A DNA stretch of 62,323 nucleotides from an archaeon (GTDB lineage: Archaea > Undinarchaeota > CAZHTU01 > JBDRCC01), in the NCBI GenBank assembly GCA_043822065.1, contig JBDRCC010000017.1, forward strand, positions 1-62,323, in the 5' to 3' direction. Both the position numbers and the translations under genes were made by a program. The notes beneath the pieces are model-generated. The model was given only the letters and a program-made list of their open reading frames with translations, was not told the origin of the DNA and made no database searches. Positions 1 to 62,323 of the stretch are shown here, one piece after another. How positions within the stretch are numbered: the first letter of the stretch is position 1; every line of letters starts with the position of its first letter.

Positions 1-2
1 CC

Positions 3-176
3 CTTGGAGAAGTCAGGGCTGTCGAAGTCTCACTTAGATTACCAAAAGAGATGCCCGTTGATCAACAGTTTATAATCGAAGTTTTCCCCTCAGGAGATAG
101 GCATAATTCCGATGGTTATATACTGGAAGATAAAAAGCTTAAATTTACCTTTGGCGAGATATGGAACTATCATTAG
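3..176 (+). CDS. 3' end of a hypothetical protein entering from the left edge
   Basis: Open frame from position 3 (LGEVRAVEVSLRLPKEMPVDQQFIIEVFPSGD...EIWNYH) to TAG at 174-176; AT-richer than the core genes. Confidence 0.5.
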   Translation, partial: LGEVRAVEVSLRLPKEMPVDQQFIIEVFPSGDRHNSDGYILEDKKLKFTFGEIWNYH

Positions 177-194
177 TATACAATAACATAGGGG

Positions 195-422
195 GTGAGA
201 ACCATCATGGCTAAGAAAAAGTTGAGTTGTGACAAATATATTGTTTATGTCCTACCACCTAGCACGACTTTTCCGTTGATAAGAATACGAAAATGCAATG
301 CGTACGGTAAGGCAGGAGAGGAGATAGGAAAAGGGGGCTTTTCGCCCGATAATCCAGAATCCATCGGAAAGGCCATACTCGAGAATAGCAAGATTGTCAA
401 AGAGTGGAATAAGACCAGGTAG
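195..422 (+). CDS. small hypothetical protein (start may be the in-frame ATG at 207)
   Basis: 75-aa ORF with a G-rich stretch at 190-197; no recognisable family. Confidence 0.55.
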   Translation: MRTIMAKKKLSCDKYIVYVLPPSTTFPLIRIRKCNAYGKAGEEIGKGGFSPDNPESIGKAILENSKIVKEWNKTR

Positions 423-560
423 AGGGGTCATTTAAGTCAAAATAGGCTCTTTTATCAGCCGAATACGACAGTCCTATCCTATAATCCACATCAGCCGCAT
501 ACGCGACAGAACCGCATACAGAAAGCTTTATATATGTCACTACGCTAAAGTGGTATCAAG

Positions 561-2807
561 GTGAGGTCCAATATGAACAAGCTGCAAAAATGTAGAACAC
601 TCAGGATGGGCGCCATGCTCATCTTTATGCTGTTTGCCGTCTCCTTTGTTTCGGCATACCAGATAACGCAGGTCACCCCTGCGACAATTTACTCGAAGTC
701 GAATGCCGGCACTGCCAGCTCGCTTCAGATAGCAATCCTTAACAACGGCGCGACTGCATATAATGTAGGTGCTGCGCTTTTCTCAGATGACAGCCATATA
801 ATCGTGACCTCTACCCTTTACAACTTCGGGACCTTCACCGCAAATACTACTCGGACCGCAACCTTTGCAGCTTACGTAAACCCAGGCACTCCGACAGGCA
901 ACTACCCGATGCACATCTCGCTTGGTAGCCAGACGCTCAATTTCAACCTTCACGTCGAGCTGCAGGCAAGCTCAACCACCAACACATCAATTAGCCCTAC
1001 TGACTCTGACGGCGACGGGATAATCGACTCCTTGGACAACTGCCCAGGCGTCTACAACCCATCCCAGACCGACACCGACGGCGACGGAATCGGCGATGCC
1101 TGCGAGGGAACCGGTTCGACGCAGGACGACGCTGACGGCGACGGCATTGTCAACACCCAGGACAACTGCCCGAACGTGGCAAACTCAAACCAGCTTGACT
1201 CCGACGGCGACGGGAGGGGCAACGTATGCGACAACTGCCCGAACACCCCCAACCCTGGCCAGGAGGATTCCGACGGCGACGGCATAGGCAACGTATGCGA
1301 CGTTGACCAGACCGGCGGAACTGACAATGATAACGACGGCGTTGCAGACACAGACGACAACTGCCCGACAGTCTACAACCCATCCCAGACCGACACCGAC
1401 GGCGACGGAATCGGCGATGCCTGCGACCCGGTAAACGACCTGCCCGACTGCAACCCGAACTGGCAGTGCAACGAATGGACAGCATGCTCATGCTACGGCA
1501 CGCAGATAAGGACCTGCGTCGACCTGAACGGCTGCGGCACCCTTGACAACAGGCCAATCGAGTCAAGGCAGTGCACCGCGCCATCCTCGTGCAGGTACTC
1601 ATACGACGCGTGCGCTAACGACATCAGGATAGAGAATATCGCTCTCAGGGACGAGCACGACGCGGAAATCAACCCGACCGACAAGGTTAACCTCGTCGTC
1701 TACCTCAGGAGCAGGACCACGGTCACGCTCATGAACGTCAAGGCAAAGCTCCAGGAGGACCTGAAGCCCATATACGCTGATGAATCCACCTATCCATACC
1801 TCGACATAAACAGCGGCGAGGCAAGGGGTGGCTACTTCTCAATGGAGACCAAGGACGCCTCACCTGGCATGTACAGGCTCAGCATGAACCTCAAATACGT
1901 CAAGGGAACGTCGATGTGCGAGATAAACCTGCCGTTCAACATGTCAGTTGTCGGCGGCTACGGCGTAAGGGTTGACCTTGTTCCGGACTCTGCCGAGTTC
2001 CAGCCCGACGGCACGGCAACATTCAAGATAAACGTGCTCAACACCGGCGAGAGGTCTGATGTCTACGACATCACCTTCCCTGGCGGCGTCTCCAACTGGA
2101 TACAGGAGGCGGACAGGATGGTCGAGCTCGACGCGAAGGAGGCACAGGACCTCTTCGTGAAGCTCTACGTCCCGCAGGTGACCGGCTCATACGAGCTCAG
2201 CGCCAAGGCGACGTCCAAGCAGCTGTCCTCAATCTCAAACCAGGACACCTCCTACTTCAAGGTGACCAGGACCCTGGCGAAGCAGCACGCCCTCGAGCTG
2301 TCGGTTGACAGAAGGTCACTCGATATAGCGATGGGGCAGCAGGGCGAGATAAAGGTCTCAGTCCAGAACATCGGCGGGGTAAAGGACGCAGTAAACCTCA
2401 AGCTGACAGGCCCCGACTGGGCTTACCTTGCGCCGTCGACCATGGAGCTCAGCCCAGGCGAGCTGAAACAGGCTACCCTGTACCTCGCGCCTGATGCTGA
2501 CGTCAGCATGGGCACTACCGACATAGCAATCAAGGCGACGACCTTCGGCGGAGAGGCAAGCGCCTCAGAAACCGTGGCAGTCTTCGCTGCTGACCTCGCG
2601 ACCATACAGGAGAAGGCCGCAGCCGGGTCGCCGGAGAAATCCTCGCCATTCTCTGGTTTCGCAATACTTTCCGGCAAGGGGCCGGGGCTCACCGAGCTCG
2701 TCCTCCTGCAGGGGCTTGCGATAATCGGCCTCATGTACGCCCTGATAAAGCGCCATGAGCTGGCGGAGAGGCACCACAAGAAGGACCAGGCTCAGCAGCC
2801 AAAATGA
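561..2807 (+). CDS. secreted/membrane-anchored surface protein with thrombospondin type-3 Ca-binding repeats, a Cys-rich module and Ig-like (CARDB/NEW3-like) domains
   Basis: Signal peptide; repeated DxDGDG(I/V)xDxxDNCP / DxDGDGIGDAC motifs; CNPNWQCNEWTAC...RTCVDLNGC module; beta-rich NxG domains; C-terminal hydrophobic helix and basic tail. Confidence 0.85.
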   Translation: MRSNMNKLQKCRTLRMGAMLIFMLFAVSFVSAYQITQVTPATIYSKSNAGTASSLQIAILNNGATAYNVGAALFSDDSHIIVTSTLYNFGTFTANTTRTATFAAYVNPGTPTGNYPMHISLGSQTLNFNLHVELQASSTTNTSISPTDSDGDGIIDSLDNCPGVYNPSQTDTDGDGIGDACEGTGSTQDDADGDGIVNTQDNCPNVANSNQLDSDGDGRGNVCDNCPNTPNPGQEDSDGDGIGNVCDVDQTGGTDNDNDGVADTDDNCPTVYNPSQTDTDGDGIGDACDPVNDLPDCNPNWQCNEWTACSCYGTQIRTCVDLNGCGTLDNRPIESRQCTAPSSCRYSYDACANDIRIENIALRDEHDAEINPTDKVNLVVYLRSRTTVTLMNVKAKLQEDLKPIYADESTYPYLDINSGEARGGYFSMETKDASPGMYRLSMNLKYVKGTSMCEINLPFNMSVVGGYGVRVDLVPDSAEFQPDGTATFKINVLNTGERSDVYDITFPGGVSNWIQEADRMVELDAKEAQDLFVKLYVPQVTGSYELSAKATSKQLSSISNQDTSYFKVTRTLAKQHALELSVDRRSLDIAMGQQGEIKVSVQNIGGVKDAVNLKLTGPDWAYLAPSTMELSPGELKQATLYLAPDADVSMGTTDIAIKATTFGGEASASETVAVFAADLATIQEKAAAGSPEKSSPFSGFAILSGKGPGLTELVLLQGLAIIGLMYALIKRHELAERHHKKDQAQQPK
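1050..1426 (+). repeat. perfect 56-bp direct repeat (1050-1105 and 1371-1426) within the TSP3 repeats
   Basis: gtctacaacccatcccagaccgacaccgacggcgacggaatcggcgatgcctgcga occurs twice, identical. Confidence 0.9.
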
Positions 2808-4483
2808 GGTACCTCTCTCTGCTCCTTTTATTTTTTTTCGTCCCCGCAGCCGCGGCTTTTCATGTCACGTATGACTCGGTAAGCCTCTGCAGGTACTCGA
2901 CAAACTTCGTCGACGTAGTGTTCGGGGATTCTGGCTCTGGTACGGCATCCTACACGCTCCAGAAGTCCGGGGACGCTGCGGATTGGGTCACACTCTCAGA
3001 GAGCAGCTTCTCAGTCCAGGAGGGCACGCTCAAGACAGTAAAGGCATTTTTTACAATCCCTCCGGATGCGGCGTTCGGTGCGCACAGCGTTGTAATCTCT
3101 GACGGCACAGAGGAGAAGACGATAACGGTCAACGTCATGAACTGCTACGCAATAGAGCTCACTCCTGCAAAAGAGTCAGTTTCCGTCTGCCCGTTTGAGG
3201 AATACCTCCTTCCCCTCGAGGTAAGGAACACTGGAAAATACTCAGAGCTCATCTCGCTTAACGCGGAGACAAAAATTGACCCGTTTGCGATAACCGTCCT
3301 CCCCCAGTCCACCTCCACTGCATACGCAGTAATAACCGGTGTCGAAAACCCGACTACGTACAACCTTTCGATAACTGCCAAGTCCCAAGAGACTGGCGCA
3401 TCAGATAGTGCAGAGGTCCGCGTCACAGTCGAGGACTGCTACGGCGCCGAGGTGTCTGCCCCGCTTGCAGAGGTCTGCCAGGGCGAGAGGGCGCACTTTT
3501 CGTTCTCAATAACAAACACCGGCACCAGGGCGAATGAATTCCTGCTCTCCGCACCAGCAGGGCTCACCCTAAGTGCAAACAAGGCCTACGTGAAGCCAGG
3601 CCAGACCGAGCGCATTTCCTACTACCTTTCCCCAGGCTCTTCAGACGCTGGGAAATATTCGCTTGATGTCGTATTCTCAGCAGGGAAATGGAAGAAGACT
3701 GTTGCCTTCCCCGTAAACGTCAGGGACTGCACCGACTTTTCTGTGTCTGCCGGCAACTTCCAGCTCTGCCCTGGCAAGAGCCACACACTCAAGGCAAGGG
3801 TCTCGAACCTTTCGCCATATGAATACGGCTACAAAACAAGCTTGTATGATTCGCGCACTGGCTCGACCAAGTACTACAACTACATACTCCCTGCCGAAGG
3901 CTACTCTGACATTGAGTACCAGATAGACACAGCCGCCACCCAGCCGGCTGGCGAGCACACAGTCACCTTTGAGACCGGCAACGGGCACAAGGTCCTCAAG
4001 AACACAGCCAGGTACTCAACCCTGCCGTTCGATGCCTGCTATAATGTTGACGCCAAGGCAGACCGGGAGTCCTACTCCGTCGAGAAGGGCAAAGGCGAGA
4101 TGATTCAGCTCAAGATAACCAATACCGGCGCGGAGAACTCCCAGTACGAGCTTCAGGCCTACCCTGAGTTTGTCACTATTGAGCCCTCCATACTGCCAGT
4201 TGCCGCAGGCGCCTCGAAAGAGGTTCAGCTCTACGCCAGCCCGGAAATGGGCACCGAGCCCGGCCAGTACGACATCACGGTCGCAGTCACTACTGACAAA
4301 ATATCAAAATACTACGACATCCCGCTCCAGGTAACTGAAGCCGGCGAGTCCGCCGCACCGTCCGGGTTTGTGATACTTTCAGCGGATTCATCCAGAGGCT
4401 CGAGTGAAATTGGCTACGCCCTGACTGCACTGGGCATAGGAATCACTGGGATTCTTCTGTATCTGATGGTTGAGCGGAGATAG
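2804..4483 (+). CDS. surface protein with ~5 tandem Cys-linked Ig-like (NEW3-like) domains and a C-terminal TM anchor
   Basis: Signal peptide; ~95-aa repeating units linked by C(Y/T) and containing a second Cys, often with NTG; C-terminal TM helix then ERR; ATGA overlap with the upstream gene. Confidence 0.8.
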   Translation: MRYLSLLLLFFFVPAAAAFHVTYDSVSLCRYSTNFVDVVFGDSGSGTASYTLQKSGDAADWVTLSESSFSVQEGTLKTVKAFFTIPPDAAFGAHSVVISDGTEEKTITVNVMNCYAIELTPAKESVSVCPFEEYLLPLEVRNTGKYSELISLNAETKIDPFAITVLPQSTSTAYAVITGVENPTTYNLSITAKSQETGASDSAEVRVTVEDCYGAEVSAPLAEVCQGERAHFSFSITNTGTRANEFLLSAPAGLTLSANKAYVKPGQTERISYYLSPGSSDAGKYSLDVVFSAGKWKKTVAFPVNVRDCTDFSVSAGNFQLCPGKSHTLKARVSNLSPYEYGYKTSLYDSRTGSTKYYNYILPAEGYSDIEYQIDTAATQPAGEHTVTFETGNGHKVLKNTARYSTLPFDACYNVDAKADRESYSVEKGKGEMIQLKITNTGAENSQYELQAYPEFVTIEPSILPVAAGASKEVQLYASPEMGTEPGQYDITVAVTTDKISKYYDIPLQVTEAGESAAPSGFVILSADSSRGSSEIGYALTALGIGITGILLYLMVERR

Positions 4484-5450
4484 GCGTCATCGCCCTCATA
4501 ACGCCGGAATCAATTGCATAATAAGCTATGAACTTGCACTGGCGCACTATGTCCTCTGCGCTGCCCATTATCTTCGTCGCGGTCGCGGCATCGCTTTCCT
4601 TGCGGCTAAGGATATCTGTAACTACTCCGATAGGCTTGCTCATGTATTCGTCCGCCCTTTTGTAGCTCTCTATCGCAAGCCCTATGTCCTGGTTTGCGAA
4701 CGCTTTGAACGCGTCTTCGAGCAGGGTATAGATTGCGCCGCCGGTTGCGGATATCTCTTCATAGCTCTTTTTCGAAAGTACGTTCTTGCTCTGGGCTAAA
4801 ACTTTGGCTATATGCCCGACTGAGTGCGAAATGTTCTGCAGCGCCATTGCCACCAGCACCTTCGGGCGCATGTCCTCACAGCCGCCTGCTTCAGCGCCGC
4901 CGCCGTGCGCTGCCGCCTGCCTGCATATCAGGAACCTAATCCTTTCTATCGTCGTGGTTCTCTCTAAAAGGGAGTCCGTAATCGATTTGTCCCTAAAGCT
5001 CTTTGAGACGTCCTCTATCATTTCATGGCATAGGCGGTACATGCGCTTAAGCTCAGACATCATGCTCGCATCCGGCGGTGATAGGTAGCACTTGAACTCG
5101 ACCATGTTGGAGGATTCATTGACTATCTCCATGCCGCTAAGGAGCGTTATAATGTCCCAGATTGCCCTGGAGTCCTCCCTTGTGAACGGCTTGTCCGAAA
5201 TTATCCTAATCCTGTCCGCGCCGTTTATGTACGCGCTTATGACAAGCGGCTTTACGAGCATTGGGCCGGGGTAGGACAGCTCATACTGCTTTCTTTCCTC
5301 GCGCTTTTCAGTCCCTACCCTAAGGGCGCCGTCAGGCATCTCAGCAATGTCAACATAATCTGATTTGCTGAGGCGCTTCTTCCGCATCCAGTCTATGGGC
5401 AGTGAGATGACGTGGCTTGACTGTCCAAACCGTATAATCTTTCTTTTCAT
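4443..5450 (-). CDS. phoU: phosphate uptake regulator PhoU family with N-terminal AbrB/MazE DNA-binding domain
   Basis: MKRKIIRFGQSSHVISLPIDW AbrB-like start; SAYINGADRI motif; two helical PhoU-like repeats. Confidence 0.8.
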   Translation of the reverse strand: MKRKIIRFGQSSHVISLPIDWMRKKRLSKSDYVDIAEMPDGALRVGTEKREERKQYELSYPGPMLVKPLVISAYINGADRIRIISDKPFTREDSRAIWDIITLLSGMEIVNESSNMVEFKCYLSPPDASMMSELKRMYRLCHEMIEDVSKSFRDKSITDSLLERTTTIERIRFLICRQAAAHGGGAEAGGCEDMRPKVLVAMALQNISHSVGHIAKVLAQSKNVLSKKSYEEISATGGAIYTLLEDAFKAFANQDIGLAIESYKRADEYMSKPIGVVTDILSRKESDAATATKIMGSAEDIVRQCKFIAYYAIDSGVMRAMTPISAQPSDTEESQ

Positions 5451-5493
5451 AGGAGCTATATACTAAATTAAAGAAATATATATATATAAATAC

Positions 5494-5649
5494 TTAGCGC
5501 TGCCTAAGCTTGCTAGATTCCTGTTCCTTTTTCTCTGCTATAAGTATCGGGCACCGGTCTATCCGGTCTATATAGTCGCAGCCCCGCCCTATGTAGACGC
5601 AATGGTGGTCGTAATTCCCGCAGTCGTACTTGCACGGCTGGCCATACAT
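5494..5649 (-). CDS. putative 51-aa Cys/His-rich small protein
   Basis: MYGQPCKYDCGNYDHHCVYIGRGCDYIDRIDRCPILIAEKKEQESSKLRQR fills the phoU-trpS gap; TATA-like TTTAAGTA ~25 nt upstream on the minus strand. Confidence 0.55.
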   Translation of the reverse strand: MYGQPCKYDCGNYDHHCVYIGRGCDYIDRIDRCPILIAEKKEQESSKLRQR

Positions 5650-5742
5650 GCGTGTATATTGGCGTGCGCAATACTTAAACATTCCCTTCCGCCGGCTCCC
5701 TGCCTGATAAGATTTATTAAGCACTGCCCCTTTAGGGAATGC

Positions 5743-6852
5743 ATGGCATACAAGGTAACTCCCTGGGAGGTTTCCGGAGACGTTGACTACGAGAAGCTCA
5801 TCAAGGACTTCGGGACGTCCAAGCTGGGCGACCCGATACTCAAGCGCCTTGAGAAGCACACGGGCGAGCTCCACCCTTTCCTCAAGCGCGGGCTGTTCTT
5901 CTCCCACCGCGACTTTGACTGGATACTTGACAAGTACGAGAAGGGCGAGAAGTTCTACCTTTACACCGGGCGCGGGCCGTCCGGCGACACCCACATCGCC
6001 CACCTGATCCCGTGGATGTTCACAAAATGGCTCCAGGACAAGCTGGACGTCGAGCTCTACTTCCAGATAACTGACGACGAGAAGTTCCTCGTCAAGCCGA
6101 TAACATTGGACCAGACGCTCAAGTTCAGCTACGACAACGCCCTCGACCTCATAGCCCTCGGCTTCGACCCGAAGAAGACATTCGCATTCATTGACACCGA
6201 GTACGCGAAAACCCTCTACAAGATTGCGCTTGAGGTCGCGAAGCGGACGACCTTCTCGACAGCGAAGGCAGTATTCGGCTTCACGAACGAGTCCAACATC
6301 GGGATAATCTTCTTCCCAGCAATGCAGGCGGCGCCATGCTTCCTGCCGTCAGTCTTGAAGGGCAAAAACATCCCTTGCCTAATTCCCGCCGCAATCGACC
6401 AGGACCCGTACTGGAGGATAAGCCGCGACGTAGCGCCGAAGCTCGGGTACTACAAGACAGCCGCAATACACTCAAAGTTCCTGTCAGGGCTCAGCAAGGG
6501 CGGCAAAATGTCTGCCTCGGACAAGTCATCCGCGATATACACCAAGGACAAGCCGGAAGAGGTCGAATTCAAGATAAAGCGCGCGCTTACCGGCGGGAGG
6601 GACACTGTCGCAGAGCAGAAGGAGAAGGGCGGCCAGCCCGAGAAGTGCGTCGTCTACGAGTACCAATACTACCTGTTCGAGCTCGACGACAAGGCAGTCA
6701 ACGAGCGCGCAAGGCAATGCAAGTCAGGCGAGCTGATGTGCGGCGAGTGCAAGCAGAACCTAATAAAATCCATAAACAAGTTCCTTGCAAAGCACCAGGC
6801 TGAACGGGAAAAGGCAAAATCAAAAGTCGAAAAGTTCATGCTCAGGGACTAG
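5743..6852 (+). CDS. trpS: tryptophanyl-tRNA synthetase (archaeal type)
   Basis: VTPWEV start, YTGRGPS, HIAH (HIGH), AIDQDPY, KMSAS; start revised from 5602 to ATG 5743. Confidence 0.96.
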   Translation: MAYKVTPWEVSGDVDYEKLIKDFGTSKLGDPILKRLEKHTGELHPFLKRGLFFSHRDFDWILDKYEKGEKFYLYTGRGPSGDTHIAHLIPWMFTKWLQDKLDVELYFQITDDEKFLVKPITLDQTLKFSYDNALDLIALGFDPKKTFAFIDTEYAKTLYKIALEVAKRTTFSTAKAVFGFTNESNIGIIFFPAMQAAPCFLPSVLKGKNIPCLIPAAIDQDPYWRISRDVAPKLGYYKTAAIHSKFLSGLSKGGKMSASDKSSAIYTKDKPEEVEFKIKRALTGGRDTVAEQKEKGGQPEKCVVYEYQYYLFELDDKAVNERARQCKSGELMCGECKQNLIKSINKFLAKHQAEREKAKSKVEKFMLRD

Positions 6853-8756
6853 CCCCTGAAAGTTGGCCTCTTGGTAAGTTCCCTTGGCAGGCTTATTGGC
6901 CTGAACGGCATGCCTTCCGTCTCCTTAGTTATCCTCTCTGAAAGCTCCTTTGGGGACAGCTGTTCGACCTTTCCAAGCCGCCTTATCCTGGTTGCGAGCT
7001 TCTTTGACTCTATCTCCTTCTCGCCGATGACAACTATGTATGGGACCCATTCAAGCTCGGCGTCCCTGACCTTTTTGCCTATGCTTTCCGTCCTGTCGTC
7101 AATGTCAACGCGGATTCCGGACTTCTCAAGCGCGTCCGCAATCTTCGTAGTGGCGTCGTTAAACCTGTCTGCAATTGGGCACAGCCTCACCTGGGTCGGG
7201 CTGAGCCAGAGGGGAAGCTCCGGGACCTTTTTCTTGCCCTCCTCCATGCACGCCTTCTCGAGCAGGGCATACATCACGCGCTCAATCGCACCCGACGGCG
7301 AAAGGTGGAGCAGGAGCGGCCTCCTCTTTTCACCCTTCTCGTCAACGTAGGTTATGTCGTAGGTCGTAGAGTTCTCGACGTCTATCTGGTCGGTCGTCAG
7401 TGCGGAAGCCTTGTTCAGCGCGTCCACGAAGTTCAGCTCGTACTTTATTATGAAATAGAAGAACCTGTCGTCCCATGTTTCAAGGAGCGCCGGCTTGCCC
7501 CACTTATTCACCATCTTCTTCAGCAGGTCATCATTCTTCGAGTAGAAGTCCTCCACGACCCGTATCGCGAGCTCGAGGTCGTCCGGGAGATTGAGCCCGA
7601 TTTTCTTCTGGATGTTTATCGCGAGCTCCATCCGCTTCAGGTACTCCTCCTTTGCCTGCGCCTCGTCAGCGCACATTGCATGGCAGTCCGGCATGGTGAA
7701 CGTCCTCAGCCGCCTAAGCCCAGTCAGCTCGCCTGACTTCTCAAGCCTGAAAGAATACTTCGTCATCTCATAGAGCCTTAGCGGGAGGTGGCGGTAGGAA
7801 ATCGTGGCGTCGTGCGCCATCAGGAACTGTCCGAAGCACGCGGCAAACCTCAGGAAGTAGTCTTTGTTAGCGGATTTGACAATGTACTGCCTTGCAGGGA
7901 AGCGGTTTAGGTACTTCTTCAGCGTCGGGTGGTTCAGGTCGTACATTATCGGTGTCTCGACCTCCATCGCGCCGTACCTTATCATTTCGCCGGAAACCCA
8001 GTCCTCAAGGAGCTTCCGTATCAGCCTGCCCTTGGGGTAGTACCGCAGGTTGCCCTGGTCAGAGCCAGGCTCGTAGTCTGCCAGCTCGAGCTTCTGCATG
8101 GCGGCGACGTGGGGCGGCTCCCTGTCCGCGGCCCTGCTCTTCTCCATCTCATAATGGGCGAACTTCTCAAGGTTAGGGTACTTTGAAAAGTCAAATCCTG
8201 AAAGGATGCCGTTCTCAATCTTTATCGGGTGCCTTTTTCCAGAAACGTCCAGGACGTACCACTTTGAGACCAGCTTCTTTTCGTCCTTCAGCGCCTTGGA
8301 GAGCCCCGCATCCTCTGCATCCTTCTCAGTCGACCTGATAATCCTTGAAAGCTCCGCCAGCGGGTGCCCCTTGACCTTGACCTCGAACTCCTTGTACCAG
8401 CCGAAAGGCGCCTGGAGCACTTCAAAGCCCTCTGCCTTCAGGGCGCCTGCGACGCCGTTTAATATCTTCTTGGAGGAGTCCATGCTCCCCGGCTGCGAGC
8501 CGTACAGGAGGTGAACATAAGGGTAAACGAGAATCCGCTTCACTTTGACCTGGGATGCGACGCTTTTCAGGTCATCTACTGCCTTTTGAACGACCGCGCC
8601 TTCGAAGCCTTCGTCATCCTTTTCGACGGCCATCCTCACGAAGAGGCAGTCCTTCATCTCGCCGCTCTTCATGCTGTCCGGCACGTCGTCCGCGACCTTG
8701 GTCTTCTGCGTAGCCTTAAACCTGACGTAGTCGCAGTGCAGTATGAGCTCTTTCAT
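6849..8756 (-). CDS. thrS: threonyl-tRNA synthetase (archaeal, N-terminal editing domain)
   Basis: YPYVHL and APFGWYK editing-domain motifs; LRFAACFG; GLRRLRTFTMPDCH; LHLSPSGAIER. Confidence 0.96.
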   Translation of the reverse strand: MKELILHCDYVRFKATQKTKVADDVPDSMKSGEMKDCLFVRMAVEKDDEGFEGAVVQKAVDDLKSVASQVKVKRILVYPYVHLLYGSQPGSMDSSKKILNGVAGALKAEGFEVLQAPFGWYKEFEVKVKGHPLAELSRIIRSTEKDAEDAGLSKALKDEKKLVSKWYVLDVSGKRHPIKIENGILSGFDFSKYPNLEKFAHYEMEKSRAADREPPHVAAMQKLELADYEPGSDQGNLRYYPKGRLIRKLLEDWVSGEMIRYGAMEVETPIMYDLNHPTLKKYLNRFPARQYIVKSANKDYFLRFAACFGQFLMAHDATISYRHLPLRLYEMTKYSFRLEKSGELTGLRRLRTFTMPDCHAMCADEAQAKEEYLKRMELAINIQKKIGLNLPDDLELAIRVVEDFYSKNDDLLKKMVNKWGKPALLETWDDRFFYFIIKYELNFVDALNKASALTTDQIDVENSTTYDITYVDEKGEKRRPLLLHLSPSGAIERVMYALLEKACMEEGKKKVPELPLWLSPTQVRLCPIADRFNDATTKIADALEKSGIRVDIDDRTESIGKKVRDAELEWVPYIVVIGEKEIESKKLATRIRRLGKVEQLSPKELSERITKETEGMPFRPISLPRELTKRPTFRG

Positions 8757-10036
8757 TATACTTCTTGAAGTCTCATGTCCTTTATGAGTGTTTCCAGAAC
8801 TTCAAACTCAGTGCATATGAGCTTGTCTTTTGCAAGGAGGCAGCTGCCAGTGAAATTGGCAAATATCTCGTTCCTGACGATTGGCGGCTGGACGCAGTAG
8901 TACTGCCCGCCTATGTATTCGAAGGACTTGCCCTTGTCGACGCAGGCGCTCTTGTCGACGCAGTAGTCCCCATCGACTGCGTCACCCTGCTCTGTGCAGA
9001 CATCGATGTCCGCCTGCTTTATGACCTTGCACATGCTTTCAGATTCTATCACTCTTCCGCCCTCCGACAGGCAGTCCGCCCGCGTGGGGAGTTTTTCCGC
9101 TTCTATGAATACTGCGATAGTGCAGAATGGGGGCTTGTACGTGTCCAGCCCGTCAGTGAGCACCTGGCGCTGGATAACGTCAGTTGCCATCCTCCCGCCG
9201 TATGCGTCGCAGACTGACTTGACCTCTACGTACGATGCGTTCCCCTGCCAAGCAACCTTCGGAACCAGCTGGCTGAAAGTGACGTAGCAGTAGTCCCCGC
9301 CCATCGGCTTCCCGCACCATACTGGCTGTTCCGTGCCCTCGACGAATATCCCGTAATAGTTCGCCTTCTCCACGCTGCATAGGCTTCCTAACAGTGAGTC
9401 ATATGCCTTTTTGGATGCGGTATACCCGACCCAGAGCATGGTGAACTCAGTGTCCTCCGTCGGGTCAAGCGGGTTCTCAACATGGTACCTGCCGTCGCTT
9501 GCGAGCGCAGAGCATTCCTCAGAGGTTATTCCTCCCTCAAGGCTTATCGGGTACATCCTCGCGTTAAGCGGCCTCTTTGCTGAGAGCGTCTTGTATCCTC
9601 CTGTCAGGGAGTATGAGATGTTGTATTCCTTGACATAGAGCGGCATTGCATTAACATAAATGTTGTCCCCTTTTTTCGTGCCGGTGCAGTCCTCGGAGAT
9701 ACAGTTTACCCACACTGAAAAATTGGCGTCGCCGACCCTCACGTTTCCGTCGCCGCGCTCAAGGACTATTCCGTTTATTCTTATGTTTTCGTTTTCAAAG
9801 TCGAGCGGCCTTTCCGAGAGGTCAGTCAGGTTTATCCGCAGGGGCATGGACTCGCACGGCCCGCGCTCAATCCAGCTTCCGAGCCTGCACTCGCGGTAAG
9901 TTCCGTTTATGCAAATCATCTCGCCGTTTGCGCAGACCTGCTTCTCAGAGTGGAACACCAGTATCGCCGCAATTATCAGGATTACTACGCCGACAATTAT
10001 CGCCGTAACCATCTCAACAGTAAGCTTGTTTTCCAT
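8756..10036 (-). CDS. membrane-anchored Cys-rich exported protein with a possible OB-fold
   Basis: N-terminal TM helix, CANGEMIC...C..GSW...C module, more than 20 Cys; stop overlaps the thrS start. Confidence 0.7.
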   Translation of the reverse strand: MENKLTVEMVTAIIVGVVILIIAAILVFHSEKQVCANGEMICINGTYRECRLGSWIERGPCESMPLRINLTDLSERPLDFENENIRINGIVLERGDGNVRVGDANFSVWVNCISEDCTGTKKGDNIYVNAMPLYVKEYNISYSLTGGYKTLSAKRPLNARMYPISLEGGITSEECSALASDGRYHVENPLDPTEDTEFTMLWVGYTASKKAYDSLLGSLCSVEKANYYGIFVEGTEQPVWCGKPMGGDYCYVTFSQLVPKVAWQGNASYVEVKSVCDAYGGRMATDVIQRQVLTDGLDTYKPPFCTIAVFIEAEKLPTRADCLSEGGRVIESESMCKVIKQADIDVCTEQGDAVDGDYCVDKSACVDKGKSFEYIGGQYYCVQPPIVRNEIFANFTGSCLLAKDKLICTEFEVLETLIKDMRLQEV

Positions 10037-10184
10037 GCGTCCCCTAAAGAGCCGGATGGATTTAAATCCTTCGAATTCCTTCTTTCGAGAGAGGTCACAT
10101 CAGAATTCGCAGTCTGCCAAGAACCCTTTTCGTTACCGGATTACGTGCCACCTGCGCCAGCCAGCGGTTCTTGCCATGTTGGTA

Positions 10185-11690
10185 TCAGAGCGGCTTGCCG
10201 ACATCTTCGAGCTTAGCCTTTCCAGAAAGGAGCTTCTTCAGCGCCGGTACAAGCTCGTTCGCCTTTGCCCTGACCTGCTTCTGCGTGTCGCGCGACCGAA
10301 TTGTCACCGTGCCGTCCTTTAGCGTGTCTCCGTCGACCGTCAGGCAGTACGGGGTCCCTATCTCGTCCGCCCTTGCGTAGCGCCTGCCTATCGAGCCCGA
10401 GTTGTCAATAACCACGTTGAACTTTTCATCGAGAAGCTGTTTGTAAATCTCCTGCGACTTCGTGTCCATGCCCTCCCTGTTGACGAGGGCGTAAACCGCT
10501 ACCTGGTACGGCGCAACCCTGTTCGAGAACTTGAATATCTCCCAGCCCCGCTCCTCCTTTGAGTACGCCTTCTCAAGGATGCAGTAGAAAATCCTGTCTA
10601 TCCCGTAGGACGGCTCAATGACGTGCGGAACAAACTTCCTGCCGTCGATGGATACTTCCATGCTCTGCTTTGAGAGCTTCTGGTGGGATGTCAGGTCGTA
10701 TTCCCCGCGGTCCGCAATCCCGACGACTTCGACCCAGCCGAAGTGGGTGCTTATCTCGACGTCCCATGTGTCCGAAGCGTAATGCGCCCTTTCAGTGTCA
10801 AGGTGCTGGCGGCAGCGCATGTCACTTTCAGGTATGCCAAGCTCCTTGAACATCCTTGTGCTGAGCGCAAGGTAGTACCCGACATACTGGTTGCGGATTA
10901 CGCCCTTCTTGACTGCGTCCTCCAGTGTCATCTCCGTTTCCTTTTTGCCTTCCGCCTGCTCCTTGGTGGAGTAGAGCCTGAGCTTGTCCTTGGCGAGGCT
11001 TGCAAAGCGCGGATGGCTGTTCTTCTGCTCCGGGTCAACGAATATCTCAATCTCCGCCTGGTGGAACTCCCTCAGCCTGAGCATCCCCTGCCTCGGCGAA
11101 ATCTCGTTCCTGAAGCTCTTGCCTATCTGCATTATGCCGAGCGGCAGCTTGCGCCTGCCGTACTCGAAAAGCCGCCTGAACGCGATGAATATCCCCTGGG
11201 CAGTTTCAGGGCGCAGGTATCCTGCAACGCTGTTTTTTCCCGGGCCTATCTCTGTCTTGAACATCAGCTTGAAGCTCCATATCTTGTCAAGGTGCCCCTT
11301 GCACTTCGGGCAGGTGATGTTGTGCCTCTTTATCAGTTCCTCAAGGTCGCCGACCGTCAGCCCGTCTGTTTCTATCTTTGCCTTTTCCTTGATTAGGTGG
11401 TCTACCCTGTACGGCTCGCCGCACTTCATGCATTCCGACATGTAGTCCGAGAAGCAGTCGAGGTGTCCGGAAGCGACGAAGACGTCCTCCGGCATTATGT
11501 TCGGCGACTGAATCTCATGGAACCCTTCTCCAAACAGGAAATAGTCTCGGAAGGTGTCCTCTATGCGCCTTTTGAGCAGGCTGCCTAGCGGTCCGAAGTC
11601 GTAGAACCCGGAAACTCCGCCGTAAATCTCGGCGGACGGCCAAAGGAAGCCCCGCCTCACTGCAATTTCCATCACTTCGTCATAACCCAT
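10185..11690 (-). CDS. glyS: glycyl-tRNA synthetase (alpha2 type)
   Basis: YGGVSGFYDFGPLG, YLRPETAQG, GKSFRNEISPRQG, AHYA, PHVIEPSYGIDR. Confidence 0.97.
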   Translation of the reverse strand: MGYDEVMEIAVRRGFLWPSAEIYGGVSGFYDFGPLGSLLKRRIEDTFRDYFLFGEGFHEIQSPNIMPEDVFVASGHLDCFSDYMSECMKCGEPYRVDHLIKEKAKIETDGLTVGDLEELIKRHNITCPKCKGHLDKIWSFKLMFKTEIGPGKNSVAGYLRPETAQGIFIAFRRLFEYGRRKLPLGIMQIGKSFRNEISPRQGMLRLREFHQAEIEIFVDPEQKNSHPRFASLAKDKLRLYSTKEQAEGKKETEMTLEDAVKKGVIRNQYVGYYLALSTRMFKELGIPESDMRCRQHLDTERAHYASDTWDVEISTHFGWVEVVGIADRGEYDLTSHQKLSKQSMEVSIDGRKFVPHVIEPSYGIDRIFYCILEKAYSKEERGWEIFKFSNRVAPYQVAVYALVNREGMDTKSQEIYKQLLDEKFNVVIDNSGSIGRRYARADEIGTPYCLTVDGDTLKDGTVTIRSRDTQKQVRAKANELVPALKKLLSGKAKLEDVGKPL

Positions 11691-11741
11691 GCTCTACCCA
11701 TATAACTATAAATATTTAATACTAATCGGTATAGGTATCCC
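11691..11741. promoter_or_regulatory. bidirectional TATA promoter region between glyS and pheS
   Basis: 51-bp divergent gap with AT-rich tataaatatttaata placed ~20-30 nt from both start codons. Confidence 0.55.
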
Positions 11742-13205
11742 ATGCTCGAAAAGACCCTGCACCCGATTGAGAAGAAGGTGCTTATCGCGGTTGGCGGCAG
11801 GGAAATCTCTACTGTTGACGACCTCGTGTCCCTGACCAGCCTCAAGGAGGTCGAGGTCATGCGCGCCCTGCAGTGGCTCGGCTCGAAGGACCTGATAGAG
11901 GTCAAACGGGACTCGATAGAATTTGTCAAGCTCAAGGATGAGTCATTTACTTTTCCAGAGCGGGGCGCACTCAAGCAGATTGTCGAAAAGCCTACTCCAG
12001 TCAAGGAAATAGACCGCGCCGCAGTCACCTGGCTCTTCAAGCGCGGCTGGGCAGACATAGTTGACAACACTATGTACGCTACTGATGACGGCAAGGCGGC
12101 CGTGAATTCAACCCTCCCAGACGAGCGCCTGCTTTCAAAGCTGAAGCAGGCAGGTGAGCTCGCATTGAGCCAGATAGAGCCTGAGCTCCTTGAGGGGCTC
12201 GAGCTCCTGAAGCAGAGGCCGCGGGTAATCCAGATAGTCAAGAAGGCAGTCATCGAGGTCAAGCCGTCGAAAAAAGGGCTGAAGCTGTACAACGAGGGAA
12301 TCACTATCGAGGACGAGGTCAACCAGCTGACGCATGAAATGCTCGCGTCAAAGTCATGGGCTTCAAAGAAGTTCAGGAGGTACGACCTTGCCGCGCCAGT
12401 CCCGCAACTTTATCCCGGAAAGCGGCACCCGCTCCAGAAGTACATTGACAAGGTCAGGACAATATTCCTTGAGATGGGCTTTGAGGAGAGGGCAGGCCCG
12501 CTGATTGAATCCGCATTCTGGAACTTCGACGCCCTTTTCCAGCCGCAGGACCACCCTGCTCGCGACCTTGCCGACACGTTCTACCTGTCAAAGCCTGCGA
12601 CCCAGCCGATACCCTACAAGTACGTCCCTGAAGTCAAGGCTATGCACGAGCACGGCGCGGAGTCAGACTCAACCGGCTGGCAGTACCAGTGGCGCGAGGA
12701 TGAGGCGAAGAAAGCCATACTCCGGACCCACACTACAGCAGTCACGGTCCGGGCGCTTTCCGAGGTCAAGCCGCCTGCCAAGGTGTTTTGCCTTGGGCGG
12801 GTCTTCAGGAACGAGACACTCGACTATTCCCACCTTGCAGAATTCCACCAGGTCGACGGCATAGTCGTCGACGAGAATGTCACCTTTAGGAACCTCCTCG
12901 GCTATCTCAAGGAGTTCTATGAGAGGATGGGATTCAAGAAAGTCAGGTTCAGGCCGGCATACTTCCCGTACACTGAGATGTCCGTCGAGCCGGAAGTCTA
13001 CTTCAAGGAGAAGAAGCAGTGGATAGAGCTGGGCGGGTCAGGCATGTTCAGGCCGGAAGTGACCGAGCCGTTCGGGATAAAATGCCCCGTGCTCGCATGG
13101 GGGCTCGGGCTTGAGCGGCTTGTGATGCTTACTGAGGGGCTTGACGACCTGAGGGACTTATACCGGAACGACCTCACCTGGCTGAGGCAGAGCCATAAGG
13201 CATAG
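11742..13205 (+). CDS. pheS: phenylalanyl-tRNA synthetase alpha subunit
   Basis: FWNFDALFQPQDHPARD, LRTHTT, HLAEFHQVDG, YFPYTEMS, AWGLGLER. Confidence 0.97.
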   Translation: MLEKTLHPIEKKVLIAVGGREISTVDDLVSLTSLKEVEVMRALQWLGSKDLIEVKRDSIEFVKLKDESFTFPERGALKQIVEKPTPVKEIDRAAVTWLFKRGWADIVDNTMYATDDGKAAVNSTLPDERLLSKLKQAGELALSQIEPELLEGLELLKQRPRVIQIVKKAVIEVKPSKKGLKLYNEGITIEDEVNQLTHEMLASKSWASKKFRRYDLAAPVPQLYPGKRHPLQKYIDKVRTIFLEMGFEERAGPLIESAFWNFDALFQPQDHPARDLADTFYLSKPATQPIPYKYVPEVKAMHEHGAESDSTGWQYQWREDEAKKAILRTHTTAVTVRALSEVKPPAKVFCLGRVFRNETLDYSHLAEFHQVDGIVVDENVTFRNLLGYLKEFYERMGFKKVRFRPAYFPYTEMSVEPEVYFKEKKQWIELGGSGMFRPEVTEPFGIKCPVLAWGLGLERLVMLTEGLDDLRDLYRNDLTWLRQSHKA

Positions 13206-13244
13206 CCAAAGTTTTAATACTCCTTTTTACTTCTCATTTCCAGA

Positions 13245-16200
13245 ATGGTTTCAGTTCGCAGGATGAGCATGAAGGGCTTCAAGTCCTTCGGCAGAAACAT
13301 TTGCATGGACTTTCCCCCAGGGTTCACCGCCATAGTCGGGCCTAACGGGAGCGGCAAGTCCAACGTAGTAGACGCCCTCTGTTTCGTCCTTGGCAGGATG
13401 AGCGTTAAGAGCCTTCGGGCGGACAGGCTCCACGAGCTTATTTTCAACGGCGGAACGGCAGGCAAGCCCGCCTCAAAAGCCAGCGTTTCAATAACATTCG
13501 ACAACACAGAGGGCGAGCTCCCCTTCCCTGAAAAGGAGGTCGAGGTCGTCAGGGAGATACTCAAGGACGGAAAGTCCGCCTACATAATCAACGGCACAAG
13601 GACGACCAGGACGCAGATAGTCGACGTCCTCTCAAAAATCCGGGTCAATCCGAACGGGCACAACATAATCCTCCAAGGGGACGTGGCCCGGGTAATCGAC
13701 ATGAACGCGGTCGAGCGCAGGGAGATAGTCGACGACGTCTCCGGGATAGGCGAGTACGAGGAGAAGAAGATAAAGGCGCTCAGGGAGCTTGAAAAGGTCC
13801 AGCAGAAGATTTCGGAGGCTGAAGCCGTCCACCGCGAGCGGAAGAAATACCTCACTGCAGTGGAGCGGGAAAAAGATGATGCGGAGCGGTACAAGGCCAC
13901 AACTGCGCGGCTAAAGCACTACCGCGGGGAGATATTCTCAATAAAGATTAAGAAGTCGAACAAGGAGCTCGGGTCCATGGGCGCCGAGTACCTGACGCAC
14001 GTCGAGTCGCAGGAGAAGATTTCCGAAAAGATAAACGCAAGGCAGGAGGAGGTCAATTCCCTCCAGGGCAAGATAAACGAGATTGACGAGTTCCTCTCAC
14101 GCCAGGGCGAGAGCAAGTATGCAAAGGAAATATCTGATGCTAAAGTTTCGATAAGCTCACTCTCTGAAAAGAGGAAGCTATTGGTCGAGTCTGCCGACAG
14201 TGCCGGCAAAGAGGTTAAGTCAATAGAAGACGAAATATCCGCAGTTGCCGAAGCGGAGAAGGAGTCAAAGGTGCTGATTGAAAAGCTCCGCAAGGAGCGG
14301 CTCGGCCTGGAAGGCAAACTGAACGCAAAGCGCTCTGAGCTCGCACAGCTGAGAAAAAAGGCAGGGCTGAAGCCCGGCGAGGACTCGGAAAAAGAAGAGA
14401 TTACTGCCAAGATAACGGAGCACAGGCTTAAGCTTGGCTCGGCGACCGGGAAGCACACCCACCTGAACGAAAACCTCAAGGCGCTGGCTTCTGAGCTGAA
14501 GTCCCTGCTCTCACAAGTTTCATTTCAGCCGCTTGAGGGCGAGACTACCCAACAGCGGGCAGCCAGGGCCGAAGCCGAATATGCGTCCCTTGGGAAAAGC
14601 CTCGTGTCAAAAAAGCGCGAGCTTGACTCGCTCAAGAAGCGGCTTGGGCTTGAGGAGGTTCCCTCTATTGCCGAGGAAGAGGTAAAAAAGCCGGCTGCCG
14701 ACGTCCTTGAGGAAATCAAGGCGGAGGTCGAGCGGCTGGACGCGCTTCTCTCGAAGGGCGCCGGCGAGCTCCAGGACGGCGCAGACATCTCTGCCCTGAA
14801 AAAGAGGGTTAAATCCTTCCTGTCCGACGTTTCGCGTTCAGTTTCGAGCATAAAGTCGAAAGTTGGAATCGTCAGCGATGAGGACAAGAGGCGAAAGGAG
14901 TCGCTTTTGCGGCTCGGTGCCCTCTCAGGGGAGGTTTCCGGGCTCCTGTCGCGCAGCAGCAGCATGGGTATAGACGCACAGGCACTTAAGAAGGCAGCCG
15001 CCATAGAGCCGCAGCTGCAGCAGCTGAAATCAGAGCTCGCGTCCATTGACTCGGAGGCGGCAGGGCACCGGCAGAAAATTTCCGAGCTTGAAGAGGCGAG
15101 GGACGCCATAGAGAAGGCTTCAAAGAGCGGGCTCGAGAAGCTCGAAGCAGCGTCATCTGAAGTTGAGCGGCTTGTCGAAGAAAAGAACGGGCTTGACGTT
15201 GAGCTTTCAGGCCTCATATCGAAATCAGAGGTCCTCTCCGGCGCAAAGCAGAAGGCAGGCAGGTCCCAGATAGAAAAGCTCCAGGCGAGGATTTCAGGCG
15301 CACAGGCAGACATCTCCTCCATAGACTCACAGGTGTCTGCCCTTGGGAAACGGCTGAAGGAGCTCGAAGCGAAAAGCAAGTCGGAAAGCCTGGAAACCAA
15401 GCTCGACGAGAAGAAGTCCCTCCTGTCAAAGATTGATGGCATAAGGCGCGACATCCAGGAGCTCTACCGCAAGACATCTGACGTTGAGCGCCACAAGAAC
15501 GACCTTAACGTCAGAAAGGCGACGGTCCAGACCCGCCTCCAGGATCTGACTGAGGAGTTCAAGAAATATGAAATACACGAAGTCGAGCCAAAGCACACCG
15601 AGCTCGAGCTCGAGCGCCTAATCCAGAAGAACGAGAAGGAGCTTGCCGAAATCGGCTCGGTCAACATGCTTGCCATTGAGGCGTACGAGGAGATAAAGAA
15701 GGACTACGACGAGCTCGTCTCCAAGATGAACAAACTAACTGAGGAAAAGGCGGCAGTCGAGAGCTTCATGCACGAGATTGAGGACAAGAAGCGCGAGGCA
15801 TTCATGGAAACGTTTCTCCAGCTCCTCGACAATTTTGAGACGCTCTATTCAAAACTCGACCCAGGGGGCGAGGCTCACCTTGTGCTTGAAAACCCGGACA
15901 ACCCGTTTGAGGCCGGGATGGACATGCAGGTCCGCCCGCGGGGCAAGGAGATGATAAATGTCAGCCTCCTCTCAGGCGGGGAAAAAACGCTGACTGCGCT
16001 TGCATTCATCTTTGCAATCCAGCAGTTCAGGCCTGCGCCGTTCTACATACTTGACGAAGTCGACGCCGCGCTTGACAAGGTCAACTCGGACATGCTCGGC
16101 AAGATGCTTGCGGAGTCGGCAAAGGGCGGGAATGCGCAGTTCATAGTAATAACGCACAACGACTCCGTCCTTGAAAAGGCCGACCGGCTTTACGGCGTCA

Positions 16201-16250
16201 GCATGACAGACTACGGCTCTCAGATTGTCGGCGTGGAAATGGGCGCTTAA
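13245..16250 (+). CDS. smc: chromosome segregation SMC ATPase (short; no recognisable hinge)
   Basis: GFKSF, Walker A GPNGSGKSN, Q-loop LQG, LSGGEKT signature, LDEVDAALD, ITH; long coiled coils. Confidence 0.93.
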   Translation: MVSVRRMSMKGFKSFGRNICMDFPPGFTAIVGPNGSGKSNVVDALCFVLGRMSVKSLRADRLHELIFNGGTAGKPASKASVSITFDNTEGELPFPEKEVEVVREILKDGKSAYIINGTRTTRTQIVDVLSKIRVNPNGHNIILQGDVARVIDMNAVERREIVDDVSGIGEYEEKKIKALRELEKVQQKISEAEAVHRERKKYLTAVEREKDDAERYKATTARLKHYRGEIFSIKIKKSNKELGSMGAEYLTHVESQEKISEKINARQEEVNSLQGKINEIDEFLSRQGESKYAKEISDAKVSISSLSEKRKLLVESADSAGKEVKSIEDEISAVAEAEKESKVLIEKLRKERLGLEGKLNAKRSELAQLRKKAGLKPGEDSEKEEITAKITEHRLKLGSATGKHTHLNENLKALASELKSLLSQVSFQPLEGETTQQRAARAEAEYASLGKSLVSKKRELDSLKKRLGLEEVPSIAEEEVKKPAADVLEEIKAEVERLDALLSKGAGELQDGADISALKKRVKSFLSDVSRSVSSIKSKVGIVSDEDKRRKESLLRLGALSGEVSGLLSRSSSMGIDAQALKKAAAIEPQLQQLKSELASIDSEAAGHRQKISELEEARDAIEKASKSGLEKLEAASSEVERLVEEKNGLDVELSGLISKSEVLSGAKQKAGRSQIEKLQARISGAQADISSIDSQVSALGKRLKELEAKSKSESLETKLDEKKSLLSKIDGIRRDIQELYRKTSDVERHKNDLNVRKATVQTRLQDLTEEFKKYEIHEVEPKHTELELERLIQKNEKELAEIGSVNMLAIEAYEEIKKDYDELVSKMNKLTEEKAAVESFMHEIEDKKREAFMETFLQLLDNFETLYSKLDPGGEAHLVLENPDNPFEAGMDMQVRPRGKEMINVSLLSGGEKTLTALAFIFAIQQFRPAPFYILDEVDAALDKVNSDMLGKMLAESAKGGNAQFIVITHNDSVLEKADRLYGVSMTDYGSQIVGVEMGA

Positions 16251-17482
16251 ACCGGCTCGATGGCAGGAATTGCCTCCGGGTGCTTCTTGAGGACTATTTC
16301 TAGCAGTATTGGAGTCATAAAGGTAGTAGCAAGCGCCATTAGCACGACTATCGAAAATATCGTCTCGTCAAAAAACCCTAGCCGCCTGCACAGGCTGGCA
16401 ACGACAAGCTCGACCTCGCCCCGTCCGTTCATCCCAATGCCGACAGTGAGAGCGTCTTTCCAGTCCCGTTTCATCGCCTTAACCGCAATCCCGCAGCCGG
16501 CAATTTTCCCAACCACCGCTATTGCCAGCACTAGGATAAAAAGGACCGGGGCTGTTGAGAGGACGCTTATGTTTACCAGGACGCCTACCCAGATGAAGAA
16601 GAGCGGGGTGAGCAAGCCAAGCGAAAGCGCCTCAAACTCCTCGTAAATCTGGTGCCCGACCACCTCTTTGTGGCGCAGGAGCGCGTATCGGATTATCATG
16701 CCGCCTAGGAACGTGCCGATTATCCCAGAAAGGCCTGAAATTCTGGAGAGTATCGCGAGCAGGAGAATGAATATTGTCACGAAAGAGAAGAACCCAGTCC
16801 TGCTGTTTTCGAAAGTGTCCACGAGCCTCGGAACTGCAACAACGCCCACTATGGTAAGGATGACAAAAAAGCCAACTATTTTGGCAACAAGAAGAAGGAA
16901 CCCCGAGAAAATTGAGCCGCCAATCGCCTCGCCTGCCTGGGCTACAGCTATCAGAAACGAAAGGGCAAAAAGCCCTATTATGTCGCTGAAGACGCCGGCT
17001 TCTAGAATCATCCTGCCTGCAAACTTTTCAAGCATGTTGAACTCGACGAGGATGTCCGCGCTTACCGCGACCGCAGTGACTGAAAGGCTTATCCCAAACA
17101 GGAGGGCTACAATGGGGTGCATGCCTATGGAGCTGGCTAGCCATGCGCCGAGGCAAAGAGGGATTATGATTCCTGCAATTGCAACCCCGATGGCGTGCTT
17201 GCCCAGCTGGATGAACTGCTTTAGGTTTATCCTGAAGCCGATAAGGAACATGAAAAAGAATATCCCCAGCTCGCCAAGCGTCTCAAGCAGCTGGTTGGGT
17301 GCGATTATGTTCATAATGGACGGGCCGAGCAGGACGCCGGCCATTATCTCGCCGAGTATCTTCGGCTGGTTTACCCTGGTCGCCATGTAGCCGAATATCT
17401 TCGCGACCATGAGAAGAAGGGTTATCATAACGATGGGGTCTGCGATTTCAATAGTCGCCGTCAATAGCCCTGTGGGTCCCAT
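16247..17482 (-). CDS. CPA2-family cation:proton antiporter (membrane domain)
   Basis: ~12 TM helices; GEIMAGVLLGP, PLFFIWVG, GMNGRGEV motifs. Confidence 0.88.
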   Translation of the reverse strand: MGPTGLLTATIEIADPIVMITLLLMVAKIFGYMATRVNQPKILGEIMAGVLLGPSIMNIIAPNQLLETLGELGIFFFMFLIGFRINLKQFIQLGKHAIGVAIAGIIIPLCLGAWLASSIGMHPIVALLFGISLSVTAVAVSADILVEFNMLEKFAGRMILEAGVFSDIIGLFALSFLIAVAQAGEAIGGSIFSGFLLLVAKIVGFFVILTIVGVVAVPRLVDTFENSRTGFFSFVTIFILLLAILSRISGLSGIIGTFLGGMIIRYALLRHKEVVGHQIYEEFEALSLGLLTPLFFIWVGVLVNISVLSTAPVLFILVLAIAVVGKIAGCGIAVKAMKRDWKDALTVGIGMNGRGEVELVVASLCRRLGFFDETIFSIVVLMALATTFMTPILLEIVLKKHPEAIPAIEPV

Positions 17483-17497
17483 ACCACCTATAACACG

Positions 17498-17518
17498 TAG
17501 TAATATTTAAAACCTATA
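17498..17518. repeat. copy of the scpA-type promoter motif; also the TATA box of the CPA2 gene on the minus strand
   Basis: tagtaatatttaaaacctata vs tagtaatgtttaaaacctata at 18623-18643 (20/21 identical) and tagcaagatttaaaacct at 20030-20047. Confidence 0.6.
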
Positions 17519-17571
17519 ATGGCCTACTGCATTGTTCTTGAAAATAGCAATTATCCCTCTTAGATATCTGA

Positions 17572-18534
17572 TCATGCCCCGCCAAACTGCAGATAGAACA
17601 TCGCAACAACGTAGAGGACATACATCAAAACCATCAGCGTTCCGTCCAACCTGCCAAACGCCCTTTTCACAGCTGCAGTGTAGAAGAAGAACATGTTTGC
17701 CACCACCGCAAAAAGGAGGGCGGCGATGAAGATGCTCAACTGCACGGTAATGGGGTTTATAGCCGATGCAACGCCGAGCACGAAAGTAAGGTTAATCATG
17801 TTTGCGCCGAGGGCGTCACCAAGCGCGATGCCATAATGCTTCCTTTTTATTGCCTGCAGGATAACTGACAGTTCCGGAAGCGACGTTCCGATAGCAATAA
17901 TGGTCGCGCCTATGAAGCTTTGGGAAAGTCCCGCAATCTCGGCAAGCTTAACCGCAGAATCGACGGCAAAATGCGAGCTAATAATAATCCCGACAATCCC
18001 TACGAAGAACCGCAGGAAGGCGGACAGCCCCTCCTGCTTGGTGACATGTGCCTCAGCCTTGCCGTTCTTAACTCCCTTCTTGGACAGTATGTGTGACACA
18101 TAAAACGCAGCAACGAGCAGCAGGACAGCCCCTTCTACAAAGCCCAACGCATTGCCGGCTATCTGGGAATGGTAGATGATGTAAACAGAAATAAGTGTCG
18201 TGATAAGCAGTACCAGCCCTACTTCGGGGAGCATGTCCCTACTCACCCGAAAGCCGTAGAGAAACGCACCGATGCCGAGGAGCAGGAGGAGGTTTGCAAT
18301 GTTAGACCCGAACACATTTCCTGCTGCAATCGCGCCCTGGTTGGTCACCGAGGCGGCAACCGAAACGGAGAGCTCCGGAAGCGTCGTTGCGGCGGCGACC
18401 AAGAGTATGCCTACTGCGAGCTGGCTCACGCCAAAAAACTGCGCCAGCTTTGTAGCATTTCTAACTACGACTTCGGCAGATTTAGATAATATACTGATGA
18501 AAATTACGAGGACGATAAGTTCGGCAAGCACCAT
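17572..18534 (-). CDS. CaCA-family Ca2+/Na+ antiporter (YrbG-like)
   Basis: Two alpha-repeats: ATTLPEL...GNVFGSNIAN and GTSLPEL...GDALGANMIN. Confidence 0.92.
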   Translation of the reverse strand: MVLAELIVLVIFISILSKSAEVVVRNATKLAQFFGVSQLAVGILLVAAATTLPELSVSVAASVTNQGAIAAGNVFGSNIANLLLLLGIGAFLYGFRVSRDMLPEVGLVLLITTLISVYIIYHSQIAGNALGFVEGAVLLLVAAFYVSHILSKKGVKNGKAEAHVTKQEGLSAFLRFFVGIVGIIISSHFAVDSAVKLAEIAGLSQSFIGATIIAIGTSLPELSVILQAIKRKHYGIALGDALGANMINLTFVLGVASAINPITVQLSIFIAALLFAVVANMFFFYTAAVKRAFGRLDGTLMVLMYVLYVVAMFYLQFGGA

Positions 18535-18662
18535 ACCTATCGTAGCACATATGCCAATAAATAGTTTATCTTCATCCGAAACGTTTGTTTTGCATTATCT
18601 ATGGGTGTGCCGCCAGTTGAGATAGTAATGTTTAAAACCTATACCGACATTGCATATTCAGG

Positions 18663-19006
18663 ATGGATGCAGAGCAGCTATACTCCTGAGGATGAAATCC
18701 GACTCGCTGATTCTTAGGGATACGGACCAGCTAATCCAAGAGTACATGGCGCGGTTTGCCGGCGACATAAGCGAGCTTGAGGAGGTCAACCGCGAGCTTG
18801 CCAACTTCCCGATACTCGAGCCGGTCATACTGCGCGCCCCGCAGAGCAAGGTCACTGTCGACGACCTTCTGGGCGCCCTCAGGAAAGTCCTGAATGAGAA
18901 GGAGCAGAAGGCAGTCCGCAGGCAGGAGATGGAATCCATGCCATTCAGGATAGAGCTTCCGGACTTTGACATAACAGAGGCAATAGCGGACATACTCACG
19001 CGGATA
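18663..19006 (+). pseudogene. scpA: scpA pseudogene: duplicated, internally deleted, frameshifted and 3'-truncated
   Basis: Starts with the same MDAEQLYS as scpA, then stops; lacks 181 bp between two GCTATACTC repeats; 18677-18933 matches 20265-20521 with 1 mismatch. Confidence 0.92.
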
Positions 19007-19131
19007 TTGAGACGGCAGACAGGCTGTACGGAGTAAGCATGACCGACTACGGTTCGCAGCTGGTCGGTGTGGAGATGGGTGGGCAGGCGCCGTCCGCTAA
19101 AGTATTAAAAATAGGTCCACATATCGATTAA
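19007..19131 (+). pseudogene. smc: fragment of a diverged smc 3' end
   Basis: Translates as ETADRLYGVSMTDYGSQLVGVEMG vs EKADRLYGVSMTDYGSQIVGVEMGA at the true smc end (16173-16250); differences mostly synonymous. Confidence 0.88.
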
Positions 19132-19190
19132 GAGAAGTAAGCCCTCTTAATCGCTGTTAGCAGACCGAGACGAAGTCGAGGCACGAAGTG
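19125..19190. repeat. hairpin cluster: 10-bp stem plus two cGAAg mini-hairpins
   Basis: cgattaagag (19125-34) / ctcttaatcg (19144-53); gacGAAgtc (19169-77) and cacGAAgtg (19182-90). Confidence 0.6.
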
Positions 19191-19232
19191 ACGAGAGTTT
19201 GGGGGTGAGTATTTATTTAGATTCGATGTAGC

Positions 19233-19904
19233 TTACTTGTAGCTTACCAGCTCCATAACCATCGCTGCTTCACCGCCGTATGAAACCTTTAATGGCAAAG
19301 GCACGTTATCAGCTATCCAGAAGTTTGCGCTTTCTGATTCATACTTCTTTGCGCTGAATGTTCCTGCAGGCACTGTCATAGACTCTTTGCCTATATACCT
19401 AAGTACAGGCGCTTCAGTTGCAGAAGCAGAGTTCGGGCCTTCTGTAGGGCACTGACCTTCTTGCTGGATAGTCTGGCCTGCTACATTCATCACAGTTGAT
19501 ATTTTTAGGCACGCCAATGATTCCTTGTCCAGCCACATCTTTGTTGTTATTACATTACCCTCTACACTCAGGTCAGACTGCTGCAGCCATGCTGCATTTC
19601 CATTAGCTGCATCTGAGCTAATCTTATACTTTATATCCATTACATTTTGCTGCCCGCCTGCATTTGAGATTATTTTGTATTCAAATTCGCTTAGCAGCCC
19701 ATAGTTATAGAGCATGTTCATCGTAAATTTTGAGGATTCCTGCTCTGACTGTGCTGTTGTCGTGTCCTGCGAAGCCAGTGCCTGCTGTTGCTCCTGCTGC
19801 GGAGCCTGGGCCTGCTGCTGTACACAGCCGCTGATAAACAGAATGCCGACCAATAAAATCAGAAATGAAAGATAACTCACCTTTTTTGTATGCATTTTAA
19901 CCAT
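19233..19904 (-). CDS. lipoprotein with Gln-rich linker and beta-rich (DUF3108-like) domain
   Basis: Basic N-terminus, hydrophobic core, ISGC lipobox; ESMTVPAGTF...WIA motif; AT-richer than neighbours. Confidence 0.75.
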   Translation of the reverse strand: MVKMHTKKVSYLSFLILLVGILFISGCVQQQAQAPQQEQQQALASQDTTTAQSEQESSKFTMNMLYNYGLLSEFEYKIISNAGGQQNVMDIKYKISSDAANGNAAWLQQSDLSVEGNVITTKMWLDKESLACLKISTVMNVAGQTIQQEGQCPTEGPNSASATEAPVLRYIGKESMTVPAGTFSAKKYESESANFWIADNVPLPLKVSYGGEAAMVMELVSYK

Positions 19905-20069
19905 ATGCTTTTATTATACCTTCTATAGGTATATAAATGTTTTTGATTTCTACTTCGTTTGAAGTGCGCCAGCCAAATTATTATGATTCGGCGCTCCAGC
20001 TGATAAAAATCAGGCGGGCGGCTGAGCAGTAGCAAGATTTAAAACCTCCAGCGACATTCTTTTTTCAGG

Positions 20070-20798
20070 ATGGATGCAGAGCAGCTATACTCGATGATAG
20101 AGACCAGGGACTCCTGGGAAGTCTTTATCATTGACACTGTCCGCTCGGAGAAGATGAACCCCTGGGACATAGACCTTGTCCGGCTGGCAGAGAAATGCCT
20201 CGAGCGCATACGGGGCATGAAGCAGTTCGACTTCAGGGTCCCTGCGAAGGTGGTTCTTTCTGCCGCTATACTCCTGAGGATGAAATCCGACTCGCTGATT
20301 CTTAGGGATACGGACCAGCTAATCCAAGAGTACATGGCGCGGTTTGCCGGCGACATAAGCGAGCTTGAGGAGGTCAACCGCGAGCTTGCCAATTTCCCGA
20401 TACTCGAGCCGGTCATACTGCGCGCCCCGCAGAGCAAGGTCACTGTCGACGACCTTCTGGGCGCCCTCAGGAAAGTCCTGAATGAGAAGGAGCAGAAGGC
20501 AGTCCGCAGGCAGGAGATGGAGGCATTGCCCTACCATCTGGAGCTTTCGGAGTTCGATATAACCGAGGCAATAGACACGATACTAACCCGCATAAAGATG
20601 GCGCTTCGCGAATCGCCGTTCATTACATTTTTCGGCCTTCTTAAGAAGCGCGACCGGACTGAGATCTCGCAGACCATACTGCCAGTCCTCCACCTCGCAA
20701 ACGAGCGGAAAATCGTCCTCCGGCAGGAGAGGCAGTTCGGCCCGATTGAGATTTATTTCCCCGAGAACGCTCCTACTGAAATCGAAGCAGAGGCATAA
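20070..20798 (+). CDS. scpA: segregation and condensation protein A (kleisin)
   Basis: MNPWDIDLVRL, AAILLRMKS, LPVLHLANERKIVLRQERQFGPI. Confidence 0.93.
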   Translation: MDAEQLYSMIETRDSWEVFIIDTVRSEKMNPWDIDLVRLAEKCLERIRGMKQFDFRVPAKVVLSAAILLRMKSDSLILRDTDQLIQEYMARFAGDISELEEVNRELANFPILEPVILRAPQSKVTVDDLLGALRKVLNEKEQKAVRRQEMEALPYHLELSEFDITEAIDTILTRIKMALRESPFITFFGLLKKRDRTEISQTILPVLHLANERKIVLRQERQFGPIEIYFPENAPTEIEAEA

Positions 20799-21283
20799 TG
20801 GATTCAAAGAAGCTAGTTGAGGCTGCATTATTCATCTCCGGGAGGGAGATGCGCAAGGGTGAGCTGGCAGAGATGCTGAAGATGACGCTCGACGAGGTCG
20901 ACAGGCATGCCACTGCGCTTGTCGATGACTATGCCGGCAGGGACTCCTGCGTCAAGATTATCAAGTTTGAGGGCACGTACAAGATGGACATCGACCAGGA
21001 GTACGGCACCCATGTCAAGAAGCTCGCTCCCGAGGTCGAGCTCTCCCGCGGCGTCCTGAAGGCGCTGTCGTTTATCGCCTACAAGCAGCCGGTCCGCCAG
21101 AGCCAGCTTGTCAAGCTCCTGGGAAACCGCGCCTATGAGTACGTCCACGAGCTGGTCGACCGCGGTTTCGTAACCGCCGAGCGGTGGGGCAGGACAAGAA
21201 AGCTCCAGACCACCGACAAGTTCCGGATGTACTTCGGCACAAGCGGAATCACTGACCCGGAGCCCAAGCCGCAGGAACAATGA
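20798..21283 (+). CDS. scpB: segregation and condensation protein B
   Basis: VEAALFISG, LSFIAYKQPV, TTDKFRMYFG; TAATG overlap with scpA. Confidence 0.93.
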   Translation: MDSKKLVEAALFISGREMRKGELAEMLKMTLDEVDRHATALVDDYAGRDSCVKIIKFEGTYKMDIDQEYGTHVKKLAPEVELSRGVLKALSFIAYKQPVRQSQLVKLLGNRAYEYVHELVDRGFVTAERWGRTRKLQTTDKFRMYFGTSGITDPEPKPQEQ

Positions 21284-22302
21284 AGGCGCTTTCCTCGCTC
21301 GACATAGTCGGCGTCGTCCACGAGCTCCAGGGGCTGGTCGGCGCAAAGGTCCAGAAGGTCTACCAGATTGACGACATGCTGCTGTTCGAGCTCTACTTGA
21401 AGGGCCAGGGCGCTGTCAAGCTCCTAATCAAGGCAGGGGAGCGCATCCATTTGACCCGGTTCAAGCGGGAGATGCCAAAGCTCCCCCCTGCATTCTGCAT
21501 GCTACTAAGGAAATATGCTGAGGGCGCCAGCCTGTCCGCCGTAAGGCAGCATGACTTTGACCGCGTTGTCGAGCTCGAGTTTGAGTCCGGCAAGGAGAAG
21601 GCCAAGCACATCCTTATCGCAGAGCTGTTCTCAAAGGGCAACCTCATATTCTGCGACGCAAACTATAGCATCATCCAGCCCCTGCGGGTGGAGTTCTGGA
21701 AGACCCGCGCAATAAAGCCGAAGGCGAAGTACGAGTTCCCGCCCGCGTCCCCTAACCTGAAGGAGATTGAGCAGGAGGAGTTCACTTATAAGCTCTCCCA
21801 GAGCAGCAAGACCACAGTGACCACGCTGGCCGTCATATTCGGGCTTGGCGGGGAATATGCCGAAAAGGTCTGCTCAGACGCGAAAGTCGACAAGACAACC
21901 CCGGCAAACACGCTGTCGCCAGAGCAGTCTGCCGCAGTATGGGCGGCAGCCCAGCACCTGCTTTCAATTTTCAAGAAGGCCAGTGGGCTGAACGAAAAGA
22001 TTGACGAAACATATTCGCCGGAGGAGTTCAAGAAAATCCGCGAAGAGGCGGATATGCTCTACACGAAGCGCAAGGCAACTGCGGAGCGGCGCGAAAAGGA
22101 GCTGAAGGAGGCGATAGCCGGCTTCAGCGAAAAGATAGAGGCCAGCAAGACGAAGGCAGAGTACATACAGACCCACCACCAGGAGGTCCAGGCATTGATT
22201 GACGGCGCAAACCGGCTCCACAGCCAGGGCAAGGGCTGGGATGAAATAGAAAAGGACCTGGGCGTAAAAACCAAAGACGGAAAATTAATACTACGACTTT
22301 GA
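21280..22302 (+). CDS. NFACT/Rqc2 family protein, N-terminal portion only
   Basis: KVQKVYQ, PPAFCMLLRK, HDFDRVV, AELFSKGN, GLGGEYAE (HhH); no NFACT-R domain visible. Confidence 0.85.
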   Translation: MKALSSLDIVGVVHELQGLVGAKVQKVYQIDDMLLFELYLKGQGAVKLLIKAGERIHLTRFKREMPKLPPAFCMLLRKYAEGASLSAVRQHDFDRVVELEFESGKEKAKHILIAELFSKGNLIFCDANYSIIQPLRVEFWKTRAIKPKAKYEFPPASPNLKEIEQEEFTYKLSQSSKTTVTTLAVIFGLGGEYAEKVCSDAKVDKTTPANTLSPEQSAAVWAAAQHLLSIFKKASGLNEKIDETYSPEEFKKIREEADMLYTKRKATAERREKELKEAIAGFSEKIEASKTKAEYIQTHHQEVQALIDGANRLHSQGKGWDEIEKDLGVKTKDGKLILRL

Positions 22303-22542
22303 TAGCATCTCGCCGGACTTTCTCAGCGCGCTCTTCATCTGGTTAAGCTGGTACTCTGTCTGTGCAAGCCTCTGCTGGGTCTGCTTCAGGTCCTTCATGA
22401 CTTCTGCAAGCGCGCACCACAGCTGGCTTGTCCTGACGTGCGGGCTCTGGTTGTACCCTTCAGAGTATTGGCCAATCCTGCGGATGAGCTCATTAATATG
22501 CTCATTTGTATCCTCAGGTATAGCGTCTCTCCAGTTTGCCAT
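22291..22542 (-). CDS. small coiled-coil hypothetical protein
   Basis: 83 aa, QLWCALAE plus heptads; divergent TATA-like region shared with cutA. Confidence 0.7.
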   Translation of the reverse strand: MANWRDAIPEDTNEHINELIRRIGQYSEGYNQSPHVRTSQLWCALAEVMKDLKQTQQRLAQTEYQLNQMKSALRKSGEMLSKS

Positions 22543-22582
22543 TTCGAACTTATTAAATAATGACTAGTATTTAACCCTTTGT

Positions 22583-22909
22583 ATGTCTTTGCGGATTGTG
22601 TACGTGCCTGCGGAAAAAAGCAATGCGAAAGAGATTGCGGAGGCGGTATTGAGGGAGAAGCTTGCCGCGTGCTGCAACATTTTTCCCTGCGAGTCCATGT
22701 ACTGGTGGGGCGGAAAGGTTGAGACCGCGAAGGAGAGCGCCCTCCTGATTAAAACTGACGAAAAGCGCGTGCAGAAACTAATAAATAGGGTTAAGAGTAT
22801 TCACAAATACGATACGCCGGCTATAATAGTCATAAATCCTGAGTCGGTTAACAATAAATACTCCAAGTACATGAGAGAGGTCATGGGTGAACAAAATGGC
22901 GTGGTTTAG
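22583..22909 (+). CDS. cutA: divalent-cation tolerance protein CutA
   Basis: EKLAACCN, SMYWWGG, LLIKT, HKYDTPAII. Confidence 0.92.
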   Translation: MSLRIVYVPAEKSNAKEIAEAVLREKLAACCNIFPCESMYWWGGKVETAKESALLIKTDEKRVQKLINRVKSIHKYDTPAIIVINPESVNNKYSKYMREVMGEQNGVV

Positions 22910-23858
22910 GCGAAAGCCAAAAAATATAGTCGAGGATTCAGAGGTGCTGGGGGCTGAGCCAGATCTCGCAGGCCCGCATCTGAGCGACGAGCTGGAAGAC
23001 ATCAAGCGCGAGGTCGGCGAATACAAGCCGCCCGCCGTGAAGCCAGTTTTGATGCCTGCCCTGAAGCCTATTGAGCCAGCGGAACAGCACCATATCCCGT
23101 TTTCACCTGCAAAGGGGATGCCCCCTGCGCCAAAGGGCCACTCTATTGACGACTTCCTTCAGGAATACCAATTCATAGATGCTGGGCAAAAGCCAGCTCC
23201 ACTCGAGCCAAAAAAGTTTTCCGAGCGGCTCCTCCCTACTGCGGAAGTCACGATTGACGCGCCAGAGCTTGTCCGCGCGTTTGTCGAGCTGCTGGCAAAG
23301 CCCAGCACGGCAACGGTTGTCGACGTTCTCGCAGGGAACAAAATGTCAGTCCAGGAGCTTGTGCGGCGCACCGAGCTTGACGAGGTTGAAGTCAAGTCAG
23401 TCCTTCACAGGTTCGTCGCCCTCGGCCTTGCCAGGGAAAGCTGGGTGAAGACGCCCTCTGGAGAGCACATTAACAAATTCGAATTAGTTTCAAGTCGGGG
23501 CGAGGTCAGGTTCGACCTCCGCGACCTGAGCTCAACGCTCAGCGTCGACGCCCTGAACGCAAAGAGCGCAAGGCTCGTAGAGCTCGTAAGCAAGGAAGGA
23601 AAGATTCCGCAGTCGCTCGCAATGAAGGAGCTTGACCTCGCGGACGACAGGTACTTTGAGCAGGTGCTCAGGTACACCGAGCGCTTCAAGCTGCCAGAGA
23701 TACGGAAAGCAGTCAGCGAAGTCGCAGAGCCAACTGCAGAGGAGGCGCCGTCCGGCCCGTCCTCAGCAGCGGTCCGGCGGGTTGTCCGGAAGGCGAAGCT
23801 CAGTTCGTCAAAGCCAAAGGCGCTGGACGAGATTGAGCATTATATGAAGGACCTTTAG
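22896..23858 (+). CDS. hypothetical protein with acidic/Pro-rich N-terminus and winged-helix domain(s)
   Basis: LAKPSTATVVDVLAGNKMSVQELVRRTELDEVEVKSVLHRFVALGLA resembles an ArsR/TrmB-type wHTH. Confidence 0.65.
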   Translation: MAWFRRKPKNIVEDSEVLGAEPDLAGPHLSDELEDIKREVGEYKPPAVKPVLMPALKPIEPAEQHHIPFSPAKGMPPAPKGHSIDDFLQEYQFIDAGQKPAPLEPKKFSERLLPTAEVTIDAPELVRAFVELLAKPSTATVVDVLAGNKMSVQELVRRTELDEVEVKSVLHRFVALGLARESWVKTPSGEHINKFELVSSRGEVRFDLRDLSSTLSVDALNAKSARLVELVSKEGKIPQSLAMKELDLADDRYFEQVLRYTERFKLPEIRKAVSEVAEPTAEEAPSGPSSAAVRRVVRKAKLSSSKPKALDEIEHYMKDL

Positions 23859-23859
23859 G

Positions 23860-24423
23860 CTACCAGCTTGTTTTTGGGATGGGCACGAAGCGCAGCCGCT
23901 CCGTTGCCGAATAGAGGTTTCTCACGGCGCCTTTTATCTGCTCTATGTTCGGGAGGCCCTTATAGCAGTCGTCGAGTTCGATGTCCAGTTCTACGGTCTT
24001 AGGCATGCGGTTTGCTGGTATCCTTAGCGTCCCTTCAACCAGCGACCTGCCGAGCTTATTTAAGATTATCCTGCCCTTCGAACCTGCAGAATCGACGAGG
24101 AACCTGTCGTCGTACAGCTTGAGGTAAACTGTGGACATGTAGTACAGCAATTTCTCCGTCTCCCTGTCGTAACGCCACATCTCCACCCTTTTGTGCCTGA
24201 CTAAAAAATCAAACCGCTGCTGCACGAGTACAAGGGCGTCCCTGAATTTTAGCTTCTCCTCGAAATAGAGCGCTGTGACAAAGGCTGCCGGGAATGCCTG
24301 CTGATACTCGGTTTGCGCCGCAGTGCTCTTAAGGTACTTCATGCACCCGTCTGCTACCTGCGGCCATATCCTCAGATAATCTTGCGGCCCAGTTTTTGCC
24401 ATGTAAATATTATCCAAAGACAA
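23860..24423 (-). CDS. hypothetical protein directly downstream of ftsY
   Basis: 187-aa ORF abutting the ftsY stop; start uncertain (TTG 24423 or ATG 24402). Confidence 0.65.
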   Translation of the reverse strand: MSLDNIYMAKTGPQDYLRIWPQVADGCMKYLKSTAAQTEYQQAFPAAFVTALYFEEKLKFRDALVLVQQRFDFLVRHKRVEMWRYDRETEKLLYYMSTVYLKLYDDRFLVDSAGSKGRIILNKLGRSLVEGTLRIPANRMPKTVELDIELDDCYKGLPNIEQIKGAVRNLYSATERLRFVPIPKTSW

Positions 24424-25716
24424 CTATAAAATCTTTTGGAGGAACCATTCCGGCGTGAACTTTGTCAGGTCGTCATAGGTCTGGCCAGTTCCTAAATATA
24501 ATATCGGTTTCCTGATTGTATGCTGTATCGAGATGCACGAGCCGCCCTTCGGGTCGGTGTCAGCCTTTGAGAGGATGACTGCGTCCACCCGGATGTTGTT
24601 GAACTCCTTCGCCTGTTCGGTCGCATCGTTCCCCGTCATGGCGTCACCAATGAAGATGAACAGGTCCGGCTTAATAACCCTGTCAATTTTCTTGAGCTCG
24701 TCCATCAAATTTTGGTTAGAGTGCATTCTGCCTGCAGTGTCTATCAGCACGACAGGCTTTCCGTTCGCCTTTGCGTGCTCCACGGCGTCGTAAGCCACGG
24801 CGGCGGCGTCCGAACCGTAGTTGTGCTTAACAATCTTGACTCCGAGGTTCCTTGCGTGGTGCTCAAGCTGCTCTATGCTCGCCGCCCTGAACGTGTCAGA
24901 CGCAGCAAGCACGGGTTCAAGCCCGTTTTTCTTGCAGAGCATGGCAACCTTTGCAATGGTTGTCGTCTTTCCGGTGCCGTTAATGCCAATGAATACTATC
25001 TTGAACGGCTTTTCAGAGGATTTTATCCTTTCAATGAGGTCAAATCCCTCAACCATTATCTCCCGCATTGACTTCTCAACTGCAGCTTTTATTACCTTCT
25101 CCGTCGACCCGCGGCTGATTTTGCTGCCGACGAGGGCTGACTTTATGTCTGCGACAATCTTTTCCGCAGTCTCTAGCGCAACGTCGTTCTCAAGCAGGGC
25201 CATCTGGAAGTTCCAAAGCGTGTCTTTAAGGTCGGCTTCGTCAACAGTCTTCTGTGTTATGGTCCCAAGGAACGTTTTCTTTTCAGCAGGCTGCTCCTTC
25301 TGCTTCGCGGGCGGCTCTTCCGGCTTCGACTTTGCAAAGCCGAGCTTTTCGGCGAGGGAACGCTTTTTTGCAGGGGGCTCTCGCGGCGGCTCCTCCTTGG
25401 CCGCCGGCTTTTCCAGGACTTCTGGAATAATCTTTGGAATAATGGGCTTGGGTTCGGCTGGTTTTTCTTCTTTTTTCGCAGTTCTCTCCTTCTTCGGAGG
25501 CTGGGCTTTCTTCTCAGCAGGCTTTTTTGGCTTTGGAGCTGGCGGCTTGGGCTTTTCAACATGCCTTTCCTCTGCCGCGACCTCCTTTTCGGCTTGTTTT
25601 ATTATCTCTTCATCAACCTGCCGCTCCTCTTTTGCCTCCTTGGCGACGTCCTCTTCGACCGTCCTCGAAAGGTTCTTTACAAGCCCCCTGAGCTTCTCTT
25701 TCAGCTTCCCGAACAT
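24424..25716 (-). CDS. ftsY: signal recognition particle receptor FtsY
   Basis: GINGTGKTTT, DTFRAA, DTAGR, KAD..KGG, GTGQ.YDDL; long K/E/P-rich N-terminal region. Confidence 0.96.
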   Translation of the reverse strand: MFGKLKEKLRGLVKNLSRTVEEDVAKEAKEERQVDEEIIKQAEKEVAAEERHVEKPKPPAPKPKKPAEKKAQPPKKERTAKKEEKPAEPKPIIPKIIPEVLEKPAAKEEPPREPPAKKRSLAEKLGFAKSKPEEPPAKQKEQPAEKKTFLGTITQKTVDEADLKDTLWNFQMALLENDVALETAEKIVADIKSALVGSKISRGSTEKVIKAAVEKSMREIMVEGFDLIERIKSSEKPFKIVFIGINGTGKTTTIAKVAMLCKKNGLEPVLAASDTFRAASIEQLEHHARNLGVKIVKHNYGSDAAAVAYDAVEHAKANGKPVVLIDTAGRMHSNQNLMDELKKIDRVIKPDLFIFIGDAMTGNDATEQAKEFNNIRVDAVILSKADTDPKGGSCISIQHTIRKPILYLGTGQTYDDLTKFTPEWFLQKIL

Positions 25717-25832
25717 GACTCACCTTACTGCCTTCCAGTTAATATTTTTTCCCTTTTTGCGAAGTTTTAAATATACCCTGCTCTTTGTAAGTTCAGGATA
25801 CTAAAACCACGGTCGTGTCCCGGAACTCCCAG

Positions 25833-28800
25833 ATGAAAAAGTCGAAGATAGCACTGTTGTTACTACTACTTGCAGCCAGCGTAGCTGCCCTTACAATCAA
25901 CGGCTACTTTAACCGCGTGGCCGGCATTACTGACTACGACCAAGTCCAGTACGGCGTCGTCTTTAATCTTACTGTCAATTTTAGTTCTGACGGAAACTAC
26001 TCCTACTGCAACATCACATCCCAGCACAACAGCACGATATTCGACATGGTAGCTTCTGGCAACGCTACTGATGCTGGCATAGATGTAAACAGTAACTACG
26101 TTTACCTTGCAAACTACTCGTTCAATGTAACGGACTATAATCTCTCAATAGGTCGCCAGCAGGCGCTCACTTTTAACATGACGTGTATTTTCAACACGAC
26201 TGCTAACTACACAGTTAACCAGTCATCCACGAAAACAGTATACATAAGCATACTGAATGCGACATTCTTTAACAGCACTCCGGCGGGTCCGGTCACGATT
26301 GGCGAGTTTGTCAACCTGACAGGAATTGCAGCAAACCTTAATCCTACAATGAACCTGACCGAGCCATACTTCTATGTAAAAGCTTATAACTCTACTGGAG
26401 GATATTACTCGGACATCGCGACACTCTATAACACATCTCTGGTCGGGAACATTAGTGCGCTTGCTGCGGTCCAGGCAAACTTTACAAACATATCTACCGC
26501 AGACTGGCCCGACAACAATATGACCCTCGTCTTCTGGGCAAACGGGACTCAAAACTCCGGCGTAGACAAGTGGGCTGCGTCAAATATCAGCGTCAAGCTA
26601 AGGCCGAATGTTTCGATTGGAATCGACTCATTTGAGCCGGTCGTCCAGCCAAGAAACCTGACTGTCCGCGCAATCGCGAGGTATAAGCCGGTCGGCGTCT
26701 ACTGCAACCTTACGCTTTATTCCGACATGCAGATATGGAACGAAACCGGCAGCATTGTTGGCTCGACGAATTACACGAAAACCGGCACAATAAACAGCAC
26801 GGGCTACTTGTCCGTTACGTGGTCACTTAACTCCACATCCACGTATGCCACGACCTCGCCTGGCTTTAACGTCACTGCCAACTGCTCAGATACGTTCAAT
26901 GTCTCCGGTATTTGGTCCAATTCGTCCTCCCGCTCAATGGTACTCAATACAAGTGCTCCAGTGGCTATGTTCAATGTGACTGCGGCGGCATTTCCCCAGT
27001 ACCTGTTGGAAAACGAGACGTTCACAGTCAACCTAACTATACAAAATATCGGGACAAAAAATGCAACATCCGTGGATGTAATAATCGCGGGCAATTTTAC
27101 AATATTTAACAGCACAAACGTAGCCAATGGCACAGTAAAAAGCATAGAGCGGTACTCTTGCAGCAATATTGAAGGTGCAATCGTCTACAACCAAACTAGC
27201 CTCAACTTGACAAACGGCACTGCAAACCCCTTGCAGGCGGCGATTGATCCCTCTTCCGGGCACGTGTGCAGTGTTAGGTTTACCGTCAATGCGTCTAGCC
27301 GGCCGTCTACCAACCCAGTGTGGTACACCATAAATGCCTCCTCGCCGGATGCCATAAGCAACGTTTCACTCCTGTTAAACGTTTCCATTCTTGGGCATGG
27401 TACGTTCACCTCAAACACCGGCTTGCTAAACTTTGGGCTACTAAACGATACAACTGACACGAATAATAAGACAATTGAGATAATCCTCACACCCTCAGGG
27501 GGCAACCTGATACGTGTCACTTCATATTCGATTGAGCCCTCCTATGGCAATTTCACCTACTTGTTTGACCCACAGCCCACACAGATATCTGTAGCCACCA
27601 GAATAAACGTGACTCTTATCGTTGGCCAGTACACCCAGGCTGGAAATTATACCAACCAGTCAAGCCCATCTTCGGGAGTCTACGCGCCGAATGTGACTAT
27701 AGTAACGTTAAACTCCGAAAATGTGTACATACCGACGAGCTTTAATGTTTCCTATAGGTACTCAAGTTCGGATACCTGCAGCCTGTCAACAACGGCGATT
27801 TCCCTCGTGACCTTAAACAACAATACCCAAAGCGGCAGCTTAAGCAAATCATTTACAGTTCAAAACACCGCGAATGTCCCGTACACGGTTACGGTCGCTT
27901 CCCCCGATAATACCGAGCTGAAGGTGACCGAGTTTGGATATGGTGGCAACACCTATACTGCAGAGTTTGGCTTTACTCTCAGCCCGGGTGCCGTGGGAAC
28001 CGTAACTGTGAACAAGGTTACGCCAAGTGCCGACGACGGCGGCACCAGAACTGACGGCGATGCTGTCAAAGTGAACTGCACTTTTGCCAGCACGTTACAC
28101 AGCAAAAGCATCCAGCTTAGCGCGTACGTGAACCCACAAGGAACCGGCAGCAGCGATGACCCTGGCAGCTCTTCAAGCAGCAGCTCTTCCGACCTATCTG
28201 CCTATTCAAATTATCTCCTTATTACCTCAAAGTCGGACTATACCTCTGTGAAGGAAGTCTACCAGGGCTCCTCGGTCAGCTACCCAGTTGAGGTATGCAA
28301 CGCAGGCACCCAGACAATGACGTCTGTCACAATCAGCGCGACAATCCCGACTGCAGATAATCCTTCTGACTGGGTCGTGCACGAGTTCAAACTCAAAAAC
28401 ATCCCTCCGAACGGGGCATGCCTCAGCGGCACCCTGACGATAGACGTTCCACCCAATGCAAAGGTCGGCGACCACGAAGTAAGGATAAATGCGAAGAAGG
28501 ACGCTGTGAATGAGCGGACGGTGACTGCGAAGATTAAGGTTTTGAAGAAGACGGCTTCGAGCGGAGCTGCAACTCTTACATCTGAAGCCGAAAACACTTT
28601 TTCAGTATCAAATGCGACAATAGCCAACAAGTCAATCATCCTCACAATAAACAAGGCCAGCCAGACTGAGAACGTCACTGCCCACTTCCTCATAATCAGC
28701 CCGAAGGGCAAGGTGCTTTACAACGAGACCGTAATGTTCTCGTTGGCAAACGTAACGGACCAGCTTTCAGTCCCCCTTCCTCTGCTTTTCAGGCTTCCAT

Positions 28801-29297
28801 CTGAGTATAACATGACTGTGACCGTCATGGACCTTGCTGGCAACCTCCTTGCCGAAAAAGCAGTTGCAGTCACAAAGGAGCAGATTGCCGCGGCTGGGCT
28901 GTCCTCCACAATGAAGATGCTTGGCTATGGCGTGCTGATAAGCATCATCTTGGTCATTATAGGCATGTGGGCGTACACTGGAGAGGTGCCCCTCGGAGGC
29001 ATGCTTGGCGGCGGAAGACGGCCGTCCTACGGTCCGCGTCCAAGGCTCAGGCTGCCCAGATTTGATATACGGAGAAGGCATGCGCCGGCTTACCGCGAGC
29101 AGCAGTATTACGCACCGCGCAGAGATGTGCCCCAGGTTTCGTCAGAGGAAATGCGGCTTATTGGGGAAATTGAGCGGCTGGAGCAGAAGGCACGAATCGC
29201 CTACCACGAGGGCAAGCATGCATACGGCAGGGAGCTCACTAACCAGGTTAAAATACTAATGAAGCGGCTTGAAGGCCTTCGCGAAAGGCGCAGGTAA
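25833..29297 (+). CDS. large S-layer-like surface glycoprotein with C-terminal TM helix and ~100-aa cytoplasmic tail
   Basis: Signal peptide MKKSKIALLLLLLAASVAA; dozens of N-x-S/T sequons; poly-Ser linker; NEW3-like domain; TM then Arg-rich tail. Confidence 0.82.
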   Translation: MKKSKIALLLLLLAASVAALTINGYFNRVAGITDYDQVQYGVVFNLTVNFSSDGNYSYCNITSQHNSTIFDMVASGNATDAGIDVNSNYVYLANYSFNVTDYNLSIGRQQALTFNMTCIFNTTANYTVNQSSTKTVYISILNATFFNSTPAGPVTIGEFVNLTGIAANLNPTMNLTEPYFYVKAYNSTGGYYSDIATLYNTSLVGNISALAAVQANFTNISTADWPDNNMTLVFWANGTQNSGVDKWAASNISVKLRPNVSIGIDSFEPVVQPRNLTVRAIARYKPVGVYCNLTLYSDMQIWNETGSIVGSTNYTKTGTINSTGYLSVTWSLNSTSTYATTSPGFNVTANCSDTFNVSGIWSNSSSRSMVLNTSAPVAMFNVTAAAFPQYLLENETFTVNLTIQNIGTKNATSVDVIIAGNFTIFNSTNVANGTVKSIERYSCSNIEGAIVYNQTSLNLTNGTANPLQAAIDPSSGHVCSVRFTVNASSRPSTNPVWYTINASSPDAISNVSLLLNVSILGHGTFTSNTGLLNFGLLNDTTDTNNKTIEIILTPSGGNLIRVTSYSIEPSYGNFTYLFDPQPTQISVATRINVTLIVGQYTQAGNYTNQSSPSSGVYAPNVTIVTLNSENVYIPTSFNVSYRYSSSDTCSLSTTAISLVTLNNNTQSGSLSKSFTVQNTANVPYTVTVASPDNTELKVTEFGYGGNTYTAEFGFTLSPGAVGTVTVNKVTPSADDGGTRTDGDAVKVNCTFASTLHSKSIQLSAYVNPQGTGSSDDPGSSSSSSSSDLSAYSNYLLITSKSDYTSVKEVYQGSSVSYPVEVCNAGTQTMTSVTISATIPTADNPSDWVVHEFKLKNIPPNGACLSGTLTIDVPPNAKVGDHEVRINAKKDAVNERTVTAKIKVLKKTASSGAATLTSEAENTFSVSNATIANKSIILTINKASQTENVTAHFLIISPKGKVLYNETVMFSLANVTDQLSVPLPLLFRLPSEYNMTVTVMDLAGNLLAEKAVAVTKEQIAAAGLSSTMKMLGYGVLISIILVIIGMWAYTGEVPLGGMLGGGRRPSYGPRPRLRLPRFDIRRRHAPAYREQQYYAPRRDVPQVSSEEMRLIGEIERLEQKARIAYHEGKHAYGRELTNQVKILMKRLEGLRERRR

Positions 29298-29756
29298 TCA
29301 GCGCTGCTGCGGCCTGTACTTCTCAAGCTTTGGAAGTATCTCTTTTATCTGCTCTTCCGAGAATTTGATATTGCTGACAAGCTCGTTTTCGCGCTTTCGC
29401 AGGACTTCCAATTCCTTGTCCATGACCTTTATGGCGTCGTCAACCGGCTTATTAAGGACGGTGCCAGCCCCAACACCAAGCAATACTTCGTCATTCGAGT
29501 CGACTATGGCGCGGACATACGCGTTTCCGCCAATCGGGAGCAGCACTTTGTCGCCTTTTTGTGCGGTCCTAATCCCCTCAATAGTCTCCTTGGACGCAAG
29601 AAAATCATTCCGCACTGATGCGAGCCTCTGAAGCTCGTTCAGGGCTATTTCGCCCTGCTCCTTGAAGAAGCTGTACCTGATGGCTAGTTCCTGCGGGCCC
29701 TCTGGGGATGCCTGTGCCCTTTGCTCAGGCTTCTGCTTTTCTTTCCTTTTTTTCAT
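29298..29756 (-). CDS. pfdA: prefoldin alpha subunit
   Basis: VLLPIGGNAYVRA...VLLGVGAG beta-hairpins between coiled coils; conserved ribosomal-cluster context. Confidence 0.93.
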   Translation of the reverse strand: MKKRKEKQKPEQRAQASPEGPQELAIRYSFFKEQGEIALNELQRLASVRNDFLASKETIEGIRTAQKGDKVLLPIGGNAYVRAIVDSNDEVLLGVGAGTVLNKPVDDAIKVMDKELEVLRKRENELVSNIKFSEEQIKEILPKLEKYRPQQR

Positions 29757-29931
29757 TTTTTACCTGTTTTATTCCTTCGAGCTTGATAAAATTCCGCTTT
29801 ATCCTGTGCTTGCTTCCGAAGTGGGTGTAAATTTTTTCCCCAGCGAGCTTTTCAGAGGGCTGGTCTACAACCATGCAGAACAAGTGCATCCCCCTCTTGT
29901 CGCTGAATTTGCCAGACACTTCGTACTTCAT
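29725..29931 (-). CDS. rpl18a: 50S ribosomal protein L18Ae/LX (eL20)
   Basis: EKIYTHFGSKHRIKRNFIK motif. Confidence 0.9.
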   Translation of the reverse strand: MKYEVSGKFSDKRGMHLFCMVVDQPSEKLAGEKIYTHFGSKHRIKRNFIKLEGIKQVKNEKKERKAEA

Positions 29932-30344
29932 TTTGCAAGCTCCGCCTCAACAGTCGTTCCGTACTTCGAGGCTTTTACCCTGACATATGCTGGCGGCTTC
30001 TGGATGCTTCTGCTCCAAACCGCTTCGTTCAGCTCTTTCCCAATCTTGACGGTCTCGCACTTCATGTGCCTTGTGAGGAATCTCCTAATGAGCGTCATCG
30101 CAAGCGGCGCCCTCTTTGTGCGGGCAGTCCGGTTTGCGTTTCTGAGCGGTATTATGTATATCCTCTCAAGCTCAACCTTTGGCTTCTCTTCTTCTTTCTT
30201 ATCCTTCTTTGACTTTTTCTTTGCCTCCGCCCTCTCCTCCCTCTTGGTATCCGTGGAGTCCTCCTTGGACTGCTTGTCGCGGAGCTCCTTCTTCTGCTCC
30301 GCAGCCATCTTCAGCTCTTTGATTACGTCTTTCTTTTCGCTCAT
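29928..30344 (-). CDS. rpl31e: 50S ribosomal protein L31e with charged N-terminal extension
   Basis: [29 protein letters not shown]. Confidence 0.93.
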
Positions 30345-30496
30345 AATTTGAGTTTGGTCCTTCTCCAGTTGCGCCTGTATACGTTGGACCTTACCCTCCT
30401 GTTTGTTTTTGGTATGACCCAGATAGGGATAGGCCTGTTCCTGCGGGCTGCCTTCCCAAGCCTCTTTTTTTGTGCGGGTCGCCTTACGTTGACCAT
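30341..30496 (-). CDS. rpl39e: 50S ribosomal protein L39e (not in the ORF track)
   Basis: Manual translation [51 protein letters not shown] (51 aa). Confidence 0.93.
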
Positions 30497-30497
30497 A

Positions 30498-30815
30498 TTA
30501 TCTCCTTTCCGTTGTCGTTTCCCTTTCAGCCCCGAAGGACTGCAGGATGACTATGAGCTGCTCCTCTGTCAGGGGGTTTTCCCTGCTTATCTGGCGGCGC
30601 TTTGCCATCTCCACGATGGATTGCTCAGCGAGGACCGCCTTTTGCGGGTGCGCGTACCTGACGCGGTCAAGCCGGTCTGCCGCCTCCCTCGTTATGAAGA
30701 GCTGTGCGCCCCTCCTCAGCTGCTGGAGGAGCTGTTGGGTGGACTCATGCTCCTTTTGCCGTTGGAGCTGCGCCATCCGCTGTCTCCTTATTTCCTCTAG
30801 TTCAGTATCACCCAT
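30498..30815 (-). CDS. PDCD5/TFAR19-family DNA-binding protein
   Basis: [22 protein letters not shown], canonical position after rps19e. Confidence 0.88.
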
Positions 30816-31239
30816 TTTTTATCTGGTGAGCTGCTGAATCAAGGAGCTTTGTCCCCTTTGGGGTTATTATTCTGCCTATTACCTGCCGGTTTCTCTCGAG
30901 TTTCTTGGCGTATCCAGCCGATTCCAGCTGCTGGAGTATCTTTCGTAGGATGTTTCCAGAAGCAACGCCATGCTTCTCCGGGGCGGAGCCGCAGTTTTTC
31001 CTTCCGCCGTACTCCTTCTTGAGGTTCCTCACGCCGAGCGGACCGCTGGCATAAAGCCTTCTCAGTACGCTTGCAGTGCGTATGTACCACCAGTCCGGCT
31101 GGTCGGGCGGCCTGTCCTTGAACGAAGCCGTCTTGACAAAAGGCGCCCATGCCGGGGGCTTTATCTTATCTTCTTTCTTCAGCTCCTCGCTTACTTTTTT
31201 TATAAGCAAGGTTCCATCTACATCATAGGCAGTAGTCAT
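30808..31239 (-). CDS. rps19e: 30S ribosomal protein S19e
   Basis: PPAWAPFVKT, DWWYIRTASVLR, RKILQQLE. Confidence 0.96.
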   Translation of the reverse strand: MTTAYDVDGTLLIKKVSEELKKEDKIKPPAWAPFVKTASFKDRPPDQPDWWYIRTASVLRRLYASGPLGVRNLKKEYGGRKNCGSAPEKHGVASGNILRKILQQLESAGYAKKLERNRQVIGRIITPKGTKLLDSAAHQIKNG

Positions 31240-31343
31240 AGGAATCTAACGATTGCCCCAGTCTTGTTCAAAAAACTGAGTGGGTATTGATTAGTTAGCC
31301 AGCTTTAAAAAGATTTCGGGCAATGCTCTCCTGAAGCTTAAAC

Positions 31344-31658
31344 TTAGTACGGCACCCTGCGAATTGCGCCGCAGCCAAGGCACGATACTGTCCGTACCCG
31401 GTTTTTGGGGTTCAGGCGCACTCTGCAGTTTACTCCGGGCTTCAGGTATGCCCCGCACGTCTTGCAGAAGCGCTCCTTGCACTGCTTTGGCATCGGGGCC
31501 AGGTAGCGCATGGATATCCTTCTTGCAAGCTCCACGTACCTTTTTGACAGCTCTGGCTCTGACTTAAAGCGGATTTCTGCCTGCTCAAAAAGGATTGCTA
31601 TCCGCTCAAGGGCTATCTGCTTCTGCCAGCCTGGTTTTGCATGCCTTCTGCGCTTCAT
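31344..31658 (-). CDS. rnp4: ribonuclease P protein Rpp21
   Basis: IALERIAILF, RYVELARRI, CKTC...CLGC zinc ribbon. Confidence 0.92.
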   Translation of the reverse strand: MKRRRHAKPGWQKQIALERIAILFEQAEIRFKSEPELSKRYVELARRISMRYLAPMPKQCKERFCKTCGAYLKPGVNCRVRLNPKNRVRTVSCLGCGAIRRVPY

Positions 31659-32209
31659 ATTAGGTTCAGTATGTTTGATTTGGTTATTATTCCTATAAGC
31701 TGGGTCCTGTCCATTATGAACACTGCCGGGCTGAACTCTAAAAGGGGAATGATTGACTTCAGGTCAGCGCCCTTTGGCATAATCGGCGGGTTTTCCCGCA
31801 TCATCTTTTCGACTGGCACCCGCTTCAGGCGGCTCGGGTCGTCCTCCCTTCTGACCTGCGCCATTATATCCTCCTCAGTTATCATGCCGACTGGCACGCC
31901 GACCTTGACTATTGGGAGCTGGGAAATTGCGTTCTCCCGCATTACCTCAATAGCCTCACTGACCATGCTTCCGACGGGTATTGAAATGACTGGAGACGTC
32001 ATAACGTCTGCGGCTGTTTTCGTTTCCTTTGCAGCATCGGCTATGGCGGCAAGTATCTTGTTGAGCATTGAGGTGCGAGGGTCGACGTCGCCGCTTTCCA
32101 CCCTTGCGACCATTGCCTGGGATACGCCAGCCTTCCTGGCGAGAGCCTCCTGGGTCAGGCCTGCTTTGATCCTTAGCTGCTTTAGCTCGTATGCAGTCGG
32201 AACTTTCAC
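31655..32209 (-). CDS. XRE-HTH plus CBS-pair transcriptional regulator
   Basis: GLTQEALARKAGVSQAMVARVESGDVDPR followed by two CBS domains. Confidence 0.92.
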   Translation of the reverse strand: MKVPTAYELKQLRIKAGLTQEALARKAGVSQAMVARVESGDVDPRTSMLNKILAAIADAAKETKTAADVMTSPVISIPVGSMVSEAIEVMRENAISQLPIVKVGVPVGMITEEDIMAQVRREDDPSRLKRVPVEKMMRENPPIMPKGADLKSIIPLLEFSPAVFIMDRTQLIGIITKSNILNLI

Positions 32210-32233
32210 AGAAAAACTATGGTTTCAGGATAT

Positions 32234-33193
32234 TTAAGGATAGTGGGACTCGTAGTCTTCCCATTTGACTTTTCCAAAAAGGACCTCGAGCTCAACTGGG
32301 TTTAGAACCGGCTTCGGAGCGTAATTCGTATAGTCGTCTATTGCAATTCTAGGGCAGGCAGTCGATACAAACACGTCTACTTTTAGCCCAGCGAGCGCGT
32401 CCGGTGAAAGGTTGTTCCCGTAGACCAGCAGCCCCTGCTTATTGTTCTTTTCAATAAGCTGGATAAGCTTCCTGGCAAGAAAGAGGTTCTTCTGGCCCGG
32501 CTTTGTCGAGACGAGGACGCCAAATACCTTCGCCTGCCTGGACTTTTCTATGGCGGCGTGCCTTTTGGTCAATAGCTTTCTCTTAAGCTCGCCAGTCGTT
32601 CTGACTGTGTTTGTCTCCGGGTCTGCGACAATTACGTCTTGCCCTGACCGCATGGCAATGCCAATGGGATGGAAATTGCCAGTCCCATAAAACAGGTATG
32701 CGTCTGCGTCGACCAAGGCGTCAAAGTCGCAACCAAGCACCTGGCCAGGGACCGCGGACTTCTTCCCCCTGCCAAGGACAACTTCCTTGCCGGCAGACTT
32801 GAGCAGGCTCGTTATCTCATTAATTGACCGCAAGTGCTGGGCTGTGGAAAGCAGGCAGACCGTCTTGCCCGTCAGCTTCGGAATGGCCTGCTTAATCAGC
32901 GGAGCCGGGTCAGCGTCGTTCTCAACTGGGACGTACAGCACCGGAACCCTTGATCTTGCGTCGTAATCTGTGTGGCCAAAATGCACAATGGCTTCCGCGT
33001 CAAGCGGGTCGCAGATGTCGCAGGCGCCAAAGCACGGGTCAACATTTATCCGGGCCTCAAAACCATTGTCCGCAAAGCTTTTTGCTATCTCTACCGCCCG
33101 CGTCCTTAACCCTGCTGGAAGCTGTATTGCTATTCTCTTAACAGAACGGCGCTTTAGCCTGGCTATAACTTGGTTAGTATCAAAACAGTACAT
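32234..33193 (-). CDS. dph2: diphthamide biosynthesis radical-SAM enzyme Dph2
   Basis: PCFGACD, HFGH, GQVLGC, FHPIG, TACPRI. Confidence 0.93.
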   Translation of the reverse strand: MYCFDTNQVIARLKRRSVKRIAIQLPAGLRTRAVEIAKSFADNGFEARINVDPCFGACDICDPLDAEAIVHFGHTDYDARSRVPVLYVPVENDADPAPLIKQAIPKLTGKTVCLLSTAQHLRSINEITSLLKSAGKEVVLGRGKKSAVPGQVLGCDFDALVDADAYLFYGTGNFHPIGIAMRSGQDVIVADPETNTVRTTGELKRKLLTKRHAAIEKSRQAKVFGVLVSTKPGQKNLFLARKLIQLIEKNNKQGLLVYGNNLSPDALAGLKVDVFVSTACPRIAIDDYTNYAPKPVLNPVELEVLFGKVKWEDYESHYP

Positions 33194-33487
33194 CTACTTG
33201 GTCTCTTCTTCAACAATCTCAAGCTTCAATGGGGTCGCCCTTGCGGCTATCAGATTGTAAAGCCCTGCAAAAAGAGCGCCGAACACATAGCCCATAAATG
33301 CCCCTATAATTGGGACTAAGAGCAGGGTCGAAAGCAATCTAGCATTTAGCTGCAGCTGGGCATTCTGGAGTAGCCCTAGTGAAGCTATCAGCATTGAAAA
33401 CAGTACAAGCAAGGTGTATATCACTGAAAAAACGAGTGCTGACACCTTGGCAGTGGATTTGATATCTAGGCGCCGTATTTCTAGCAT
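33194..33487 (-). CDS. small 2-TM membrane protein (DUF3566-like)
   Basis: MLEIRRLDIKSTAKV...GALFAGLYNLIA...LKLEI pattern; start revised to ATG 33487. Confidence 0.65.
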   Translation of the reverse strand: MLEIRRLDIKSTAKVSALVFSVIYTLLVLFSMLIASLGLLQNAQLQLNARLLSTLLLVPIIGAFMGYVFGALFAGLYNLIAARATPLKLEIVEEETK

Positions 33488-33589
33488 GCCTAAGCTGAAG
33501 CATTCCAGCGATATAAAACTTTCGATAGAAAACACTTATAAATTGGGAATCTGTAGATATAGGACTTACTCTAGTAGGGAGGGATTTTA

Positions 33590-36016
33590 GTGGCTGATAA
33601 GTATGTTAAATGGTTTAAGGACTTAGGTATAAAGGACGTGCCGACAGTCGGCGGAAAGAATGCATCTCTTGGAGAGATGTACCGGAATCTTACAAAAAAA
33701 GGAGTCAAGGTTCCAAACGGCTTTGCAATTACTGCAGGCGGGTACCAGTACCTGCTAAAGGAAGCCGGGATAAAAAACAGGATTAAGGAGATTCTAACCG
33801 GCCTTGATGTTTCTGACATAAAGGACCTCATGGCAAGGGGCCAAAAGGTTAGGGACCTCATTAAGAGCGTCGACCTTCCGAAAAAGCTCGAGGAAGAGAT
33901 AATCACGAACTACCGCTTCATGAGCAAAATGTACAAGGTCAAAGAGGTGGACGTCGCAGTTCGAAGCTCTGCAACCGCAGAGGACCTCCCAAACGCATCA
34001 TTCGCAGGGCAGCAGGAGACGTTCCTGAACATAAGGGGCGAGGAAGAGCTCCTCATGGCTTGCAGGAAATGCTTTGCATCGCTGTTTACCAACAGGGCGA
34101 TAGCCTACCGCCAGGAGAAGGGCTTCGACCATTTCTCGGTCTACCTGTCGATTGCGGTCCAGAAGATGGCCCGCTCAGACCTCGCATCAAGCGGAGTCAT
34201 GTTCTCGATAGACACCGAGTCCGGATTCAAGAACGCCGTTTTCATAACCGGCTCATACGGCCTCGGGGAGAACGTCGTGCAGGGGGCAGTCAACCCGGAC
34301 GAGTTCTACGTCTTCAAGCCAACCCTTAACAAGGGCCGCAGGCCAATCCTCAGCAAGAGGCTCGGGGAAAAAAAGATTAAGATGATTTACACCAAGGACC
34401 CGAAGAAGCCCGTCAGGAACGTCGAAGTCCCGCTTGCGGAAAGGGAAAAGTTCTGCATAACCGACGATGAGATTCTTGAGCTTGCGACGTATGCCGTCAA
34501 GATAGAAGACCACTACTCGAAGGAAGCCGGCTATTTCAAGCCGATGGACATCGAGTGGGCCAAAGACGGCCAGACTGGGGAGCTGTTCATTGTCCAGGCA
34601 CGCCCTGAGACTGTCCACTCCCAGCTGGACAGCATGGTGCTGAAGAAGTACATCCTCAAAGGAAAGGGTAAAATCCTGTCTACGGGCCGCGCTGTCGGCG
34701 AAATGATTGGCGTCGGCAAGGCACGCGTCCTGACGGGCGTCAAGGACATAGAGAAATTCCAGCCGGGCGAGATCCTCGTAACCGAGATGACCGACCCAGA
34801 CTGGGTGCCGATAATGAAGATTGCATCCGCAATTGTGACAAACAAGGGCGGACGGACATGCCATGCAGCCATAGTCTCAAGGGAGCTTGGCATTCCGTGC
34901 ATAGTCGGCACGCTTGACGCAACCAAGAAGGTCAAGACCGGCCAGGATGTCACAGTATCCTGCGCCGAGGGCGAGGAAGGCCGCGTCTACGAGGGCAAGC
35001 TGAAATTTGACATCGACATCAAAAAGCTTACCCAGATGGAGTGGCCGAGGACCAAGATAATGCTGAACTTAGGCACGCCATCATCTGCGTTCGAGAAGTC
35101 TTTCCTCCCGAACGACGGCGTCGGGCTTGCCCGCGAGGAGTTCATCATAAACGAGCACATAAAAATACACCCGCTGGCTCTGCTTGACTATGCCACGCTG
35201 AAGGACAAGAAGGTCAAGGCGCAGATAGACAAGCTGACCAAGGGCTACAATAACAAGGGCGACTTCTTCGTCGACAAGCTCGCAGAGGGAGTAGGGCTGA
35301 TTGCAGCCGCGTTCTACCCGAACGACGTGATTGTAAGGCTCTCTGACTTCAAGAGCAACGAGTACTTCAACCTCATTGGCGGGTACTTGTACGAGCCGAA
35401 GGAGGAAAACCCGATGATAGGCTGGAGAGGCGCCTCAAGGTACTACTCCAAGGCCTACGAGCGGGCGTTCGTCCTCGAGTGCAAAGCCCTTGTCAAGGTC
35501 AGGAACGTTATGGGCCTGAACAACGTCAAGGTAATGGTCCCATTCTGCAGGACCCTTGATGAAGGCAGGAAAGTCCTTGACATAATGGCCAAGAACGGCA
35601 TGAAGCGCGGAGAAAACGGCCTCGAGGTCTATGTGATGTGCGAGATACCCTCAAACATCATCCTCGCAGACCAGTTCGCCGACCTGTTCGACGGCTTCTC
35701 AATTGGCTCGAACGACCTGACACAGCTGACGCTTGGGCTCGACAGGGATTCTGCCCTCGTTGCAAGTGTCTACGATGAGCGGAACGAGGCAGTGCTTAGG
35801 CTGGTTGAATCAGTTATAAAGACTGCCAAGAAGAAGAAGCGCAAGGTGGGCATCTGCGGCCAGGCGCCGTCAGACTTCCCTGACTTTGCAGAGTTCATCG
35901 TGAAGTGCGGAATAGACTCAGTATCCCTAAACCCGGATACCGTCGTCAAGACAGCGATGTACCTCGCCCAGGTCGAGAAAAAGCTCGGCATAAAGCGAAG
36001 GAAACTGAAGAAATAA
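33590..36016 (+). CDS. ppsA: phosphoenolpyruvate synthase (pyruvate,water dikinase)
   Basis: VGGKNASLGEM, VRSSATAED, GGRTCHAAIVSRE, FSIGSNDLTQ; SD-like AGGGAGG before the GTG. Confidence 0.97.
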   Translation: MADKYVKWFKDLGIKDVPTVGGKNASLGEMYRNLTKKGVKVPNGFAITAGGYQYLLKEAGIKNRIKEILTGLDVSDIKDLMARGQKVRDLIKSVDLPKKLEEEIITNYRFMSKMYKVKEVDVAVRSSATAEDLPNASFAGQQETFLNIRGEEELLMACRKCFASLFTNRAIAYRQEKGFDHFSVYLSIAVQKMARSDLASSGVMFSIDTESGFKNAVFITGSYGLGENVVQGAVNPDEFYVFKPTLNKGRRPILSKRLGEKKIKMIYTKDPKKPVRNVEVPLAEREKFCITDDEILELATYAVKIEDHYSKEAGYFKPMDIEWAKDGQTGELFIVQARPETVHSQLDSMVLKKYILKGKGKILSTGRAVGEMIGVGKARVLTGVKDIEKFQPGEILVTEMTDPDWVPIMKIASAIVTNKGGRTCHAAIVSRELGIPCIVGTLDATKKVKTGQDVTVSCAEGEEGRVYEGKLKFDIDIKKLTQMEWPRTKIMLNLGTPSSAFEKSFLPNDGVGLAREEFIINEHIKIHPLALLDYATLKDKKVKAQIDKLTKGYNNKGDFFVDKLAEGVGLIAAAFYPNDVIVRLSDFKSNEYFNLIGGYLYEPKEENPMIGWRGASRYYSKAYERAFVLECKALVKVRNVMGLNNVKVMVPFCRTLDEGRKVLDIMAKNGMKRGENGLEVYVMCEIPSNIILADQFADLFDGFSIGSNDLTQLTLGLDRDSALVASVYDERNEAVLRLVESVIKTAKKKKRKVGICGQAPSDFPDFAEFIVKCGIDSVSLNPDTVVKTAMYLAQVEKKLGIKRRKLKK

Positions 36017-36021
36017 TGCTT

Positions 36022-36058
36022 AGAAAGGGGCCTCGCGCCCCTTTCTTTAACTTTTTCT
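36022..36058. terminator. hairpin terminator between convergent ppsA and rpl10e
   Basis: agaaaggggc-ctcgc-gcccctttct perfect 10-bp stem followed by a T-rich tract. Confidence 0.7.
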
Positions 36059-36073
36059 AAAAAATTAAGCAGC

Positions 36074-36640
36074 TTAGCAGAGCTCAGGTATCTCAAGAAT
36101 CTTCGGCGTTATGTCCGCCTTTGATGTTTTGATGACCACTACCTCTGTCTCTGCGCCAATCTTGTGCGCGCATTTCTCAAGGGCGAGCTTAACCTGCGGC
36201 ATGTATTTCCTGTTCGTCCTTACGCGCATTATGGTGTCACCATTCATAACCCGTGCGGCAGTGCCTATCGGCTTGCCGAACGCGCGCCTCATGCCTTCCT
36301 GGAACCTGTCTGCGCCTGCCCCTGTGGCAAGGGGGTTTTCCCTGAGGACGTGATGCGGATACGTAAGAATCTTAATGTAAAAATTCGTGACGCCTACCTT
36401 GTCAAGGTGCCTTGAGCATACAATTCTTGCAGATTCGAGGGCATTTTCCCTGACGTTTGCCGAAGCGCGGGAAACAAGCTCGATTATAGTGTCAAAGCCG
36501 GGGCTCTGCTTGCCCATGTCGAATTGGTTTATCTTCTTGCCAGGCACGCCCGGGATAAAATCCTTCTTCTGTACCTTAGCGGACCGCCTAGTGTAGGGCC
36601 GCTCGAGCTTCCTGTAGCAGACATTAGGTCGTATTCCCAT
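36074..36640 (-). CDS. rpl10e: 50S ribosomal protein L10e (uL16)
   Basis: ALESARI, YPHHVLRENPLATGAGADRFQEGMRRAFGKPIG. Confidence 0.96.
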   Translation of the reverse strand: MGIRPNVCYRKLERPYTRRSAKVQKKDFIPGVPGKKINQFDMGKQSPGFDTIIELVSRASANVRENALESARIVCSRHLDKVGVTNFYIKILTYPHHVLRENPLATGAGADRFQEGMRRAFGKPIGTAARVMNGDTIMRVRTNRKYMPQVKLALEKCAHKIGAETEVVVIKTSKADITPKILEIPELC

Positions 36641-36675
36641 CGTGCGATATACTTAATCCTGAAAGTTTATAAGCG

Positions 36676-38001
36676 TTATGCCTTAGCCTGTTTTTCCAGC
36701 CCGCCCATCATCCTTTTGAGCCCGCGGGGCAGCTTGCCCTTCTTTATCATGTTGACAAACTTCTTGCTCCGGTTGAAGTCTGCAATGAGCTGCTTTACCT
36801 CTGATGTCTTTGTGCCGGAGCCCTTTGCAATCCGCTCAATCCTTGACGCGCTTATGATGTCGGGATCCTCGAGCTCCTGCTTGGTCATTGAGTCCATTAT
36901 GTACTTGTAGTTCTTCATCCTCTGCTCGCTCATCTGGACTATCTCCTTAGGGAGCTTGTTTGACATGCCCATCATGTTGAGTATGTCCGTCAGCGAGCCC
37001 ATCTTCTTCTGCGCCTGGAGCTGCTTGTAGAAAACGGATAGCGTATATTTTTCAGTCAGGATGTCCTCAAAGTTGAACTCCTCCTCCGCCTGTATTTCCT
37101 GCGCCTTTTCCATAAGGGACTGGAGATCGCCCATGCCGACAATCCTCTGGAGGAAGCGGTTTGCATCAAACTCCTGGAGGTCGTCGAGCTTTTCACCGAC
37201 GCCTATGAACACAATCGGGACCCTTGCGTGCGCAACCGCCGAAAGCGCGCCTCCGCCTTTTGCCGTGCCTTCCAGCTTGGTCATAACGACGCCGGTAAGC
37301 CCTATCAAATTGTTGAACGTGTCCGCAACATCCCCTGCTTTTTGCCCGATATCGCCTGACAGGACAAGCCACTTTTCAGTCGGCTTCAGCTCCTTTTCTA
37401 TGGACTTAATCTCCGCTATCAGCTCTTTGTCTACGGAATCCCTGCCTGCCGAGTCGACTATAATTATGTCCTGGCCGGAAGATGCCTTCAGTGCCTCCTT
37501 TAGGATTTTTACGGGGTTCTTTTCCGCAGGATTGCCCAGTGCAGGGATGTTTATCTTTTTGCCGAGCTGCCTAAGCTGTTCGTAGGCAGCAGGCCTCCAT
37601 GTGTCTGTCGATATCAGCGCAGGCTTCAGCCCCTTTTTTTGGTAGTACTTTGCTATCTTTCCTGCCGTTGTCGTCTTGCCCGAGCCGTAAAGCCCGACTA
37701 AGAGCACCCGCGTCTTGTCAAGAGGCGGCTTTTTCGCCATGCCCAAAAGGCTTGTGAGCTCCTCATAAACGATTTTTACTATGAACTGGCGCTTTGAAAT
37801 GCTTCCTGGGACTTTCTCCTTTGATGTCCGCTCGCGTATCCTGTCCGAGAGCTCCATGACCAGCTGGACGCTCACGTCCGACGATATAAGCGCGCGCTGG
37901 ATGTCGCGGATTGTGTCCTCAAGGACCTTCTTGTCTACGATAGCCGCACCCGTAATCCTGCCTACCGCCCGCCTGATGTTGTCTCCAAAGCTATTTAGCA
38001 T
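36676..38001 (-). CDS. srp54: signal recognition particle protein SRP54
   Basis: GLYGSGKTTT, DTWRPAA, DSAGR, TK..G.AKGGG, M-domain SRIERIAKGSG. Confidence 0.96.
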   Translation of the reverse strand: MLNSFGDNIRRAVGRITGAAIVDKKVLEDTIRDIQRALISSDVSVQLVMELSDRIRERTSKEKVPGSISKRQFIVKIVYEELTSLLGMAKKPPLDKTRVLLVGLYGSGKTTTAGKIAKYYQKKGLKPALISTDTWRPAAYEQLRQLGKKINIPALGNPAEKNPVKILKEALKASSGQDIIIVDSAGRDSVDKELIAEIKSIEKELKPTEKWLVLSGDIGQKAGDVADTFNNLIGLTGVVMTKLEGTAKGGGALSAVAHARVPIVFIGVGEKLDDLQEFDANRFLQRIVGMGDLQSLMEKAQEIQAEEEFNFEDILTEKYTLSVFYKQLQAQKKMGSLTDILNMMGMSNKLPKEIVQMSEQRMKNYKYIMDSMTKQELEDPDIISASRIERIAKGSGTKTSEVKQLIADFNRSKKFVNMIKKGKLPRGLKRMMGGLEKQAKA

Positions 38002-39283
38002 CTTGTAGTAATTTTTCTGCCTCTTTTAAAAGATTGTCGGCGTCTTTGCGCGTCCTGCCTTCGACAGATATTCTGATAAGGTTTTGTGTGCCCGAGGCGC
38101 GGATGAGGTACCAGCCCTCTGGCTTGTCAATGCGGTACCCGTCAATTGTCAGCGGGGAGCGCCCATTCAGCCGTTTGCCGACGCCGGACATTGCCTTTGC
38201 CTTGTTCCGGACCGCATACTTTTTGCGCATTACAAATGTTTCCGGCATCTGCGAGATAAGCTCGGAGAGGGCGCCCTTGCGGGAAACTATTGACGCAATT
38301 ACTGCCGCGCTGAGGGGGCCGTCCGGCCCGAGGTGGACCTTGGGGTGTATCCAGCAGCCGCTTGATGATTCGCCGCCAAAGTTCGCTTTCGACTTTAGTA
38401 TGCCTTCCGCGACTGCTACATCCCCTACGCGAGTCCTAATTACATTCTTCTTGCCGGCAACCTGTTCAAGTATCATCGAGCCGTCTACCGTCGTTACCAC
38501 CTTTCCGCCGTACCTCTTGTAAACGAGCGCAAGCAGTTTCTCCTGGTCCACAAACGCGCCGTTTTCGTCTATCACTGCGTGCCTGTCCCCATCTCCGTCG
38601 TGTGCAACGCCCAAGTCTGCGTTCTCCCTGCGAACTGCTGCCTTAAGCGCTGACAAGTTCTTCTCTTCTGGCTCGCTCGGGCGCGACGGGAAAGTCCCGT
38701 CTATTTCACCATTTATGACAACGACCGTGCAGCCCAGCCTCTTGAATATTTCGGGAGTGACTAACGACGTTGGGCCGTTGCCTGGGTCAACAACAACCTT
38801 TAGGCAGCTTTGGAGCTTCACTGACCTAACTACTTTTGAAATGTACTTCTCTACCGCGTCCTTCTGTGAGTACTGCCCCTGTTTGTCCCACGAGGCGTAT
38901 GCGTACTTTTTGCTGGCGGCAACAGCCTCTATTTTTTGCTCTTGGGCAGGGGTAAAGCTCATTCCCGACTTCTGAAAGGCTTTCATGCCGTTGTCCTCTG
39001 CCGGGTTGTGGGACGCAGTAATCATTATGCCGGCGTCTCCGTAGAGCTTTGTCGCATAAGACAGGGTAGGGGTAGGAATTAAGCCGCAGTCAATGCAATC
39101 TGCGCCTGCGGAAAGGACTCCGCTGACTGCTGCCCTTGAGAGGAGGTAGCTCGTAGTCCTGCCGTCCCTGCCGACAATTATCCGCTTCCTGTCGGCTGAA
39201 ATCGCATTTGACACCAGCAAAACAAGGTCTGGGGTAACCTCTCTTCCGAACCGTCCCCTAATTCCAGAAGTTCCGAATAACAT
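37991..39283 (-). CDS. phosphoglucosamine mutase / phosphomannomutase (alpha-D-phosphohexomutase)
   Basis: LFGTSGIRG, TASHNP, DGDGDR, RASGT; start revised to ATG 39283. Confidence 0.92.
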   Translation of the reverse strand: MLFGTSGIRGRFGREVTPDLVLLVSNAISADRKRIIVGRDGRTTSYLLSRAAVSGVLSAGADCIDCGLIPTPTLSYATKLYGDAGIMITASHNPAEDNGMKAFQKSGMSFTPAQEQKIEAVAASKKYAYASWDKQGQYSQKDAVEKYISKVVRSVKLQSCLKVVVDPGNGPTSLVTPEIFKRLGCTVVVINGEIDGTFPSRPSEPEEKNLSALKAAVRRENADLGVAHDGDGDRHAVIDENGAFVDQEKLLALVYKRYGGKVVTTVDGSMILEQVAGKKNVIRTRVGDVAVAEGILKSKANFGGESSSGCWIHPKVHLGPDGPLSAAVIASIVSRKGALSELISQMPETFVMRKKYAVRNKAKAMSGVGKRLNGRSPLTIDGYRIDKPEGWYLIRASGTQNLIRISVEGRTRKDADNLLKEAEKLLQDAK

Positions 39284-39329
39284 ATTAACCAAAGACGAAT
39301 AATAGAATACGAAGGCATATAAAAAGGGC

Positions 39330-40004
39330 ATGACATACCAGAAAACCCGCATACGACCGATACACGAAGGCAAATACGAAGACCACAAGATTATTGCGGA
39401 GAATGCGCGGATTCTTTCGCAGGTGAGGGTTCTTGGTACGGTAACTGATGCCTTTTTCTCTGACGACGGCCAGTATGCCGCACTCACAGTTGACGACTCA
39501 ACCGCCCAGGTGCGCCTGAAGACGTTCAAAGAGCAGGTAGGCACGTTCAAGGCGTTCAAAAAGGGAGATATAGTGGACGTGTTCGGCAGGGTTCGGGAGT
39601 TTGAGGGCGAGCGTTATCTCCTTCCTGACATCATAAAGCTTATCGAAGACCCGAACCTAGAGGTCGAACGGAATGCAGAACTGCTTGAGATAGAGCATGA
39701 GCAGGCAGCGACATACAAGAAAATGCTTTCTGGCTCGGAAGGTGACGCACGGAAGCTCGCAGACAGCCTTGGCATGAGCGAGGAGGAGGCTGAGACTGCG
39801 CTCACGCAGAATCCTGAAACCGAGGAGCAGAAGAGCCGGGTCATGGAAACTATACTCAACCTTGACACCGGAGACGGCGTAGAATACGAAACTATAAGAA
39901 GCAAAATCGATATAGAAGACATTGGGTTAAAACATGCCCTTGGCGAGCTTATGGACGAGGGCGAAGTTTATGAACCTAAGTACGGAAGATATAAGAGGTT
40001 ATGA
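39330..40004 (+). CDS. RPA32-like single-stranded DNA-binding subunit (OB fold plus C-terminal winged helix)
   Basis: VRVLGTV, LTVDDST, VDVFGRVREF; C-terminal LMDEGEVYEPKYGRYK. Confidence 0.85.
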   Translation: MTYQKTRIRPIHEGKYEDHKIIAENARILSQVRVLGTVTDAFFSDDGQYAALTVDDSTAQVRLKTFKEQVGTFKAFKKGDIVDVFGRVREFEGERYLLPDIIKLIEDPNLEVERNAELLEIEHEQAATYKKMLSGSEGDARKLADSLGMSEEEAETALTQNPETEEQKSRVMETILNLDTGDGVEYETIRSKIDIEDIGLKHALGELMDEGEVYEPKYGRYKRL

Positions 40005-40417
40005 TGGGCGAACTTGACTACGACAAGCTGCTCGAGCGTGTGTCTTTGAGCATATCTGACAAGCCGGTGAATGCCGAGAGGTTCAAGCTTCCGGCGCCTA
40101 AGGTGAAGATAACCGGCAACCGGACGTGTATACAGAACTTCGCTGAAATTGCAGACCGGTGCGAGCGGGAGCCAACCCATCTCCTAAAATACCTTGTCCG
40201 GGAGCTTGCGACTTCTGGAAACCTTGAAGGCCAGAACGCGATATTCACTGGAAAGTTTGGCTATGAGCTTGTGAAGGGCAAGATTGCAGCTTATGTAAAG
40301 GAATTTGTCAAGTGCCCGGAATGCCAGAAGCCGGATACCAAGATAATAAAGGAAAACCGCCAGCCGCTAATGCGCTGCATGGCATGCGGTGCGAAGCACT
40401 CCTTGAGAACCCTGTAA
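40001..40417 (+). CDS. eif2b: translation initiation factor 2 beta subunit
   Basis: YDKLLER, ERFKLP, RELATSG, CPECQKPDT...CMACGA. Confidence 0.95.
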   Translation: MMGELDYDKLLERVSLSISDKPVNAERFKLPAPKVKITGNRTCIQNFAEIADRCEREPTHLLKYLVRELATSGNLEGQNAIFTGKFGYELVKGKIAAYVKEFVKCPECQKPDTKIIKENRQPLMRCMACGAKHSLRTL

Positions 40418-40687
40418 TCAGACCTTGTTTGCCAGCGGATAAAACTGCCCTGCGAGCTCATGCAGGAATCCTGCGTCGGAGAGCTTTTTTATTGCCTGCT
40501 TCAGCGCACCCTCCTCCTTCTTTGAGACGCTCTCGCGCTGGGATTTGAATTCAGCGAGGACATCCGTCTCGCGCATTGGGCCGCGCTTTTTCATGAATAT
40601 GTCCCAGACATATCCGGCCGGGGTCTCAATTTCGGTGGTGCCTATCTCTTTGTCAATTACTTCAATTTCTCGTGGTCGGTAATGCAT
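40418..40687 (-). CDS. small hypothetical winged-helix-like protein
   Basis: 89 aa; ALKQAIKKLSDAGFLHELAGQFY resembles a wHTH recognition helix and wing. Confidence 0.6.
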   Translation of the reverse strand: MHYRPREIEVIDKEIGTTEIETPAGYVWDIFMKKRGPMRETDVLAEFKSQRESVSKKEEGALKQAIKKLSDAGFLHELAGQFYPLANKV

Positions 40688-40712
40688 GAAAAAAGTATAT
40701 TGAAATGGCTTT

Positions 40713-41909
40713 TTAAGCTTTTCTTTCCATACTTTTCAAGAGGAGGGGCATAAGATCCGTTCCGTATATTCTTCCGAGAGAGCCCTTCTTTGCTTGCAGT
40801 TCATCAAAGCCGTTTATGGAATCTCCGGCATCTCCTGGGGTGCGGATAAGTATGGGCGTTGGGTCAATCGAGTGGTCCTTTTTTGAGACAGGAGTGCAGT
40901 GGTCGCCAGTTACCGCTATAACCACGCCGTCCGGGAAGCCTGAAACGAGCTCCTTGTCTACCCTTTCAATCATTTTCATCTTCTGCTCAAACTTCCCGTC
41001 GTGCCCGGCATTGTCAGTGCCCTTTACGTGAACGAATACAAAGTCGTGGCCTTCAAGGCCGCTCAGGCATTCCCTAAGCTTCGCCTTTAGGTCTGTAGTA
41101 TACGTTGCTGTCGCGCCAGGGATATCCGGCGTATCCATGCCGATGTATCTGGCAACGCCTTTATACAGCGCTCCTGCCGCCACGCATTTGCTGCTGAGCC
41201 CGTACTTCTCAAGGAAGGTAGGCACCTCCCTGTATTCGCCAGCGCCTCGCAGAAGTATTGCATTTCCAGGCAACTGGTTTTTTTCCTCGCGCTGGCGGTT
41301 TATCTCGCATTTTGCAAGGGCTTCTATGCTCTTCTTTGTAAAATCGTTCACAATCTGCGCAGTTCGTTGCGCCTCGTAGGACTGGTCGAGCGGCTTGCAT
41401 TCTAGTATGGGTCTCGGCTCATTCGTATGCGGATCCGTGTCCGAAACGCGGTAGGACAGCCCCTCGCCCCGCAGGATAACCGCGCCCCTGTGCTGGACAG
41501 AATGTTCGGCAATCAGCTCTGCATTATCAAGCCGTATATCCTGGAGTGCGGAAAATAGCTGGTCCGCGCCCTGTTCTATCCGTCCAGCCCTGCGGTCTAT
41601 TATATTTCCGCCGCGGAGGGTTGCAAGGTTTGCCCTGAATGCGATGTCGCCATGTTTTATAGGGATGTTTTCGCCAAGCGCCTCAAAAGGCCCGCGGCCG
41701 GTGTAATACTTCTCGATGTCATACCCGAAAATTGCAAGGTGCGCAGTATCGCTCTCCGGCTTGGTATCCTTGATTGCGACAAACTCCCCGACCCGGCCCT
41801 CTGCGCAAAGGCGGTCGATGTTCGGCTTCTCGGCGGCAGACAGCGGCGTGCGCCCGTTTTCATCCGGCAGGTCGCCGAGCCCGTCGCATATTAGGAGTAT
41901 GGCTTTCAT
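40713..41909 (-). CDS. apgM: 2,3-bisphosphoglycerate-independent phosphoglycerate mutase (archaeal type)
   Basis: DGLGD, PESDTAH, YTGRGPFEA, KGTDNAGHDG, TGDHCTP. Confidence 0.95.
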   Translation of the reverse strand: MKAILLICDGLGDLPDENGRTPLSAAEKPNIDRLCAEGRVGEFVAIKDTKPESDTAHLAIFGYDIEKYYTGRGPFEALGENIPIKHGDIAFRANLATLRGGNIIDRRAGRIEQGADQLFSALQDIRLDNAELIAEHSVQHRGAVILRGEGLSYRVSDTDPHTNEPRPILECKPLDQSYEAQRTAQIVNDFTKKSIEALAKCEINRQREEKNQLPGNAILLRGAGEYREVPTFLEKYGLSSKCVAAGALYKGVARYIGMDTPDIPGATATYTTDLKAKLRECLSGLEGHDFVFVHVKGTDNAGHDGKFEQKMKMIERVDKELVSGFPDGVVIAVTGDHCTPVSKKDHSIDPTPILIRTPGDAGDSINGFDELQAKKGSLGRIYGTDLMPLLLKSMERKA

Positions 41910-41961
41910 GCTTAGCCTAAAGGAAAATAGCTATATAATGGTTGTTTCATATCAGAGGTAT

Positions 41962-42864
41962 ATGATACTTGTAACCGGCGGCACGGGTCTTATTGGGCGG
42001 GCTCTAGTCAAGGAGCTCATCCGCAGGGGCGAGCGCGTGCGAGTATTTAGCATTGATTCGCCCCAAGATGATGCGGCAGACTATGTCCAGGGAGATATAA
42101 CTGATTACACTGCACTGCGCAAGGCCGCAGAAAAATGCTCAGTGATATTCCACCTCGCGGCATTGGTAAGCTATGATGCACACAAGATACCCCAGGCTGA
42201 ATACGACCGCGTAAATGTTGGCGGCACCGAAAACGTGCTCAAGGTCGCAGAAGAAACTGGCGCAACAGTTGTCTTCATGAGTTCGGTTGCCGCAGGCAGG
42301 AATGACACAAAATACTCAATATCGAAAAACAAGGCTGAAAAGTTAGTGCATGATTACTCTGAAAAGGTGCGCGTAATAATCATCAGGGCAGCCCCGGTTT
42401 ACGGCTCTGAAAGCCCAAAATTTACCAAAATGATGAAATATATCGAGCATGGGCTGTTAGGGCGCATCGGCAAGGATGTTAAGACGCACCTGGTCGAGAA
42501 AGACTCCTTAGTCAAGGCGCTTTTGCTGGCATCCAAAAAAGGGAATTCTGGAGAGGTATATGTTATTGCCGATAAAAACCCCATACTTGCCTCAGAGCTT
42601 TACTCAATCATGGCAAATGGGCTTGGGGTAAAAGAGAAGCATTACCCCTACTGGGCTGCGTATCTTGCAGCAGTTTTATCTGAGCTGTACTCGTTGGCTA
42701 CCGGCAAAAAGGCGCCATTAACCAGGGATTATCTCCTCACTTTAACTATCTCGCGGGAGTATGACTTTTCAAAGGCTCAAAAAGAGCTCGGGTTTAAGCC
42801 AGCTGACACTAAAGAGGGGGCAAAAAGAATGGTCGCCTGGTACAAATTAACGAAAACGCCCTAA
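41962..42864 (+). CDS. NAD-dependent epimerase/dehydratase (extended SDR)
   Basis: ILVTGGTGLIG, FHLAA, YSISK; start revised to ATG 41962. Confidence 0.9.
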   Translation: MILVTGGTGLIGRALVKELIRRGERVRVFSIDSPQDDAADYVQGDITDYTALRKAAEKCSVIFHLAALVSYDAHKIPQAEYDRVNVGGTENVLKVAEETGATVVFMSSVAAGRNDTKYSISKNKAEKLVHDYSEKVRVIIIRAAPVYGSESPKFTKMMKYIEHGLLGRIGKDVKTHLVEKDSLVKALLLASKKGNSGEVYVIADKNPILASELYSIMANGLGVKEKHYPYWAAYLAAVLSELYSLATGKKAPLTRDYLLTLTISREYDFSKAQKELGFKPADTKEGAKRMVAWYKLTKTP

Positions 42865-44138
42865 GCGCTTACTGCCGCCACTGGCTTTGAAGGCGCCTTT
42901 GGTTTGGCTGGCTTTTTCTCGCCAAGAATTATTTTCATCGGCTTCGACTTCGGGCTCATATTCCCATGGTCGTCAAAAGAGTGGACTATCACCAAGTTCT
43001 CGCCCTTTTTCAGCTTGACGCTGGAGATGCTGAAGCTTCCGGTTTTGGACGCAAGAGCTCTCCCTGCAGAGGCACGGTTGACAAAGACCTCTACAGTCGT
43101 GCCGGGGTCTGCTTTTCCAGTAAGCGTGACGGGGGACTTGTCGAAGTAGGCAGCAACCGTTGTCTTCGGAGTTGCAAGCCTGCGCCGCTTTCTCTTTTTC
43201 TTCTTCTGCTGCTTGATCGACGTTGTCTGCGGCTTGGCCGGACGTCGCGGCTTCCTTTTTCGTTTTGGCGCTTTGGCTGGCGGCTTCTTGGCAGCTAATT
43301 TTGCCTGCTTCTTTGGCTTAGCCTTGGTCTGCCTCTTCTTCGGCTTTTTAGCTTTCGGCTTCGCCCTCTTTGTTTTTGGCTTCTTGGCTGGTTTCTTTTT
43401 CGGTTTTAGCTTCTTGGCTTTCTTTTTAGGCTTGGGTTTGGGTTTTGGCTTAGCCTTGGCTGGTTTCTTTTTCGCCTTCGGCTTTTTGACTTTCTTCGGC
43501 TTCGCTTTTTTGGCTTTAGGCTTCCTCTTTGCCCGTTCCCGACCAGCAATCTTTTCGAGCAGGGCTCGGTTCTGCTCAAGAAGAGCCTCAATTGCCTCTG
43601 ACTGCTTGTGGATGAGCATGGAGTACTTTTTTAGCTCAAAGTCTGCGTCAAACCTAGCACCGTGGATGAGCTTCTTGTTGTCCCTATTTGCCTTTTCGAG
43701 GTCGCTGACGTCTGACTTTATAGTGTCGATGTCCTGCCTAAGCTCGCCCTTAATCTCCCTTAGGACAGCAATGCTTTCTGCAAGGATTTCACGCTCCTTG
43801 GATAAGTCCTCTTTCAGGCGCCGGTCTATCTTCCTCAGCTCTGTGACAAGGATGGGCATTTTTACCTGGGTGGATGGCTGCTGCATCTCCCTAAACGCCC
43901 CGCCAAGGACGTTAAACGAATCCGAGAATACTAAGCCCTCAAAAAGCAGGTTTCCGGCATTGTCCTCAATGACGTACCTGCCCCCTCCGTACTTGCCGTG
44001 CAGGAACCTGCACAAGGAGTCAATATCTGCCACGTCTGGCGGCAGCTGGAGTATTGTGTCAATCGCAACAAGCTTTTTCTTTCTTTGGCGGATGTCTATT
44101 GTCTTTTTTGAAAGCTTTAGCGGGTAGTTAAGGTCCAT
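42861..44138 (-). CDS. hypothetical protein: coiled coil, histone-H1-like K/A/P region and C-terminal Ig-like domain
   Basis: ~125 aa dominated by K/P/A/R; C-terminal VTLTGKADPGTTVEVFVN...GENLVIVHSFDDHGN beta-sandwich pattern. Confidence 0.75.
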   Translation of the reverse strand: MDLNYPLKLSKKTIDIRQRKKKLVAIDTILQLPPDVADIDSLCRFLHGKYGGGRYVIEDNAGNLLFEGLVFSDSFNVLGGAFREMQQPSTQVKMPILVTELRKIDRRLKEDLSKEREILAESIAVLREIKGELRQDIDTIKSDVSDLEKANRDNKKLIHGARFDADFELKKYSMLIHKQSEAIEALLEQNRALLEKIAGRERAKRKPKAKKAKPKKVKKPKAKKKPAKAKPKPKPKPKKKAKKLKPKKKPAKKPKTKRAKPKAKKPKKRQTKAKPKKQAKLAAKKPPAKAPKRKRKPRRPAKPQTTSIKQQKKKKRKRRRLATPKTTVAAYFDKSPVTLTGKADPGTTVEVFVNRASAGRALASKTGSFSISSVKLKKGENLVIVHSFDDHGNMSPKSKPMKIILGEKKPAKPKAPSKPVAAVSA

Positions 44139-44179
44139 AAAAATATGATAAGCCCAGGATATTTATACCTTTCTTTGCC

Positions 44180-45415
44180 TCAAATCTCGTCTTCTTCAAG
44201 GGCTTTCTCGCGTATCAGGAAGGAGGTTACTGGGGCAGAGGTTATTATCTTCGTGGCTACGGTGGAGGAAATCACTGACACGAGCACAAAGACAAACACA
44301 ATCACAACAATGAATTCCGCATTTGCAATGCTGGCTGCGACCACTAGGGGCGCGGTTGCCGCCGCAGCTATTCCCCTCGGGCCTATGAAGCTGGCAAGCA
44401 GCTTGTCTTTTACCGGTATGTCCTCTTCTGATTTCCAATAGGTCAGGAAAACTGCAAGGGGCCTTGCGCCGAGAATCCCAAGGAACGTAAACAGGAGTAT
44501 CCTAAACCAGGAGACGCTAAGGCCAGCGGCGGGCGCCAGGTTGATGCTTGCGCCGAGAAGCATGAATACAGACAATCGGAGCATCACTGAAAACGCATCG
44601 TCAAAGCGCTGGACGTCCTTCTTGCCAGGGAATGCTATGTTCCCTGCGATGAGGCCGCAGACTGCAACTGCGAGTATGCCTGAGCCGCCAACATTCTCGC
44701 CGAGGGCGTAGGTTATGAGGGCTATTGAAAACGCCAGGAGCGGGGAAAGGTCGCGGTCTGCCTTGTTCAGGAGCTTGCCAGCGGCGAACCCGACCACGAC
44801 GCCGGTGCCTACGCCGGCAGCAATCATAAGCCAAAACTTGTTGAGGTAAAGCATGGACAGGTCAACGCCAGAGACTACCGCATCGCCTTTTGATAAAAAG
44901 TCGAATATTATGAGCGGGATAAGGACGGATATTGGCGAATTCATTATTGACTCGACCATAAGAAGGTTGCTTGTTTTTTCGTGGTCGGAAAGCAAATCCT
45001 TGAAGGTCACAACGACGTCCGTGGACGTGCCGCTTATTATCGCCGCAAGTAGTATCGCGCCCAGGGCTGACAAGCCAAGGACAAGAATTCCAAGAGCCGA
45101 GAACAGGGCTATGGCTACGGCAACTGCGATTATTGTGAGCCTGAACGCGCTGTCAGATACCTGCTTGAACACGCGCATTTGCATGTTGAACGAGCCTGCA
45201 AATACGATTATTATCAGTGCTAAGCTCCTCAAAAAATCTGGCACGGTGCCCATGAGCCCAACGTCTATGACTCCGAGGACGGTTGGCCCCATCGCAAGCC
45301 CTGCGAGAAGGAGGAGAAACGAGTCCGGAATCCTGAACTTGCGCAGGCTGTTTGCGATTATCACGCCGAACCCTAATAGGAACGCAAAATAGGTCACGAT
45401 AAGCGTGGTAGACAT
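44180..45415 (-). CDS. CPA1-family (NhaP-like) cation:proton antiporter
   Basis: ~13 TM helices, GGSGILAV, ARPLAV, GPRGIAAA; start revised to ATG 45415. Confidence 0.87.
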   Translation of the reverse strand: MSTTLIVTYFAFLLGFGVIIANSLRKFRIPDSFLLLLAGLAMGPTVLGVIDVGLMGTVPDFLRSLALIIIVFAGSFNMQMRVFKQVSDSAFRLTIIAVAVAIALFSALGILVLGLSALGAILLAAIISGTSTDVVVTFKDLLSDHEKTSNLLMVESIMNSPISVLIPLIIFDFLSKGDAVVSGVDLSMLYLNKFWLMIAAGVGTGVVVGFAAGKLLNKADRDLSPLLAFSIALITYALGENVGGSGILAVAVCGLIAGNIAFPGKKDVQRFDDAFSVMLRLSVFMLLGASINLAPAAGLSVSWFRILLFTFLGILGARPLAVFLTYWKSEEDIPVKDKLLASFIGPRGIAAAATAPLVVAASIANAEFIVVIVFVFVLVSVISSTVATKIITSAPVTSFLIREKALEEDEI

Positions 45416-45469
45416 AGCACGGATAATCGCCTTAAGATTTAAATAGTTTATAGTCCTATTCAATTTAGG

Positions 45470-45760
45470 ATGGAATTCAGGATTGGAAAGCTTAGGCTTA
45501 ACATTGTTGAGAACAGCCCTGGCAGTCTCGCAATTGAGTATGAGATAGACGCCCACCGCACCCAGGAGAGCCTGCCGTCGCAGGAGATGATTGAGTGTGT
45601 TGACGACCTCAGGGCAGGCCTGCGGAAATTCGAGGACCAGAGGCGGCGCCAGGAGGAGGCAAAAGCGATGTTTGACTCGCACACGGTGTCAAAGCTTCAG
45701 TCTCTAGGCATACGGGATTTCGCATACCTCACAAGGGGCATAAAAGAGGACAACGAGTAG
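45470..45760 (+). CDS. hypothetical protein
   Basis: 96-aa ORF divergent from the antiporter across an AT-rich gap; core-like codon usage. Confidence 0.65.
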   Translation: MEFRIGKLRLNIVENSPGSLAIEYEIDAHRTQESLPSQEMIECVDDLRAGLRKFEDQRRRQEEAKAMFDSHTVSKLQSLGIRDFAYLTRGIKEDNE

Positions 45761-46384
45761 CTACTCTATTCCCTCAATAGTCGTTTCATACAGCTCGCGC
45801 CAGCCAGGGATGTTTAGGATATTGTAGAGAAGCTCAAGCGAGTCCCTTTCTGTTTTGGTAGTGTTCTCCATCAGGCTTATCACGCTGTCCAGCTGGGAAA
45901 CGTAAGCTTGGATTTCAGGGGGGGCTGAGTGCGAAACCTCTCCGCACAGCTTGCGTATGCGCTCTAATGAGGATACTTGGTCTTCGACAAGAACCCCGAT
46001 AATCAGGTCGTCGCTTATCTCTGATTTAAGGCGCTCAAGCTCTTCAAGCAGGGTCTTGTCCATTTTTGAAGCCTCATTGAATCGCTTGAGCTCAAGGACA
46101 AGGCGGGCCTCCTCATCAAAAGTTGAGCGGAATTCACCGATTTCCGCCTTCAGCTGCTTGAGCTTTGAATAAAGCTTCTTGTCCTTTGGTATAATCTTAA
46201 GGTAGTCATCAAGCTTTGAAAACCCCTGGAACTGCAGGAACGCTTCATTGGCATCCTTGTTCTCCAGGATGCTGCGCTTCTTCAGGACCGTCTGCTGGAT
46301 TTCAGCAATATGCTGCCTGGCAGCCCGCTGGGTCTCAGCGTCAAGCTCTTCAACCAGTTTTTTGCTTATGCCTGGGAATTCCAT
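45761..46384 (-). CDS. helical/coiled-coil hypothetical protein, last gene of a 3-gene unit
   Basis: 207 aa, E/L/K-rich heptads; start abuts the upstream stop. Confidence 0.75.
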   Translation of the reverse strand: MEFPGISKKLVEELDAETQRAARQHIAEIQQTVLKKRSILENKDANEAFLQFQGFSKLDDYLKIIPKDKKLYSKLKQLKAEIGEFRSTFDEEARLVLELKRFNEASKMDKTLLEELERLKSEISDDLIIGVLVEDQVSSLERIRKLCGEVSHSAPPEIQAYVSQLDSVISLMENTTKTERDSLELLYNILNIPGWRELYETTIEGIE

Positions 46385-47986
46385 TTATGCGCCTAGCTTC
46401 TTGAGAAGCTTGTCAATCTTCTTCCTTTTCACGCCCTCGAACTTGTAAAGCTCTTTCTTTGGAAGCTTCTCAGCGGCTTTTAAATCCTCGAGGTATTTAT
46501 AACCTTCTTTTGCCTTTTTCTCCTTCTTCAGCCGAGCGTCTATTTTGTCCAGCACTTTTTTGTCCTCAGTTGGGTGCGGATAAAACGCATACGGCCATAT
46601 CCTCAGGTAATCCTGATACAAGTACGTAAACGCGTGGAACGGGAGCAGCAGTATGTTTATTACCAAGTAGATGAAAAGCGCGTTCGAAAGGGACGCGCTG
46701 TAAGCGAAGGATGCCCTTAAAAGCAGGAGCTGGATGAACATGTACGCGAAAAAGATGTAGCTCCGCTTTATTATGACGTTGAATGTCCAGAAGAGCTTCA
46801 CAGTCCCCCAACAGACGTTCCTCCAGAAGTGGATATAGTTGCTTACGCCCATGAGGTTATAGAATACCTTCTCAAAAATTTGGTAGGGCCATTTGCGGAA
46901 GTAGCACTGGATGTAGTGGAAACGGTAGGCTTCCCCGTCAACCGCGCTGACAAGGCCGCTCGCCCATTCAGTATCCAGGTGCACGTTCTTGACTATCGGC
47001 CGGTTAAAGTAGAGTATCTTCCAGAATGGGATATACATCAGCTCCCTGCCAGTGATTATGATGTCCTCCGGCGGCACGTTAAACCAGCTTGCAACGTACC
47101 TCTGGCCAATCAGCTTCGATTCATGCTTCTCAAGCGAGGGCTTGTAGACTGAAAAGAGCACGTTTTTGGGGAGCCACTTCGGCTTGAATATTTTGCCCAT
47201 TTTCGCGCGGAAGTCCTTGTACGTGCGGTGAATGGCCTCGTGGCTAAGCACATAATTAAGGCCATTGACTGCGATTGCGTCCTGTGGCGAAGTAAACAGA
47301 TTAAAGTATACATCCCCATCCCAGGCGCTCACTCCAAAAAAGCCTTGGTGCGAGCCTATGTACGTCGTCTTCCGCTCCGGCTTTTTAGCAACCTGGTAAG
47401 TGAACTTCCAGAAGGGCATATACACGAACTCTAGTGTCGCGATGTACATGCATGCCCAGTTATAATGCATGAGCTTCTCAAAGTAATACTTGAAGTAGTA
47501 CAGGGCCTGTTCGTAGGTTATCCGCGGCTCGTATGCGGGATACCCCTGCCACCAGGGCTGCTCGATTGACGCCTTGCCGATAAGCTGCTCGAGTTTCTCC
47601 GGCGTGACGATCTGGATGTGGGTGTTTGTCGCGGCGACCTGGGCATCTTTGGTGAAGCCGGTGTTCGTCAGGTACATGCCGTAGAACGCTTCTGCATGCT
47701 GCATTATTTTTGACATCTGGTAAACGTCGGTGTCGGTCAGCTGGTCTGCCTTGCGGTTAATCATCACCAGGATCCTGCCGAAAGGCCGTTCAATGTCGCG
47801 CTTTTCTGCGAATATGTCCGTCCGGTAAGTTATCTGGTGCTTGCCAGTCTCTGGGATATACGTCGGCTCCTGGCCCATCTCAAGGGTGGTCATCCCACCC
47901 TCGACAATGCCGACATTCCTCTGGACGTCGTAGCCGTAGATGTTAAGCATCTCTTCTGCAATGTCAAGCATTTGGTATATGTCCAT
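46385..47986 (-). CDS. membrane protein with degenerate Mrr-like restriction-endonuclease fold (paralogue B)
   Basis: YGYDVQR...DIFAEK...YLTNTGFTKDAQVAA...IQIV pattern; two E.xY.P(F/Y)W domains; 2 C-terminal TM helices. Confidence 0.7.
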   Translation of the reverse strand: MDIYQMLDIAEEMLNIYGYDVQRNVGIVEGGMTTLEMGQEPTYIPETGKHQITYRTDIFAEKRDIERPFGRILVMINRKADQLTDTDVYQMSKIMQHAEAFYGMYLTNTGFTKDAQVAATNTHIQIVTPEKLEQLIGKASIEQPWWQGYPAYEPRITYEQALYYFKYYFEKLMHYNWACMYIATLEFVYMPFWKFTYQVAKKPERKTTYIGSHQGFFGVSAWDGDVYFNLFTSPQDAIAVNGLNYVLSHEAIHRTYKDFRAKMGKIFKPKWLPKNVLFSVYKPSLEKHESKLIGQRYVASWFNVPPEDIIITGRELMYIPFWKILYFNRPIVKNVHLDTEWASGLVSAVDGEAYRFHYIQCYFRKWPYQIFEKVFYNLMGVSNYIHFWRNVCWGTVKLFWTFNVIIKRSYIFFAYMFIQLLLLRASFAYSASLSNALFIYLVINILLLPFHAFTYLYQDYLRIWPYAFYPHPTEDKKVLDKIDARLKKEKKAKEGYKYLEDLKAAEKLPKKELYKFEGVKRKKIDKLLKKLGA

Positions 47987-49683
47987 TATACTGCCTTCCT
48001 TGCGTCCTTGAGCTTCGTGTGGGCTTTTTTGTCCATGTACGCCTCGAAGCGCCGCCTAGATACGGCATCAAGCTCGCCGGCTTCGTACATTGTCTGGAGC
48101 TCGTCGAGTGCTTTGACCTTTTCCATCTCCTTTGCAGCCTTCTTCCCTATTAGTATCGCCTCTTTTTTGGTCACGAATGGGTGGCCGTACTTCTTGCCGG
48201 ACGACCCCTTGCCCCAAGGATAGAGCATTAGGTAGTCCCTCATGAGGTAAAGGAATGCATAGCCCGGGCCGATAAACACGAACAGCAGCCCGATGAACAC
48301 CAGCAGCATAATCCCTGTTTTGAAGACAAGCATCCCATAGACCATTCCCAAGAAGAGGGCAAAAAAGAGCAAGTCTATCCAGCGGTAGCTTGCGCGTATC
48401 CCGAACTTCCAGTAGAGTATGCGGTTTAGGAAGTTGTAAGTCACGCGGTTCATAAGCTTGGTGTACTTCTTTGGCCCCAGCAGGTTGACCATGTACTTCT
48501 CTGCCATCAGGAAGACAATGTTCTTCCGGAGAGGCACGTTCTTGTAAAGGTTGAAAACATCAAGCATTAGCCCGGATACCTGGAGATTTATGTACTCTAC
48601 CTCGTTCCAGGCGTTTTTTATGTATGGGAGGTTCTCAATCCTGAAGCGCCACCAGGGGAAGTAGCAAAGCTCAATCGCAGAAATCTGTATGTTCTTCGGG
48701 TCAGTGTCCCAGAAGTAGGACAGCCACTGGGTTGCGACGACCTTGGCTTCCCATTTCTCAATCGCGGGCTTGTATACCTGAAACCGGACCCCAGGCGGCA
48801 TTCCTTTCGGCTTTGAAACCTTTCCTGGGGTGCCGAATGGCGCAAAGACGAACTGCAGGTAGGCATCTCCAGGGACAAACCCCCGTACTGCGTTTTCATA
48901 CCCGCGCTTTTTGTTTTCAGGCGTGTTTGCAAGCTTCATCAGCTCTATCGGGTCATAATCCCACCAGAGGTCAATCATGCCGTCGTAGGCGTTTATTGCA
49001 AATGCATTGAAAAATGACGTGCCAAGCGGCTTGGGGCTGGCTATGTTGCCATCTGCGTCCTTTTCAATAACGCTGTAGTTGAATTTCCAGTAGGGCATAT
49101 ATGCAAGCTCGGACCAGGCAACCTTGCTTACGTCCCAGGACCTTTGGAACCATGCGATTACTGTGTGTTTTATCTTCCTAACCGCGTCGGAATATGCAAA
49201 CCTCACAGGATAGGCGTTGACTGACTGCCACCAGGGCTTCTGCGCCATCGCCTTGCCTATGAGCTGCTCTATCCGCTCAGGGGTAAAGACCTCTATATTG
49301 TTCTGTTTTGCATGCTCCGCCGCCTCGTCATCGATGCCGGTAAGCGAAAGCATGAGGCCGAGATATGAATCAGAAACTTTTCTCACCGTGTTGAGATGGG
49401 TTATTTGTGAAACATTGACCTTGGAGTTGGACCTGTTGTACATGACCACAATCCTTCCAAATGGCCGCTCGAGGTCCTTCTTCTCTGCAAAAATGTCGAC
49501 CTTGTAGATTATCGGGGCCCGCTCCTCAGTCTCGGTCTGTATGGTCTTCCCGCCGACCTCGATTTCGCGCGTCAGGTCAGCGGTTGTGACGGTCGCCCCG
49601 GAGATACCTACGTCACGTTCCACTTCGTATCCGTAAAGAATTAGCAACCTCTCTGTAAGGTCTACTAATTGCTGAATATCCAT
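47986..49683 (-). CDS. membrane protein with degenerate Mrr-like restriction-endonuclease fold (paralogue A)
   Basis: Clear paralogue of the adjacent gene (DIFAEK.D.ERPFGRI, EQLIGKA...PWWQ, YKP..EK.E.K); 2 TM helices near the C-terminus. Confidence 0.7.
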   Translation of the reverse strand: MDIQQLVDLTERLLILYGYEVERDVGISGATVTTADLTREIEVGGKTIQTETEERAPIIYKVDIFAEKKDLERPFGRIVVMYNRSNSKVNVSQITHLNTVRKVSDSYLGLMLSLTGIDDEAAEHAKQNNIEVFTPERIEQLIGKAMAQKPWWQSVNAYPVRFAYSDAVRKIKHTVIAWFQRSWDVSKVAWSELAYMPYWKFNYSVIEKDADGNIASPKPLGTSFFNAFAINAYDGMIDLWWDYDPIELMKLANTPENKKRGYENAVRGFVPGDAYLQFVFAPFGTPGKVSKPKGMPPGVRFQVYKPAIEKWEAKVVATQWLSYFWDTDPKNIQISAIELCYFPWWRFRIENLPYIKNAWNEVEYINLQVSGLMLDVFNLYKNVPLRKNIVFLMAEKYMVNLLGPKKYTKLMNRVTYNFLNRILYWKFGIRASYRWIDLLFFALFLGMVYGMLVFKTGIMLLVFIGLLFVFIGPGYAFLYLMRDYLMLYPWGKGSSGKKYGHPFVTKKEAILIGKKAAKEMEKVKALDELQTMYEAGELDAVSRRRFEAYMDKKAHTKLKDARKAV

Positions 49684-49732
49684 GGGGTATTATAGGGGCA
49701 ATACAAATAAAAAGCTTCCTAAGGCGGAAAAA

Positions 49733-50068
49733 CTACTTTATCATGAGCTTGTCTTGGGGTGTCTCTACCTCTTCGATAATCTCATTGCCGGCAGCGACCT
49801 CGTCGATGCTGTGTATGACCCCGCCGGCGTCCTCAACGGCCTCTTTTACCTCTTTGTAGACTATTGCCTTGCCCTGGAGGGTAAGCTTTATGGTTTCCGT
49901 GTTCTTGTCGATTTCATAGAGCACAAGGTTAACGCCGTCAACGCCGCTAAGCTGGCAAAGGGTGTCTGCAAGCTCTATGAGTTCCGGGCTGTGCGGCTTC
50001 AGGATGTCCAGTACAAGCCTGCGTATCCTCGACTTCTTAGGTTCAGCTGATTGTCTCCGGTCTGCCAT
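49733..50068 (-). CDS. DUF211-family protein
   Basis: IRRLVLDILKPHSP, GVDGVN, GGVIHSIDEVAAG. Confidence 0.88.
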   Translation of the reverse strand: MADRRQSAEPKKSRIRRLVLDILKPHSPELIELADTLCQLSGVDGVNLVLYEIDKNTETIKLTLQGKAIVYKEVKEAVEDAGGVIHSIDEVAAGNEIIEEVETPQDKLMIK

Positions 50069-50110
50069 GATAACTCTCATAAGCTTGGTATACTTAAAAA
50101 AGGTTGCGAA

Positions 50111-51226
50111 ATGTTAACCACGAAGACAAGAGAAGGCACGACTGGGCTCATAGTCCCGGACATATCTCACTACGGAAAATCGTCACAATTTCCCCCTTCA
50201 GAAGCCCCGGTTTTTTACAACCCGGTGATGGAATTCTCAAGGACAGTGTCGGTTTGCTTCCTCAAGGGCGTTGGCGCCAAGGGCAGCCTATGCGATGCCC
50301 TTGCCGCAAGCGGGGCCAGGGGGCTGAGGTATGCAAATGAGGTTGGGGGGCTGAGGCTTACGTTCTTTGACAGGAACCCGCAAGCAGTTGCTTTGATTAA
50401 AAGAAACCTTAGAAGCTTAAAAATAAAAGCCGAAGTCCAGCGCGGGGACACAAATTCGCTTCTGTCAGGCCGGCATTGGGATATAGTCGACATCGACCCG
50501 TTTGGGACGCCTGTGCCTTTCCTTGACTCCTGCGCAAGGGCGTCTGAAAAGGTAGGAATGGTTACTGCCACAGACACGGCAAACCTGTGCGGGGTCTACC
50601 CAAAGGCCTGCTTGAGGCTGTATGGGTGCAAGCCGTTTAGGTCAGATTTTGTCCATGAGGCTGGCGTTAGGATACTCCTCGGGAAGATTGCATCCACGTA
50701 TGCCCAGCACGAGAAGGCAGTCTACCCAATCCTGACACAATCGAGCCAACACTACTTCCGCGCATTTTTTGACATTAGGCGCGGTGCAAAGAGGGCGGAT
50801 GACACGTTAAAGAATATCGGGTATATTCTTTACTGCCCAAAGTGCTTGTCAAGGGAGGTTTCTTTAGTCCCTGATAAGAAGTGCCCCTGCGGCAAGAGAT
50901 ATTTGGCATATGGCCCGCTCTGGGCAAGAGAGCTGTTTAACCAGCCCATGTGCAAAAAGATGATTGCGCCAGCCAAAGCATATGGCAAGCAGTATGAGCA
51001 GTTTTTTGCCACGGTGGCTGAAGAGGCGGGCATAAACTGCCCGTATTACAACTACCACAAGCTGAACTCCAAAATGACCTCTTCCCCCCCAAAATTCGAC
51101 CTCTTTTTGGATGCACTTAGGAAAAAAGGCTACGCAGCAGCAAAATCCCACATGGACAAGGAGCCTACATTCCGCACTGATGCCCCTGTAAAGCGGATAA
51201 AGGTAGTTTTAAAATCCCTATCCTAA
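50111..51226 (+). CDS. trm1: tRNA (guanine-26-N2)-dimethyltransferase
   Basis: [40 protein letters not shown]. Confidence 0.94.
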
Positions 51227-52501
51227 AAGGCGTTTCAATAAGCCTTTTTTCTGGGGCTTGGCAGGTTGAGCGGGTTTGGCCTTCACTGGCTTCTTTGGCG
51301 CGGCTTTTGCCTTTGCTTTTAGCTTCTTCGAAACCGCCTTTACTGGCTTCTTTGGCGCGGCTTTTGCCGCTGGCTTGGGCTTTTTTGCCTTTGCTAGTGC
51401 CTTCGGTGCGGGCTTGGCTTTCTGCTTTTTCACGGACGGTTTAATCTCGACACCAGGCAGCGGTTGCTCTTTTGGCGCGGCGGCAGGCTCTGCACCTTCA
51501 GCAGGCAGCTCTTCGCGCTCAGGCTCGCCAATCATGCCCTCTGCTTGGCCTTGAATCTTTGCCTTGAGCGTTTCAAGCTCATCAGCAGTGAGCTCCTCTT
51601 CAGTGCCTTCGGATATTTCAAGCCCAAGCTCGTCAACTAGCTCTTTGTACCTGTTCCGTATAGTGACTTCAGTAACCCCTGCAACTTCTGCAACCTCGCG
51701 CTGGGTGCGCCTTTCGTTGTGCATAGTTGCGGCGATGTATATTGCCGCGGCAGCTACGCCAGTCGGGCCCCTGCCTGAAACAAGCTCCATTGCGCCTGCC
51801 TCCTTGAGTATGTCAATCGCGGCAGACTGTATCTCGCCGCTGAGCTTGAGCGCAGAGGCAAACCGTGGGACATATTCCTCCGGTTTCGTCGGGACCATCT
51901 TTATCTGGAGCTCCCTTGTCACGAACCGGTAGGTCCTTCCGATTTCCCGCTTTTTCAGGCCGGATGCTTCAGCAATCTCATCAAGCGTCCTTGGCACACC
52001 GTATTTCCTGCATGCGATATAGACTGCGGCTGCAACGACGGATTCCATTGACCTGCCCCTGACAAGCCCCTTTTCTACGACTTGCCTATAGACAAGTGCG
52101 GCCTGCTCCTTCACGTTTTTTGGCAGGGATAAATAGGAGGATATCCTGTCAAGCTCGCTGAGCGCATACCTGAGATTCCGCTCAGTCGCGGAGGATATCT
52201 GCTGCTGCCACCTGCGCAGCCTGTAAACTTCAGCCCTCTTTTTCGGAGACAGCGTCGACAGGTCAGAGTATCCTGTCCTTCCAATCATAGTAGTAAGCCC
52301 TTTGTCATGTTTTGTTAGGGTTATTGCTGAGCCAGTCCTTTCGCGCTTTGACCTCTGCTCATGGTCAAAAGCCCTCCATTCCTGGGTTGTGTCAACAATC
52401 TTGTCCTCTATTACGAGGCCGCAATCTGCGCAGATAATCTCTGCGTGTCTCTCATCTCGCTGAATCCTTTTAGAACCGCATTCCGGGCATTGTGTAGTCA
52501 T
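51218..52501 (-). CDS. tfb: transcription initiation factor IIB with ~130-aa C-terminal extension
   Basis: CPECG zinc ribbon, EWRAF, two cyclin repeats, [13 protein letters not shown], then an acidic segment and K/A/P-rich tail. Confidence 0.96.
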
Positions 52502-52701
52502 TTCAGGTATACCTCTTTGAGCTCCATCGAAGACTTGATGACAAGATAGGGTGATTTTATGTTTCCTATCACATCAATTACCGTTCCTGCCTTCTTTCCG
52601 TCCTTGCCATAAACTGGCATGCCAATCTTCGGCGATATGCCTGTAGCGCGAACGATTAGACAACCCCGCTCGTCCTTGTGGGACACCTTAAAAGAAGGCA
52701 T
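52498..52701 (-). CDS. gar1: H/ACA RNP protein Gar1/Naf1
   Basis: [16 protein letters not shown]; canonical position upstream of tfb. Confidence 0.85.
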
Positions 52702-52722
52702 TTTTGTTATATGTTGAACAGG

Positions 52723-53769
52723 TTATTTATAAACTTTACGTAAGGTATTTATATGATGCCGACGAAGGTCGATGACCTCAGATAACAGCTTGCCAGTCTC
52801 GACCATGGTGACGGGGACTCCGGTCGCTTTTTCTATCTTGCGAATAAGCGCCTGGACCTTCGGCGTTATTTCTGACTCTTTGGTCGCACCAGTTATCTTC
52901 GGGTCATAGTGGTCGCAGAAGGTAAGTGCAATTTGGGTTGGGCCGTTGAGCATTGTTGCATATTTAAGGAGGCCATAGTCAATCTTGGAAGCTTTGCGCC
53001 GCATCCTGCCTGTAGTAACCCCGTACTCCGCAATGTTTTTCCTTATGATCTCCTCTTTGGCTATCTCAAATGGCAGGGGGCCTTCGCCCACCCTGCTTGG
53101 GACTGCCTTGACCACCATGACCACATCCTTGATGTGCTGCCAGCTGAGCCCGGCATCGTCTGCCGATGCAACTGCGGTGCAGTTGTCAGAAGTGGTAAAC
53201 GGGTAGTCTGGCGAAAGGGCAAGGGAAAGGTAGGTCCCCTGGCTGCCTTCAATTACGACGTCCTGCCCCCTGGCGCATGCGTCGTTGACCTCCTTAGCTA
53301 CGTCAGCAGTATACGGCTTGAGCTCGTCAATGTCTCTTGCCTGCTTTGCCTTGCGAAGGATAAACTGTGCGCGGGCGTAGCCTGTGCCGGACTTTGTCGA
53401 GCCGACTTTCGACGCCAGGTTCGAATCTGCTGCTTCCATCTCCTTGTACTCCGGAAGAATGACTGCGCAGCGGTAGTCCACCTTGGTCCGCCTTTCGACA
53501 CCGAACTTCTTTATCTCTTCGAAGAATTTTTGCGGGTCGACTACCACGCCGCTTCCGACGCGAAGCTGGACCTTCTTGTTGACCAGTGCAAGAGGGATCT
53601 GGTTGGTCTTTACAACAGTGTCCTTGTCAAGAAACAGCGAGTGTCCGGCGTTAGTTCCAGTGCCAGCCCGAACTGCATATTTTGCGTTGAGCTTGTTTGT
53701 CATGTGGGCGGATATCTTGCCCTTGCCAGAATCGCCCCAAAATGCGTCGATTACTATTGTTGCACCCAT
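52723..53769 (-). CDS. purA: adenylosuccinate synthetase (short archaeal type)
   Basis: WGDSGKGK, NAGHS, EGSQG, EYGVTTGRMRR. Confidence 0.95.
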   Translation of the reverse strand: MGATIVIDAFWGDSGKGKISAHMTNKLNAKYAVRAGTGTNAGHSLFLDKDTVVKTNQIPLALVNKKVQLRVGSGVVVDPQKFFEEIKKFGVERRTKVDYRCAVILPEYKEMEAADSNLASKVGSTKSGTGYARAQFILRKAKQARDIDELKPYTADVAKEVNDACARGQDVVIEGSQGTYLSLALSPDYPFTTSDNCTAVASADDAGLSWQHIKDVVMVVKAVPSRVGEGPLPFEIAKEEIIRKNIAEYGVTTGRMRRKASKIDYGLLKYATMLNGPTQIALTFCDHYDPKITGATKESEITPKVQALIRKIEKATGVPVTMVETGKLLSEVIDLRRHHINTLRKVYK

Positions 53770-53815
53770 CCTAAATCCTCTCGAGAATACGAGAACATAG
53801 CTTATATAGATTTAG

Positions 53816-53995
53816 TTACACGCCAAGAATAGTTCCGTGGGCAAGCTTTATTCCTGCAAGAAATACTAAAAACATCGCCAATGCAAGTATAGTGAACTGG
53901 GGGCAGACAGTTACGTAGAGGTAGTCAAGCAGTATTCCTGCAATAGAAAGGGCTACTATCAGGTATCCGATAAGAACCTTATTTTCAGCGACCAT
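53816..53995 (-). CDS. 59-aa two-TM small membrane protein (not in the ORF track)
   Basis: Manual translation MVAENKVLIGYLIVALSIAGILLDYLYVTVCPQFTILALAMFLVFLAGIKLAHGTILGV; AT-rich TATA-like box upstream. Confidence 0.65.
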   Translation of the reverse strand: MVAENKVLIGYLIVALSIAGILLDYLYVTVCPQFTILALAMFLVFLAGIKLAHGTILGV

Positions 53996-54073
53996 GAATA
54001 AAATAATCAGGATAAATATTTAATACTGTGCCCTTGCGGATATTATTTAAACAGTTTGGGCTTAGTGGAATAA

Positions 54074-55225
54074 ATGGTTCGCGTCAAGGAATTCAAGATA
54101 CACAAGCTGAATGGCCTAAAAGACGGCAAAGATGCCATCAAGCATAACACGGAGCTAATAACTGAGTTCTACAACGCCATGCACGCCCACAACACAGAGG
54201 CGGTCGCCCAGATGCTTGATGGTGCCGTGGATGAGCCATCGTTTTATTACTATGAAATAGAGTTTGACGACAAAAAAAAGAGGGGCAAGGGAGTGCTAAG
54301 AGGGTATGTTGGCCTGCTTGGCGTTGAAGAGTACGGGTCAAACATCTTCAATCATGAGAACTATTTCGAGACGCTTGCTGAGGAGATATGGGGCAGCCTC
54401 CGGCACTGCGGAATAAGCTTCAGCCCGATAATGGTCCTATACCCAAACACGGAAGAGGGCATAACCTCCATTGAGCCGCCAACGCAGCTTGAGATGATAC
54501 AGTCCACGGAGTATAACGACATGAGGACCGGAAACGTAACCCACAGAATATACCGGATATGCGACGACGGCTGGAATGCGGAATTCAAAAAAAGGATGCA
54601 AAGCCGCTGGGTGGTCATCGCAGACGGTCATCACAGGTACGTTGCCTCAAAAAAATTGAGCGAATCAGACTGCATTTCATGGGTCCCTACAATGTTTATG
54701 GATGAGAATTCCGGCATGGTGGTTCTTTCGTTCACGAGGGTTGTAAAGAATATGGACCTAAAGCTGTTTGACAAGATAACCCACGCGTATCCGTTTAGCC
54801 GCACGCCAGTCGGCAGCATGGTGGAGATGGAACACGAAATCGAGCTGATGCAGAAGACGCGGTTTGGGCTTTTCTATATTGACAATGGGGAAGACAAGTA
54901 TGAGATAATGGAGGTCGACGCGGAATACTTTGAAAAGTACTGCAGGGATAACGAAGAATATTCTGCAATGGGCGTAAAGCTCCTCCACTCCCTTGCCTTG
55001 GACAAAGCGGTGCAGAACCCTGCAAACAATATAGAATACACGACGTCGAGGGAACATACTAAGGAGCTCATAAAAAATGGCTACCAGATTGGGATTTTTA
55101 TGGGGCGCTACAAACCGCAGGACATAATCCAAAAAGGCAAAGTCGAACGCAGGATTATGCCGCAAAAGGCGACCTGCTGCATACCAAAGACCGTCCCTGG
55201 CATTGGCATCTGGAAATTCAGATGA
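54074..55225 (+). CDS. DUF1015 family protein (ParB/Srx-like fold)
   Basis: IFNHE, SPIMVLY, IADGHHRY, IMPQKAT..PK. Confidence 0.82.
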   Translation: MVRVKEFKIHKLNGLKDGKDAIKHNTELITEFYNAMHAHNTEAVAQMLDGAVDEPSFYYYEIEFDDKKKRGKGVLRGYVGLLGVEEYGSNIFNHENYFETLAEEIWGSLRHCGISFSPIMVLYPNTEEGITSIEPPTQLEMIQSTEYNDMRTGNVTHRIYRICDDGWNAEFKKRMQSRWVVIADGHHRYVASKKLSESDCISWVPTMFMDENSGMVVLSFTRVVKNMDLKLFDKITHAYPFSRTPVGSMVEMEHEIELMQKTRFGLFYIDNGEDKYEIMEVDAEYFEKYCRDNEEYSAMGVKLLHSLALDKAVQNPANNIEYTTSREHTKELIKNGYQIGIFMGRYKPQDIIQKGKVERRIMPQKATCCIPKTVPGIGIWKFR

Positions 55226-55497
55226 CTGTACAGCTCCACATTATTGTTGAGGGGCGCGTTCAAGGCGTTTTTTTCAGGCACAATGCGAAGATCCAGGCAG
55301 ATACCCTTGGTTTGGCTGGCTGGGTCCGGAATTTAGAAGACGGGCGCATAGAGATTGTCGCCCAAGGGCAAAAAAAGAAGCTGGAGTCCCTGCTTGAGTG
55401 GGCGTCTAAGGGCCCGCCTGCCGGCAAGGTAAACAAGGTCACTCATGAATTAGGGCAGGCGAAAGAAAAGTTCACATATTTTGAGATTAGGAGATAA
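55222..55497 (+). CDS. acyP: acylphosphatase
   Basis: GRVQGVFFR, GWVRNLEDG, KGPPAG. Confidence 0.95.
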   Translation: MTVQLHIIVEGRVQGVFFRHNAKIQADTLGLAGWVRNLEDGRIEIVAQGQKKKLESLLEWASKGPPAGKVNKVTHELGQAKEKFTYFEIRR

Positions 55498-56056
55498 GCT
55501 CGCCCATCTTTTTTTCGGAGCGCTTTTTGACATCCTCGTGGAGGCTGTTTCCCGTCGAGTCCATGGTAACGACTGCTGGAAGGTCTTTTACATTAAGGGC
55601 CCAGACCGCATCCGGCAGTCCAAGCTCTTTTAGGTACACGCCGGCGACCGACACTACTGACTTTGCCAGGAGAGCCGCGGTTCCGCCAACGGTAGAAAAG
55701 TAGACTGCGCCATGCTCCTTTAGAGTGTCAAGGACTCTGGCATCCATGCCGCCCTTGCCGATAATCCCGCGTATGCCGTACTTCCGCATGAGTTCCGGCT
55801 CGTATTTGTTCATCCTCGAGCTCGTTGTCGGGGCAGCAGAAATGACTTTGTATCCCTCGGCAGTCTTTTTTGCAATCGGGCCGCAGTGGTAAAGGATGTG
55901 CCCGGATAAGCTGATTCCGAATTTCTGCCCGGAGAGGAGCTTTAGATGTGCCCTGTCGCGCGCAGTAAAAAGCGTTCCAGAGATAAGGACTGCATCGCCG
56001 ACCTTGAGCTGGCGTGCCTCCTCCTCTGACATTGGGGAAGAAATCTGCTTAGGCAT
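55487..56056 (-). CDS. class I fumarate hydratase / Fe-S hydro-lyase beta subunit
   Basis: TARDRAH, YHCGP, PTTSSRM, IGKGGM, VTMDSTGNSL. Confidence 0.92.
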   Translation of the reverse strand: MPKQISSPMSEEEARQLKVGDAVLISGTLFTARDRAHLKLLSGQKFGISLSGHILYHCGPIAKKTAEGYKVISAAPTTSSRMNKYEPELMRKYGIRGIIGKGGMDARVLDTLKEHGAVYFSTVGGTAALLAKSVVSVAGVYLKELGLPDAVWALNVKDLPAVVTMDSTGNSLHEDVKKRSEKKMGELIS

Positions 56057-56960
56057 ATTTTGCCTTGCCCCCCTTTAGCACAAGGGTTTTGCGCCTGAGG
56101 GCCCAGCACCCAAAGGACACATCTACAAAGTAGGAAGCTACGTGCCTCGCGGTGAATGCAACCTTTACGGCAAGGGCTGTCGTATTCCCGCCAAAGCCGG
56201 AAGGGCCTATGCAAAGCGAATTGGCTTCCTGAAGCATTCTCTTTTCGAATTTGTCAAGACGGGGATTTGGGTTTTTGTCGTCAATTCTCCTTAACAGCTG
56301 CCTCATGGAGAGCTCTGAGACAACTTCCCTCGAGCCGCCTACTGCAACTCCAATTACCTCCGGCGGGCAGCCCATGCCCTGCGCCCTGAACACGGCATCC
56401 AGGATGCATTTTCTGACGCCCTCTATGCTGCGGTCTGCGTTGAGCTCAATATCCGGCAGGGAATACGTCCGCCCGATGTTCTCAGAGCCGCCGCCTTTGA
56501 GCAGGAGGTCAACTTTCAGGTACGTTTTGTTCCACTCCTCAAAATGGATTACTGGAAATGCTTCGCCCGTATTGTCCAGCGTGTTCTTGCCTGAAAGCGT
56601 GTCAACTGCGTTCGACCTTAATGGGATTTCCTTGGTTGCCTTCTTGGTTGCGGCAAGTATTGCTTTTCGTATGGCTGTGTGGCTGAAGCCCGCCGGGCAG
56701 CTGACGTAGAAGATGGGCGTCCCCGTGTCCTGGCAAAGGGAAACTGACTCGCATTTAGAGATATCCGAGTTCTGCAGTATCTGGGCTATCGCGGATTCGG
56801 CAAGCGTGCCGCTGAGTTCAGACTTGAGGGCTTTCCTAAGGCCAGCCTCAATGTCCTTGGGCAGCTCAGTCGCCGCAAGGCGGTAGAGCTCGATTATCTG
56901 CTCAGGCAGCAAACTTGCATGCCCGCTTCGTGACTTCTTCTTCATAATCATCAAGGTCAT
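56049..56960 (-). CDS. class I fumarate hydratase / Fe-S hydro-lyase alpha subunit
   Basis: CQDTG, KGGGSEN, GCPP, GPSGFGG, CWALRR; start uncertain. Confidence 0.92.
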   Translation of the reverse strand: MTLMIMKKKSRSGHASLLPEQIIELYRLAATELPKDIEAGLRKALKSELSGTLAESAIAQILQNSDISKCESVSLCQDTGTPIFYVSCPAGFSHTAIRKAILAATKKATKEIPLRSNAVDTLSGKNTLDNTGEAFPVIHFEEWNKTYLKVDLLLKGGGSENIGRTYSLPDIELNADRSIEGVRKCILDAVFRAQGMGCPPEVIGVAVGGSREVVSELSMRQLLRRIDDKNPNPRLDKFEKRMLQEANSLCIGPSGFGGNTTALAVKVAFTARHVASYFVDVSFGCWALRRKTLVLKGGKAKYA

Positions 56961-58245
56961 CTATTTTCAGCCGCGCAACTTTGGATTTCATCGCCGCCTC
57001 TGCAACGTATCTCGCAACCCTCGGGACCACGCGCGGGTCGAGGGGCTTGGGGATTACGTAGTCCGCTTTCATGGGGGCCTTGCCATCGAACATGCCTGCT
57101 GTGGAATCCTTTTGGTAAGCCTTCGCAAGGAATGCCTTGGTCTTGCGGGGAATCGCCTCTTTGGCAACTTCGGACAGCGCCTTCGAAGCGCCAATCTTCA
57201 TCGCCTCGTTTATGTCCCCTGCCCTGCAGTCAAGCACGCCCCTGAATATCCCTGGAAAGCCGAGGACATTATTTACTTGGTTTGGGTAGTCAGACCTGCC
57301 GGTCCCAACCACCAACGCGCCAGCCTCCTTAGCGTCAGCGGGCGATATTTCAGGGAGGGGATTTGCCATTGCATAGACAATTGCGCCATCTGTCATTGAA
57401 GATACCATGTTTTTGGTGACCACGTTGCCGACAGAAACGCCGACAAAGACATCCGCGCCCTTCATGGCGTCCTCAAGCGTTCTTGCGTCAGTCTCAGAGG
57501 CAAGCCGCTCCTTCCGCAGGTTCATGTTTTCTTGGCGGCCCTTGTAGACTACGCCAGCAGTGTCGCAAAGAACAAGGTTCTGTTTCTTGACGCCGGCAGA
57601 AACATAATACTCTGCGCAGGCGATTCCAGCGGCGCCAGCCCCATTGAAGACGACCCGTATCGCTCCAATCTTTTTGTTTGCAAGTTCCAAACCGTTCAAA
57701 AGCCCGGCGAGGGAGATTATTGCGGTGCCGTGCTGGTCGTCGTGGAAGACGGGTATGCCCATTTCCCGTTTCAGGCGGCTCTCGACCTCAAAGCATGCGG
57801 GTGATGCTATGTCCTCAAGGTTTATCCCACCAAACGTCGGCTCAAGCTGCTTTGTCGCAGTGATTAGCTTCTCTGCGTCAGTCTTCCCGTGCGCGTCGCG
57901 CACGCCAGAAAGGCATATTGGAAATGCGTCCACGTCTGCAAATGTCTTGAACAGCACAGATTTGCCCTCCATAACGGGCATTGCTGCGTCTGGGCCTATG
58001 TCGCCAAGCCCTAGGACTGCAGAGCCGTCAGAGACTACTGCAACGAAATTCCCGCGTGCGGTATAATCCCATACTGCATCCTTGTCGTCTTTTATTGCGA
58101 GCGAGGGGTATGCAACTCCAGGGGTGTACGCCAAGGAAAGCTCCCTTTGGCTCAGGCAGGACTTTGTAGAAACGACTTCAATCTTGCCCTTTCGCCCTTT
58201 TTTGTGGTACTCAAGGGAGTCGCGCTTGAGCTCCTGCTCGTTCAT
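56902..58245 (-). CDS. NAD(P)-dependent malic enzyme
   Basis: LAYTPGVA, VLGLGDIG, PVMEGK, INLEDI, FHDDQHGTA, GAGAAG; start revised to ATG 58245. Confidence 0.94.
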   Translation of the reverse strand: MNEQELKRDSLEYHKKGRKGKIEVVSTKSCLSQRELSLAYTPGVAYPSLAIKDDKDAVWDYTARGNFVAVVSDGSAVLGLGDIGPDAAMPVMEGKSVLFKTFADVDAFPICLSGVRDAHGKTDAEKLITATKQLEPTFGGINLEDIASPACFEVESRLKREMGIPVFHDDQHGTAIISLAGLLNGLELANKKIGAIRVVFNGAGAAGIACAEYYVSAGVKKQNLVLCDTAGVVYKGRQENMNLRKERLASETDARTLEDAMKGADVFVGVSVGNVVTKNMVSSMTDGAIVYAMANPLPEISPADAKEAGALVVGTGRSDYPNQVNNVLGFPGIFRGVLDCRAGDINEAMKIGASKALSEVAKEAIPRKTKAFLAKAYQKDSTAGMFDGKAPMKADYVIPKPLDPRVVPRVARYVAEAAMKSKVARLKIDDLDDYEEEVTKRACKFAA

Positions 58246-58282
58246 GGCAAAGGTTATAAGAGGTCGGAATAAATAGTTAACC

Positions 58283-58702
58283 ATGATAATTGTCTTGGGC
58301 GTGGGAAACGAAATGAAGGGCGATGATGGAGTCGGCCCATATGTCGCGAAAAAAGTCAAACAAACAGATCAACTGGTTGCCATTGATACCTCAACAGCAC
58401 CTGAAAACTTCTTCGGAAAAATCGAGGAACTAAAGCCAGACAAGCTGATTGTTGTAGACGCAATCGATTTTGGTGGCAACCCGGGCGAAACACGCGTTGT
58501 CGACACTGCCAAACTTGACCGACGCGCACAGAGCACCCATAACATGCCAATCAGGCTCTTGATTGATATCCTAAAAATAAGTGCTGTCTTTGTTGGAATA
58601 CAGATAAGGCAGAACGTTATTGGCGAAGGGCTTAGCCCGGAAGTCAAAGCCGCGGCTGACGCCCTGGTAAAAAAGTTAAATTCAGGGGCGGCTATTTCTT
58701 AG
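58283..58702 (+). CDS. hydrogenase maturation endopeptidase (HycI-like)
   Basis: GVGNEMKGDDGVG, APENF, VDAIDFG, STHNMP. Confidence 0.9.
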   Translation: MIIVLGVGNEMKGDDGVGPYVAKKVKQTDQLVAIDTSTAPENFFGKIEELKPDKLIVVDAIDFGGNPGETRVVDTAKLDRRAQSTHNMPIRLLIDILKISAVFVGIQIRQNVIGEGLSPEVKAAADALVKKLNSGAAIS

Positions 58703-59048
58703 GCTTGGGTTTCAGCTTTGCCGACTTGACCATAAGGTCCTTTGCCTCAGTCGTGGCCATCTCATAGTCGTTAGTGAGCGCGATTATCTTGACCGGGCAT
58801 TTTTCAGCGCACTCCGCGCAGAATATACAGAGCCGGAGATCAAACTCTGGCAGCTTGGTCTTCTGGTTGAATGCGCAGGCCCCGCTAGGGCAGACGCGCG
58901 AGCAGTTGGCGCAGTGTATGCACTTGTCGAAGTCGCAGGTAAGCCTGCCGCGGAATGCCTTTGGCGGCTCTGCCTTGACGAACGGGTACCTGAGTGTTGC
59001 GGGCTTCTTGAAGATGCTTTTCAGCGCCTCTTTCAGTACGGGAAACAT
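58692..59048 (-). CDS. 2[4Fe-4S] ferredoxin-like subunit (NuoI/EchF/HycF type)
   Basis: KPATLRYPF, FRG, CIHCANCSRVCP and CIFCAECAEKCP. Confidence 0.9.
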   Translation of the reverse strand: MFPVLKEALKSIFKKPATLRYPFVKAEPPKAFRGRLTCDFDKCIHCANCSRVCPSGACAFNQKTKLPEFDLRLCIFCAECAEKCPVKIIALTNDYEMATTEAKDLMVKSAKLKPKPKK

Positions 59049-59052
59049 GTTA

Positions 59053-60156
59053 TCAGTAAGTTATCAGCTTCTCCACGTCTTCGGCAGGTATGCCTGAAAA
59101 CTTGGAGTTAGCTATTATACGGAGGTTCTTTATTTCCTTTTCGAGAGAGAGCATATAAGCAAGCGCCTTGCCGCTGCCAAGGGGGTCAGAAAGCGCAAAC
59201 CGCGACGCCTGCCCAACAAGGAACCGATCGAGCGCAGTTGCCATTTCGTCTGGACTGGGCCCGGCTTCGGAAAGCAGCCCGTGGTAAGAAGTGCCTTCTA
59301 CGGATGAAAGGACAGCAGCCACAGTCTCAGAATCAGCGAGCTTTTTTCTCCGGCTTTCATCCAATTCATAGCTGCCAGCGAGCAGTTCGTCTTTCTGGAC
59401 CTTTGAGCCGCTTGAAATGCCCCTTAGTACTAACTTGATGTTTTCTATTTCGGCAGTCATGCCAAATAGCTGCTTTGCGTACCGGTCCTTGCCGGTCTGG
59501 ATGGAAAGCCTGCGCCATAGCTGGGAATATAGGTGGCGGTCAACGACAGAAGTAAGCAGGGATAGGTTGTCCGTCCGCTTGAATTCGGCAAACGCACCTT
59601 TAAGCGGCTCATAGTAGTCTGTCGTCTCAAGGCGCTGAAGAAGCTCCCCTATATCGCGGCCTTCCAGAAGGTTCTCAACCATCTTGCTGTCAAAAAATCC
59701 GAAAGGCAGAATGGAAACCTTCAAGCCGGAGTATTTTGATACGAGTGCCTCCTTGAGTACCGACGCCTCTTCAGATTTAATAAGGAAGCCGTAGATGAAG
59801 TGCTCGTCGCGAGGGGTTGAGGATAAGAGAAACTCCTTCTGGCGCCGCGCCTCCTTTTTGAGTGCCATATCAACAGATTCGGGGGACTGCGATCCTGATA
59901 TCTCTGAGAACGCATGCTCGTAGGGCGTGCCCTCCAGCATCGATATCATGTCAGCTAGCTTAGGCGCCTCTATCAGCGAACGGTACAGCTCTTTGCCAAT
60001 GCGCCTGCCCTGCGCAGCGCTTATGCGGGCATTTGAGTAAGCATGGGACGAGTGGTCCAGTACCAGCTTTAGGATTGGGATAAACAGTATGAAGGACACG
60101 AGTATGGAGAACCCTACCAAAAGAAGCGCAAAAGTAGTGTTCAGCTCGATTATCAT
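59053..60156 (-). CDS. atpC: A/V-type ATP synthase subunit C with N-terminal TM helix
   Basis: AYSNARISA, LEGTPY / LETTDY / VEGTSY repeats, EIENIK, EKEIKNLRII. Confidence 0.88.
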   Translation of the reverse strand: MIIELNTTFALLLVGFSILVSFILFIPILKLVLDHSSHAYSNARISAAQGRRIGKELYRSLIEAPKLADMISMLEGTPYEHAFSEISGSQSPESVDMALKKEARRQKEFLLSSTPRDEHFIYGFLIKSEEASVLKEALVSKYSGLKVSILPFGFFDSKMVENLLEGRDIGELLQRLETTDYYEPLKGAFAEFKRTDNLSLLTSVVDRHLYSQLWRRLSIQTGKDRYAKQLFGMTAEIENIKLVLRGISSGSKVQKDELLAGSYELDESRRKKLADSETVAAVLSSVEGTSYHGLLSEAGPSPDEMATALDRFLVGQASRFALSDPLGSGKALAYMLSLEKEIKNLRIIANSKFSGIPAEDVEKLITY

Positions 60157-60695
60157 TTAAAGAGCTCCCTCCCCGCGTGCATCCGCAATTCGCTTGATTT
60201 CCTTTCGAAGATTGCCGGGAAAGTCAGGTCCATTGTTGACTCAACAGTCTGGATTATTATTCCCCGCGGCATCTCCTGCTCCTTGACTTTTATGTCCGAC
60301 CGGGAAATCAGGTTTTTGTCGCCTGTGCGTATGTAAACCGTGGCACCCTTGAGCTCTGAACCAACAGAGGATAAGAGATTTGATAGGAGCTTATGGTACT
60401 CTTTCCGTGGCATAGAGTCTATCCTCTTAAGCGCAGATGAAACTGCTGAGGAGACAAACTCGTCCTTCAGCTGGCGCTCCGCGCGCCTTGTTTCGACTAT
60501 TGCCTCGGAAACAATCCTCTGCTTGGCGGATTTGGCTTCGCCCTTCCCCTGCTCAAGTATTTGGCGCTTGATGTTCGCTATTTCCGGCATTGATTCGCCA
60601 ACAAGGCGCTTTTTCTCTGCCCTGGCTACGTCAAGCACCGTCTTGCGCTCCTTTTGCGCATCCTCGTTTATTTTCGAAATCATTTTTTCCATCAT
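60153..60695 (-). CDS. atpE: A/V-type ATP synthase subunit E
   Basis: Coiled-coil N-terminus, GIIIQ...DLTF...ELF end, position between K and C. Confidence 0.85.
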   Translation of the reverse strand: MMEKMISKINEDAQKERKTVLDVARAEKKRLVGESMPEIANIKRQILEQGKGEAKSAKQRIVSEAIVETRRAERQLKDEFVSSAVSSALKRIDSMPRKEYHKLLSNLLSSVGSELKGATVYIRTGDKNLISRSDIKVKEQEMPRGIIIQTVESTMDLTFPAIFERKSSELRMHAGRELFK

Positions 60696-60696
60696 G

Positions 60697-62322
60697 TTAT
60701 CCTCCCATAAGTCCTACCTTGAGCATTATCAGTATCGCTGCCAGCAAGCCGAGTATTGCAAATGTCTCTGGCATAACTGCGAGTATCAAGCTCTTGCCGA
60801 ATGACTCAGGCCGCCGGGACATGGACATGATTCCTGACGCCGCAACAATTCCCTGCCCGATTGCTGACAGCCCGGCAAAGCCGACAACGAGCCCGGCGCC
60901 GACTGCAGCTATGCCAGCTGACAGCGGAAGCTCGGTTACTGTGCCGCTGAGTATTCCAGTGAAATAAAGCAGCATTATCGCCACCAGGAGGCCGTAGATT
61001 GCCTGGGTCTCGGGAAGAACCGAAAATACCATAGACTTGCCGAAGAGGGACGGATCACTTGAGGTCGCGCCAGCGCCAGCCGCCGTAGCAATTCCTTGGC
61101 CTATGGCTGAGAGGCCAGCAATTCCAACGGCAAGCCCGGCGCCGACTGCGGCGAGCGCGGCTGCGCCAGTTACCTGGTTGAACGTTCCGCCAAGAATTCC
61201 TGTAAAGAAGAGTATAAGTATTGCGACAAGGAGGCCGTATATCGCCTGCGTCTCCGGAAGTACGGAGAATACCATCGACTTGCCGAACATGTTCTGCTTT
61301 TCTGCAGTGGCCGCGGCGCCGGATGCCGCAGCGATTCCCTGCCCCACTGCAGAGGAGCCAGCAAAACCAATTGCCATACCCGCGCCTACTGCGGCAATCC
61401 CTATGACTAGGGGCATGTCTGGAATGAACTTCCCGCCAATCAGGCCTGTGAAGAACATTATCAGTATGGCGATTAGGAGGCCATAGATTGCCTGGGTCTC
61501 GGGGAGGACTGAGAAAATCATGCTCTTGCCGAAGAGGGATGGCTTTTCAGAGGTAACGCCTATGCCAGCTGCTGCGGCAATGCCTTGGCCTATTGCAGAT
61601 ATTCCTGCAAAGCCAACTGCGATTCCAGCGCCTACTGCGGCAAGCCCGGCAGCTGCAGGTATTGCTTTTATTCCGCCGCCAAGTATTCCTGTGAAAAAGA
61701 GTATTAAAATTGCAACCAAAAGCCCGTATATCGCCTGGGTTTCTGGGAGGACTGAGAATACCATCGACTTGCCGAACATCTGCGGCTTATTCGCAGTCGC
61801 GCCCGCGCCCGCCGCCGCCGCGATTCCCTGCCCGATTGCCGACAGCCCTGCAAACCCAATTGCCATGCCCGCGCCTATTGCGGCGATTCCAACAGGTATT
61901 GGCATATCCGGGATATAACTGCTCCCGATTATGCCGGTGAAGAACATTATCAGTATGGCGATTAGGAGGCCATAGATTGCCTGGGTCTCGGGGAGGACTG
62001 AGAAAATCATGCTCTTGCCGAAGAGGGATGGCTTTTCAGAGGTAACTGCTATCCCCGACGACGCAACTATTCCCTGCCCTATTGCGGACAGCCCTGCAAT
62101 CCCAACAGCTATGCCTGCACCAACCGCAGCCAATCCGGCAGCTGTTGGCAGAGCGGAAACGCCGCCGCCGATAATTCCTGTAAAGAAAAGTATCAAGATG
62201 GCGACAAGCAGCCCGTATATGGCTTGAGTCTCTGGCAGTACGGAGAAGACCATTGATTTGCCGAACATATGGGGTTTGTCCGCAGTGGCTGCTGCGCCTG
62301 CTGCCGCCGCAATGCCCTGCCC
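60697..62322 (-). CDS. atpK: A-type ATP synthase subunit K/c with at least 7 fused hairpins (5' end outside the window)
   Basis: Six PETQAIYGLL plus a terminal PETFAILGLL, each preceded by GQG; the frame stays open to the window edge (GQGIAAAAGAAATADKPH). Confidence 0.95.
   Translation of the reverse strand, partial: GQGIAAAAGAAATADKPHMFGKSMVFSVLPETQAIYGLLVAILILFFTGIIGGGVSALPTAAGLAAVGAGIAVGIAGLSAIGQGIVASSGIAVTSEKPSLFGKSMIFSVLPETQAIYGLLIAILIMFFTGIIGSSYIPDMPIPVGIAAIGAGMAIGFAGLSAIGQGIAAAAGAGATANKPQMFGKSMVFSVLPETQAIYGLLVAILILFFTGILGGGIKAIPAAAGLAAVGAGIAVGFAGISAIGQGIAAAAGIGVTSEKPSLFGKSMIFSVLPETQAIYGLLIAILIMFFTGLIGGKFIPDMPLVIGIAAVGAGMAIGFAGSSAVGQGIAAASGAAATAEKQNMFGKSMVFSVLPETQAIYGLLVAILILFFTGILGGTFNQVTGAAALAAVGAGLAVGIAGLSAIGQGIATAAGAGATSSDPSLFGKSMVFSVLPETQAIYGLLVAIMLLYFTGILSGTVTELPLSAGIAAVGAGLVVGFAGLSAIGQGIVAASGIMSMSRRPESFGKSLILAVMPETFAILGLLAAILIMLKVGLMGG
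61448..62046. repeat. perfect 110-bp direct repeat (61448-61557 and 61937-62046), period 489 bp
   Basis: Read directly from the sequence; a 26-bp identity at 61265 and 61754 has the same 489-bp offset. Confidence 0.9.
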
Positions 62323-62323
62323 T

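Follow-up and report, generated by a model that had tools for sequence, protein, structure and literature searches.

The hinge of SMC proteins is taken to be their constitutive point of dimerisation, a site of DNA binding and possibly a gate for DNA, and a ring closed at this point is a premise of the current models of DNA entrapment and loop extrusion. The DNA analysed here, an archaeal stretch of 62,323 nt (the window), carries a gene for an SMC-like protein of 1001 amino acids (aa), P0001, in which a first-pass annotation had seen complete head motifs, neither a hinge nor a CxxC motif, and intact ScpA and ScpB encoded in the same stretch. The locus raises the questions of whether P0001 is a true SMC, whether its hinge is really missing, and how an Smc-ScpAB complex could be held together if it is.

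All motifs of the ATPase head, from Walker A through the H-loop, were located as that annotation had claimed (Table 1), and they are invariant in alignments with relatives. Pfam SMC_N matched aa 4-989 (E 6.1e-70). The best models were TIGR02169 (606.8 bits, below its equivalog cutoff of 729.4) and TIGR02168 (533.1 bits, below its cutoff of 567.35); positions 3-498 of the TIGR02169 profile align to aa 5-500, and the alignment next skips the hinge. The Pyrococcus Smc head/ScpA structures (4I99, 5XNS and 5XEI) were matched by phmmer with E values of 2.4e-117 to 2.3e-95, and the predicted structure of P0001 gave TM-scores of 0.80-0.94, normalised to the target, with Pyrococcus Smc heads. For its head against Smc head/ScpA crystal structures the target-normalised TM-scores were 0.90-0.94. 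In this Foldseek search of the PDB the matches were to heads alone, and none was specific to the centre of the protein. Other members of the superfamily were considered and rejected. The NCBIfam Rad50 models scored 50-88 bits against cutoffs of 700-1087, and none of the 55 window ORFs that were scanned matched an Mre11-type family. The ASRP model (ClsN/Sph, NF045487) reached 127 bits of the 300 required by its cutoff, and P0001 has no CxxC. With MukB, MksB and JetC the Foldseek TM-scores were 0.16-0.24, far under those of SMC heads, and the partners encoded at the locus are ScpA and ScpB. We conclude that P0001 is a true SMC, as its description as a condensin-like Smc had implied, and neither a Rad50 nor an ASRP; it is most likely the genuine SMC orthologue of a DPANN archaeon related to Undinarchaeota.

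Table 1. Features of the smc gene, its product and the scpA-scpB genes in the window
Feature	Position (nt)	Strand	Evidence
smc (P0001), 1001 aa, without hinge or zinc hook	13245..16250	+	ORF, SMC_N, TIGR02169
N-terminal half of ATPase head, aa 1-168	13245..13748	+	motifs, pLDDT >90, Pyrococcus Smc head PDB matches
Walker A GPNGSGKS, aa 32-39	13338-13361	+	motif location
R58 of the head	13410-13421	+	motif location
Q-loop, Q144	13668-13682	+	motif location
N-terminal arm helix, aa 169-504	13749..14756	+	AF2 DSSP; collinear with P0002 N-terminal arm
Distal arms and apex, aa 426-577	14520..14975	+	irregular helices, pLDDT 36-69
Predicted apex loop GAGELQDGAD, aa 505-514	14757..14786	+	AF2 non-helical at aa 506-514, pLDDT <50
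C-terminal arm helix, aa 515-829	14787..15731	+	AF2 DSSP
C-terminal half of head, aa 830-1001	15732..16247	+	motifs, pLDDT 90-96
Signature LSGGEK, aa 909-914	15969-15986	+	motif location
Walker B FYILDE, aa 933-938	16041-16058	+	motif location
D-loop, aa 940-944	16062-16076	+	motif location
H-loop, aa 969-972	16149-16160	+	motif location
scpA, truncated duplicate	18623..19036	+	direct repeats D1/D2, DNA alignment, translation P0404
scpA (kleisin), 242 aa	20070..20798	+	PF02616 1.2e-9; N- and C-terminal parts matched
scpB, 161 aa	20798..21283	+	PF04079 5.5e-33; TIGR00281

The absence of a hinge was examined by several searches. SMC_hinge (PF06470) was not detected by Pfam anywhere in P0001 (E<=0.01), and with two central fragments (E<=10) neither PF06470 nor the zinc hook family PF04423 was among the 25 best families listed, the families beyond these being one (E >6.5) and eight (E >2.4). 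The central 250 aa, compared with the sequences of the PDB, gave nine matches, all with E>=0.24 and none to an SMC hinge. An HMM built from 224 hinges of relatives and run with --max gave a best E value of 0.37, off-centre at aa 333-354; hhalign gave a probability of 0.15%, and scanning all six frames of the window (1159 pieces) yielded a best E value of 3. When the centre of P0001 was compared by BLASTP with the relatives P0002, which has a hinge, and P0003, which has none, only coiled-coil-type matches were obtained (E>=0.006), none of them in the hinge; no hinge remnant was detected in the centre, nor any homology between the apices of P0001 and P0003. The centre found no look-alike at 0.9 or above in the ESM Atlas. 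The cysteines of P0001 are at aa 20 and 46 only, so that there is no CxxC and no cysteine in the arms. It is thus confirmed that P0001 carries neither hinge nor hook.

The first-pass annotation had read the short length of P0001 as a deficit of about one hinge. Compared with its closest hinge-bearing relatives (1169-1189 aa), P0001 is indeed 168-188 aa shorter, but length alone is not diagnostic, because DPANN SMCs with a hinge can be as short as 803-834 aa; such proteins also contradict the accompanying statement that prokaryotic Smc proteins are about 1150-1200 aa long.

To locate the missing residues, the AlphaFold2 (AF2) model of P0001 was read by DSSP and pLDDT and set beside that of P0002, its closest hinge-bearing relative, modelled as a control with the same 77-sequence set. 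The control shows an alpha/beta hinge (aa 499-663, pLDDT 85-93). In P0001, AF2 places helices only across aa 169-871 and no strands in the centre, and the turn reported near aa 510 was found at the place where P0002 has its hinge (aa about 499-663). The helix breaks of the N-terminal arm (aa 286-291, 373-376, 426-434 and 467-474) pair with those of the C-terminal arm (aa 540-545, 560-561, 572-577, 626-630, 710-717, 774-785 and 804-809), symmetrically around aa 506-514. P0002 has N-terminal arm breaks at aa 289-292 and 376-379, and its C-terminal arm breaks are offset from those of P0001 by 152-160 aa. Since the two proteins have collinear arms in these models, about 155-165 central residues appear to have been replaced by a loop of ∼10 residues. 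The earlier picture of arms that fold back through a plain helical apex agrees with the prediction, although the confidence in the centre is low. It follows logically from this predicted anatomy that the protein would have either a changed mode of dimerisation or an open top.

The low-confidence centre might conceivably form a small bundle at the apex or a novel surface for dimerisation, and one alternative is that the apex together with the distal arms (aa about 426-577) is a new stable homodimerisation module, e.g., a four-helix bundle of two hairpins, so that the Smc-ScpAB ring would still be closed on top by an interface that is neither hinge nor zinc hook. The distal arms of P0001 are predicted as short helices (aa 435-466, 475-505, 515-539, 546-559 and 562-571), whereas the corresponding stretches of P0002 are continuous, which suggests remodelling. 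Differences in hydrophobicity and charge between the arm segments are small and do not decide the matter; the helices flanking the turn are slightly more hydrophobic than the other segments (0.29-0.32 versus 0.19-0.27). Some related DPANN SMCs have exchanged the hinge for another dimeriser, a CPxC hook (see below), and a B. subtilis chimera in which the hinge is replaced by the Rad50 zinc hook, Smc(Zh), is described as functional in the available part of PMC5344682. Against a new module, the searches with the centre of P0001 turned up no domain, motif or structural look-alike, and between the hingeless P0003 and P0004 conservation of the apex (57%) does not exceed that of the distal arms (40-57%). 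We regard a new dimeriser as unlikely.

A different explanation is that the hinge is lacking owing to an in-frame collapse during assembly or to binning. The window is probably a metagenomic contig, and the region does contain repeats: a nearly identical direct repeat of about 260 nt is located 2.4 kb downstream of smc. No repeat of >=30 nt occurs inside smc, however, and the reading frame continues through the junction, which is placed precisely between the helices of the two arms. Sequence in the centre is unique and has the codon-position composition of the remaining gene (GC3 of 0.70 versus 0.69-0.75), and hingeless relatives come from other assemblies and have different junctions. An artefact is therefore considered very improbable.

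The annotation of ScpA and ScpB as intact was borne out. The NCBIfam ScpA models match aa 21-82 and 121-230 of the kleisin, and TIGR00281 matches ScpB with 92 bits, above its cutoff of 89.2; the two proteins are 60% (ScpA) and 62% (ScpB) identical to the pair of an Undinarchaeota MAG. The smc gene precedes scpA-scpB in the same orientation, an arrangement shared with that Undinarchaeota locus (L001), where a hinge-bearing SMC adjoins scpAB. The closest SRP54 relative, 69% identical, has the same contig descriptors as P0002 (3 contigs, longest 140985). A truncated duplicate of scpA precedes the intact gene by 1.4 kb. Its upstream region and start codon are preserved, but an internal 181-nt deletion makes the ATG frame end after 8 codons; within the duplicate, an ORF starting at TTG (18650-19036) spans ScpA aa about 65-175. 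The neighbourhood has therefore been rearranged. Rfam gave 0 matches in the window, and hence no rRNA from which to judge the taxonomy.

Whether the architecture is peculiar to P0001 was addressed with its relatives. P0001 is a singleton lineage, its best relative being 54% identical over the matched stretches, and its head is 71-72% identical to those of the hinge-bearing P0002 and P0005. Using the HMM from 224 hinges, the hinge was absent in 29 of the best 150 representative relatives, P0003 and P0004 being likewise hingeless, and in a re-check 28/28 hingeless relatives lacked PF06470 at E<=1e-4. One hingeless cluster has 12 members on separate contigs. The cluster of P0251 includes one fragment labelled Hadarchaeales. 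A tree made from the heads alone requires at least five changes of hinge state. The hinge-bearing P0002 nests among the hingeless P0003/P0004 with a head identity of 90-92%, and a single clade of P0001, P0003 and P0004 was rejected (p-AU 0.005, for a group named after inspection of the tree). In addition, a large group labelled Pacearchaeota/Nanoarchaeota has SMCs of ∼950 aa with a Rad50-type CPxC hook at the midpoint and no hinge; a central CxxC is present in 114/119 of these hook-bearing DPANN SMCs, 4/4 tested passed the PF04423 cutoff, and one of them, P0218, scores 544 bits with TIGR02169, as expected of an SMC head. Searches of genome contigs yielded 255 pattern matches with P0001, none of them confirmed, and three loci with a 5-sequence, 123-column alignment, L001 alone being close. 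With the whole protein, the ESM Atlas returned bacterial SMC_N clusters of 736-882 aa, which serve as leads only. Judging by the head tree, the hinge has been lost several times independently in these related SMCs, and P0001 is not a unique case.

The same comparisons bear on the possibility that P0001 is a specialised paralogue and that a canonical hinge-bearing SMC is encoded beyond the window, which covers only part of the genome. The position of P0002 among hingeless proteins would be compatible with this, for gene conversion could mimic such a pattern. Rejection of the hingeless clade, on the other hand, argues against an old hingeless paralogue lineage, P0001 holds the scpAB-linked position that the hinge-bearing SMC has in L001, and the scan of 55 ORFs in the window gave no second SMC_N ORF. 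A paralogue thus seems improbable.

DPANN genomes are reduced, and P0001 could be a decaying remnant, in which deletion of the hinge crippled the SMC while the ORF is still undisrupted. The singleton lineage, the degenerate look of the distal arms, with extra proline and glycine residues, and the pseudo-copy of scpA at the locus would fit. But the ORF is intact over 3 kb with all catalytic motifs present, the head shows no acceleration (branch length 0.23-0.26; median 0.21), both scp genes are undamaged and their products 60-62% identical to relatives, and the length of the arms and the codon-position composition of the centre are kept. Other hingeless lineages also persist in many clusters. 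Decay appears about as improbable as a paralogue, and from its sequence P0001 probably still functions.

The most likely reading, to which we give somewhat better than even credence, is that of a functional Smc-ScpAB from which the hinge was excised and which is held together through its kleisin, its heads and contacts between the arms. According to this reading, about 155-165 aa of hinge would have given way to the short loop, while the ATPase heads, both partner proteins and some 315-335 residues of each arm were kept. Two P0001 molecules would still assemble into a complex, in which one ScpA may link the first head, at its neck, to the second, at its cap, and the ScpB dimer, ATP-driven engagement of the heads and side-by-side contacts of the arms would also contribute. 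At the apex there would be just a helical hairpin, which would close the ring poorly, if at all, so that DNA might reside chiefly in the head/kleisin compartment instead of a hinge-sealed ring. Such an architecture seems to be viable, as P0003, P0004, the 29 of the best 150 relatives and the 12-member cluster indicate.

A broader possibility, which we put forward tentatively and hold to be rather doubtful, is that the hinge is evolutionarily dispensable in DPANN SMCs, that it was lost at least five times, and that P0001-ScpAB works with its arms unjoined on top. If so, the hinge would have been replaced by a Rad50-type zinc hook in some of these proteins and by nothing recognisable in P0001, and they would be natural evidence that Smc-ScpAB function needs no hinge-sealed ring. 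Natural SMCs with canonical heads, arms and ScpAB and with no apical dimeriser offer a way to test directly which of the hinge's functions are essential, and P0001, P0002, the P0003/P0004 pair and the CPxC clade are ready as material for comparison. Activity of P0001-ScpAB would mean that hinge closure is not obligatory; inactivity would show the decay of an SMC in reduced genomes. The finding is also relevant for annotation, because hingeless SMCs such as P0001 and P0218 fall below the SMC equivalog cutoffs.

P0001 resembles canonical archaeal Smc-ScpAB in its ABC head motifs, its arms of ∼330 residues and the scpA and scpB genes nearby, and differs in the missing hinge of ∼165 aa and in its score under the TIGR02169 cutoff. 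With Rad50/SbcC and ASRP it shares an SMC-superfamily head, a coiled coil that folds back and the lack of a globular hinge, but those proteins use a CxxC zinc hook (for ASRP, see the portion of PMC9389158 available), and P0001 has none. The hook-bearing DPANN SMCs are likewise hingeless with an SMC head, but they carry a zinc hook at the midpoint, and P0001 has no cysteine in its arms.

Engineered B. subtilis Smc, in which the Rad50 zinc hook takes the place of the hinge or the hinge is mutated, offers an experimental counterpart. As far as the accessible parts of PMC5344682, PMC5526789 and PMC4785775 describe it, the hinge fold can be replaced and arm-arm contacts aid dimerisation without a hinge; the functional constructs kept a zinc hook as dimeriser, whereas P0001 has no recognisable one. 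Dimerisation-defective Smc localised poorly to parS in the account given there (PMC4785775), which suggests that an open-topped SMC may work poorly.

Among the best-ranked matches of a literature search, no paper on a natural hingeless or hook-bearing archaeal SMC was found. A 'hinge-less' SMC clade from ocean metagenomes was reported in 2025 (PMC12153180) and, in the sections of that paper available, is placed among bacteria (Actinobacteria-like); the same sections leave dimerisation and DNA binding of these proteins unexplained at the time, and ScpA or kleisin has 0 occurrences in their text. As described there, the clade shares with P0001 an SMC-type head and coiled coil, no hinge and no CxxC. 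The two are set apart by this description rather than by sequence, and because P0001 is archaeal and nested among DPANN SMCs, we infer that its hinge loss had a separate origin. Going by that partial account, hinge-less SMCs had thus already been reported from bacteria, and P0001 is an archaeal case, encoded near ScpA and ScpB.

P0001, the product of smc, falls in the SMC family. The Pfam SMC_N domain covers residues 4-989 (E = 6.1e-70), and among the NCBIfam models the SMC equivalogs TIGR02169 (606.8 bits) and TIGR02168 (533.1 bits) rank highest, both scores being under the respective cutoffs (729.4 and 567.35). The Rad50 models scored no higher than 88 bits, and the model for archaea-specific SMC-related proteins (ASRP) gave 127 bits. 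In a search of PDB sequences, P0001 was matched by Pyrococcus Smc heads with E values of 2.4e-117 to 2.3e-95. All six head motifs were located, and the complete head reported by the first-pass annotation, made from the sequence alone, was thus recovered.

Coordinates of the smc and scp genes (nucleotides of the window) and of features of P0001 (amino acids, aa)
Feature	Position	Strand	Remark
smc	13245-16250	+	encodes P0001, 1001 aa
Walker A	aa 32-39		
Q-loop residue	Q144		
Signature LSGGEK	aa 909-914		
Walker B	aa 933-938		
D-loop	aa 940-944		
H-loop	aa 969-972		
Helix break pair	aa 286-291 + 710-717		
Helix break pair	aa 373-376 + 626-630		
Helix break pair	aa 426-434 + 572-577		
Helix break pair	aa 467-474 + 540-545		
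scpA	20070-20798	+	PF02616, 1.2e-9
scpB	20798-21283	+	PF04079, 5.5e-33; TIGR00281 above cutoff

The structure of P0001 was predicted with AlphaFold2 from a 77-sequence alignment (mean pLDDT 78.7, heads >90). The model is all-helical between residues 169 and 871 and turns at residues 506-514, the GAGELQDGAD loop, around which the helix breaks are paired; confidence is low in the center (pLDDT 36-69 at residues 420-580). As a positive control, P0002 (1189 aa), the closest relative with a hinge, was modelled with the same sequence set, and an alpha/beta hinge was obtained at residues ∼499-663 (pLDDT 85-93). The N-terminal arm of P0002 breaks at residues 289-292 and 376-379, positions matching those of P0001, and the C-terminal arm breaks are offset by 152-160 residues. 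Since the arm breaks correspond, the models indicate that P0001 and a canonical SMC are collinear outside the center; there, a ∼10-residue loop takes the place of ∼155-165 residues. These predictions bear out the earlier proposals that the arms fold back through a helical turn and that the length deficit is about one hinge. Each arm has the canonical length (∼315-335 residues), and its distal ∼75 residues, continuous in the P0002 model, are split into short helices. With the P0001 model as query, Foldseek matched SMC heads only (target-normalised TM-scores 0.80-0.94).

Neither SMC_hinge (PF06470) nor Rad50_zn_hook (PF04423) was matched by Pfam on whole P0001, and neither was among the 25 best families (E≤10) when 350- and 250-aa pieces of the center were searched, the remaining 1 and 8 families having E values >6.5 and >2.4, respectively. 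The TIGR02169 profile aligns from 3 to 498 with residues 5-500 and then resumes in the C-terminal part. The center gave nine matches to PDB sequences, all with E≥0.24 and none a hinge. An HMM made from 224 hinge segments of relatives gave, with all filters off, a best E of 0.37 at an off-center position; hhalign of residues 430-620 against the hinge alignment returned a probability of 0.15%, and a six-frame scan of the 62-kb window (1159 pieces, best E 3) revealed no encoded hinge. The GC3 of the center (0.70) is similar to that elsewhere in the gene (0.69-0.75), and the codon-position composition is alike. P0001 has no CxxC motif, and its two cysteines are both within the head. By every test applied the hinge is truly absent, and the lack of both hinge and zinc hook noted in the first-pass annotation holds. 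A 309-aa ORF antisense to the smc center (14525-15454, minus strand) was taken to arise mechanically from the purine-rich strand that encodes the coiled coil.

Hingeless SMCs were also found among relatives. Among the 120 best word-indexed matches three lack the hinge: P0001, P0003 (838 aa) and P0004 (851 aa). An exhaustive HMMER search over 1.84 billion representatives listed 150 proteins, 29 of them hingeless by the 224-segment HMM; PF06470 was absent at E≤1e-4 in all 28 re-checked, and P0158 has a partial hinge only (E = 3.5e-8, residues 481-545). By NCBIfam sequence scores the hingeless relatives are still SMCs (537-658 bits with TIGR02169 versus 104-139 bits with ASRP in the five tested). 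One hingeless cluster has 12 members, each from a separate contig, and another holds a Hadarchaeales-labelled fragment; this recurrence in independent assemblies argues against mis-assembly.

A head-only tree was built with 77 of 266 proteins: 50 with a hinge, and every hingeless one shorter than 1060 aa (27 proteins). P0158, P0223, P0237 and P0264, being long or partial, were left out. The tree requires at least five changes of hinge state. The P0001 clade, starred in the tree, has the topology (P0005,(P0001,(P0003,(P0004,P0002)))), P0005 being a hinge-bearing SMC of 961 aa from locus L001 of an Undinarchaeota MAG. The heads of P0002, P0003 and P0004 are 90-92% identical to one another, and that of P0001 is 71-73% identical to each of P0002-P0005. 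A single hingeless clade of P0001, P0003 and P0004, a group named after the tree had been seen, was rejected (p-AU 0.005); a P0003-P0004 clade was not (p 0.19). By this rejection and the topology, the hinge was lost at least twice within the clade, to differing extents; P0003 and P0004 are also short of ∼80 residues per arm. Further independent hingeless SMC lineages (726-1012 aa) are P0124/P0184/P0251/P0247, P0224/P0242, P0217, P0226, P0162 and P0183; apart from P0242 (CPVC at residue 491), they have no central CxxC.

ScpA and ScpB are intact, as first annotated, and their genes lie 3.8 kb downstream of smc on the same strand. No second SMC_N protein was detected among the 55 ORFs scanned in the window, whose remaining genes are ordinary archaeal housekeeping genes (aminoacyl-tRNA synthetases, SRP54, FtsY, ribosomal proteins, TFB and A-type ATPase). 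In L001 the order is smc, a metallo-beta-lactamase gene, scpA and scpB, and identity to the L001 counterparts is 60% for the window ScpA and 62% for its ScpB. The closest SRP54 relative (69% identity) has contig descriptors identical to those of P0002, and we infer that the two share a contig. Placement of the organism draws on likeness to a single Undinarchaeota-labelled MAG and on DPANN-labelled SRP54 matches of ∼50% identity. Gene order, ScpA/ScpB identity and the SRP54 relative support the orthology of P0001 to canonical SMCs.

Between smc and scpA there is a truncated scpA duplicate (18623-19036, plus strand; aligned to 20030-20610). Its start codon and upstream region are 84% identical to scpA, after which 181 nt are deleted internally at a microhomology of 12 nt; the next ∼260 nt are nearly identical to scpA. 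The ATG frame ends after 8 codons, and a TTG ORF (18650-19036) would cover just ScpA residues ∼65-175. Two readings fit the duplicate: a pseudogene, or a trace of recent rearrangement or faulty assembly in the smc-scpAB interval. P0403 (223 aa; 19233-19904, minus strand), encoded between this copy and scpA, starts with a signal peptide, is lipobox-like at its N-terminus (…LISGC) and matched no Pfam family. At the other end of the window (60697-62268, minus strand), adjoining the genes for subunits E and C (AC39), the A-type ATPase c subunit is encoded in a fused, multi-hairpin form. This protein is at least 523 aa long, consists of six ATP-synt_C repeats (2.2e-110) and may extend beyond position 62322, where the window ends.

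P0001 thus combines complete, conserved heads, arms of canonical length and intact ScpAB with no apical domain. It would form a Smc-ScpAB complex kept together by the bridging kleisin, dimeric ScpB, heads engaged through ATP and arms zipped to each other; its apex would be a hairpin, open or just weakly associated. The main alternative is that the apex forms a new helical-bundle dimer; however, the apex of P0003 and P0004 is 57% conserved and their distal arms 40-57%, so that the apex is no better kept. Dimerisation-defective Smc is described as localising poorly to parS (PMC4785775).

A search from P0218 revealed a large SMC-headed family of ∼950 aa (P0218 and P0284-P0402, all outside the window), labelled, where named, Pacearchaeota, Nanoarchaeota or "archaeon". 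By precomputed domain lists PF06470 is in none of the 119 listed relatives, and 114 of them carry a central CxxC (CPxC) exactly at the midpoint. The Rad50_zn_hook gathering score was passed by all four proteins tested (residues ∼458-508), picked from seven whose precomputed lists named PF04423. The CPxC motif is present in 14 of the 18 tree members of this clade, and P0001, P0003, P0004 and the P0124/P0184/P0251/P0247 clade have no central CxxC. Four members of ∼1480 aa (P0294, P0349, P0368 and P0399) are listed, in the precomputed annotation, with the LAGLIDADG/intein domains PF14528 and PF14890, and are probably encoded by intein-containing SMC genes. P0306 and P0317 are two different zinc-hook SMC clusters of 944 aa each; the length given for the longest contig is 777416 in both, and one genome may therefore encode two such paralogues.

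In a limited literature search, which is not proof of absence, no account of an archaeal SMC naturally lacking the hinge or bearing a hook was found. A Smc with its hinge exchanged for a zinc hook is described as a functional chimera (PMC5344682), and the CPxC family, with SMC heads and a Rad50-type hook, is its natural counterpart. "Hinge-less" SMC homologues are described in an Actinobacteria-like ocean clade in a 2025 paper whose authors regard hinge loss as a new kind of biology (PMC12153180), so hinge loss in P0001 is not wholly new. The loss in P0001 appears to have arisen independently of that clade. The paper mentions neither ScpA nor kleisin. As far as our limited search goes, what is new is an archaeal SMC that is linked to ScpAB, has full-length arms and carries neither hinge nor hook.

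Follow-up and report, generated by a model that had tools for sequence, protein, structure and literature searches.

On balance, the interval between smc and scpA in this DPANN archaeon appears to be the footprint of one recent gene gain, in which DNA from an unsampled close relative was added by insertion-type ('ends-in') homologous recombination. The window analysed is the entire contig of 62,323 nt, from a metagenome-type assembly of an uncultured lineage. Its gene order, as given in the preliminary description and confirmed here by ORFs and domain matches, is smc, reverse-strand genes for a CPA2-type and a CaCA-type antiporter, a fusion of scpA and smc pieces (scpA'/smc'), a reverse-strand lipoprotein gene, and then scpA and scpB (Table 1). 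All three cargo genes (CPA2, CaCA and the lipoprotein gene) thus point in the same direction, and the CPA2 gene is convergent with smc, overlapping it by 4 nt. The best NCBIfam matches of the two antiporters are the CPA2 subfamily TIGR00932 (E = 4.7e-46, under the curated cut-off) and the calcium/sodium antiporter TIGR00367 (E = 4e-48, also under the cut-off). Both antiporter genes look compositionally native, with GC3 z-scores among the 54 genes on the contig of +0.08 for CPA2 and -0.33 for CaCA. A domain scan of 55 ORFs across the 62 kb found no integrase or transposase, in agreement with the earlier reading.

Table 1. Features of the smc-scpA interval and its flanking genes.
Feature	Coordinates	Strand	Description
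smc	13245-16250	+	intact, resident, 1001 aa; SMC_N E = 6.1e-70; TIGR02169 E = 7.6e-182
smc, last 80 nt	16171-16250	+	counterpart of smc' (alignment)
CPA2-type Na+/H+ (cation:proton) antiporter gene	16247-17482	-	Na_H_Exchanger E = 4.8e-58
P3, 21-nt motif copy	17498-17518		palindromic TATA-like TTTAAA core, ~30 nt upstream of the CPA2 start (minus strand)
CaCA-type Ca2+/Na+ antiporter gene	17572-18534	-	Na_Ca_ex E = 2.6e-50 (2 stretches)
PL, region upstream of scpA'	18623-18662	+	motif at 18623-18643
scpA' pseudogene	18663-19006	+	ATG 18663; stop 18687-18689 after 8 codons
smc'	19007-19131	+	3'-terminal piece of a divergent smc allele; 81% identity over 73 alignable nt, then 16 further codons; stop 19129-19131
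conserved non-coding element (~76 nt)	19125-19200	+	10-bp hairpin 19125-19153; 21-nt core 19163-19183; GAGAGTTT 19193-19200
lipoprotein gene	19233-19904	-	signal peptide, Cys27 lipobox, intact; TATA-like box at -33
PR, region upstream of working scpA	20030-20069	+	motif copy 20030-20050; TATA-like box at -32/-31
scpA	20070-20798	+	intact, 242 aa; SMC_ScpA E = 1.2e-9; conserved family columns present (family alignment)
scpB	20798-21283	+	intact, overlaps scpA stop; SMC_ScpB E = 5.5e-33; TIGR00281 92 bits, above cut-off

A chimeric pseudogene with sharp edges

The scpA'/smc' junction was mapped to the base, at 19006|19007. It is head-to-tail and in the same orientation, joining scpA position 525 to smc at 80 nt before its end. 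The scpA' part is itself broken, as it has lost 181 internal nt between two copies of the 9-nt repeat GCTATACTC, a deletion that caused the frameshift ending its reading frame. The junction copy of this repeat lies in scpA' at 18677-18685, and its two counterparts in scpA are at 20084-20092 and 20265-20273. The deletion had been overlooked in the preliminary description. Annotation of the ORF at 18650-19036 would call it a hypothetical protein or a ScpA fragment, and it is actually a pseudogene chimera.

Comparison of the two scpA copies reveals an identity pattern with sharp edges. Positions 18623-18685 match 20030-20092 at 84% with the final 29 nt identical, 18677-18933 and 20265-20521 differ at a single position in 257 nt (18805 versus 20393; 99.6% identity), and the diverged tail of scpA' at 18934-19006 matches 20522-20594 at 49 of 73 nt. 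Mismatches therefore run from 10 in 34 nt before 18657, to one in 29 + 257 nt, to 24 in 73 nt after 18933, and outside the near-identical stretch identity drops to 67-81% on both sides. The result is a block, 18934-20062, flanked by direct repeats of 29 and 257 nt that contain one mismatch. The scores of the two short diverged matches, the scpA' tail and smc', were not equalled in any of 500 dinucleotide shuffles. The tail keeps five of the six invariant or nearly invariant family columns inside it (P160, I164, A167, I168 and I175) and has D at family E161; resident scpA has S at family P160.

The promoter regions had been described as repeated copies. This holds for the repeats around scpA' and scpA, where PL and PR match at 71% over 18623-18656 (10 mismatches) and are identical from 18657 on, whereas the third 'promoter copy' consists of the 21-nt motif only. 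The P3 and PL copies of this motif flank the CaCA gene and share 20 of 21 nt; the PR copy matches PL at 17 of 21. Two matches to the motif were found in the window at up to three mismatches, versus 0.00 expected from 100 shuffles. It sits at the distance that is typical of TATA boxes on this contig (-26 to -35), and the cargo genes carry TATA-like boxes of their own, at -30/-29 in the case of CPA2.

Origin of smc' and of the lipoprotein gene

The smc' piece evolved under protein-level constraint and comes from a working allele of another genome. It matches the end of resident smc at 59 of 73 nt (19007-19079 versus 16171-16243). Over the 69 codon-aligned nucleotides, 14 differ, and only 2 of 23 residues do, both by conservative changes; of the 13 codons that differ, 11 do so synonymously. 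Simulated decay in place gave two or fewer residue changes in 0, 0 and 1 of 3000 runs, with a mean of ~8, which rules out a duplicate that decayed where it stands. A fragment left unconstrained for 25% of the branch gave two or fewer changes in 106 of 2000 simulations. As decay in place is rejected, the piece derives from an allele that was functional in a close relative outside the sampled genomes, and the earlier proposal that the diverged pieces are imported alleles rather than decayed duplicates is borne out. Its closeness follows from the sequence YGVSMTDYGSQ, which, among the C-termini of the best 27 Smc relatives listed, smc' has in common only with the Smc of the window.

The lipoprotein gene beside smc' has a foreign composition. 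Its GC3 of 0.469 is the lowest of the 54 contig genes (z = -2.42), and imported cargo is the best reading of this gene. No Pfam family matched its product at E <= 0.001; the lipobox residue C27 is invariant in 24 sequences and all 25 invariant family columns are present. Homologues were found at 64-69% identity in a MAG labelled Nanoarchaeota, at 55% in CPR Uhrbacteria and at 44% in Woesearchaeota, with ScpA identity to such DPANN groups being just 30-38%. That the protein forms an open beta-barrel is a lead only.

The preliminary description had suggested that a search with 18934-19131 would identify the donor lineage. This search, and one with 18934-20069, was run with blastn against 80 fetched loci and did not find the donor: the only matches were the smc end of one genome (L001; 74%, distant) and, in a distant Woesearchaeota MAG (L035), the conserved non-coding element (Table 1). 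No plasmid or phage matches to 18934-20069 were found. The Woesearchaeota copy of the element matches at 32 of 36 nt (E = 4e-6), preserves the hairpin with two compensatory pairs, and lies beside a hicBA pair in what is a very distant DPANN genome. These are the only two matches in 1.2 Mb, and no Rfam family matched the element. Of the hairpins noted earlier, the 10-bp one exists; taken over its full length, the spacer is no more stably folded than its shuffles (z = 0.01).

One additive integration as the favoured history

Homology-anchored recombination, as proposed earlier, is the simplest mechanism for this junction and these repeats. In the history that we find somewhat better supported than not, the resident chromosome would have started as smc, convergent CPA2, motif, CaCA, motif, scpA and scpB, and the relative would have carried the lipoprotein gene between its smc and scpA. 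The donor piece would have consisted of the last ~125 nt of donor smc, the lipoprotein gene, the donor scpA promoter and approximately the first 525 nt of donor scpA. It may have entered as a circle or in 'ends-in' form, in which the end of donor scpA was joined to the end of donor smc, producing the junction. Recombination of this piece with resident scpA would add it to the chromosome and duplicate the shared homology. A plain reciprocal single crossover would not on its own equalise the copies and calls for a further step, be it gap repair, heteroduplex repair or later conversion. The scpA copies may have been made alike from 7 nt before the ATG to position 452 either by gap repair that used the resident chromosome as template or by gene conversion at a later time, with the outer flanks remaining divergent (identity 71% in the promoter, 67% in the scpA tail and 81% in the smc end). 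The deletion between the 9-nt repeats would have followed and frameshifted the left copy, so that only the right-hand scpA is predicted to function, now behind a donor-type promoter. A crossover within the 257-nt repeat that excised the block would then leave only a broken scpA, and the deletion should, by this logic, stabilise the gain.

The assignment of donor and resident sides given above is probably right, judging from the GC3 of one gene and the 21-nt motif, of which PL resembles P3 in the compositionally native left part more closely than PR does. That the event was recent is suggested by the single mismatch in 286 nt and the intact cargo gene. The 21-nt repeats that flank CaCA are not accounted for by the integration, and the diverged pieces could also derive from a paralogous smc-scpA locus at another place in this genome.

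Alternative histories

The alternative that deserves most weight, though still unlikely, is that two related populations, or a chromosome and a small circle, were threaded together through the 257-nt repeat during assembly. Such an artefact would suit a whole-contig window of an uncultured lineage from a metagenome-type assembly, and the repeat exceeds typical assembly k-mers, so that the path could be mis-threaded; the other threading yields a 1,588-bp circle and a chromosome that carries the deleted scpA only. That threading, however, implies that the chromosome's only scpA is broken and that the circle replicates with no replication gene of its own. The repeat copies differ at one position and were therefore assembled separately, which also counts against an artefact. 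Moreover, no long k-mer links either the scpA'|smc' join or the join left by the 181-nt deletion (repeat 9 nt) to other sequence. Such joins are not something that a graph assembler would create, and a scar-bearing molecule therefore exists either way. Rather less probable is that the segment running from the smc 3' end into the 5' part of scpA was duplicated in tandem long ago, inside this genome, after which differential cargo loss, drift and, later, conversion of part of scpA' took place. The scpA'|smc' junction is exactly of the tandem-duplication type, and the conversion step is required by every model anyway. However, the protein-level constraint on smc' argues against it, as does age: ~12 differences at ~17 synonymous sites are near saturation, and a dead fragment that old should be scrambled. 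Neither unit contains remnants of the 'lost' cargo, and the lipoprotein gene is a compositional outlier whereas CPA2 and CaCA are not.

The least probable alternative, to which we give very little credence, is site-specific cassette capture, with the 21-nt motif or the ~76-nt hairpin element as the site for a recombinase encoded elsewhere and the locus as an integron-like array. The three motif copies do bound two units (CaCA, and scpA'-smc'-lipoprotein), the closest two copies are nearly identical, the cargo genes are co-directional, and the hairpin element that adjoins cargo here recurs beside hicBA. Against this, the scan of 55 ORFs for integrase and transposase domains was empty, the motif has the form and the position of a TATA-type promoter, the cargo genes come with TATA-like boxes of their own, and the hairpin element has just two copies in 1.2 Mb. 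The scpA and smc pieces in the unit are explained by homology, and a site-specific cassette would lack them. It is equally improbable that the smc-scpA gap is a true capture site with the promoter motif, perhaps together with the hairpin element, as its recombination site. If it were, each capture would bring reverse-strand cargo and renew the scpA promoter, building an array without a locally encoded integrase.

How far the evidence supports repeated capture was assessed by comparing smc-scpA intervals. Among the 55 loci with more than 4 kb upstream of scpA, smc lies upstream in four, with gaps of 10, 13, 678 and 2831 nt that differ in content. Homologues of CPA2, CaCA or the lipoprotein were found in none of the 80 fetched loci. 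Only one of these 80 is moderately close (L001, ScpA 60%), and the three other genomes with the interval are distant. The interval does differ in these four genomes, but this amounts to variation over very long periods and is no evidence of turnover within a clade. The locus contains a single scpA'/smc' scar, and 15 comparisons detected no trace of smc or scpA in the spacers on either side of CaCA, all of them falling within shuffle range. The proposed tandem unit occurs twice and not more. With one scar, native CPA2 and CaCA genes and a single moderately close genome, the earlier view of an accumulation hotspot that builds a gene array by repeated capture exceeds the evidence.

Relation to known systems

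A close parallel is ends-in (Campbell) gene targeting, where recombination yields a tandem duplication of the homology supplied by the donor (PMC4216337). Here, as in targeting, directly repeated copies of the shared homology lie on either side of the added DNA and the junction has the form left by a tandem duplication; gap repair from the chromosome, which makes the copies identical over the gap, would also be common to both. The locus described here has the head-to-tail junction, the flanking direct repeats and a block from another genome, as indicated by the synonymous-dominated smc' and the GC3-outlier cargo. Unlike targeting, it would be a natural product in an uncultured archaeon with a donor ~20-30% diverged and a presumed intermediate, and one repeat was later disabled by the 181-nt deletion.

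Hotspots without mobile-element genes have been explained, in a study of bacteria only, by recombination at flanking core genes (PMC5635113). They resemble this locus in having accessory genes between two core genes, no integrase or transposase, and recombination tracts visible in the flanking core genes; here these are one tract in scpA and one smc allele fragment, likewise without mobile-element genes. However, the events in that model are double crossovers that replace sequence without a scar, whereas here the gain is additive and left a chimeric pseudogene, and hotspot status there is statistical across many genomes of one clade, compared with one moderately close genome here. In Vibrio T6SS and Rhs loci, arrays of orphan immunity genes and 3' gene ends that have been displaced are put down to homology-facilitated illegitimate recombination (Kirchberger et al. 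2017, PMC5361080). Shared with these are older genes pushed aside and scar fragments, and the addition of new modules through a homologous anchor and one illegitimate join may be shared as well. As described there, they are long and arose by repeated events at toxin-immunity loci, whereas we see one event at a housekeeping locus, with duplication rather than displacement and without toxin-immunity logic. An anchor in scpA is plausible for this mechanism, but its usual outcome is an insertion-deletion and the product here is a duplication. Integron cassette arrays also have co-oriented cargo genes separated by a short repeated motif, and the hairpin element adjoins one cargo gene. They differ in that this locus has no integrase in the 55 ORFs, a promoter-like motif, cargo with its own TATA-like boxes and one unit that holds pieces of the flanking core genes.

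Events of this kind are already known in bacteria (PMC5635113, PMC5361080), and neither a new mechanism nor a hotspot is established here. The locus illustrates the additive, scar-leaving outcome of recombination; a double crossover replaces sequence and leaves no scar. Genomes of DPANN archaea are small. Provided that the contig is correct, the locus would be direct, base-resolved evidence of a DPANN archaeon gaining a gene of a close relative through housekeeping homologous recombination alone, and one can still read from it where the breaks lie, which fragments of donor alleles remain and that a stabilising deletion followed.

Anatomy of the scar

The order of smc, CPA2, CaCA, the fused scpA'–smc' remnant, lipoprotein gene, scpA and scpB was as the preliminary description had given it, and was confirmed by ORF calls and domain searches (see the table). 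Here, scpA' denotes a dead partial scpA copy and smc' a diverged smc 3' piece. In a whole-window repeat scan, the scpA pair was the sole convincing dispersed duplication. Two other dispersed two-copy families (47 nt at 72% and 35 nt at 71%) were taken as chance, and the remaining repeat families were all tandem and located inside genes.

Genes of the smc–scpB interval and segments of the scar, with left copies compared with resident scpA
Feature	Position	Strand	Basis or match
smc	13245–16250	+	ORF and profile match
CPA2-type antiporter gene	16247–17482	-	ORF and profile match
CaCA-type antiporter gene	17572–18534	-	ORF and profile match
scpA fragment fused to smc 3' fragment	18663–19131	+	alignment
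Lipoprotein gene	19233–19904	-	ORF
scpA	20070–20798	+	ORF and profile match
scpB	20798–21283	+	ORF and profile match
(a) scpA upstream region	18623–18656 vs 20030–20063	+	10 mismatches in 34 nt
(b) identical stretch including ATG at 18663	18657–18685 vs 20064–20092	+	29/29 nt
(c) 181-nt deletion in left copy	between GCTATACTC copies at 20084–20092 and 20265–20273 in scpA	+	alignment
(d) near-identical stretch	18677–18933 vs 20265–20521	+	1 mismatch in 257 nt
(e) diverged scpA' tail	18934–19006 vs 20522–20594	+	49/73 nt; 16 of 25 residues the same

Because of the 181-nt deletion, the scpA' reading frame ends after eight codons, at a stop at 18687–18689. The lone mismatch of segment (d), at 18805, is synonymous. 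The smc-derived part begins at the junction 19006|19007, where 19007–19079 match 16171–16243 at 59 of 73 nt, and then runs 16 codons beyond the matched part to its own stop (19129–19131). For either of the two short diverged matches, none of 500 dinucleotide shuffles scored as high. An ORF of 128 aa (18650–19036, TTG start) spans the rest of scpA' and runs on, out of frame, into smc'; this artefact of the scar would be mis-annotated as a protein.

Origin of the diverged pieces

The smc' piece differs from resident smc at 13 of 23 comparable codons. Eleven of these differences are synonymous, and both residue changes (K to T, I to L) are conservative. We simulated the decay of a fragment that had been non-functional since its split from a constrained smc, using three transition biases and 3000 runs. 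The mean was about eight residue changes, and two or fewer occurred in 0, 0 and 1 of 3000 runs, so that decay of smc' as an old dead duplicate was rejected. With the fragment unconstrained for just 25% of the branch, two or fewer changes occurred in 106 of 2000 runs. Together, the synonymous bias and the simulations indicate that smc' was carried within a functional smc during nearly all of its divergence and became a fragment only recently. They also bear out the earlier proposal that the diverged pieces are imported alleles rather than simple duplicates. Of the six conserved family columns that fall within the scpA' tail, five are kept. The tail contains no stops; it retains the P of an ELP motif that the resident copy has lost, and has D at the invariant E161.

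When compared with the C-termini of the best 27 Smc relatives, the sequence YGVSMTDYGSQ was found in the window Smc and smc' only, which indicates that the source of smc' was a relative closer than any sampled. The preliminary description had looked to blastn of the scar region for the donor lineage. No donor was found among the 80 fetched loci, where the only matches were the smc end of a moderately close Undinarchaeota MAG locus (L001, 74–76%) and a non-coding element in a distant Woesearchaeota MAG locus (L035); the rest of the window gave nothing longer than chance matches of 15–24 nt.

This element of about 76 nt (19125–19200) consists of a 10-bp hairpin, an exact 21-nt core GACCGAGACGAAGTCGAGGCA and then GAGAGTTT. 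It is shared with the GC-poor L035 (11085–11165), and these were the sole two matches in 1.2 Mb. The hairpin is retained through two compensatory pair changes, and in both genomes an upstream ORF ends within its 5' arm. In L035, the element stands some 400 nt downstream of scpA and immediately precedes a hicB–hicA pair. The two elements have no shared ORF on either strand. A search of 18900–20100 against Rfam returned no family above threshold, and a snoU82P match (15 bits vs a gathering score of 42, E = 0.52) was taken as chance. Folding of the spacer 19075–19235 was unremarkable (z = 0.01).

The lipoprotein gene and the extent of the proposed import

Of the 54 contig genes, that of the lipoprotein is lowest in GC3 (0.469, z = -2.42); CPA2 (+0.08) and CaCA (-0.33) are typical. 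Lipoprotein homologues were found in a MAG labelled Nanoarchaeota (64–69% identity), in CPR Uhrbacteria (55%) and in Woesearchaeota (44%). Because these identities far exceed those of ScpA across the same groups, the lipoprotein gene is a widely exchanged accessory gene. In this family, which occurs in DPANN archaea and CPR bacteria, the Cys27 lipobox is conserved and two more cysteines are invariant. The predicted structure, with a mean pLDDT of 81.7, forms an open beta-barrel, and a PDB fold search returned LolA/LprG/RseB/VioE-type open barrels at TM 0.28–0.42, which gives no family assignment. The best matches LolA, LprG and RseB are lipid- or lipoprotein-binding proteins, and a lipid-binding role may be taken as a lead only. 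In the ESM Atlas, the best feature score was 0.93 with unnamed clusters, and DUF3108 was a weak lead.

A 21-nt motif with a TATA-like box occurs at 17498–17518 (P3), 18623–18643 (PL) and 20030–20050 (PR). The box lies at the distance typical of the contig, where 21 of 38 TATA-like matches sit 26–35 nt upstream of starts. Judged by position, P3 could serve as the promoter of CPA2, which lies on the opposite strand, and PR as that of scpA. A scan for sigma-70 promoters and intrinsic terminators uses bacterial consensus patterns and is uninformative for an archaeon. PL is identical to P3, in the native-looking left part, at 20 of 21 nt, and PR at 17 of 21. Taken together, the lipoprotein GC3, the spread of its homologues and the motif identities suggest that 18934–20062 is the imported block, with a polarity that we infer. 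The block would contain the donor scpA tail, donor smc end, hairpin element, lipoprotein gene and donor promoter. No match to 18934–20069 was found in plasmid and phage collections.

Formation of the scar

A head-to-tail junction of scpA to smc is the expected product of tandem duplication or of insertion-type integration, and ends-in recombination is described as yielding a tandem duplication of the donor homology (PMC4216337). The diverged/identical/diverged pattern with sharp edges fits an ends-in event in which a circularised or circularly permuted piece of donor DNA integrated and the resident chromosome served to repair the scpA gap. It fits equally well a single crossover after which gene conversion acted between the scpA copies. 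The donor unit would have held an smc' variant with a 16-residue extension, the hairpin element, the opposite-strand lipoprotein gene, a PR-type promoter and scpA with a ESMPFRIELPDF tail. The 181-nt deletion could have been simultaneous with integration or later. By logic, it would make excision via the 257-nt repeat costly, because only a broken scpA would remain. The preliminary description had noted no integrase or transposase, and indeed no such domain was found in any of 55 ORFs.

It is possible that the contig path was mis-assembled through the 257-nt repeat, but the two novel junctions of the scar are unlikely to be inventions of an assembler. On balance, we somewhat favour a single recent homologous import whose scar is still legible. 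This import leaves the origin of the 21-nt repeats around CaCA unaccounted for: CaCA is bracketed by the direct copies P3 and PL, with no other remnants.

A single scar

The preliminary description was upheld in its observations and in the import, and not in its view of the locus as an accumulation hotspot or array built by repeated capture: there is one scar only, and no smc or scpA remnants surround CaCA. Five sequences were set against each of the spacers 17483–17497, 17519–17571 and 18535–18622: the end of smc, scpA, the left unit, the spacer following smc' and the stretch upstream of the lipoprotein gene. None of these 15 comparisons rose above the shuffle range, as at least 20 of 300 shuffles scored as well in each.

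Upstream sequence of more than 4 kb was available for 55 loci, and in four only of these does smc precede scpA. The 678-nt gap of L001 contains a metallo-beta-lactamase-fold gene on the same strand; two distant DPANN genomes have smc next to scpA (10 and 13 nt apart); and one further genome has a 2831-nt gap with a glycosyltransferase and other ORFs. Homologues of CPA2, CaCA and the lipoprotein were found at none of the 80 loci. Gap contents differ in these four loci; this variation spans phyla and does not demonstrate within-clade turnover. Since 433 of 469 euryarchaeal species have smc and scpA side by side (PMC7055376), the filled gap is a derived state. In L001 (7427–8119), smc, the metallo-beta-lactamase-fold gene, scpA and scpB follow one another head to tail, each stop overlapping or abutting the next start, and look like one operon. 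The scpA of the window has a TATA-like box of its own.

Lineage and relation to known systems

The window is a single complete contig of 62,323 nt and carries archaeal housekeeping genes (aminoacyl-tRNA synthetases, SRP54/FtsY, TFIIB, ribosomal proteins, A-type ATPase subunits). Its nearest genome match was L001 (ScpA 60%, ScpB 62%, Smc 44% identity), and the remaining matches were all DPANN archaea at 30–38%. The closest ScpA proteins in the protein collection had 77, 66 and 63% identity, and those in the family alignment (P0001–P0008) 59–77%. The contig therefore belongs to a thinly sampled DPANN lineage.

The 1001-aa Smc lacks a hinge domain. SMC_hinge was not found at E <= 10 in its middle 271 residues (14382–15194), which gave weak coiled-coil-type matches only, and was found in the same part of the L001 Smc (1.8e-34). 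The two nearest relatives (851 and 838 aa) likewise have no precomputed hinge domain, and such proteins may form a small clade; ScpA and ScpB are intact alongside. Elsewhere on the contig, an ATP synthase c/K-subunit gene (60697–62323) has 6–7 tandem repeats of 243/246 nt and six ATP-synt_C stretches in 523 aa, and continues past the contig end. A second Na_H_Exchanger gene (44180–45682) lies close to one (46385–47986) whose 533-aa product contains an Mrr_cat restriction-endonuclease domain.

For bacteria, it is reported as established that genes are gained through recombination at flanking core genes where mobile-element genes are absent (PMC5635113), and Vibrio T6SS and Rhs loci are described as additive, scar-leaving arrays that form via a homologous anchor (PMC5361080). 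Unlike these arrays, the locus described here has a single scar. Our comparison with the literature carries no claim of absence in print. The locus is a known kind of system rather than a new one, and would be a natural archaeal example of the outcome of insertion-type integration.

Follow-up and report, generated by a model that had tools for sequence, protein, structure and literature searches.

In archaea, TFB sets promoter polarity and recruits RNA polymerase, and its C-terminus usually finishes just past the BRE-reading helix. The tfb gene considered here lies on contig JBDRCC010000017.1 (assembly GCA_043822065.1) of an Undinarchaeota (DPANN) archaeon with a 1.03 Mb, 82%-complete genome; the whole 62,323-nucleotide stretch that was analyzed is referred to as the window. 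Past the TFB core the protein continues for 132 residues (nt 51616-51221), the last ten of which resemble the membrane-targeting sequence of MinD. We asked what this tail is made of, how widely it is shared, and whether it is better read as a DNA-binding arm, as a membrane anchor or as growth without a function in TFB.

An intact TFB core next to gar1 and trm1

The gene, its recognizable domains and its two neighbors are arranged as follows.

51218..52501, minus strand: tfb, open reading frame of 427 aa plus stop, the sole TFB found in the genome
52367..52492, minus strand: Zn ribbon, residues 4-45 (Pfam PF08271, Zn_Ribbon_TF, E 1.9e-16)
51920..52180, minus strand: first cyclin (TFIIB) repeat (PF00382 match)
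51632..51895, minus strand: second cyclin repeat with C-terminal helix-turn-helix (PF00382 match)
52498..52701, minus strand: gar1, 67 aa, directly upstream, its stop overlapping the tfb start in ATGA
50051..51226, plus strand: trm1, tRNA m2,2G methyltransferase (Pfam TRM, E 3.4e-88)

The core (residues 1-295) is that of a canonical archaeal TFB of about 300 aa, with Zn ribbon, linker, two cyclin repeats and C-terminal helix-turn-helix, and it shares 60-70% identity with many archaeal TFBs and, like them, has gar1 upstream; what sets the protein apart is the 132 additional C-terminal residues. The NCBIfam model PRK00423 matched residues 3-297 with 442.9 bits (cut-off 384). By Pfam, the two TFIIB cyclin repeats extend to residue 290, with weak Sigma70_r4 and HTH matches at residues 258-288, and the core was modeled confidently by AlphaFold2 (pLDDT mostly >87). 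Domain search of the 82%-complete genome returned this TFB as the single match. With its domains intact, the protein is, judged from its sequence, functional and the genome's only TFB; the gene for TBP is at G000:C22:8958-9488. A preliminary description of the window had placed the gene in the gar1-tfb position and taken it to be probably the main TFB; both points agree with the overlap of gar1 and the tfb start and with the single TFB found. The Gar1 match itself is under the curated cut-off (24.8 bits against 29.3, E 1.9e-05), and a Gar1-like open reading frame was seen upstream of tfb at 4/24 other loci tested (3 distinct records). On the other side, trm1 is convergent with tfb, the 3' ends overlapping by 9 nt, and this convergent pair is kept across Undinarchaeota loci.

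An acidic segment followed by a predicted disordered basic segment

The tail can be divided by composition and predicted structure into the following parts.

51467..51616, minus strand: acidic segment, residues 296-345 (28% E, net charge -11; no Pfam family)
51533..51586, minus strand: predicted amphipathic acidic helix, residues 306-323 (AlphaFold2; mean pLDDT 86 in block 311-320)
51251..51466, minus strand: K/A/P-rich basic segment, residues 346-417, predicted disordered
51279..51385, minus strand: in-frame duplication within the basic segment, found by repeat search and encoding one 11-residue peptide twice
51221..51250, minus strand: terminal decapeptide, residues 418-427, resembling the MinD membrane-targeting sequence
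51245..51250: A6 run (T6 on the plus strand), on which the frame of the last ten tfb codons depends

The basic segment consists of 33% K, 24% A and 19% P with a net charge of +23, and disorder is predicted throughout residues 329-417, where AlphaFold2 pLDDT stays <50 save for single residues. Its duplicated peptide occupies residues 379-389 and 398-408. At the DNA level, the two copies (51279-51328 and 51336-51385) are 50 nt long and 84% identical, with a spacing of 57 nt, or 19 codons. The preliminary description had noted about 130 extra residues past the normal TFB end and a 33-bp near-perfect repeat at 51279 and 51336. Both observations were borne out: in the first 33 nt the copies have one difference, GTG versus GTA, which is synonymous (both Val), and the repeat extends beyond them to 50 nt.

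No homologue or family was detected for the tail. Residues 296-427 matched no Pfam family at E<=0.01 and gave no usable ESM-Atlas match, and residues 340-427 alone had no match at E<=0.001 among 7998 scored candidates. A gene fusion or missed stop was considered and rejected, as no stop interrupts the frame of the tail, either here or in the independent assemblies of relatives.

The tail had also been called H1-like, a likeness that holds in composition only, together with the predicted disorder. The H1 C-terminal domain, mycobacterial HupB and Pseudomonas AlgP carry K/A/P tails, and the basic segment of TFB resembles them in its K+A+P content (~76%), AAPKKP-type repeats, disorder and positive charge. 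In contrast to them, TFB has no linker-histone globular domain (no match to the Pfam Linker_histone winged-helix domain at E<=0.01), HU fold or detectable sequence relationship, and its basic segment is preceded by an acidic block.

Tails in relatives and in other TFBs

The preliminary description had made its reading depend on the presence of the tail in close relatives. In 9/9 complete C-termini of the closest orthologues (P0001-P0006, G001/L002, G002/L031 and L067; core identity ~81-88%, with P0001-P0006 placed in the clade by identity alone), an acidic stretch comes first and a K-rich end follows. These tails come from independent assemblies and are not alignable to one another; seven are 64-98 aa long and two are 32 aa. 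In the closest relative, detected in a metagenome scan with 89% core identity (L066), the tail begins and the contig ends 33 residues in. The 32-aa tails belong to the G001/P0002 lineage, and other Undinarchaeota families have tail-less TFBs; TFB function as such therefore does not require the tail.

Outside the clade, comparable extensions were rare. Among 119 TFBs parsed from the best 120 matches, at least 20 residues followed the core in six, all from this clade, and the other 113 close TFBs had <20. A search for fragments resembling residues 250-427 returned 794 matches, the best 120 of which cover <=30% and the conserved core only, with no closer tail. We also inspected 25 long C-extensions among 150 diverse representatives at 50% identity. 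Lysine made up <=13% of 17 of these, and K+R <=21% of the other 8; by eye or Pfam, most of the readable ones are further domains (4 Pfam-confirmed), such as extra cyclin repeats, TBP, C2H2 fingers and GTPase. Basic extensions of another kind, N-terminal and carrying +9 to +15, were found on 6 other DPANN/Undinarchaeota TFBs. The nearest parallel is the TFB of an Altiarchaeota-like MAG (G030/L108), with a long basic tail (92 aa, +36) right after the second cyclin repeat. In contrast to the tail studied here, it is R/K/P-rich, contains four RGRP (AT-hook-like) motifs and has neither an acidic block nor an amphipathic end; RGRP does not occur in residues 296-427 of our TFB and was seen in the G030 tail only, and Pfam lists no AT-hook family in the G030/L108 protein. 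Because core identity is only 49%, that tail is probably of independent origin. At the level of titles and abstracts, the literature yielded no account of archaeal TFBs with lysine-rich tails.

A link between the tails and histone loss was also tried and rejected, as the distribution of histone-fold genes does not follow that of tails. PF00808 was not found in this genome (G000) and in G001, is present in the long-tailed G002 and is absent from 3 genomes of a family with tail-less TFBs.

A MinD-like end in one genome

The preliminary description had given the E. coli MinD membrane-targeting sequence as KKGFLKRLFGG, correctly according to the end of the E. coli K-12 protein translated from its RefSeq record (EEKKGFLKRLFGG). 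The TFB end is identical to it at 8/10 positions, with two F-to-L changes, and both sequences lie at the extreme C-terminus. Calculated properties are nearly the same in the TFB decapeptide (muH 0.45, H 0.28, z +4) and in MinD (muH 0.41, H 0.27, z +4), and by these measures the decapeptide is physically equivalent to the MinD helix, so that the likeness first noticed by eye extends to hydrophobic moment, hydrophobicity and charge. AlphaFold2 places a helix at residues 421-426, at low confidence (block pLDDT ~56). The genome also encodes an archaeal-type MinD of its own (TIGR01969, 231 bits), which ends in MKRFFAKLFRRG, past the ATPase profile. The difference from E. coli MinD lies in what carries the helix: there it sits on a dimerizing deviant Walker-A ATPase that makes binding bivalent, whereas TFB is without one (no ATPase domain in Pfam or NCBIfam). 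A C-terminal PIP-box or MIM-type motif was considered as well and set aside, with no fit by eye to the consensus patterns.

The proposed check of whether the terminal helix is conserved went against the preliminary description. MinD-like termini were found in 0/9 of the complete close-orthologue C-termini and in 1/17 Undinarchaeota genomes, namely this one alone. Within the genome the strict motif is rare (1/5648 open reading frames of at least 50 aa) and a looser C-terminal pattern occurs in 4/1127, while the amphipathicity of the decapeptide is ordinary (rank 312/1127 C-termini by best window). Not being conserved, the MinD-like end is no general property of the clade; it is a lineage-specific addition with a putative function only. 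Its reading frame is set at the A6 run, where the neighboring frame encodes KKAY and then a stop, and the other a 27-residue unrelated end. The corresponding T6 on the plus strand is an oligo-T located 19-24 nt past the trm1 stop; a possible AAGGC/GCCTT stem before it was seen by eye and is unlisted in the stem-loop scan (10-nt loop).

A probable DNA-binding arm and its alternatives

We lean toward reading the tail as a clade-specific, H1-like, disordered arm for non-specific DNA binding, placed by the BRE-reading helix-turn-helix. Structures of archaeal TBP-TFB-DNA complexes show the BRE, upstream of the TATA box, being read by the helix-turn-helix of the second cyclin repeat. The tail exits the protein right after this element, which would position the polycation over flanking promoter DNA. 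There the +23 segment could grip DNA non-specifically, like the H1 C-terminal domain or the basic arms of DNA-binding domains, so that TFB would bind DNA more tightly and stay on it longer. The acidic segment might be a spacer; alternatively, its charge might offset the polycation within the molecule until DNA binds and displaces it. DNA binding by the polycation and these roles of the acidic block are inferred, and, as no homologue or family was detected, nothing ties the tail to any tested DNA-binding module. Such a tail may grow and change via in-frame slippage and duplication, which would keep its composition and layout and not its sequence. The decapeptide, together with the polybasic stretch, could possibly bind weakly to anionic lipids or to some other partner; alternatively, the reading frame may simply have run on, with no effect, into the trm1 terminator region.

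The tail could also be neutral, produced by replication slippage and drifting composition in the genome of a symbiont with a small population. It would then be tolerated because the C-terminus is free and lies in the tfb-trm1 gap, and would be of no specific use to TFB; we hold this to be rather unlikely. K/A/P/E-rich tails are found in the same genome on several unrelated housekeeping proteins (S3, L7Ae, S24e, Rpo7, a KOW protein and FtsY) and on a 425-aa protein in the window, and what is seen on TFB may be an instance of low-complexity extensions spreading through the whole proteome by drift, not a TFB-specific device. The unconserved orthologue sequences, with lengths from 32 to 132 aa, the recent duplication and the way in which the tail fills the space exactly up to convergent trm1 would all suit such growth. 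Drift alone, however, would not be expected to keep the acidic-first, basic-last order of all nine orthologue tails and of this one. Moreover, the TFB segment (+23 over 72 aa) is far more basic than the mixed K/E tails of the ribosomal proteins, and basic TFB extensions recur in separate lineages, at either end of the protein.

Of the two roles that the preliminary description had offered for the tail, non-specific DNA binding fits the shared acidic-basic layout, and the membrane tether fares poorly with a helix that is not conserved. As a tether, the polybasic stretch and terminal amphipathic helix would reversibly anchor the sole TFB to the cytoplasmic membrane, either sequestering it or bringing initiation to the envelope. 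We judge this improbable, and slightly more so the picture that would follow from it, in which an ectosymbiont-type archaeon keeps its sole TFB at the cytoplasmic membrane, or has it cycle there, via a flexible leash of ~120 residues. Polybasic runs beside amphipathic helices commonly act as peripheral-membrane signals, and the identity at 8/10 positions and equal physical properties of the TFB and MinD ends, the rarity of the strict motif and the modeled helix at 421-426 all speak for an anchor, as does the genome's own MinD, which indicates that helices of this type are used here. These points are countered by the absence of the motif from relatives, the ordinary amphipathicity, the low model confidence and the dependence of the frame on the A6 run, with the adjacent frame stopping after KKAY. 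In addition, DNA would presumably be the more abundant polyanion for a tail of +27. As reported in PMC8155659, one MinD helix is too weak for significant membrane binding and ATP-dependent dimerization is needed; TFB is without a dimerizing domain. The only precedent found for the membrane reading is plant AtBRP1/pBrp, a TFIIB-family protein on the plastid envelope according to a review (PMC7865254), likewise a TFIIB-family factor at a membrane surface but a eukaryotic paralogue, not the sole general factor. Least probable of all in our estimate, the last ten residues would reflect a homopolymer-length error or a strain-specific indel, and the true protein would end soon after the K-run. The decapeptide does begin in the A6 run, and the neighboring KKAY-stop frame resembles the K-run ends of relatives. 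On the other hand, the assembled frame closes with a clean stop 9 nt into trm1, the data show no sign of error, and short-read assemblies seldom get a six-base homopolymer wrong.

Implications for TFB in reduced genomes

Any coupling of transcription initiation to the envelope is thus a possibility specific to this lineage. If the MinD-like end were a working membrane anchor, this would be remarkable: promoter loading could take place at the envelope or be gated by release, and a membrane-held TFB would be a prokaryotic counterpart of membrane-sequestered transcription factors. For the DNA-binding arm that we favor, the conserved acidic-then-polycationic disordered layout in the sole TFB of the clade suggests a built-in, sequence-independent grip on DNA. 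Other DPANN lineages carry basic N-terminal TFB tails or an RGRP-rich C-terminal tail, and TFB tails may have a bearing on how promoters are recognized in reduced genomes.

A TFB with a long acidic and lysine-rich tail

The tfb gene occupies 51218..52501 on the minus strand, with an open frame 427 codons long. According to Pfam, its product comprises a TFIIB Zn ribbon (residues 4-45) and two TFIIB cyclin repeats extending up to residue 290, and the NCBIfam TFB model PRK00423 covers residues 3-297 at 442.9 bits (cut-off 384). The frame nevertheless runs to residue 427, in line with the preliminary description, which had noted extra residues past the normal TFB end and placed them at 51218-51615, corresponding to the tail plus the stop codon. 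No Pfam family matched residues 296-427 at E<=0.01. The parts of the tail, as determined by composition counts, are as follows:

nt 51616-51221 (-): tail, the residues after the TFB core
residues 296-345: acidic segment, 28% Glu, net charge -11
residues 346-417: K/A/P segment, 33% K, 24% A, 19% P, net charge +23
last 10 residues: terminal decapeptide, net charge +4

The K/A/P segment contains the same 11-residue peptide twice (residues 379-389 and 398-408), encoded within a 50-nt DNA repeat of 84% identity (51279-51328 and 51336-51385). Because the copies are spaced 57 nt, or 19 codons, the duplication is in frame; reading of the first 33 nt revealed one difference only, in a synonymous Val codon, which bears out the duplication reported earlier. 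An AlphaFold2 model built on an alignment of 27 sequences was confident for the core and for a helix at residues 306-323 (block pLDDT 86); pLDDT stayed under 50 for almost every residue of 329-417, and a short helix at residues 421-426 was of low confidence (block pLDDT 56). The protein clearly belongs to the TFB family, and its tail is an unusual addition specific to the clade.

Both a protein search and a family search detected one TFB gene in this genome (1.03 Mb in 22 contigs, 82% complete), and one TBP gene is present. The gar1 gene lies directly upstream, its stop codon overlapping the tfb start in ATGA, which matches the gar1-tfb position described for this gene. A Gar1-like frame was found upstream of tfb at 4 of 24 other loci tested, a count that also takes in two more distant archaea; positives include same-order genome G001 (as two loci, L002 and L036) and metagenome locus L066. 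Since the Gar1 query is short and divergent, missed frames weigh little. On the other side, trm1 converges on tfb and overlaps its 3' end by 9 nt; this convergent pair is conserved across Undinarchaeota loci, and the tail fills the space between both genes. By eye, TTTATAAATA was noticed at 52720-52735 (-), where it overlaps the purA stop and precedes the gar1 start codon by about 25 nt; it is a candidate TATA box from which a leaderless gar1-tfb mRNA could start.

Conservation of the tail among orthologues

Complete C-termini were available for nine close orthologues with core identities of about 81% to 88%: database proteins P0001-P0006, genomes G001 and G002 (both of the same order) and metagenome locus L067. 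In all nine tails an acidic stretch comes first and a lysine-rich end closes the chain, hence the charge layout is common to the clade, although tail sequence differs between its members. Tail length is 64-98 residues in seven (P0001, P0003-P0006, L067 and G002) and 32 in two (P0002 and G001). The ends read KKPGKK, KKKGKK, KKKGKQ, PRKRK, KKKK (P0005, P0006 and L067) or RIKAAT (P0002 and G001). In the nearest relative, L066 (89% core identity), a contig end cuts the acidic, proline-rich tail after 33 residues, and a search for short fragments of closer relatives returned core matches only among the 120 listed of 794.

Conservation of the terminal helix had been set beforehand as the check on its proposed function, and a paired-hydrophobic amphipathic end was absent from all nine complete orthologue C-termini. 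Among all sequences retrieved, the MinD-like decapeptide is limited to this genome. The MinD-like end did not pass this check.

Resemblance of the terminal decapeptide to MinD

The likeness itself, as first described, was confirmed. E. coli K-12 MinD, translated from the RefSeq record, ends in EEKKGFLKRLFGG, and 8/10 aligned positions are identical to the TFB end, both differences being Phe to Leu. The two ends also agree closely in hydrophobic moment (0.45 for TFB, 0.41 for MinD), mean hydrophobicity (0.28 and 0.27) and charge (+4 in both). The genome also encodes its own archaeal-type MinD (contig C15, 3812-4591 (+); TIGR01969, 231 bits, cut-off 201.75), in which the ATPase profile stops at residue 248 of 259; the amphipathic end beyond it, MKRFFAKLFRRG, is probably a membrane-targeting helix in a DPANN genome, of the same kind as the TFB end. 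A strict MinD-like motif occurred in 1 of 5648 ORFs of at least 50 aa and a looser C-terminal pattern in 4 of 1127 crude gene calls, while the back-translated motif matched 1 of 17 Undinarchaeota genomes, at this tfb (reversed control pattern, 0). Amphipathicity as such is commonplace: among the 1127 C-termini of the genome, the TFB end ranks 312 by best window and stands at index 678 in the list sorted by plain 10-residue moment.

Terminal extensions on other TFBs

A TFB match was found in 16/17 genomes of the phylum sample. Outside the order of this genome, Undinarchaeota TFB frames span 302-328 aa, with one of 362 aa carrying an N-terminal extension. Among 119 TFBs parsed from the best 120 matches, C-extensions of at least 20 residues past the core were found in 6, all from this clade, and N-terminal extensions of at least 20 residues in 33, mostly mixed K/E. 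Strongly basic N-extensions (+9 to +15) were found in six TFBs, namely P0020, P0025, P0026, P0028, P0037 and P0043; four of them are Undinarchaeota-like and show about 70% identity, the remaining two 62%. The extension measures 33-57 residues, precedes the Zn ribbon and stands in place of a C-tail.

We also inspected 25 long C-extensions among 150 TFB representatives at 50% identity, 8 recovered by motif parse (which worked for 91/150) and 17 more by match coordinates. Lysine content did not exceed 13% in the 17, K+R did not exceed 21% in the 8, and many of the 25 read as additional domains. In four extended TFBs (P0169, P0201, P0239 and P0159), for example, Pfam recognised a whole TBP, a domain resembling small GTPases, C2H2 fingers and a third cyclin repeat; each is a single representative and may be a genuine fusion or a chimera of gene calling. 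An unrelated TFB from an Altiarchaeota-like MAG (G030/L108, also L032; 49% identity) has a basic C-tail like the one described here (92 residues, about 311-402, +36), but this one bears four RGRP (AT-hook-like) motifs; Pfam listed no AT-hook family in it. Of 79 surrounding loci, 45 were parsed, and the long tail was found at the G030 locus only, the other 44 being without it. Three Aenigmatarchaeota-type loci encode TFB tails of 21-27 residues ending in K/R runs.

Low-complexity tails on other proteins of the genome

A K/A/P-window screen of all ORFs of the genome detected similar low-complexity tails on ribosomal protein S3, L7Ae, S24e, a KOW-domain protein and the RNA polymerase stalk subunit Rpo7. 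FtsY and a 142-aa protein of no assigned family were also K/A/P-rich. The genes lie at:

contig C7, 53005-53895, 63363-63719, 88516-89076, 98630-99289 and 99461-99946, and window 24424-25716 (-): S3, L7Ae, S24e, KOW-domain protein, Rpo7 and FtsY set

The C-terminal K/A/P/E tails of S3, L7Ae, Rpo7 and S24e measure 70-110 residues; the FtsY region is N-terminal. Such tails look like a proteome-wide habit of the lineage. Most are mixed K/E/A/P and less cationic than the basic block of TFB.

Two further proteins in the window were recorded. In a 425-aa protein (42861-44138 (-)), also picked up by the K/A/P screen, about 150 residues rich in K and P precede a bacterial Ig-like domain (Big_6, E 4.4e-08); its gene contains a tandem repeat of period 72 at 43354-43524. 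A 565-aa protein (47986-49683 (-)) shows a weak Mrr_cat restriction-endonuclease-like match near its N-terminus (E 3e-05) and hydrophobic stretches near its C-terminus. The histone-fold family PF00808, present in 12/17 Undinarchaeota genomes, was not found in this genome, which is 82% complete, nor in G001 or three genomes that belong to a single family; Alba is present here.

Proposed role of the tail

TFB recognises the BRE, which adjoins the TATA box on its upstream side, through its C-terminal helix-turn-helix; past residue 295 the chain would therefore emerge on promoter DNA. We lean towards a clade-specific disordered arm whose polycationic part would grip DNA non-specifically, beginning at the promoter, with the acidic block as a putative spacer or intramolecular counter-charge. 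DNA-binding modules fused at the same end of other TFBs (TBP, zinc fingers, RGRP motifs) would by analogy fit the logic of such an arm. The main rival, tolerated low-complexity growth with no specific role, agrees with the proteome-wide occurrence of such tails and the lack of conservation in the TFB tail sequence, but the acidic-then-basic order is constant in 10/10 tails, and we consider this reading rather unlikely.

The preliminary description had also suggested a membrane tether, which we now regard as very improbable despite the physical likeness to MinD and the use of such a helix on the genome's own MinD. A membrane-resident TFIIB-family protein is not unprecedented, since a review (PMC7865254) locates AtBRP1, a plant TFIIB-related protein, on the plastid envelope. 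However, the motif is not conserved, the terminal helix is modelled at low confidence, and TFB has no ATPase domain of the kind whose dimerisation lets MinD bind effectively; a single copy of the MinD targeting sequence is too weak for significant membrane binding, according to PMC8155659. Moreover, the reading frame of the last ten codons hangs on an A6 run: one neighboring frame reads KKAY and then stops, and the other runs on to an unrelated end of 27 residues. We consider an assembly or indel artefact at the decapeptide highly improbable. The A6 run corresponds on the plus strand to a T6 tract 19-24 nt past the trm1 stop, behind a possible 5-bp stem (seen by eye, without an entry in the scan), and is for these reasons likely part of the trm1 termination signal. 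The decapeptide may thus have arisen as a by-product, tfb reading on into this region.

In the literature searched, at the level of listings and abstracts, lysine-rich tails of archaeal TFB are not described. A clade-wide acidic-basic tail on the sole general factor would be of interest for research on archaeal transcription, as would the repeated appearance of basic extensions among TFBs of DPANN archaea.

Follow-up and report, generated by a model that had tools for sequence, protein, structure and literature searches.

The archaeal contig analysed here carries the larger part of atpK, a gene predicted to encode a fused rotor proteolipid (subunit c/K) of the A-type ATP synthase with at least 10, most likely 12, hairpins in one polypeptide. 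We consider it likely that this Na+-type AtpK forms a rotor ring from a single polypeptide with one working ion site fewer than it has hairpins, that its operon is linked to an Mbh-type hydrogenase, and that the A1 genes lie in the unassembled part of the genome. A fused many-hairpin rotor is a rare design, which the sources cited below describe from one cultured archaeon and which occurs here in an archaeon with a small genome.

The split atpK gene and its hairpins

The window (the whole stretch of DNA analysed, 62,323 nt) is the entire contig C17, and its minus strand holds an open frame of 541 aa (60697-62322) that is still open at the window edge. The first-pass annotation had described one uninterrupted frame with seven proteolipid hairpins. 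A scan with PF00137 (Pfam, ATP-synt_C; gathering cut-off 24 bits), which it had proposed, matched the frame in seven stretches (E 2.9e-117, 383.4 bits), and the single frame stood; the genome scan, however, resolved six full hairpins and one N-truncated hairpin (62191-62322), rather than seven whole ones. The motifs are as first read: helix-1 GQG and helix-2 ET are present in 7/7 hairpins of C17, with ETQxxY in six and PETFAIL in the last. This part of the gene comprises the following features.

60697..62322, minus strand: 3' part of atpK, encoding the proteolipid c/K of the A-type ATP synthase; an open frame matching PF00137 whose 5' end runs off the contig
62191..62322, minus strand: hairpin cut by the contig end, type B, GQG ... 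PETQAIY, with 88 nt common to the end of contig C7
61948..62124, minus strand: complete hairpin, type A, GQG / PETQAIY
61702..61878, minus strand: complete hairpin, type B, GQG / PETQAIY
61459..61635, minus strand: complete hairpin, type A, GQG / PETQAIY
61213..61389, minus strand: complete hairpin, type B, GQG / PETQAIY
60970..61146, minus strand: complete hairpin, more diverged, GQG / PETQAIY
60727..60903, minus strand: C-terminal hairpin ("seam" hairpin), GQG / PETFAIL, the homologue of Enterococcus hirae NtpK hairpin 2

Tandem Repeats Finder (TRF) detected a 489-nt period corresponding to two hairpins (2.7 copies, 76% matches). DNA identity between hairpins of the same type is only 77-83%, with dS from 0.67 to >1 and dN/dS of about 0.1 (0.07-0.15 between internal paralogous hairpins; 0.19-0.30 in both pairs that take in the terminal hairpin). 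Given this divergence and these ratios, the seven-hairpin pattern is no effect of chance or low complexity; by the same ratios, each hairpin is under purifying selection.

The missing 5' part of atpK lies at the end of contig C7 (C7:142473-143372, plus strand, 300 aa; PF00137 188.9 bits, 4 stretches) and contains three full hairpins, the first of which lacks the Glu, and one C-truncated hairpin. The gene is thus split over two contig ends, with C17 holding the 3' two-thirds, the larger part. The ends of C7 and C17 share an exact 88-nt overlap that is in frame, and a direct join gives 300+541-29 = 812 aa with 10 hairpins. Extension beyond the window, as had been suggested, would thus raise the count to at least 10 hairpins, and the earlier reading, an AtpK in which many hairpins with the Na+ signature are fused, is supported.

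The direct join gives 10 hairpins, but the total is probably 12, to judge from the assembly clues and the closest complete homologue. The other five contig-end overlaps in the assembly are 141 nt each, compared with 88 nt for C7-C17. A 190-nt contig from sequencing run X1 has a depth of 6.7 versus 2.4 for two unique pieces; it reaches 122 nt upstream of the C17 end and carries 3 mismatches, against 1 expected from the C7 tail. The closest complete homologue, P0004, is 63% identical, begins and ends with the same hairpin types and has 12 hairpins. Orthology with P0004, P0041 and P0084 gave no count of the hairpins still missing, as only the first and last hairpins pair one-to-one.

No read or contig bridging C7 and C17 was found in public runs or metagenome_contigs: an exact 50-mer from the overlap had no match in metagenome_contigs, and searches with the AtpE and AtpC proteins gave no close relative in either metagenome_contigs or genome_contigs. 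Even the best public run contained a fraction of just 0.10 of the words sampled. In Logan contigs, 9 of 30 bins were covered, at a depth of about 2; none of these contigs crossed the contig end, and the 190-nt contig is the sole hint there.

The position of the gene at two contig ends of a metagenome bin, together with a 110-nt exact internal repeat, might suggest that mis-assembled repeats or strains lengthened a shorter gene, for example one of six hairpins, or made a chimera of it. The nearest relative of AtpI (P0159) does have a six-hairpin K subunit (P0084), both probably on one contig. Yet the six full hairpins of C17 share a single frame with unique genes on its flanks, 17-40% of bases differ between hairpins, and neither piece contains an exact repeat of at least 141 nt (the assembler's k). 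Moreover, contigs of run X1, which may be the source sample, match 151, 252 and 68 nt without mismatch, and closed genomes, as well as a contig of 109 kb, carry complete genes with 12-13 hairpins. We therefore regard an assembly artefact as extremely improbable.

Ion sites and the seam

As the Na+ motif we used helix-1 Gln or Glu together with helix-2 E-[STQ]-[STQ]-x-x-Y, following the definition given in a 2026 bioRxiv preprint. Of the 10 distinct hairpins, 8 carry the full Q...ETQxxY set; the exceptions are hairpin 1, with A...QTQxxY, and the last, with Q...ETFxxL. The helix-2 Glu is kept in 9/10, hairpin 1 having Gln at that position. A complete ion site was not found in each hairpin: the first lacks both the Gln and the Glu, and the last lacks Gln+2 and Tyr+5. 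Apart from the seam, this A-type AtpK bears the Na+ motif in each hairpin, and when sites are put together from adjacent hairpins, the one at the seam alone is incomplete. The protein would use Na+.

The assignment of ligands across adjacent hairpins was drawn from the description in PMC2359735. In 43 distinct architectures, 38/38 hairpins without the Gln or Glu come after a hairpin without Tyr+5, and 311/312 intact hairpins come after one with Tyr+5. As the sequences counted are related, fewer independent events underlie these numbers than they suggest. The reverse direction showed no such link in the same architectures. Since the residues absent from the terminal hairpin are lost jointly with the Glu/Gln of the next hairpin, we infer one dead site at the junction of the C-terminal hairpin and hairpin 1. 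Hairpin i would supply Na+ site i with a Gln from helix 1 and a Glu from helix 2, and hairpin i-1 would add Thr+1, Gln+2 and Tyr+5. A protein of N hairpins would then have N-1 working sites, with the dead one where the C-terminal hairpin packs on hairpin 1. With this neighbour covariation as a rule, the working sites of any proteolipid with several hairpins could be counted from its sequence, and the covariation would also place a C-terminal hairpin in contact with an N-terminal one.

E. hirae NtpK (PDB 2BL2) has two hairpins and one Na+ site, with 10 chains per ring, and its hairpin 2 carries the working Glu139 (PMC2359735). Among solved structures it ranks first by sequence, the last two hairpins of AtpK aligning to NtpK hairpins 1 and 2 (2bl2_A, E 2.8e-17), and it also ranks first in fold, with TM 0.83 on the target. 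The last hairpin (PETFAILG) resembles NtpK hairpin 2 (VETYAILG), and hairpin 1 (PQTQGFYGF) resembles NtpK hairpin 1 (PGTQGLYGF), which also lacks the Glu; both proteins would build an ion site across two hairpins, as described for NtpK in PMC2359735. Unlike NtpK, which has nothing between its cap and terminal hairpins, AtpK has at least eight complete hairpins between them, which would give nearly one site per hairpin rather than one per two. The terminal hairpin had initially been taken for a divergent unit that might close the ring or have altered ion binding. It lacks Gln+2 and Tyr+5, but its alignment to a hairpin with a working Glu139 argues against degeneration, and the covariation supports the view that the residues it lacks belong to the dead neighbouring seam site. 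AtpK would thus run from a Glu-less cap through complete Na+-type hairpins, amplified as two-hairpin units, to an NtpK-hairpin-2-like end.

Relatives and ring stoichiometry

The statement in the first-pass annotation that one or two hairpins are usual, with three in Methanocaldococcus jannaschii and 13 in Methanopyrus kandleri, agrees with PMC2359735, PMC9171764 and the 2026 preprint, where the hairpin numbers cited in the relevant passages are 1, 2, 3 and 13 only. A full-text literature search on c-rings found no paper containing a phrase that names six or twelve hairpins. According to Lolkema and Boekema (2003), as cited in PMC2359735 and the preprint, M. kandleri AtpK has 1021 aa and 13 hairpins; the single-polypeptide rotor is worded there as "deduced" and "supposedly". 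The AtpK described here likewise has many successive hairpins with the Na+ motif, each about 80 aa long, encoded by one gene, and it shares 53-55% identity with proteins labelled Methanopyrus. However, Methanopyrus has the Gln and Glu in 13/13 hairpins, with an ordinary first and last hairpin (ETQ..Y), whereas this AtpK has a Glu-less first and a Tyr-less last hairpin and hence, by the reading above, one dead site; its hairpin number is 10 or 12, against 13 there, and it comes from a different phylum and operon context.

The three-hairpin AtpK of M. jannaschii has only two carboxylates. It and its counterparts in other Methanococcales are also multi-hairpin proteolipids in the same type of operon; Methanocaldococcus-like genomes (G039 and others) contain 220-aa three-hairpin frames, and the three-hairpin frame of G023 consists of a cap, a complete hairpin and a terminal hairpin. 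In contrast to the 10-12 hairpins here, such proteins need several copies per ring. The 12-hairpin proteins of public metagenome genomes, such as P0009 (978 aa, from genome G005 of the same phylum) and P0004 (970 aa), are 59-63% identical to AtpK and have the same layout, with an A.QTQY cap, complete hairpins and an ETY..F or ETF..L terminal hairpin. Their internal hairpins have no one-to-one orthology with those of AtpK, indicating that the hairpins were amplified or homogenised separately.

A survey of hairpin number among relatives, another step that had been proposed, showed that 32/32 Na+-type proteins of 965-1186 aa in a public protein collection have 12 or 13 hairpins, among them 6+6 and 6+3+3 fusions that retain internal seams; no Na+-type protein with more than 13 was found in a public protein search up to 2705 aa. 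By this survey the giant fused AtpK is not unique to this archaeon. Complete relatives with 5, 6, 7 and 9 hairpins also exist, and ring size, read from these sequences, is therefore not one fixed number. Complete proteins with 5, 7, 9 and 13 hairpins also rule out that every hairpin number divides 12 (3, 4, 6, 12). Relatives with 1, 5, 6 and 12 hairpins occur inside one phylum and, together with this gene, would form a natural series for the evolution of ring size and coupling ratio.

These numbers bear on how many AtpK chains make up a ring. Two or more copies could assemble head to tail into a ring of 20-24 hairpins, so that the gene would encode half a ring. The seam covariation fits an intermolecular seam equally well, as in five- or six-hairpin proteins, the solved E. 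hirae ring consists of 10 chains of two hairpins (50 chains, 5 entries), and complete proteins with 5, 7 and 9 hairpins imply that ring sizes vary. On the other hand, fused forms end at 12-13 hairpins in all 32 Na+-type cases, and the 6+6 and 6+3+3 fusions total 12, as expected if a full ring has 12-13 hairpins. Solved V/A rings with 12 one-hairpin chains exist (6qum, 5gar; 132 chains, 11 entries), and AF2 models P0004 as a single body with confidence (pLDDT 89.1, pTM 0.89). A Foldseek search of this model against the PDB returned only two-hairpin chains (best 2bl2_A, E 4.2e-03), the PDB holding no single-chain ring for comparison. Taken together, we consider a ring of several copies unlikely and favour one polypeptide that closes on itself to form the whole ring. 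Such a rotor would carry a fixed number of Na+ per turn, 9 with 10 hairpins or 11 with 12, corresponding to about 3.0 or 3.7 Na+ per ATP. In fused rotors, the ion sites per turn, and hence the ion cost of ATP, would be legible from the gene rather than set by assembly.

The Mbh operon and the A1 head

Downstream of atpK, the window contains the following genes.

60153..60695, minus strand: atpE (peripheral stalk), PF01991 E 3.8e-09, beginning 1 nt past the atpK stop codon
59053..60156, minus strand: atpC (AC39/d subunit, socket on the ring), PF01992 E 1.2e-53, with a 4-nt overlap with atpE
58692..59048, minus strand: mbhN-like 2x[4Fe-4S] subunit of an Mbh-type hydrogenase, Fer4 families, 4 nt past atpC
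58283..58702, plus strand (divergent): hycI-type hydrogenase maturation protease, PF01750 E 5.7e-17, in the same position in the relatives G001 and G011

On C7, atpI (PF01496) lies upstream of atpK, and the genes are tightly packed. The AO-sector neighbours I (a), E and C (d) are all present, and H is weakly recognised (PF16999 E 0.002; 30% identity to H of G001). The block atpH-I-K-E-C is inserted exactly between mbhM and mbhN of the Mbh-type hydrogenase operon, which are adjacent in G001 and G011; the mbhN-like protein is 57% identical to the product of the gene directly 3' of mbhM in G001. Compared with their counterparts in G001, a genome of the same taxonomic order, the AO-block proteins are 22-28% identical and the Mbh proteins 36-66% (catalytic J, L, M and N, 57-66%), and this difference suggests a foreign origin of the AO block. 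The best named or sampled relatives of AtpI and AtpC are in Methanococcales-type genomes (35-37% and 28-32% identity, respectively). With the closest AtpI, P0159, as query, genome_contigs yielded only bacterial V-type loci at 28-29% identity.

Co-transcription of atpK with atpH, I, E and C within this Mrp-linked [NiFe] hydrogenase operon would place a Na+-pumping hydrogenase and a Na+ rotor in one transcription unit of a very small genome, and the rotor may draw on the Na+ gradient generated by the hydrogenase. Such nesting would make a ferredoxin-to-ATP chain of minimal form, or something new should A1 truly be missing. The genome (22 contigs) is 82% complete, and in this assembly we found no A, B, D or F subunit genes, either by profile (PF00006 and PF01813, 0 matches) or by tblastn with the G005 and G001 operons. 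Subunits A/B score above the Pfam cut-off in 15 of 16 other genomes of the phylum. G005 has a canonical H-I-K-E-C-F-A-B-D operon, unlike the present arrangement, in which the block is nested in mbh apart from F-A-B-D.

The missing head genes, the exact placement between mbhM and mbhN and the low AO identity could together indicate that atpH-I-K-E-C is no ordinary ATP synthase but an AO-only module without A1, acting with or regulated by Mbh. This archaeon would then lack A1 genes, and a laterally acquired headless AO would serve or gate an energy-converting hydrogenase as a rotary Na+ device. However, A1 is the only known partner of E, H and C, a headless AO would leak the gradient built by Mbh, and purifying selection acts strongly on every hairpin to keep the ion site intact. 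Moreover, about 18% of the genome is unassembled, and a single F-A-B-D locus of 4-5 kb could be there. We thus regard a headless AO, in either form, as very unlikely and assume a complete A-type ATP synthase, with its A1 head genes in the unassembled 18%.

Pyrococcus furiosus has both an Mbh hydrogenase and a Na+-dependent A1AO ATP synthase, in separate operons. The archaeon studied here likewise combines an mbh cluster of the 14-gene type, with its Mrp module, and a rotor with the Na+ motif, but its AO genes are placed between mbhM and mbhN.

The atpK frame and its hairpin number

The archaeon's assembly (G000; 1.03 Mb, 22 contigs, 82% complete) carries a real, functional-looking fused AtpK rotor gene of at least 10, and probably 12, hairpins. 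Its 3' part lies in the window, which is contig C17 in full:

60697-62322, minus strand, atpK 3' part, a 541-aa frame that runs off the end of contig C17

The ATP-synt_C scan proposed by the first-pass annotation matched this frame in seven stretches (PF00137, E 2.9e-117). The annotation had seen seven hairpins in one frame open at the contig edge; the frame and the seven stretches stand, and the genome scan refines the count to six whole hairpins and one truncated by the contig end. The motifs that it named were borne out: all seven hairpins carry GQG (helix 1) and ET (helix 2), and helix 2 reads PETQAIY in six and PETFAIL in the last. The array is no trivial repeat. Window hairpins of the same type share 77-83% of their DNA, internal pairs have dS of 0.67 to above 1 and dN/dS of 0.07-0.15 (0.19-0.30 for pairs with the terminal hairpin), and TRF found a period of 489 nt, equal to two hairpins (2.7 copies, 76% matches). 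An exact 110-nt direct repeat (window 61937-62046 and 61448-61557, 489 nt or two hairpins apart), in units otherwise 77-83% identical, resembles a recent gene-conversion tract.

Following the gene beyond the window, as the annotation had advised, located its 5' part on another contig, C7, at whose extreme end the genome scan gave four further hairpin matches. The C7 frame has a Met start immediately after atpI. Hairpin 1 lacks the Glu: its helix 2 reads PQTQGFY, and GMGAG replaces GQG in its helix 1. After it come two complete hairpins and then one cut by the contig end. The ends of C7 and of reverse-complemented C17 share exactly 88 nt, in frame, and a direct join gives 812 aa with 10 hairpins and 9 Glu. 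The five other contig-end overlaps in the genome all measure 141 nt, presumably the assembler's k; an overlap of 88 nt instead would fit two contigs that both break off within a repeat of ~190 nt. In the public sequencing run X1, which may be the source sample (only 0.10 of sampled words present), a contig of 190 nt had a depth of 6.7 versus 2.4 for two unique pieces. It reaches beyond the C17 end by 122 nt in the upstream direction; over its first 33 letters 3 mismatches are seen, against the 1 expected from the C7 tail. The closest complete homologue, P0004 (970 aa, 63% identity), has 12 hairpins with the same first and last types. Together, the 88-nt overlap, the 190-nt contig and P0004 suggest that the gap between C7 and C17 hides a two-hairpin unit. 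Hairpin orthology could not fix the number: one-to-one pairing with relatives holds for the first and last hairpins alone. We give 12 hairpins about an even chance; 10 is possible though less probable, and some other number is rather unlikely.

The five 141-nt pairs (C1/C19, C5/C16, C7/C18, C11/C20 and C13/C14) are likely graph adjacencies, usable for scaffolding this genome.

Ion sites and the seam

According to PMC2359735, a Na+ site is common to two hairpins. In I. tartaricus, subunit A supplies Gln32 and Glu65, and subunit B supplies Val63, Ser66 and Tyr70; in E. hirae NtpK, hairpin 2 supplies Gln110 and Glu139, and hairpin 1 supplies Leu61, Thr64, Gln65 and Tyr68. This two-hairpin proteolipid is also the best solved relative of the atpK product (2bl2_A, E 2.8e-17). 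NtpK hairpin 1 (PGTQGLYGF) aligns with the penultimate atpK hairpin and resembles the Glu-less hairpin 1 (PQTQGFYGF), while NtpK hairpin 2 (VETYAILGF) aligns with the last (PETFAILGLL). The last hairpin is therefore an ordinary second hairpin of the V-type proteolipid kind, Glu included, and its own Glu site is probably intact. The product looks like an NtpK-type pair split in the middle by complete hairpins.

The implied rule is that hairpin i draws the Tyr+5 and Gln+2 of its site from hairpin i-1, the one before it. We examined it in 157 proteins, comprising all 37 matches of a "longer" search and the 120 best among the 271 from a "near" search. An HMM made from 53 hairpins marked the hairpin positions, and 43 distinct architectures were each counted once, leaving out five H+-type proteins and the two atpK pieces themselves. 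In these architectures, whose counts overstate independence because the sequences are related, the preceding hairpin lacked Tyr+5 in 38/38 cases where a hairpin had lost the helix-1 Gln or helix-2 Glu, and had it before 311 of 312 intact hairpins (exception, P0151). No such link was found in the opposite direction. The replacement residues were various (M, F, L, S, A, N and T), so more than one independent event is involved, indeed several. Taken cyclically from last to first, a Tyr-less last hairpin accompanied a dead first one in 28 architectures, and both were intact in two, among them the type that NCBI labels Methanopyrus. Five were mixed: four, several visibly N-truncated, joined an intact first to a Tyr-less last hairpin, and P0062, which looks C-truncated, combines a dead first hairpin with a last one that bears Tyr.

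This neighbour covariation predicts that N hairpins would form N-1 working sites, the sole dead one lying at the seam between a C-terminal hairpin and an N-terminal hairpin 1. The suggestion that the terminal hairpin closes the ring is upheld insofar as the dead site is its contact with hairpin 1. The gene is of the Methanopyrus kind, but an NtpK-derived variant with one dead seam site.

Ring composition and relatives

We infer one atpK polypeptide per ring. A search of proteins of 948-2705 aa gave 32 Na+-type matches (965-1186 aa), 14 with 12 hairpins, 18 with 13 and none with more; among them are 6+6 and 6+3+3 fusions whose internal seams persist. Solved V/A-type entries include rings of 12 one-hairpin chains (6qum and 5gar, both from Thermus thermophilus, each with 132 chains in 11 entries) and of ten two-hairpin chains (2bl2). 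The AlphaFold2 model of P0004 reached pLDDT 89.1 and pTM 0.89, and its Foldseek matches were two-hairpin chains only. Less probably, two atpK copies may make up a ring. The existence of complete relatives with 5, 6, 7 and 9 hairpins counts against a fixed ring size. With a single polypeptide per ring, the one to four dead sites within the 12-13-hairpin proteins imply that ions per turn would span 9 to 13. The tandem 6+6 fusions P0001, P0010 and P0019 have an N-terminal extension of ~130 aa, and at their internal seam ETF..F precedes a V.QTQ..Y hairpin that lacks the Glu; P0014 has the 6+3+3 form.

A sample of 401 archaeal genomes, this one included, yielded single frames of at least 10 hairpins in G000, in G005 from the same phylum (12 hairpins in 978 aa) and in one genus, of the Methanopyrus pattern (5 of 6 genomes). 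The survey of relatives that the annotation had called for gave, within the phylum (Undinarchaeota, by the NCBI names of two proteins), one hairpin match in 10 genomes, 5 in one, 6 in three, 12 in one and none in one. The main text of the Undinarchaeota description contains neither "ATP synthase" nor "ATPase". The literature, as far as its accessible parts go (PMC2359735 among them), cites hairpin numbers of 1, 2, 3 and 13 only, and among the openly searchable A1AO/c-ring papers listed by a full-text search none has a phrase for six or twelve hairpins.

Other proteolipids also appeared. P0033-P0037 (1108-1147 aa, 15 hairpins; two labelled Promethearchaeota archaeon by NCBI) have an H+-type E-A-L-x-x-Y helix 2 throughout and no helix-1 Gln, and form an unrelated-looking second class of giant rotor genes. 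Six-hairpin K proteins, a form with no mention in the papers that the searches listed, include P0049, P0063-P0068, P0074 and others (~590-650 aa, with an N-terminal PKD-domain extension of ~100-150 aa; several labelled Thermoplasmata or Thermoplasmatota) and, in cultured Methanomicrobiales, P0044, P0046, P0076, P0078 and P0111 (481-484 aa; NCBI names Methanocalculus, Methanofollis, Methanomicrobium and Methanolinea).

The atp block within a hydrogenase operon

A complete Mbh-type cluster (membrane-bound [NiFe] hydrogenase with an Mrp module) lies on C7 upstream of atpH-atpI-atpK, and atpH-I-K-E-C sits between its mbhM and mbhN genes (C7:133303-143372 and window 58283-62322):

C7, Mbh cluster: MnhE, MrpF, MnhB, NuoK-like protein, MbhH (PF00361)
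C7, Mbh cluster: 99-aa ORF, then MbhJ (PF01058) and MbhK (PF00329)
C7, Mbh cluster: MbhL (PF00346 and PF00374; CGIC and CLSC motifs)
C7: MbhM (PF00146), then atpH, atpI, atpK
Window, after atpK: atpE, atpC; 4 nt on, a 2x[4Fe-4S] protein; then hycI (maturation protease), divergent

This nesting is unusual: Mbh genes stood beside atp genes at none of 35 loci from other genomes. In G001, of the same order, and G011, mbhM directly adjoins the ferredoxin-like mbhN gene, followed by divergent hycI; atpH-I-K-E-C is therefore an insertion between them. In the same-order relatives G001 (L033, G001:C45) and G002 (L027, G002:C101) the atp operon is canonical and its K has one hairpin (78 aa in G001); the G001 operon is separate and runs H-I-K-E-C-F, while small contigs carry A, B and D. 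The Mbh proteins are 36-66% identical to their G001 matches (MbhJ, L, M and N, 57-66%) versus 28% for AtpI, suggesting that the atp block was replaced or laterally acquired; AtpE (26%) and AtpC (22%) are also low. The block is probably foreign or paralogous in origin. The nearest AtpI is P0159 (48% identity), followed by Methanococcales-labelled proteins (35-37%). P0159 and the six-hairpin K P0084 probably share a contig, since 191,374 nt is given as the longest contig for both.

We found no ATP synthase A, B, D or F genes in this 82%-complete genome: PF00006 and PF01813 gave no matches, with positive controls, and tblastn of the G005 and G001 operons returned none. Nor was a second set of I, K, E or C found. 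Of the phylum's 16 other genomes, 15 had A/B scores above Pfam's cut-off, and G002 had a sub-threshold match only. These absences could mean that atpH-I-K-E-C is a head-less module, which we consider very improbable; most likely, F-A-B-D has been relocated and lies in the 18% of the genome that the assembly lacks.

A TCA-type gene set, notable for so small a genome, lies nearby (window 54074-58359 and C7:130019-133269), with class I fumarase alpha and beta and malic enzyme in the window and isocitrate dehydrogenase and aconitase on C7 immediately upstream of the mbh genes. An acylphosphatase and a DUF1015 protein are encoded in the window too.
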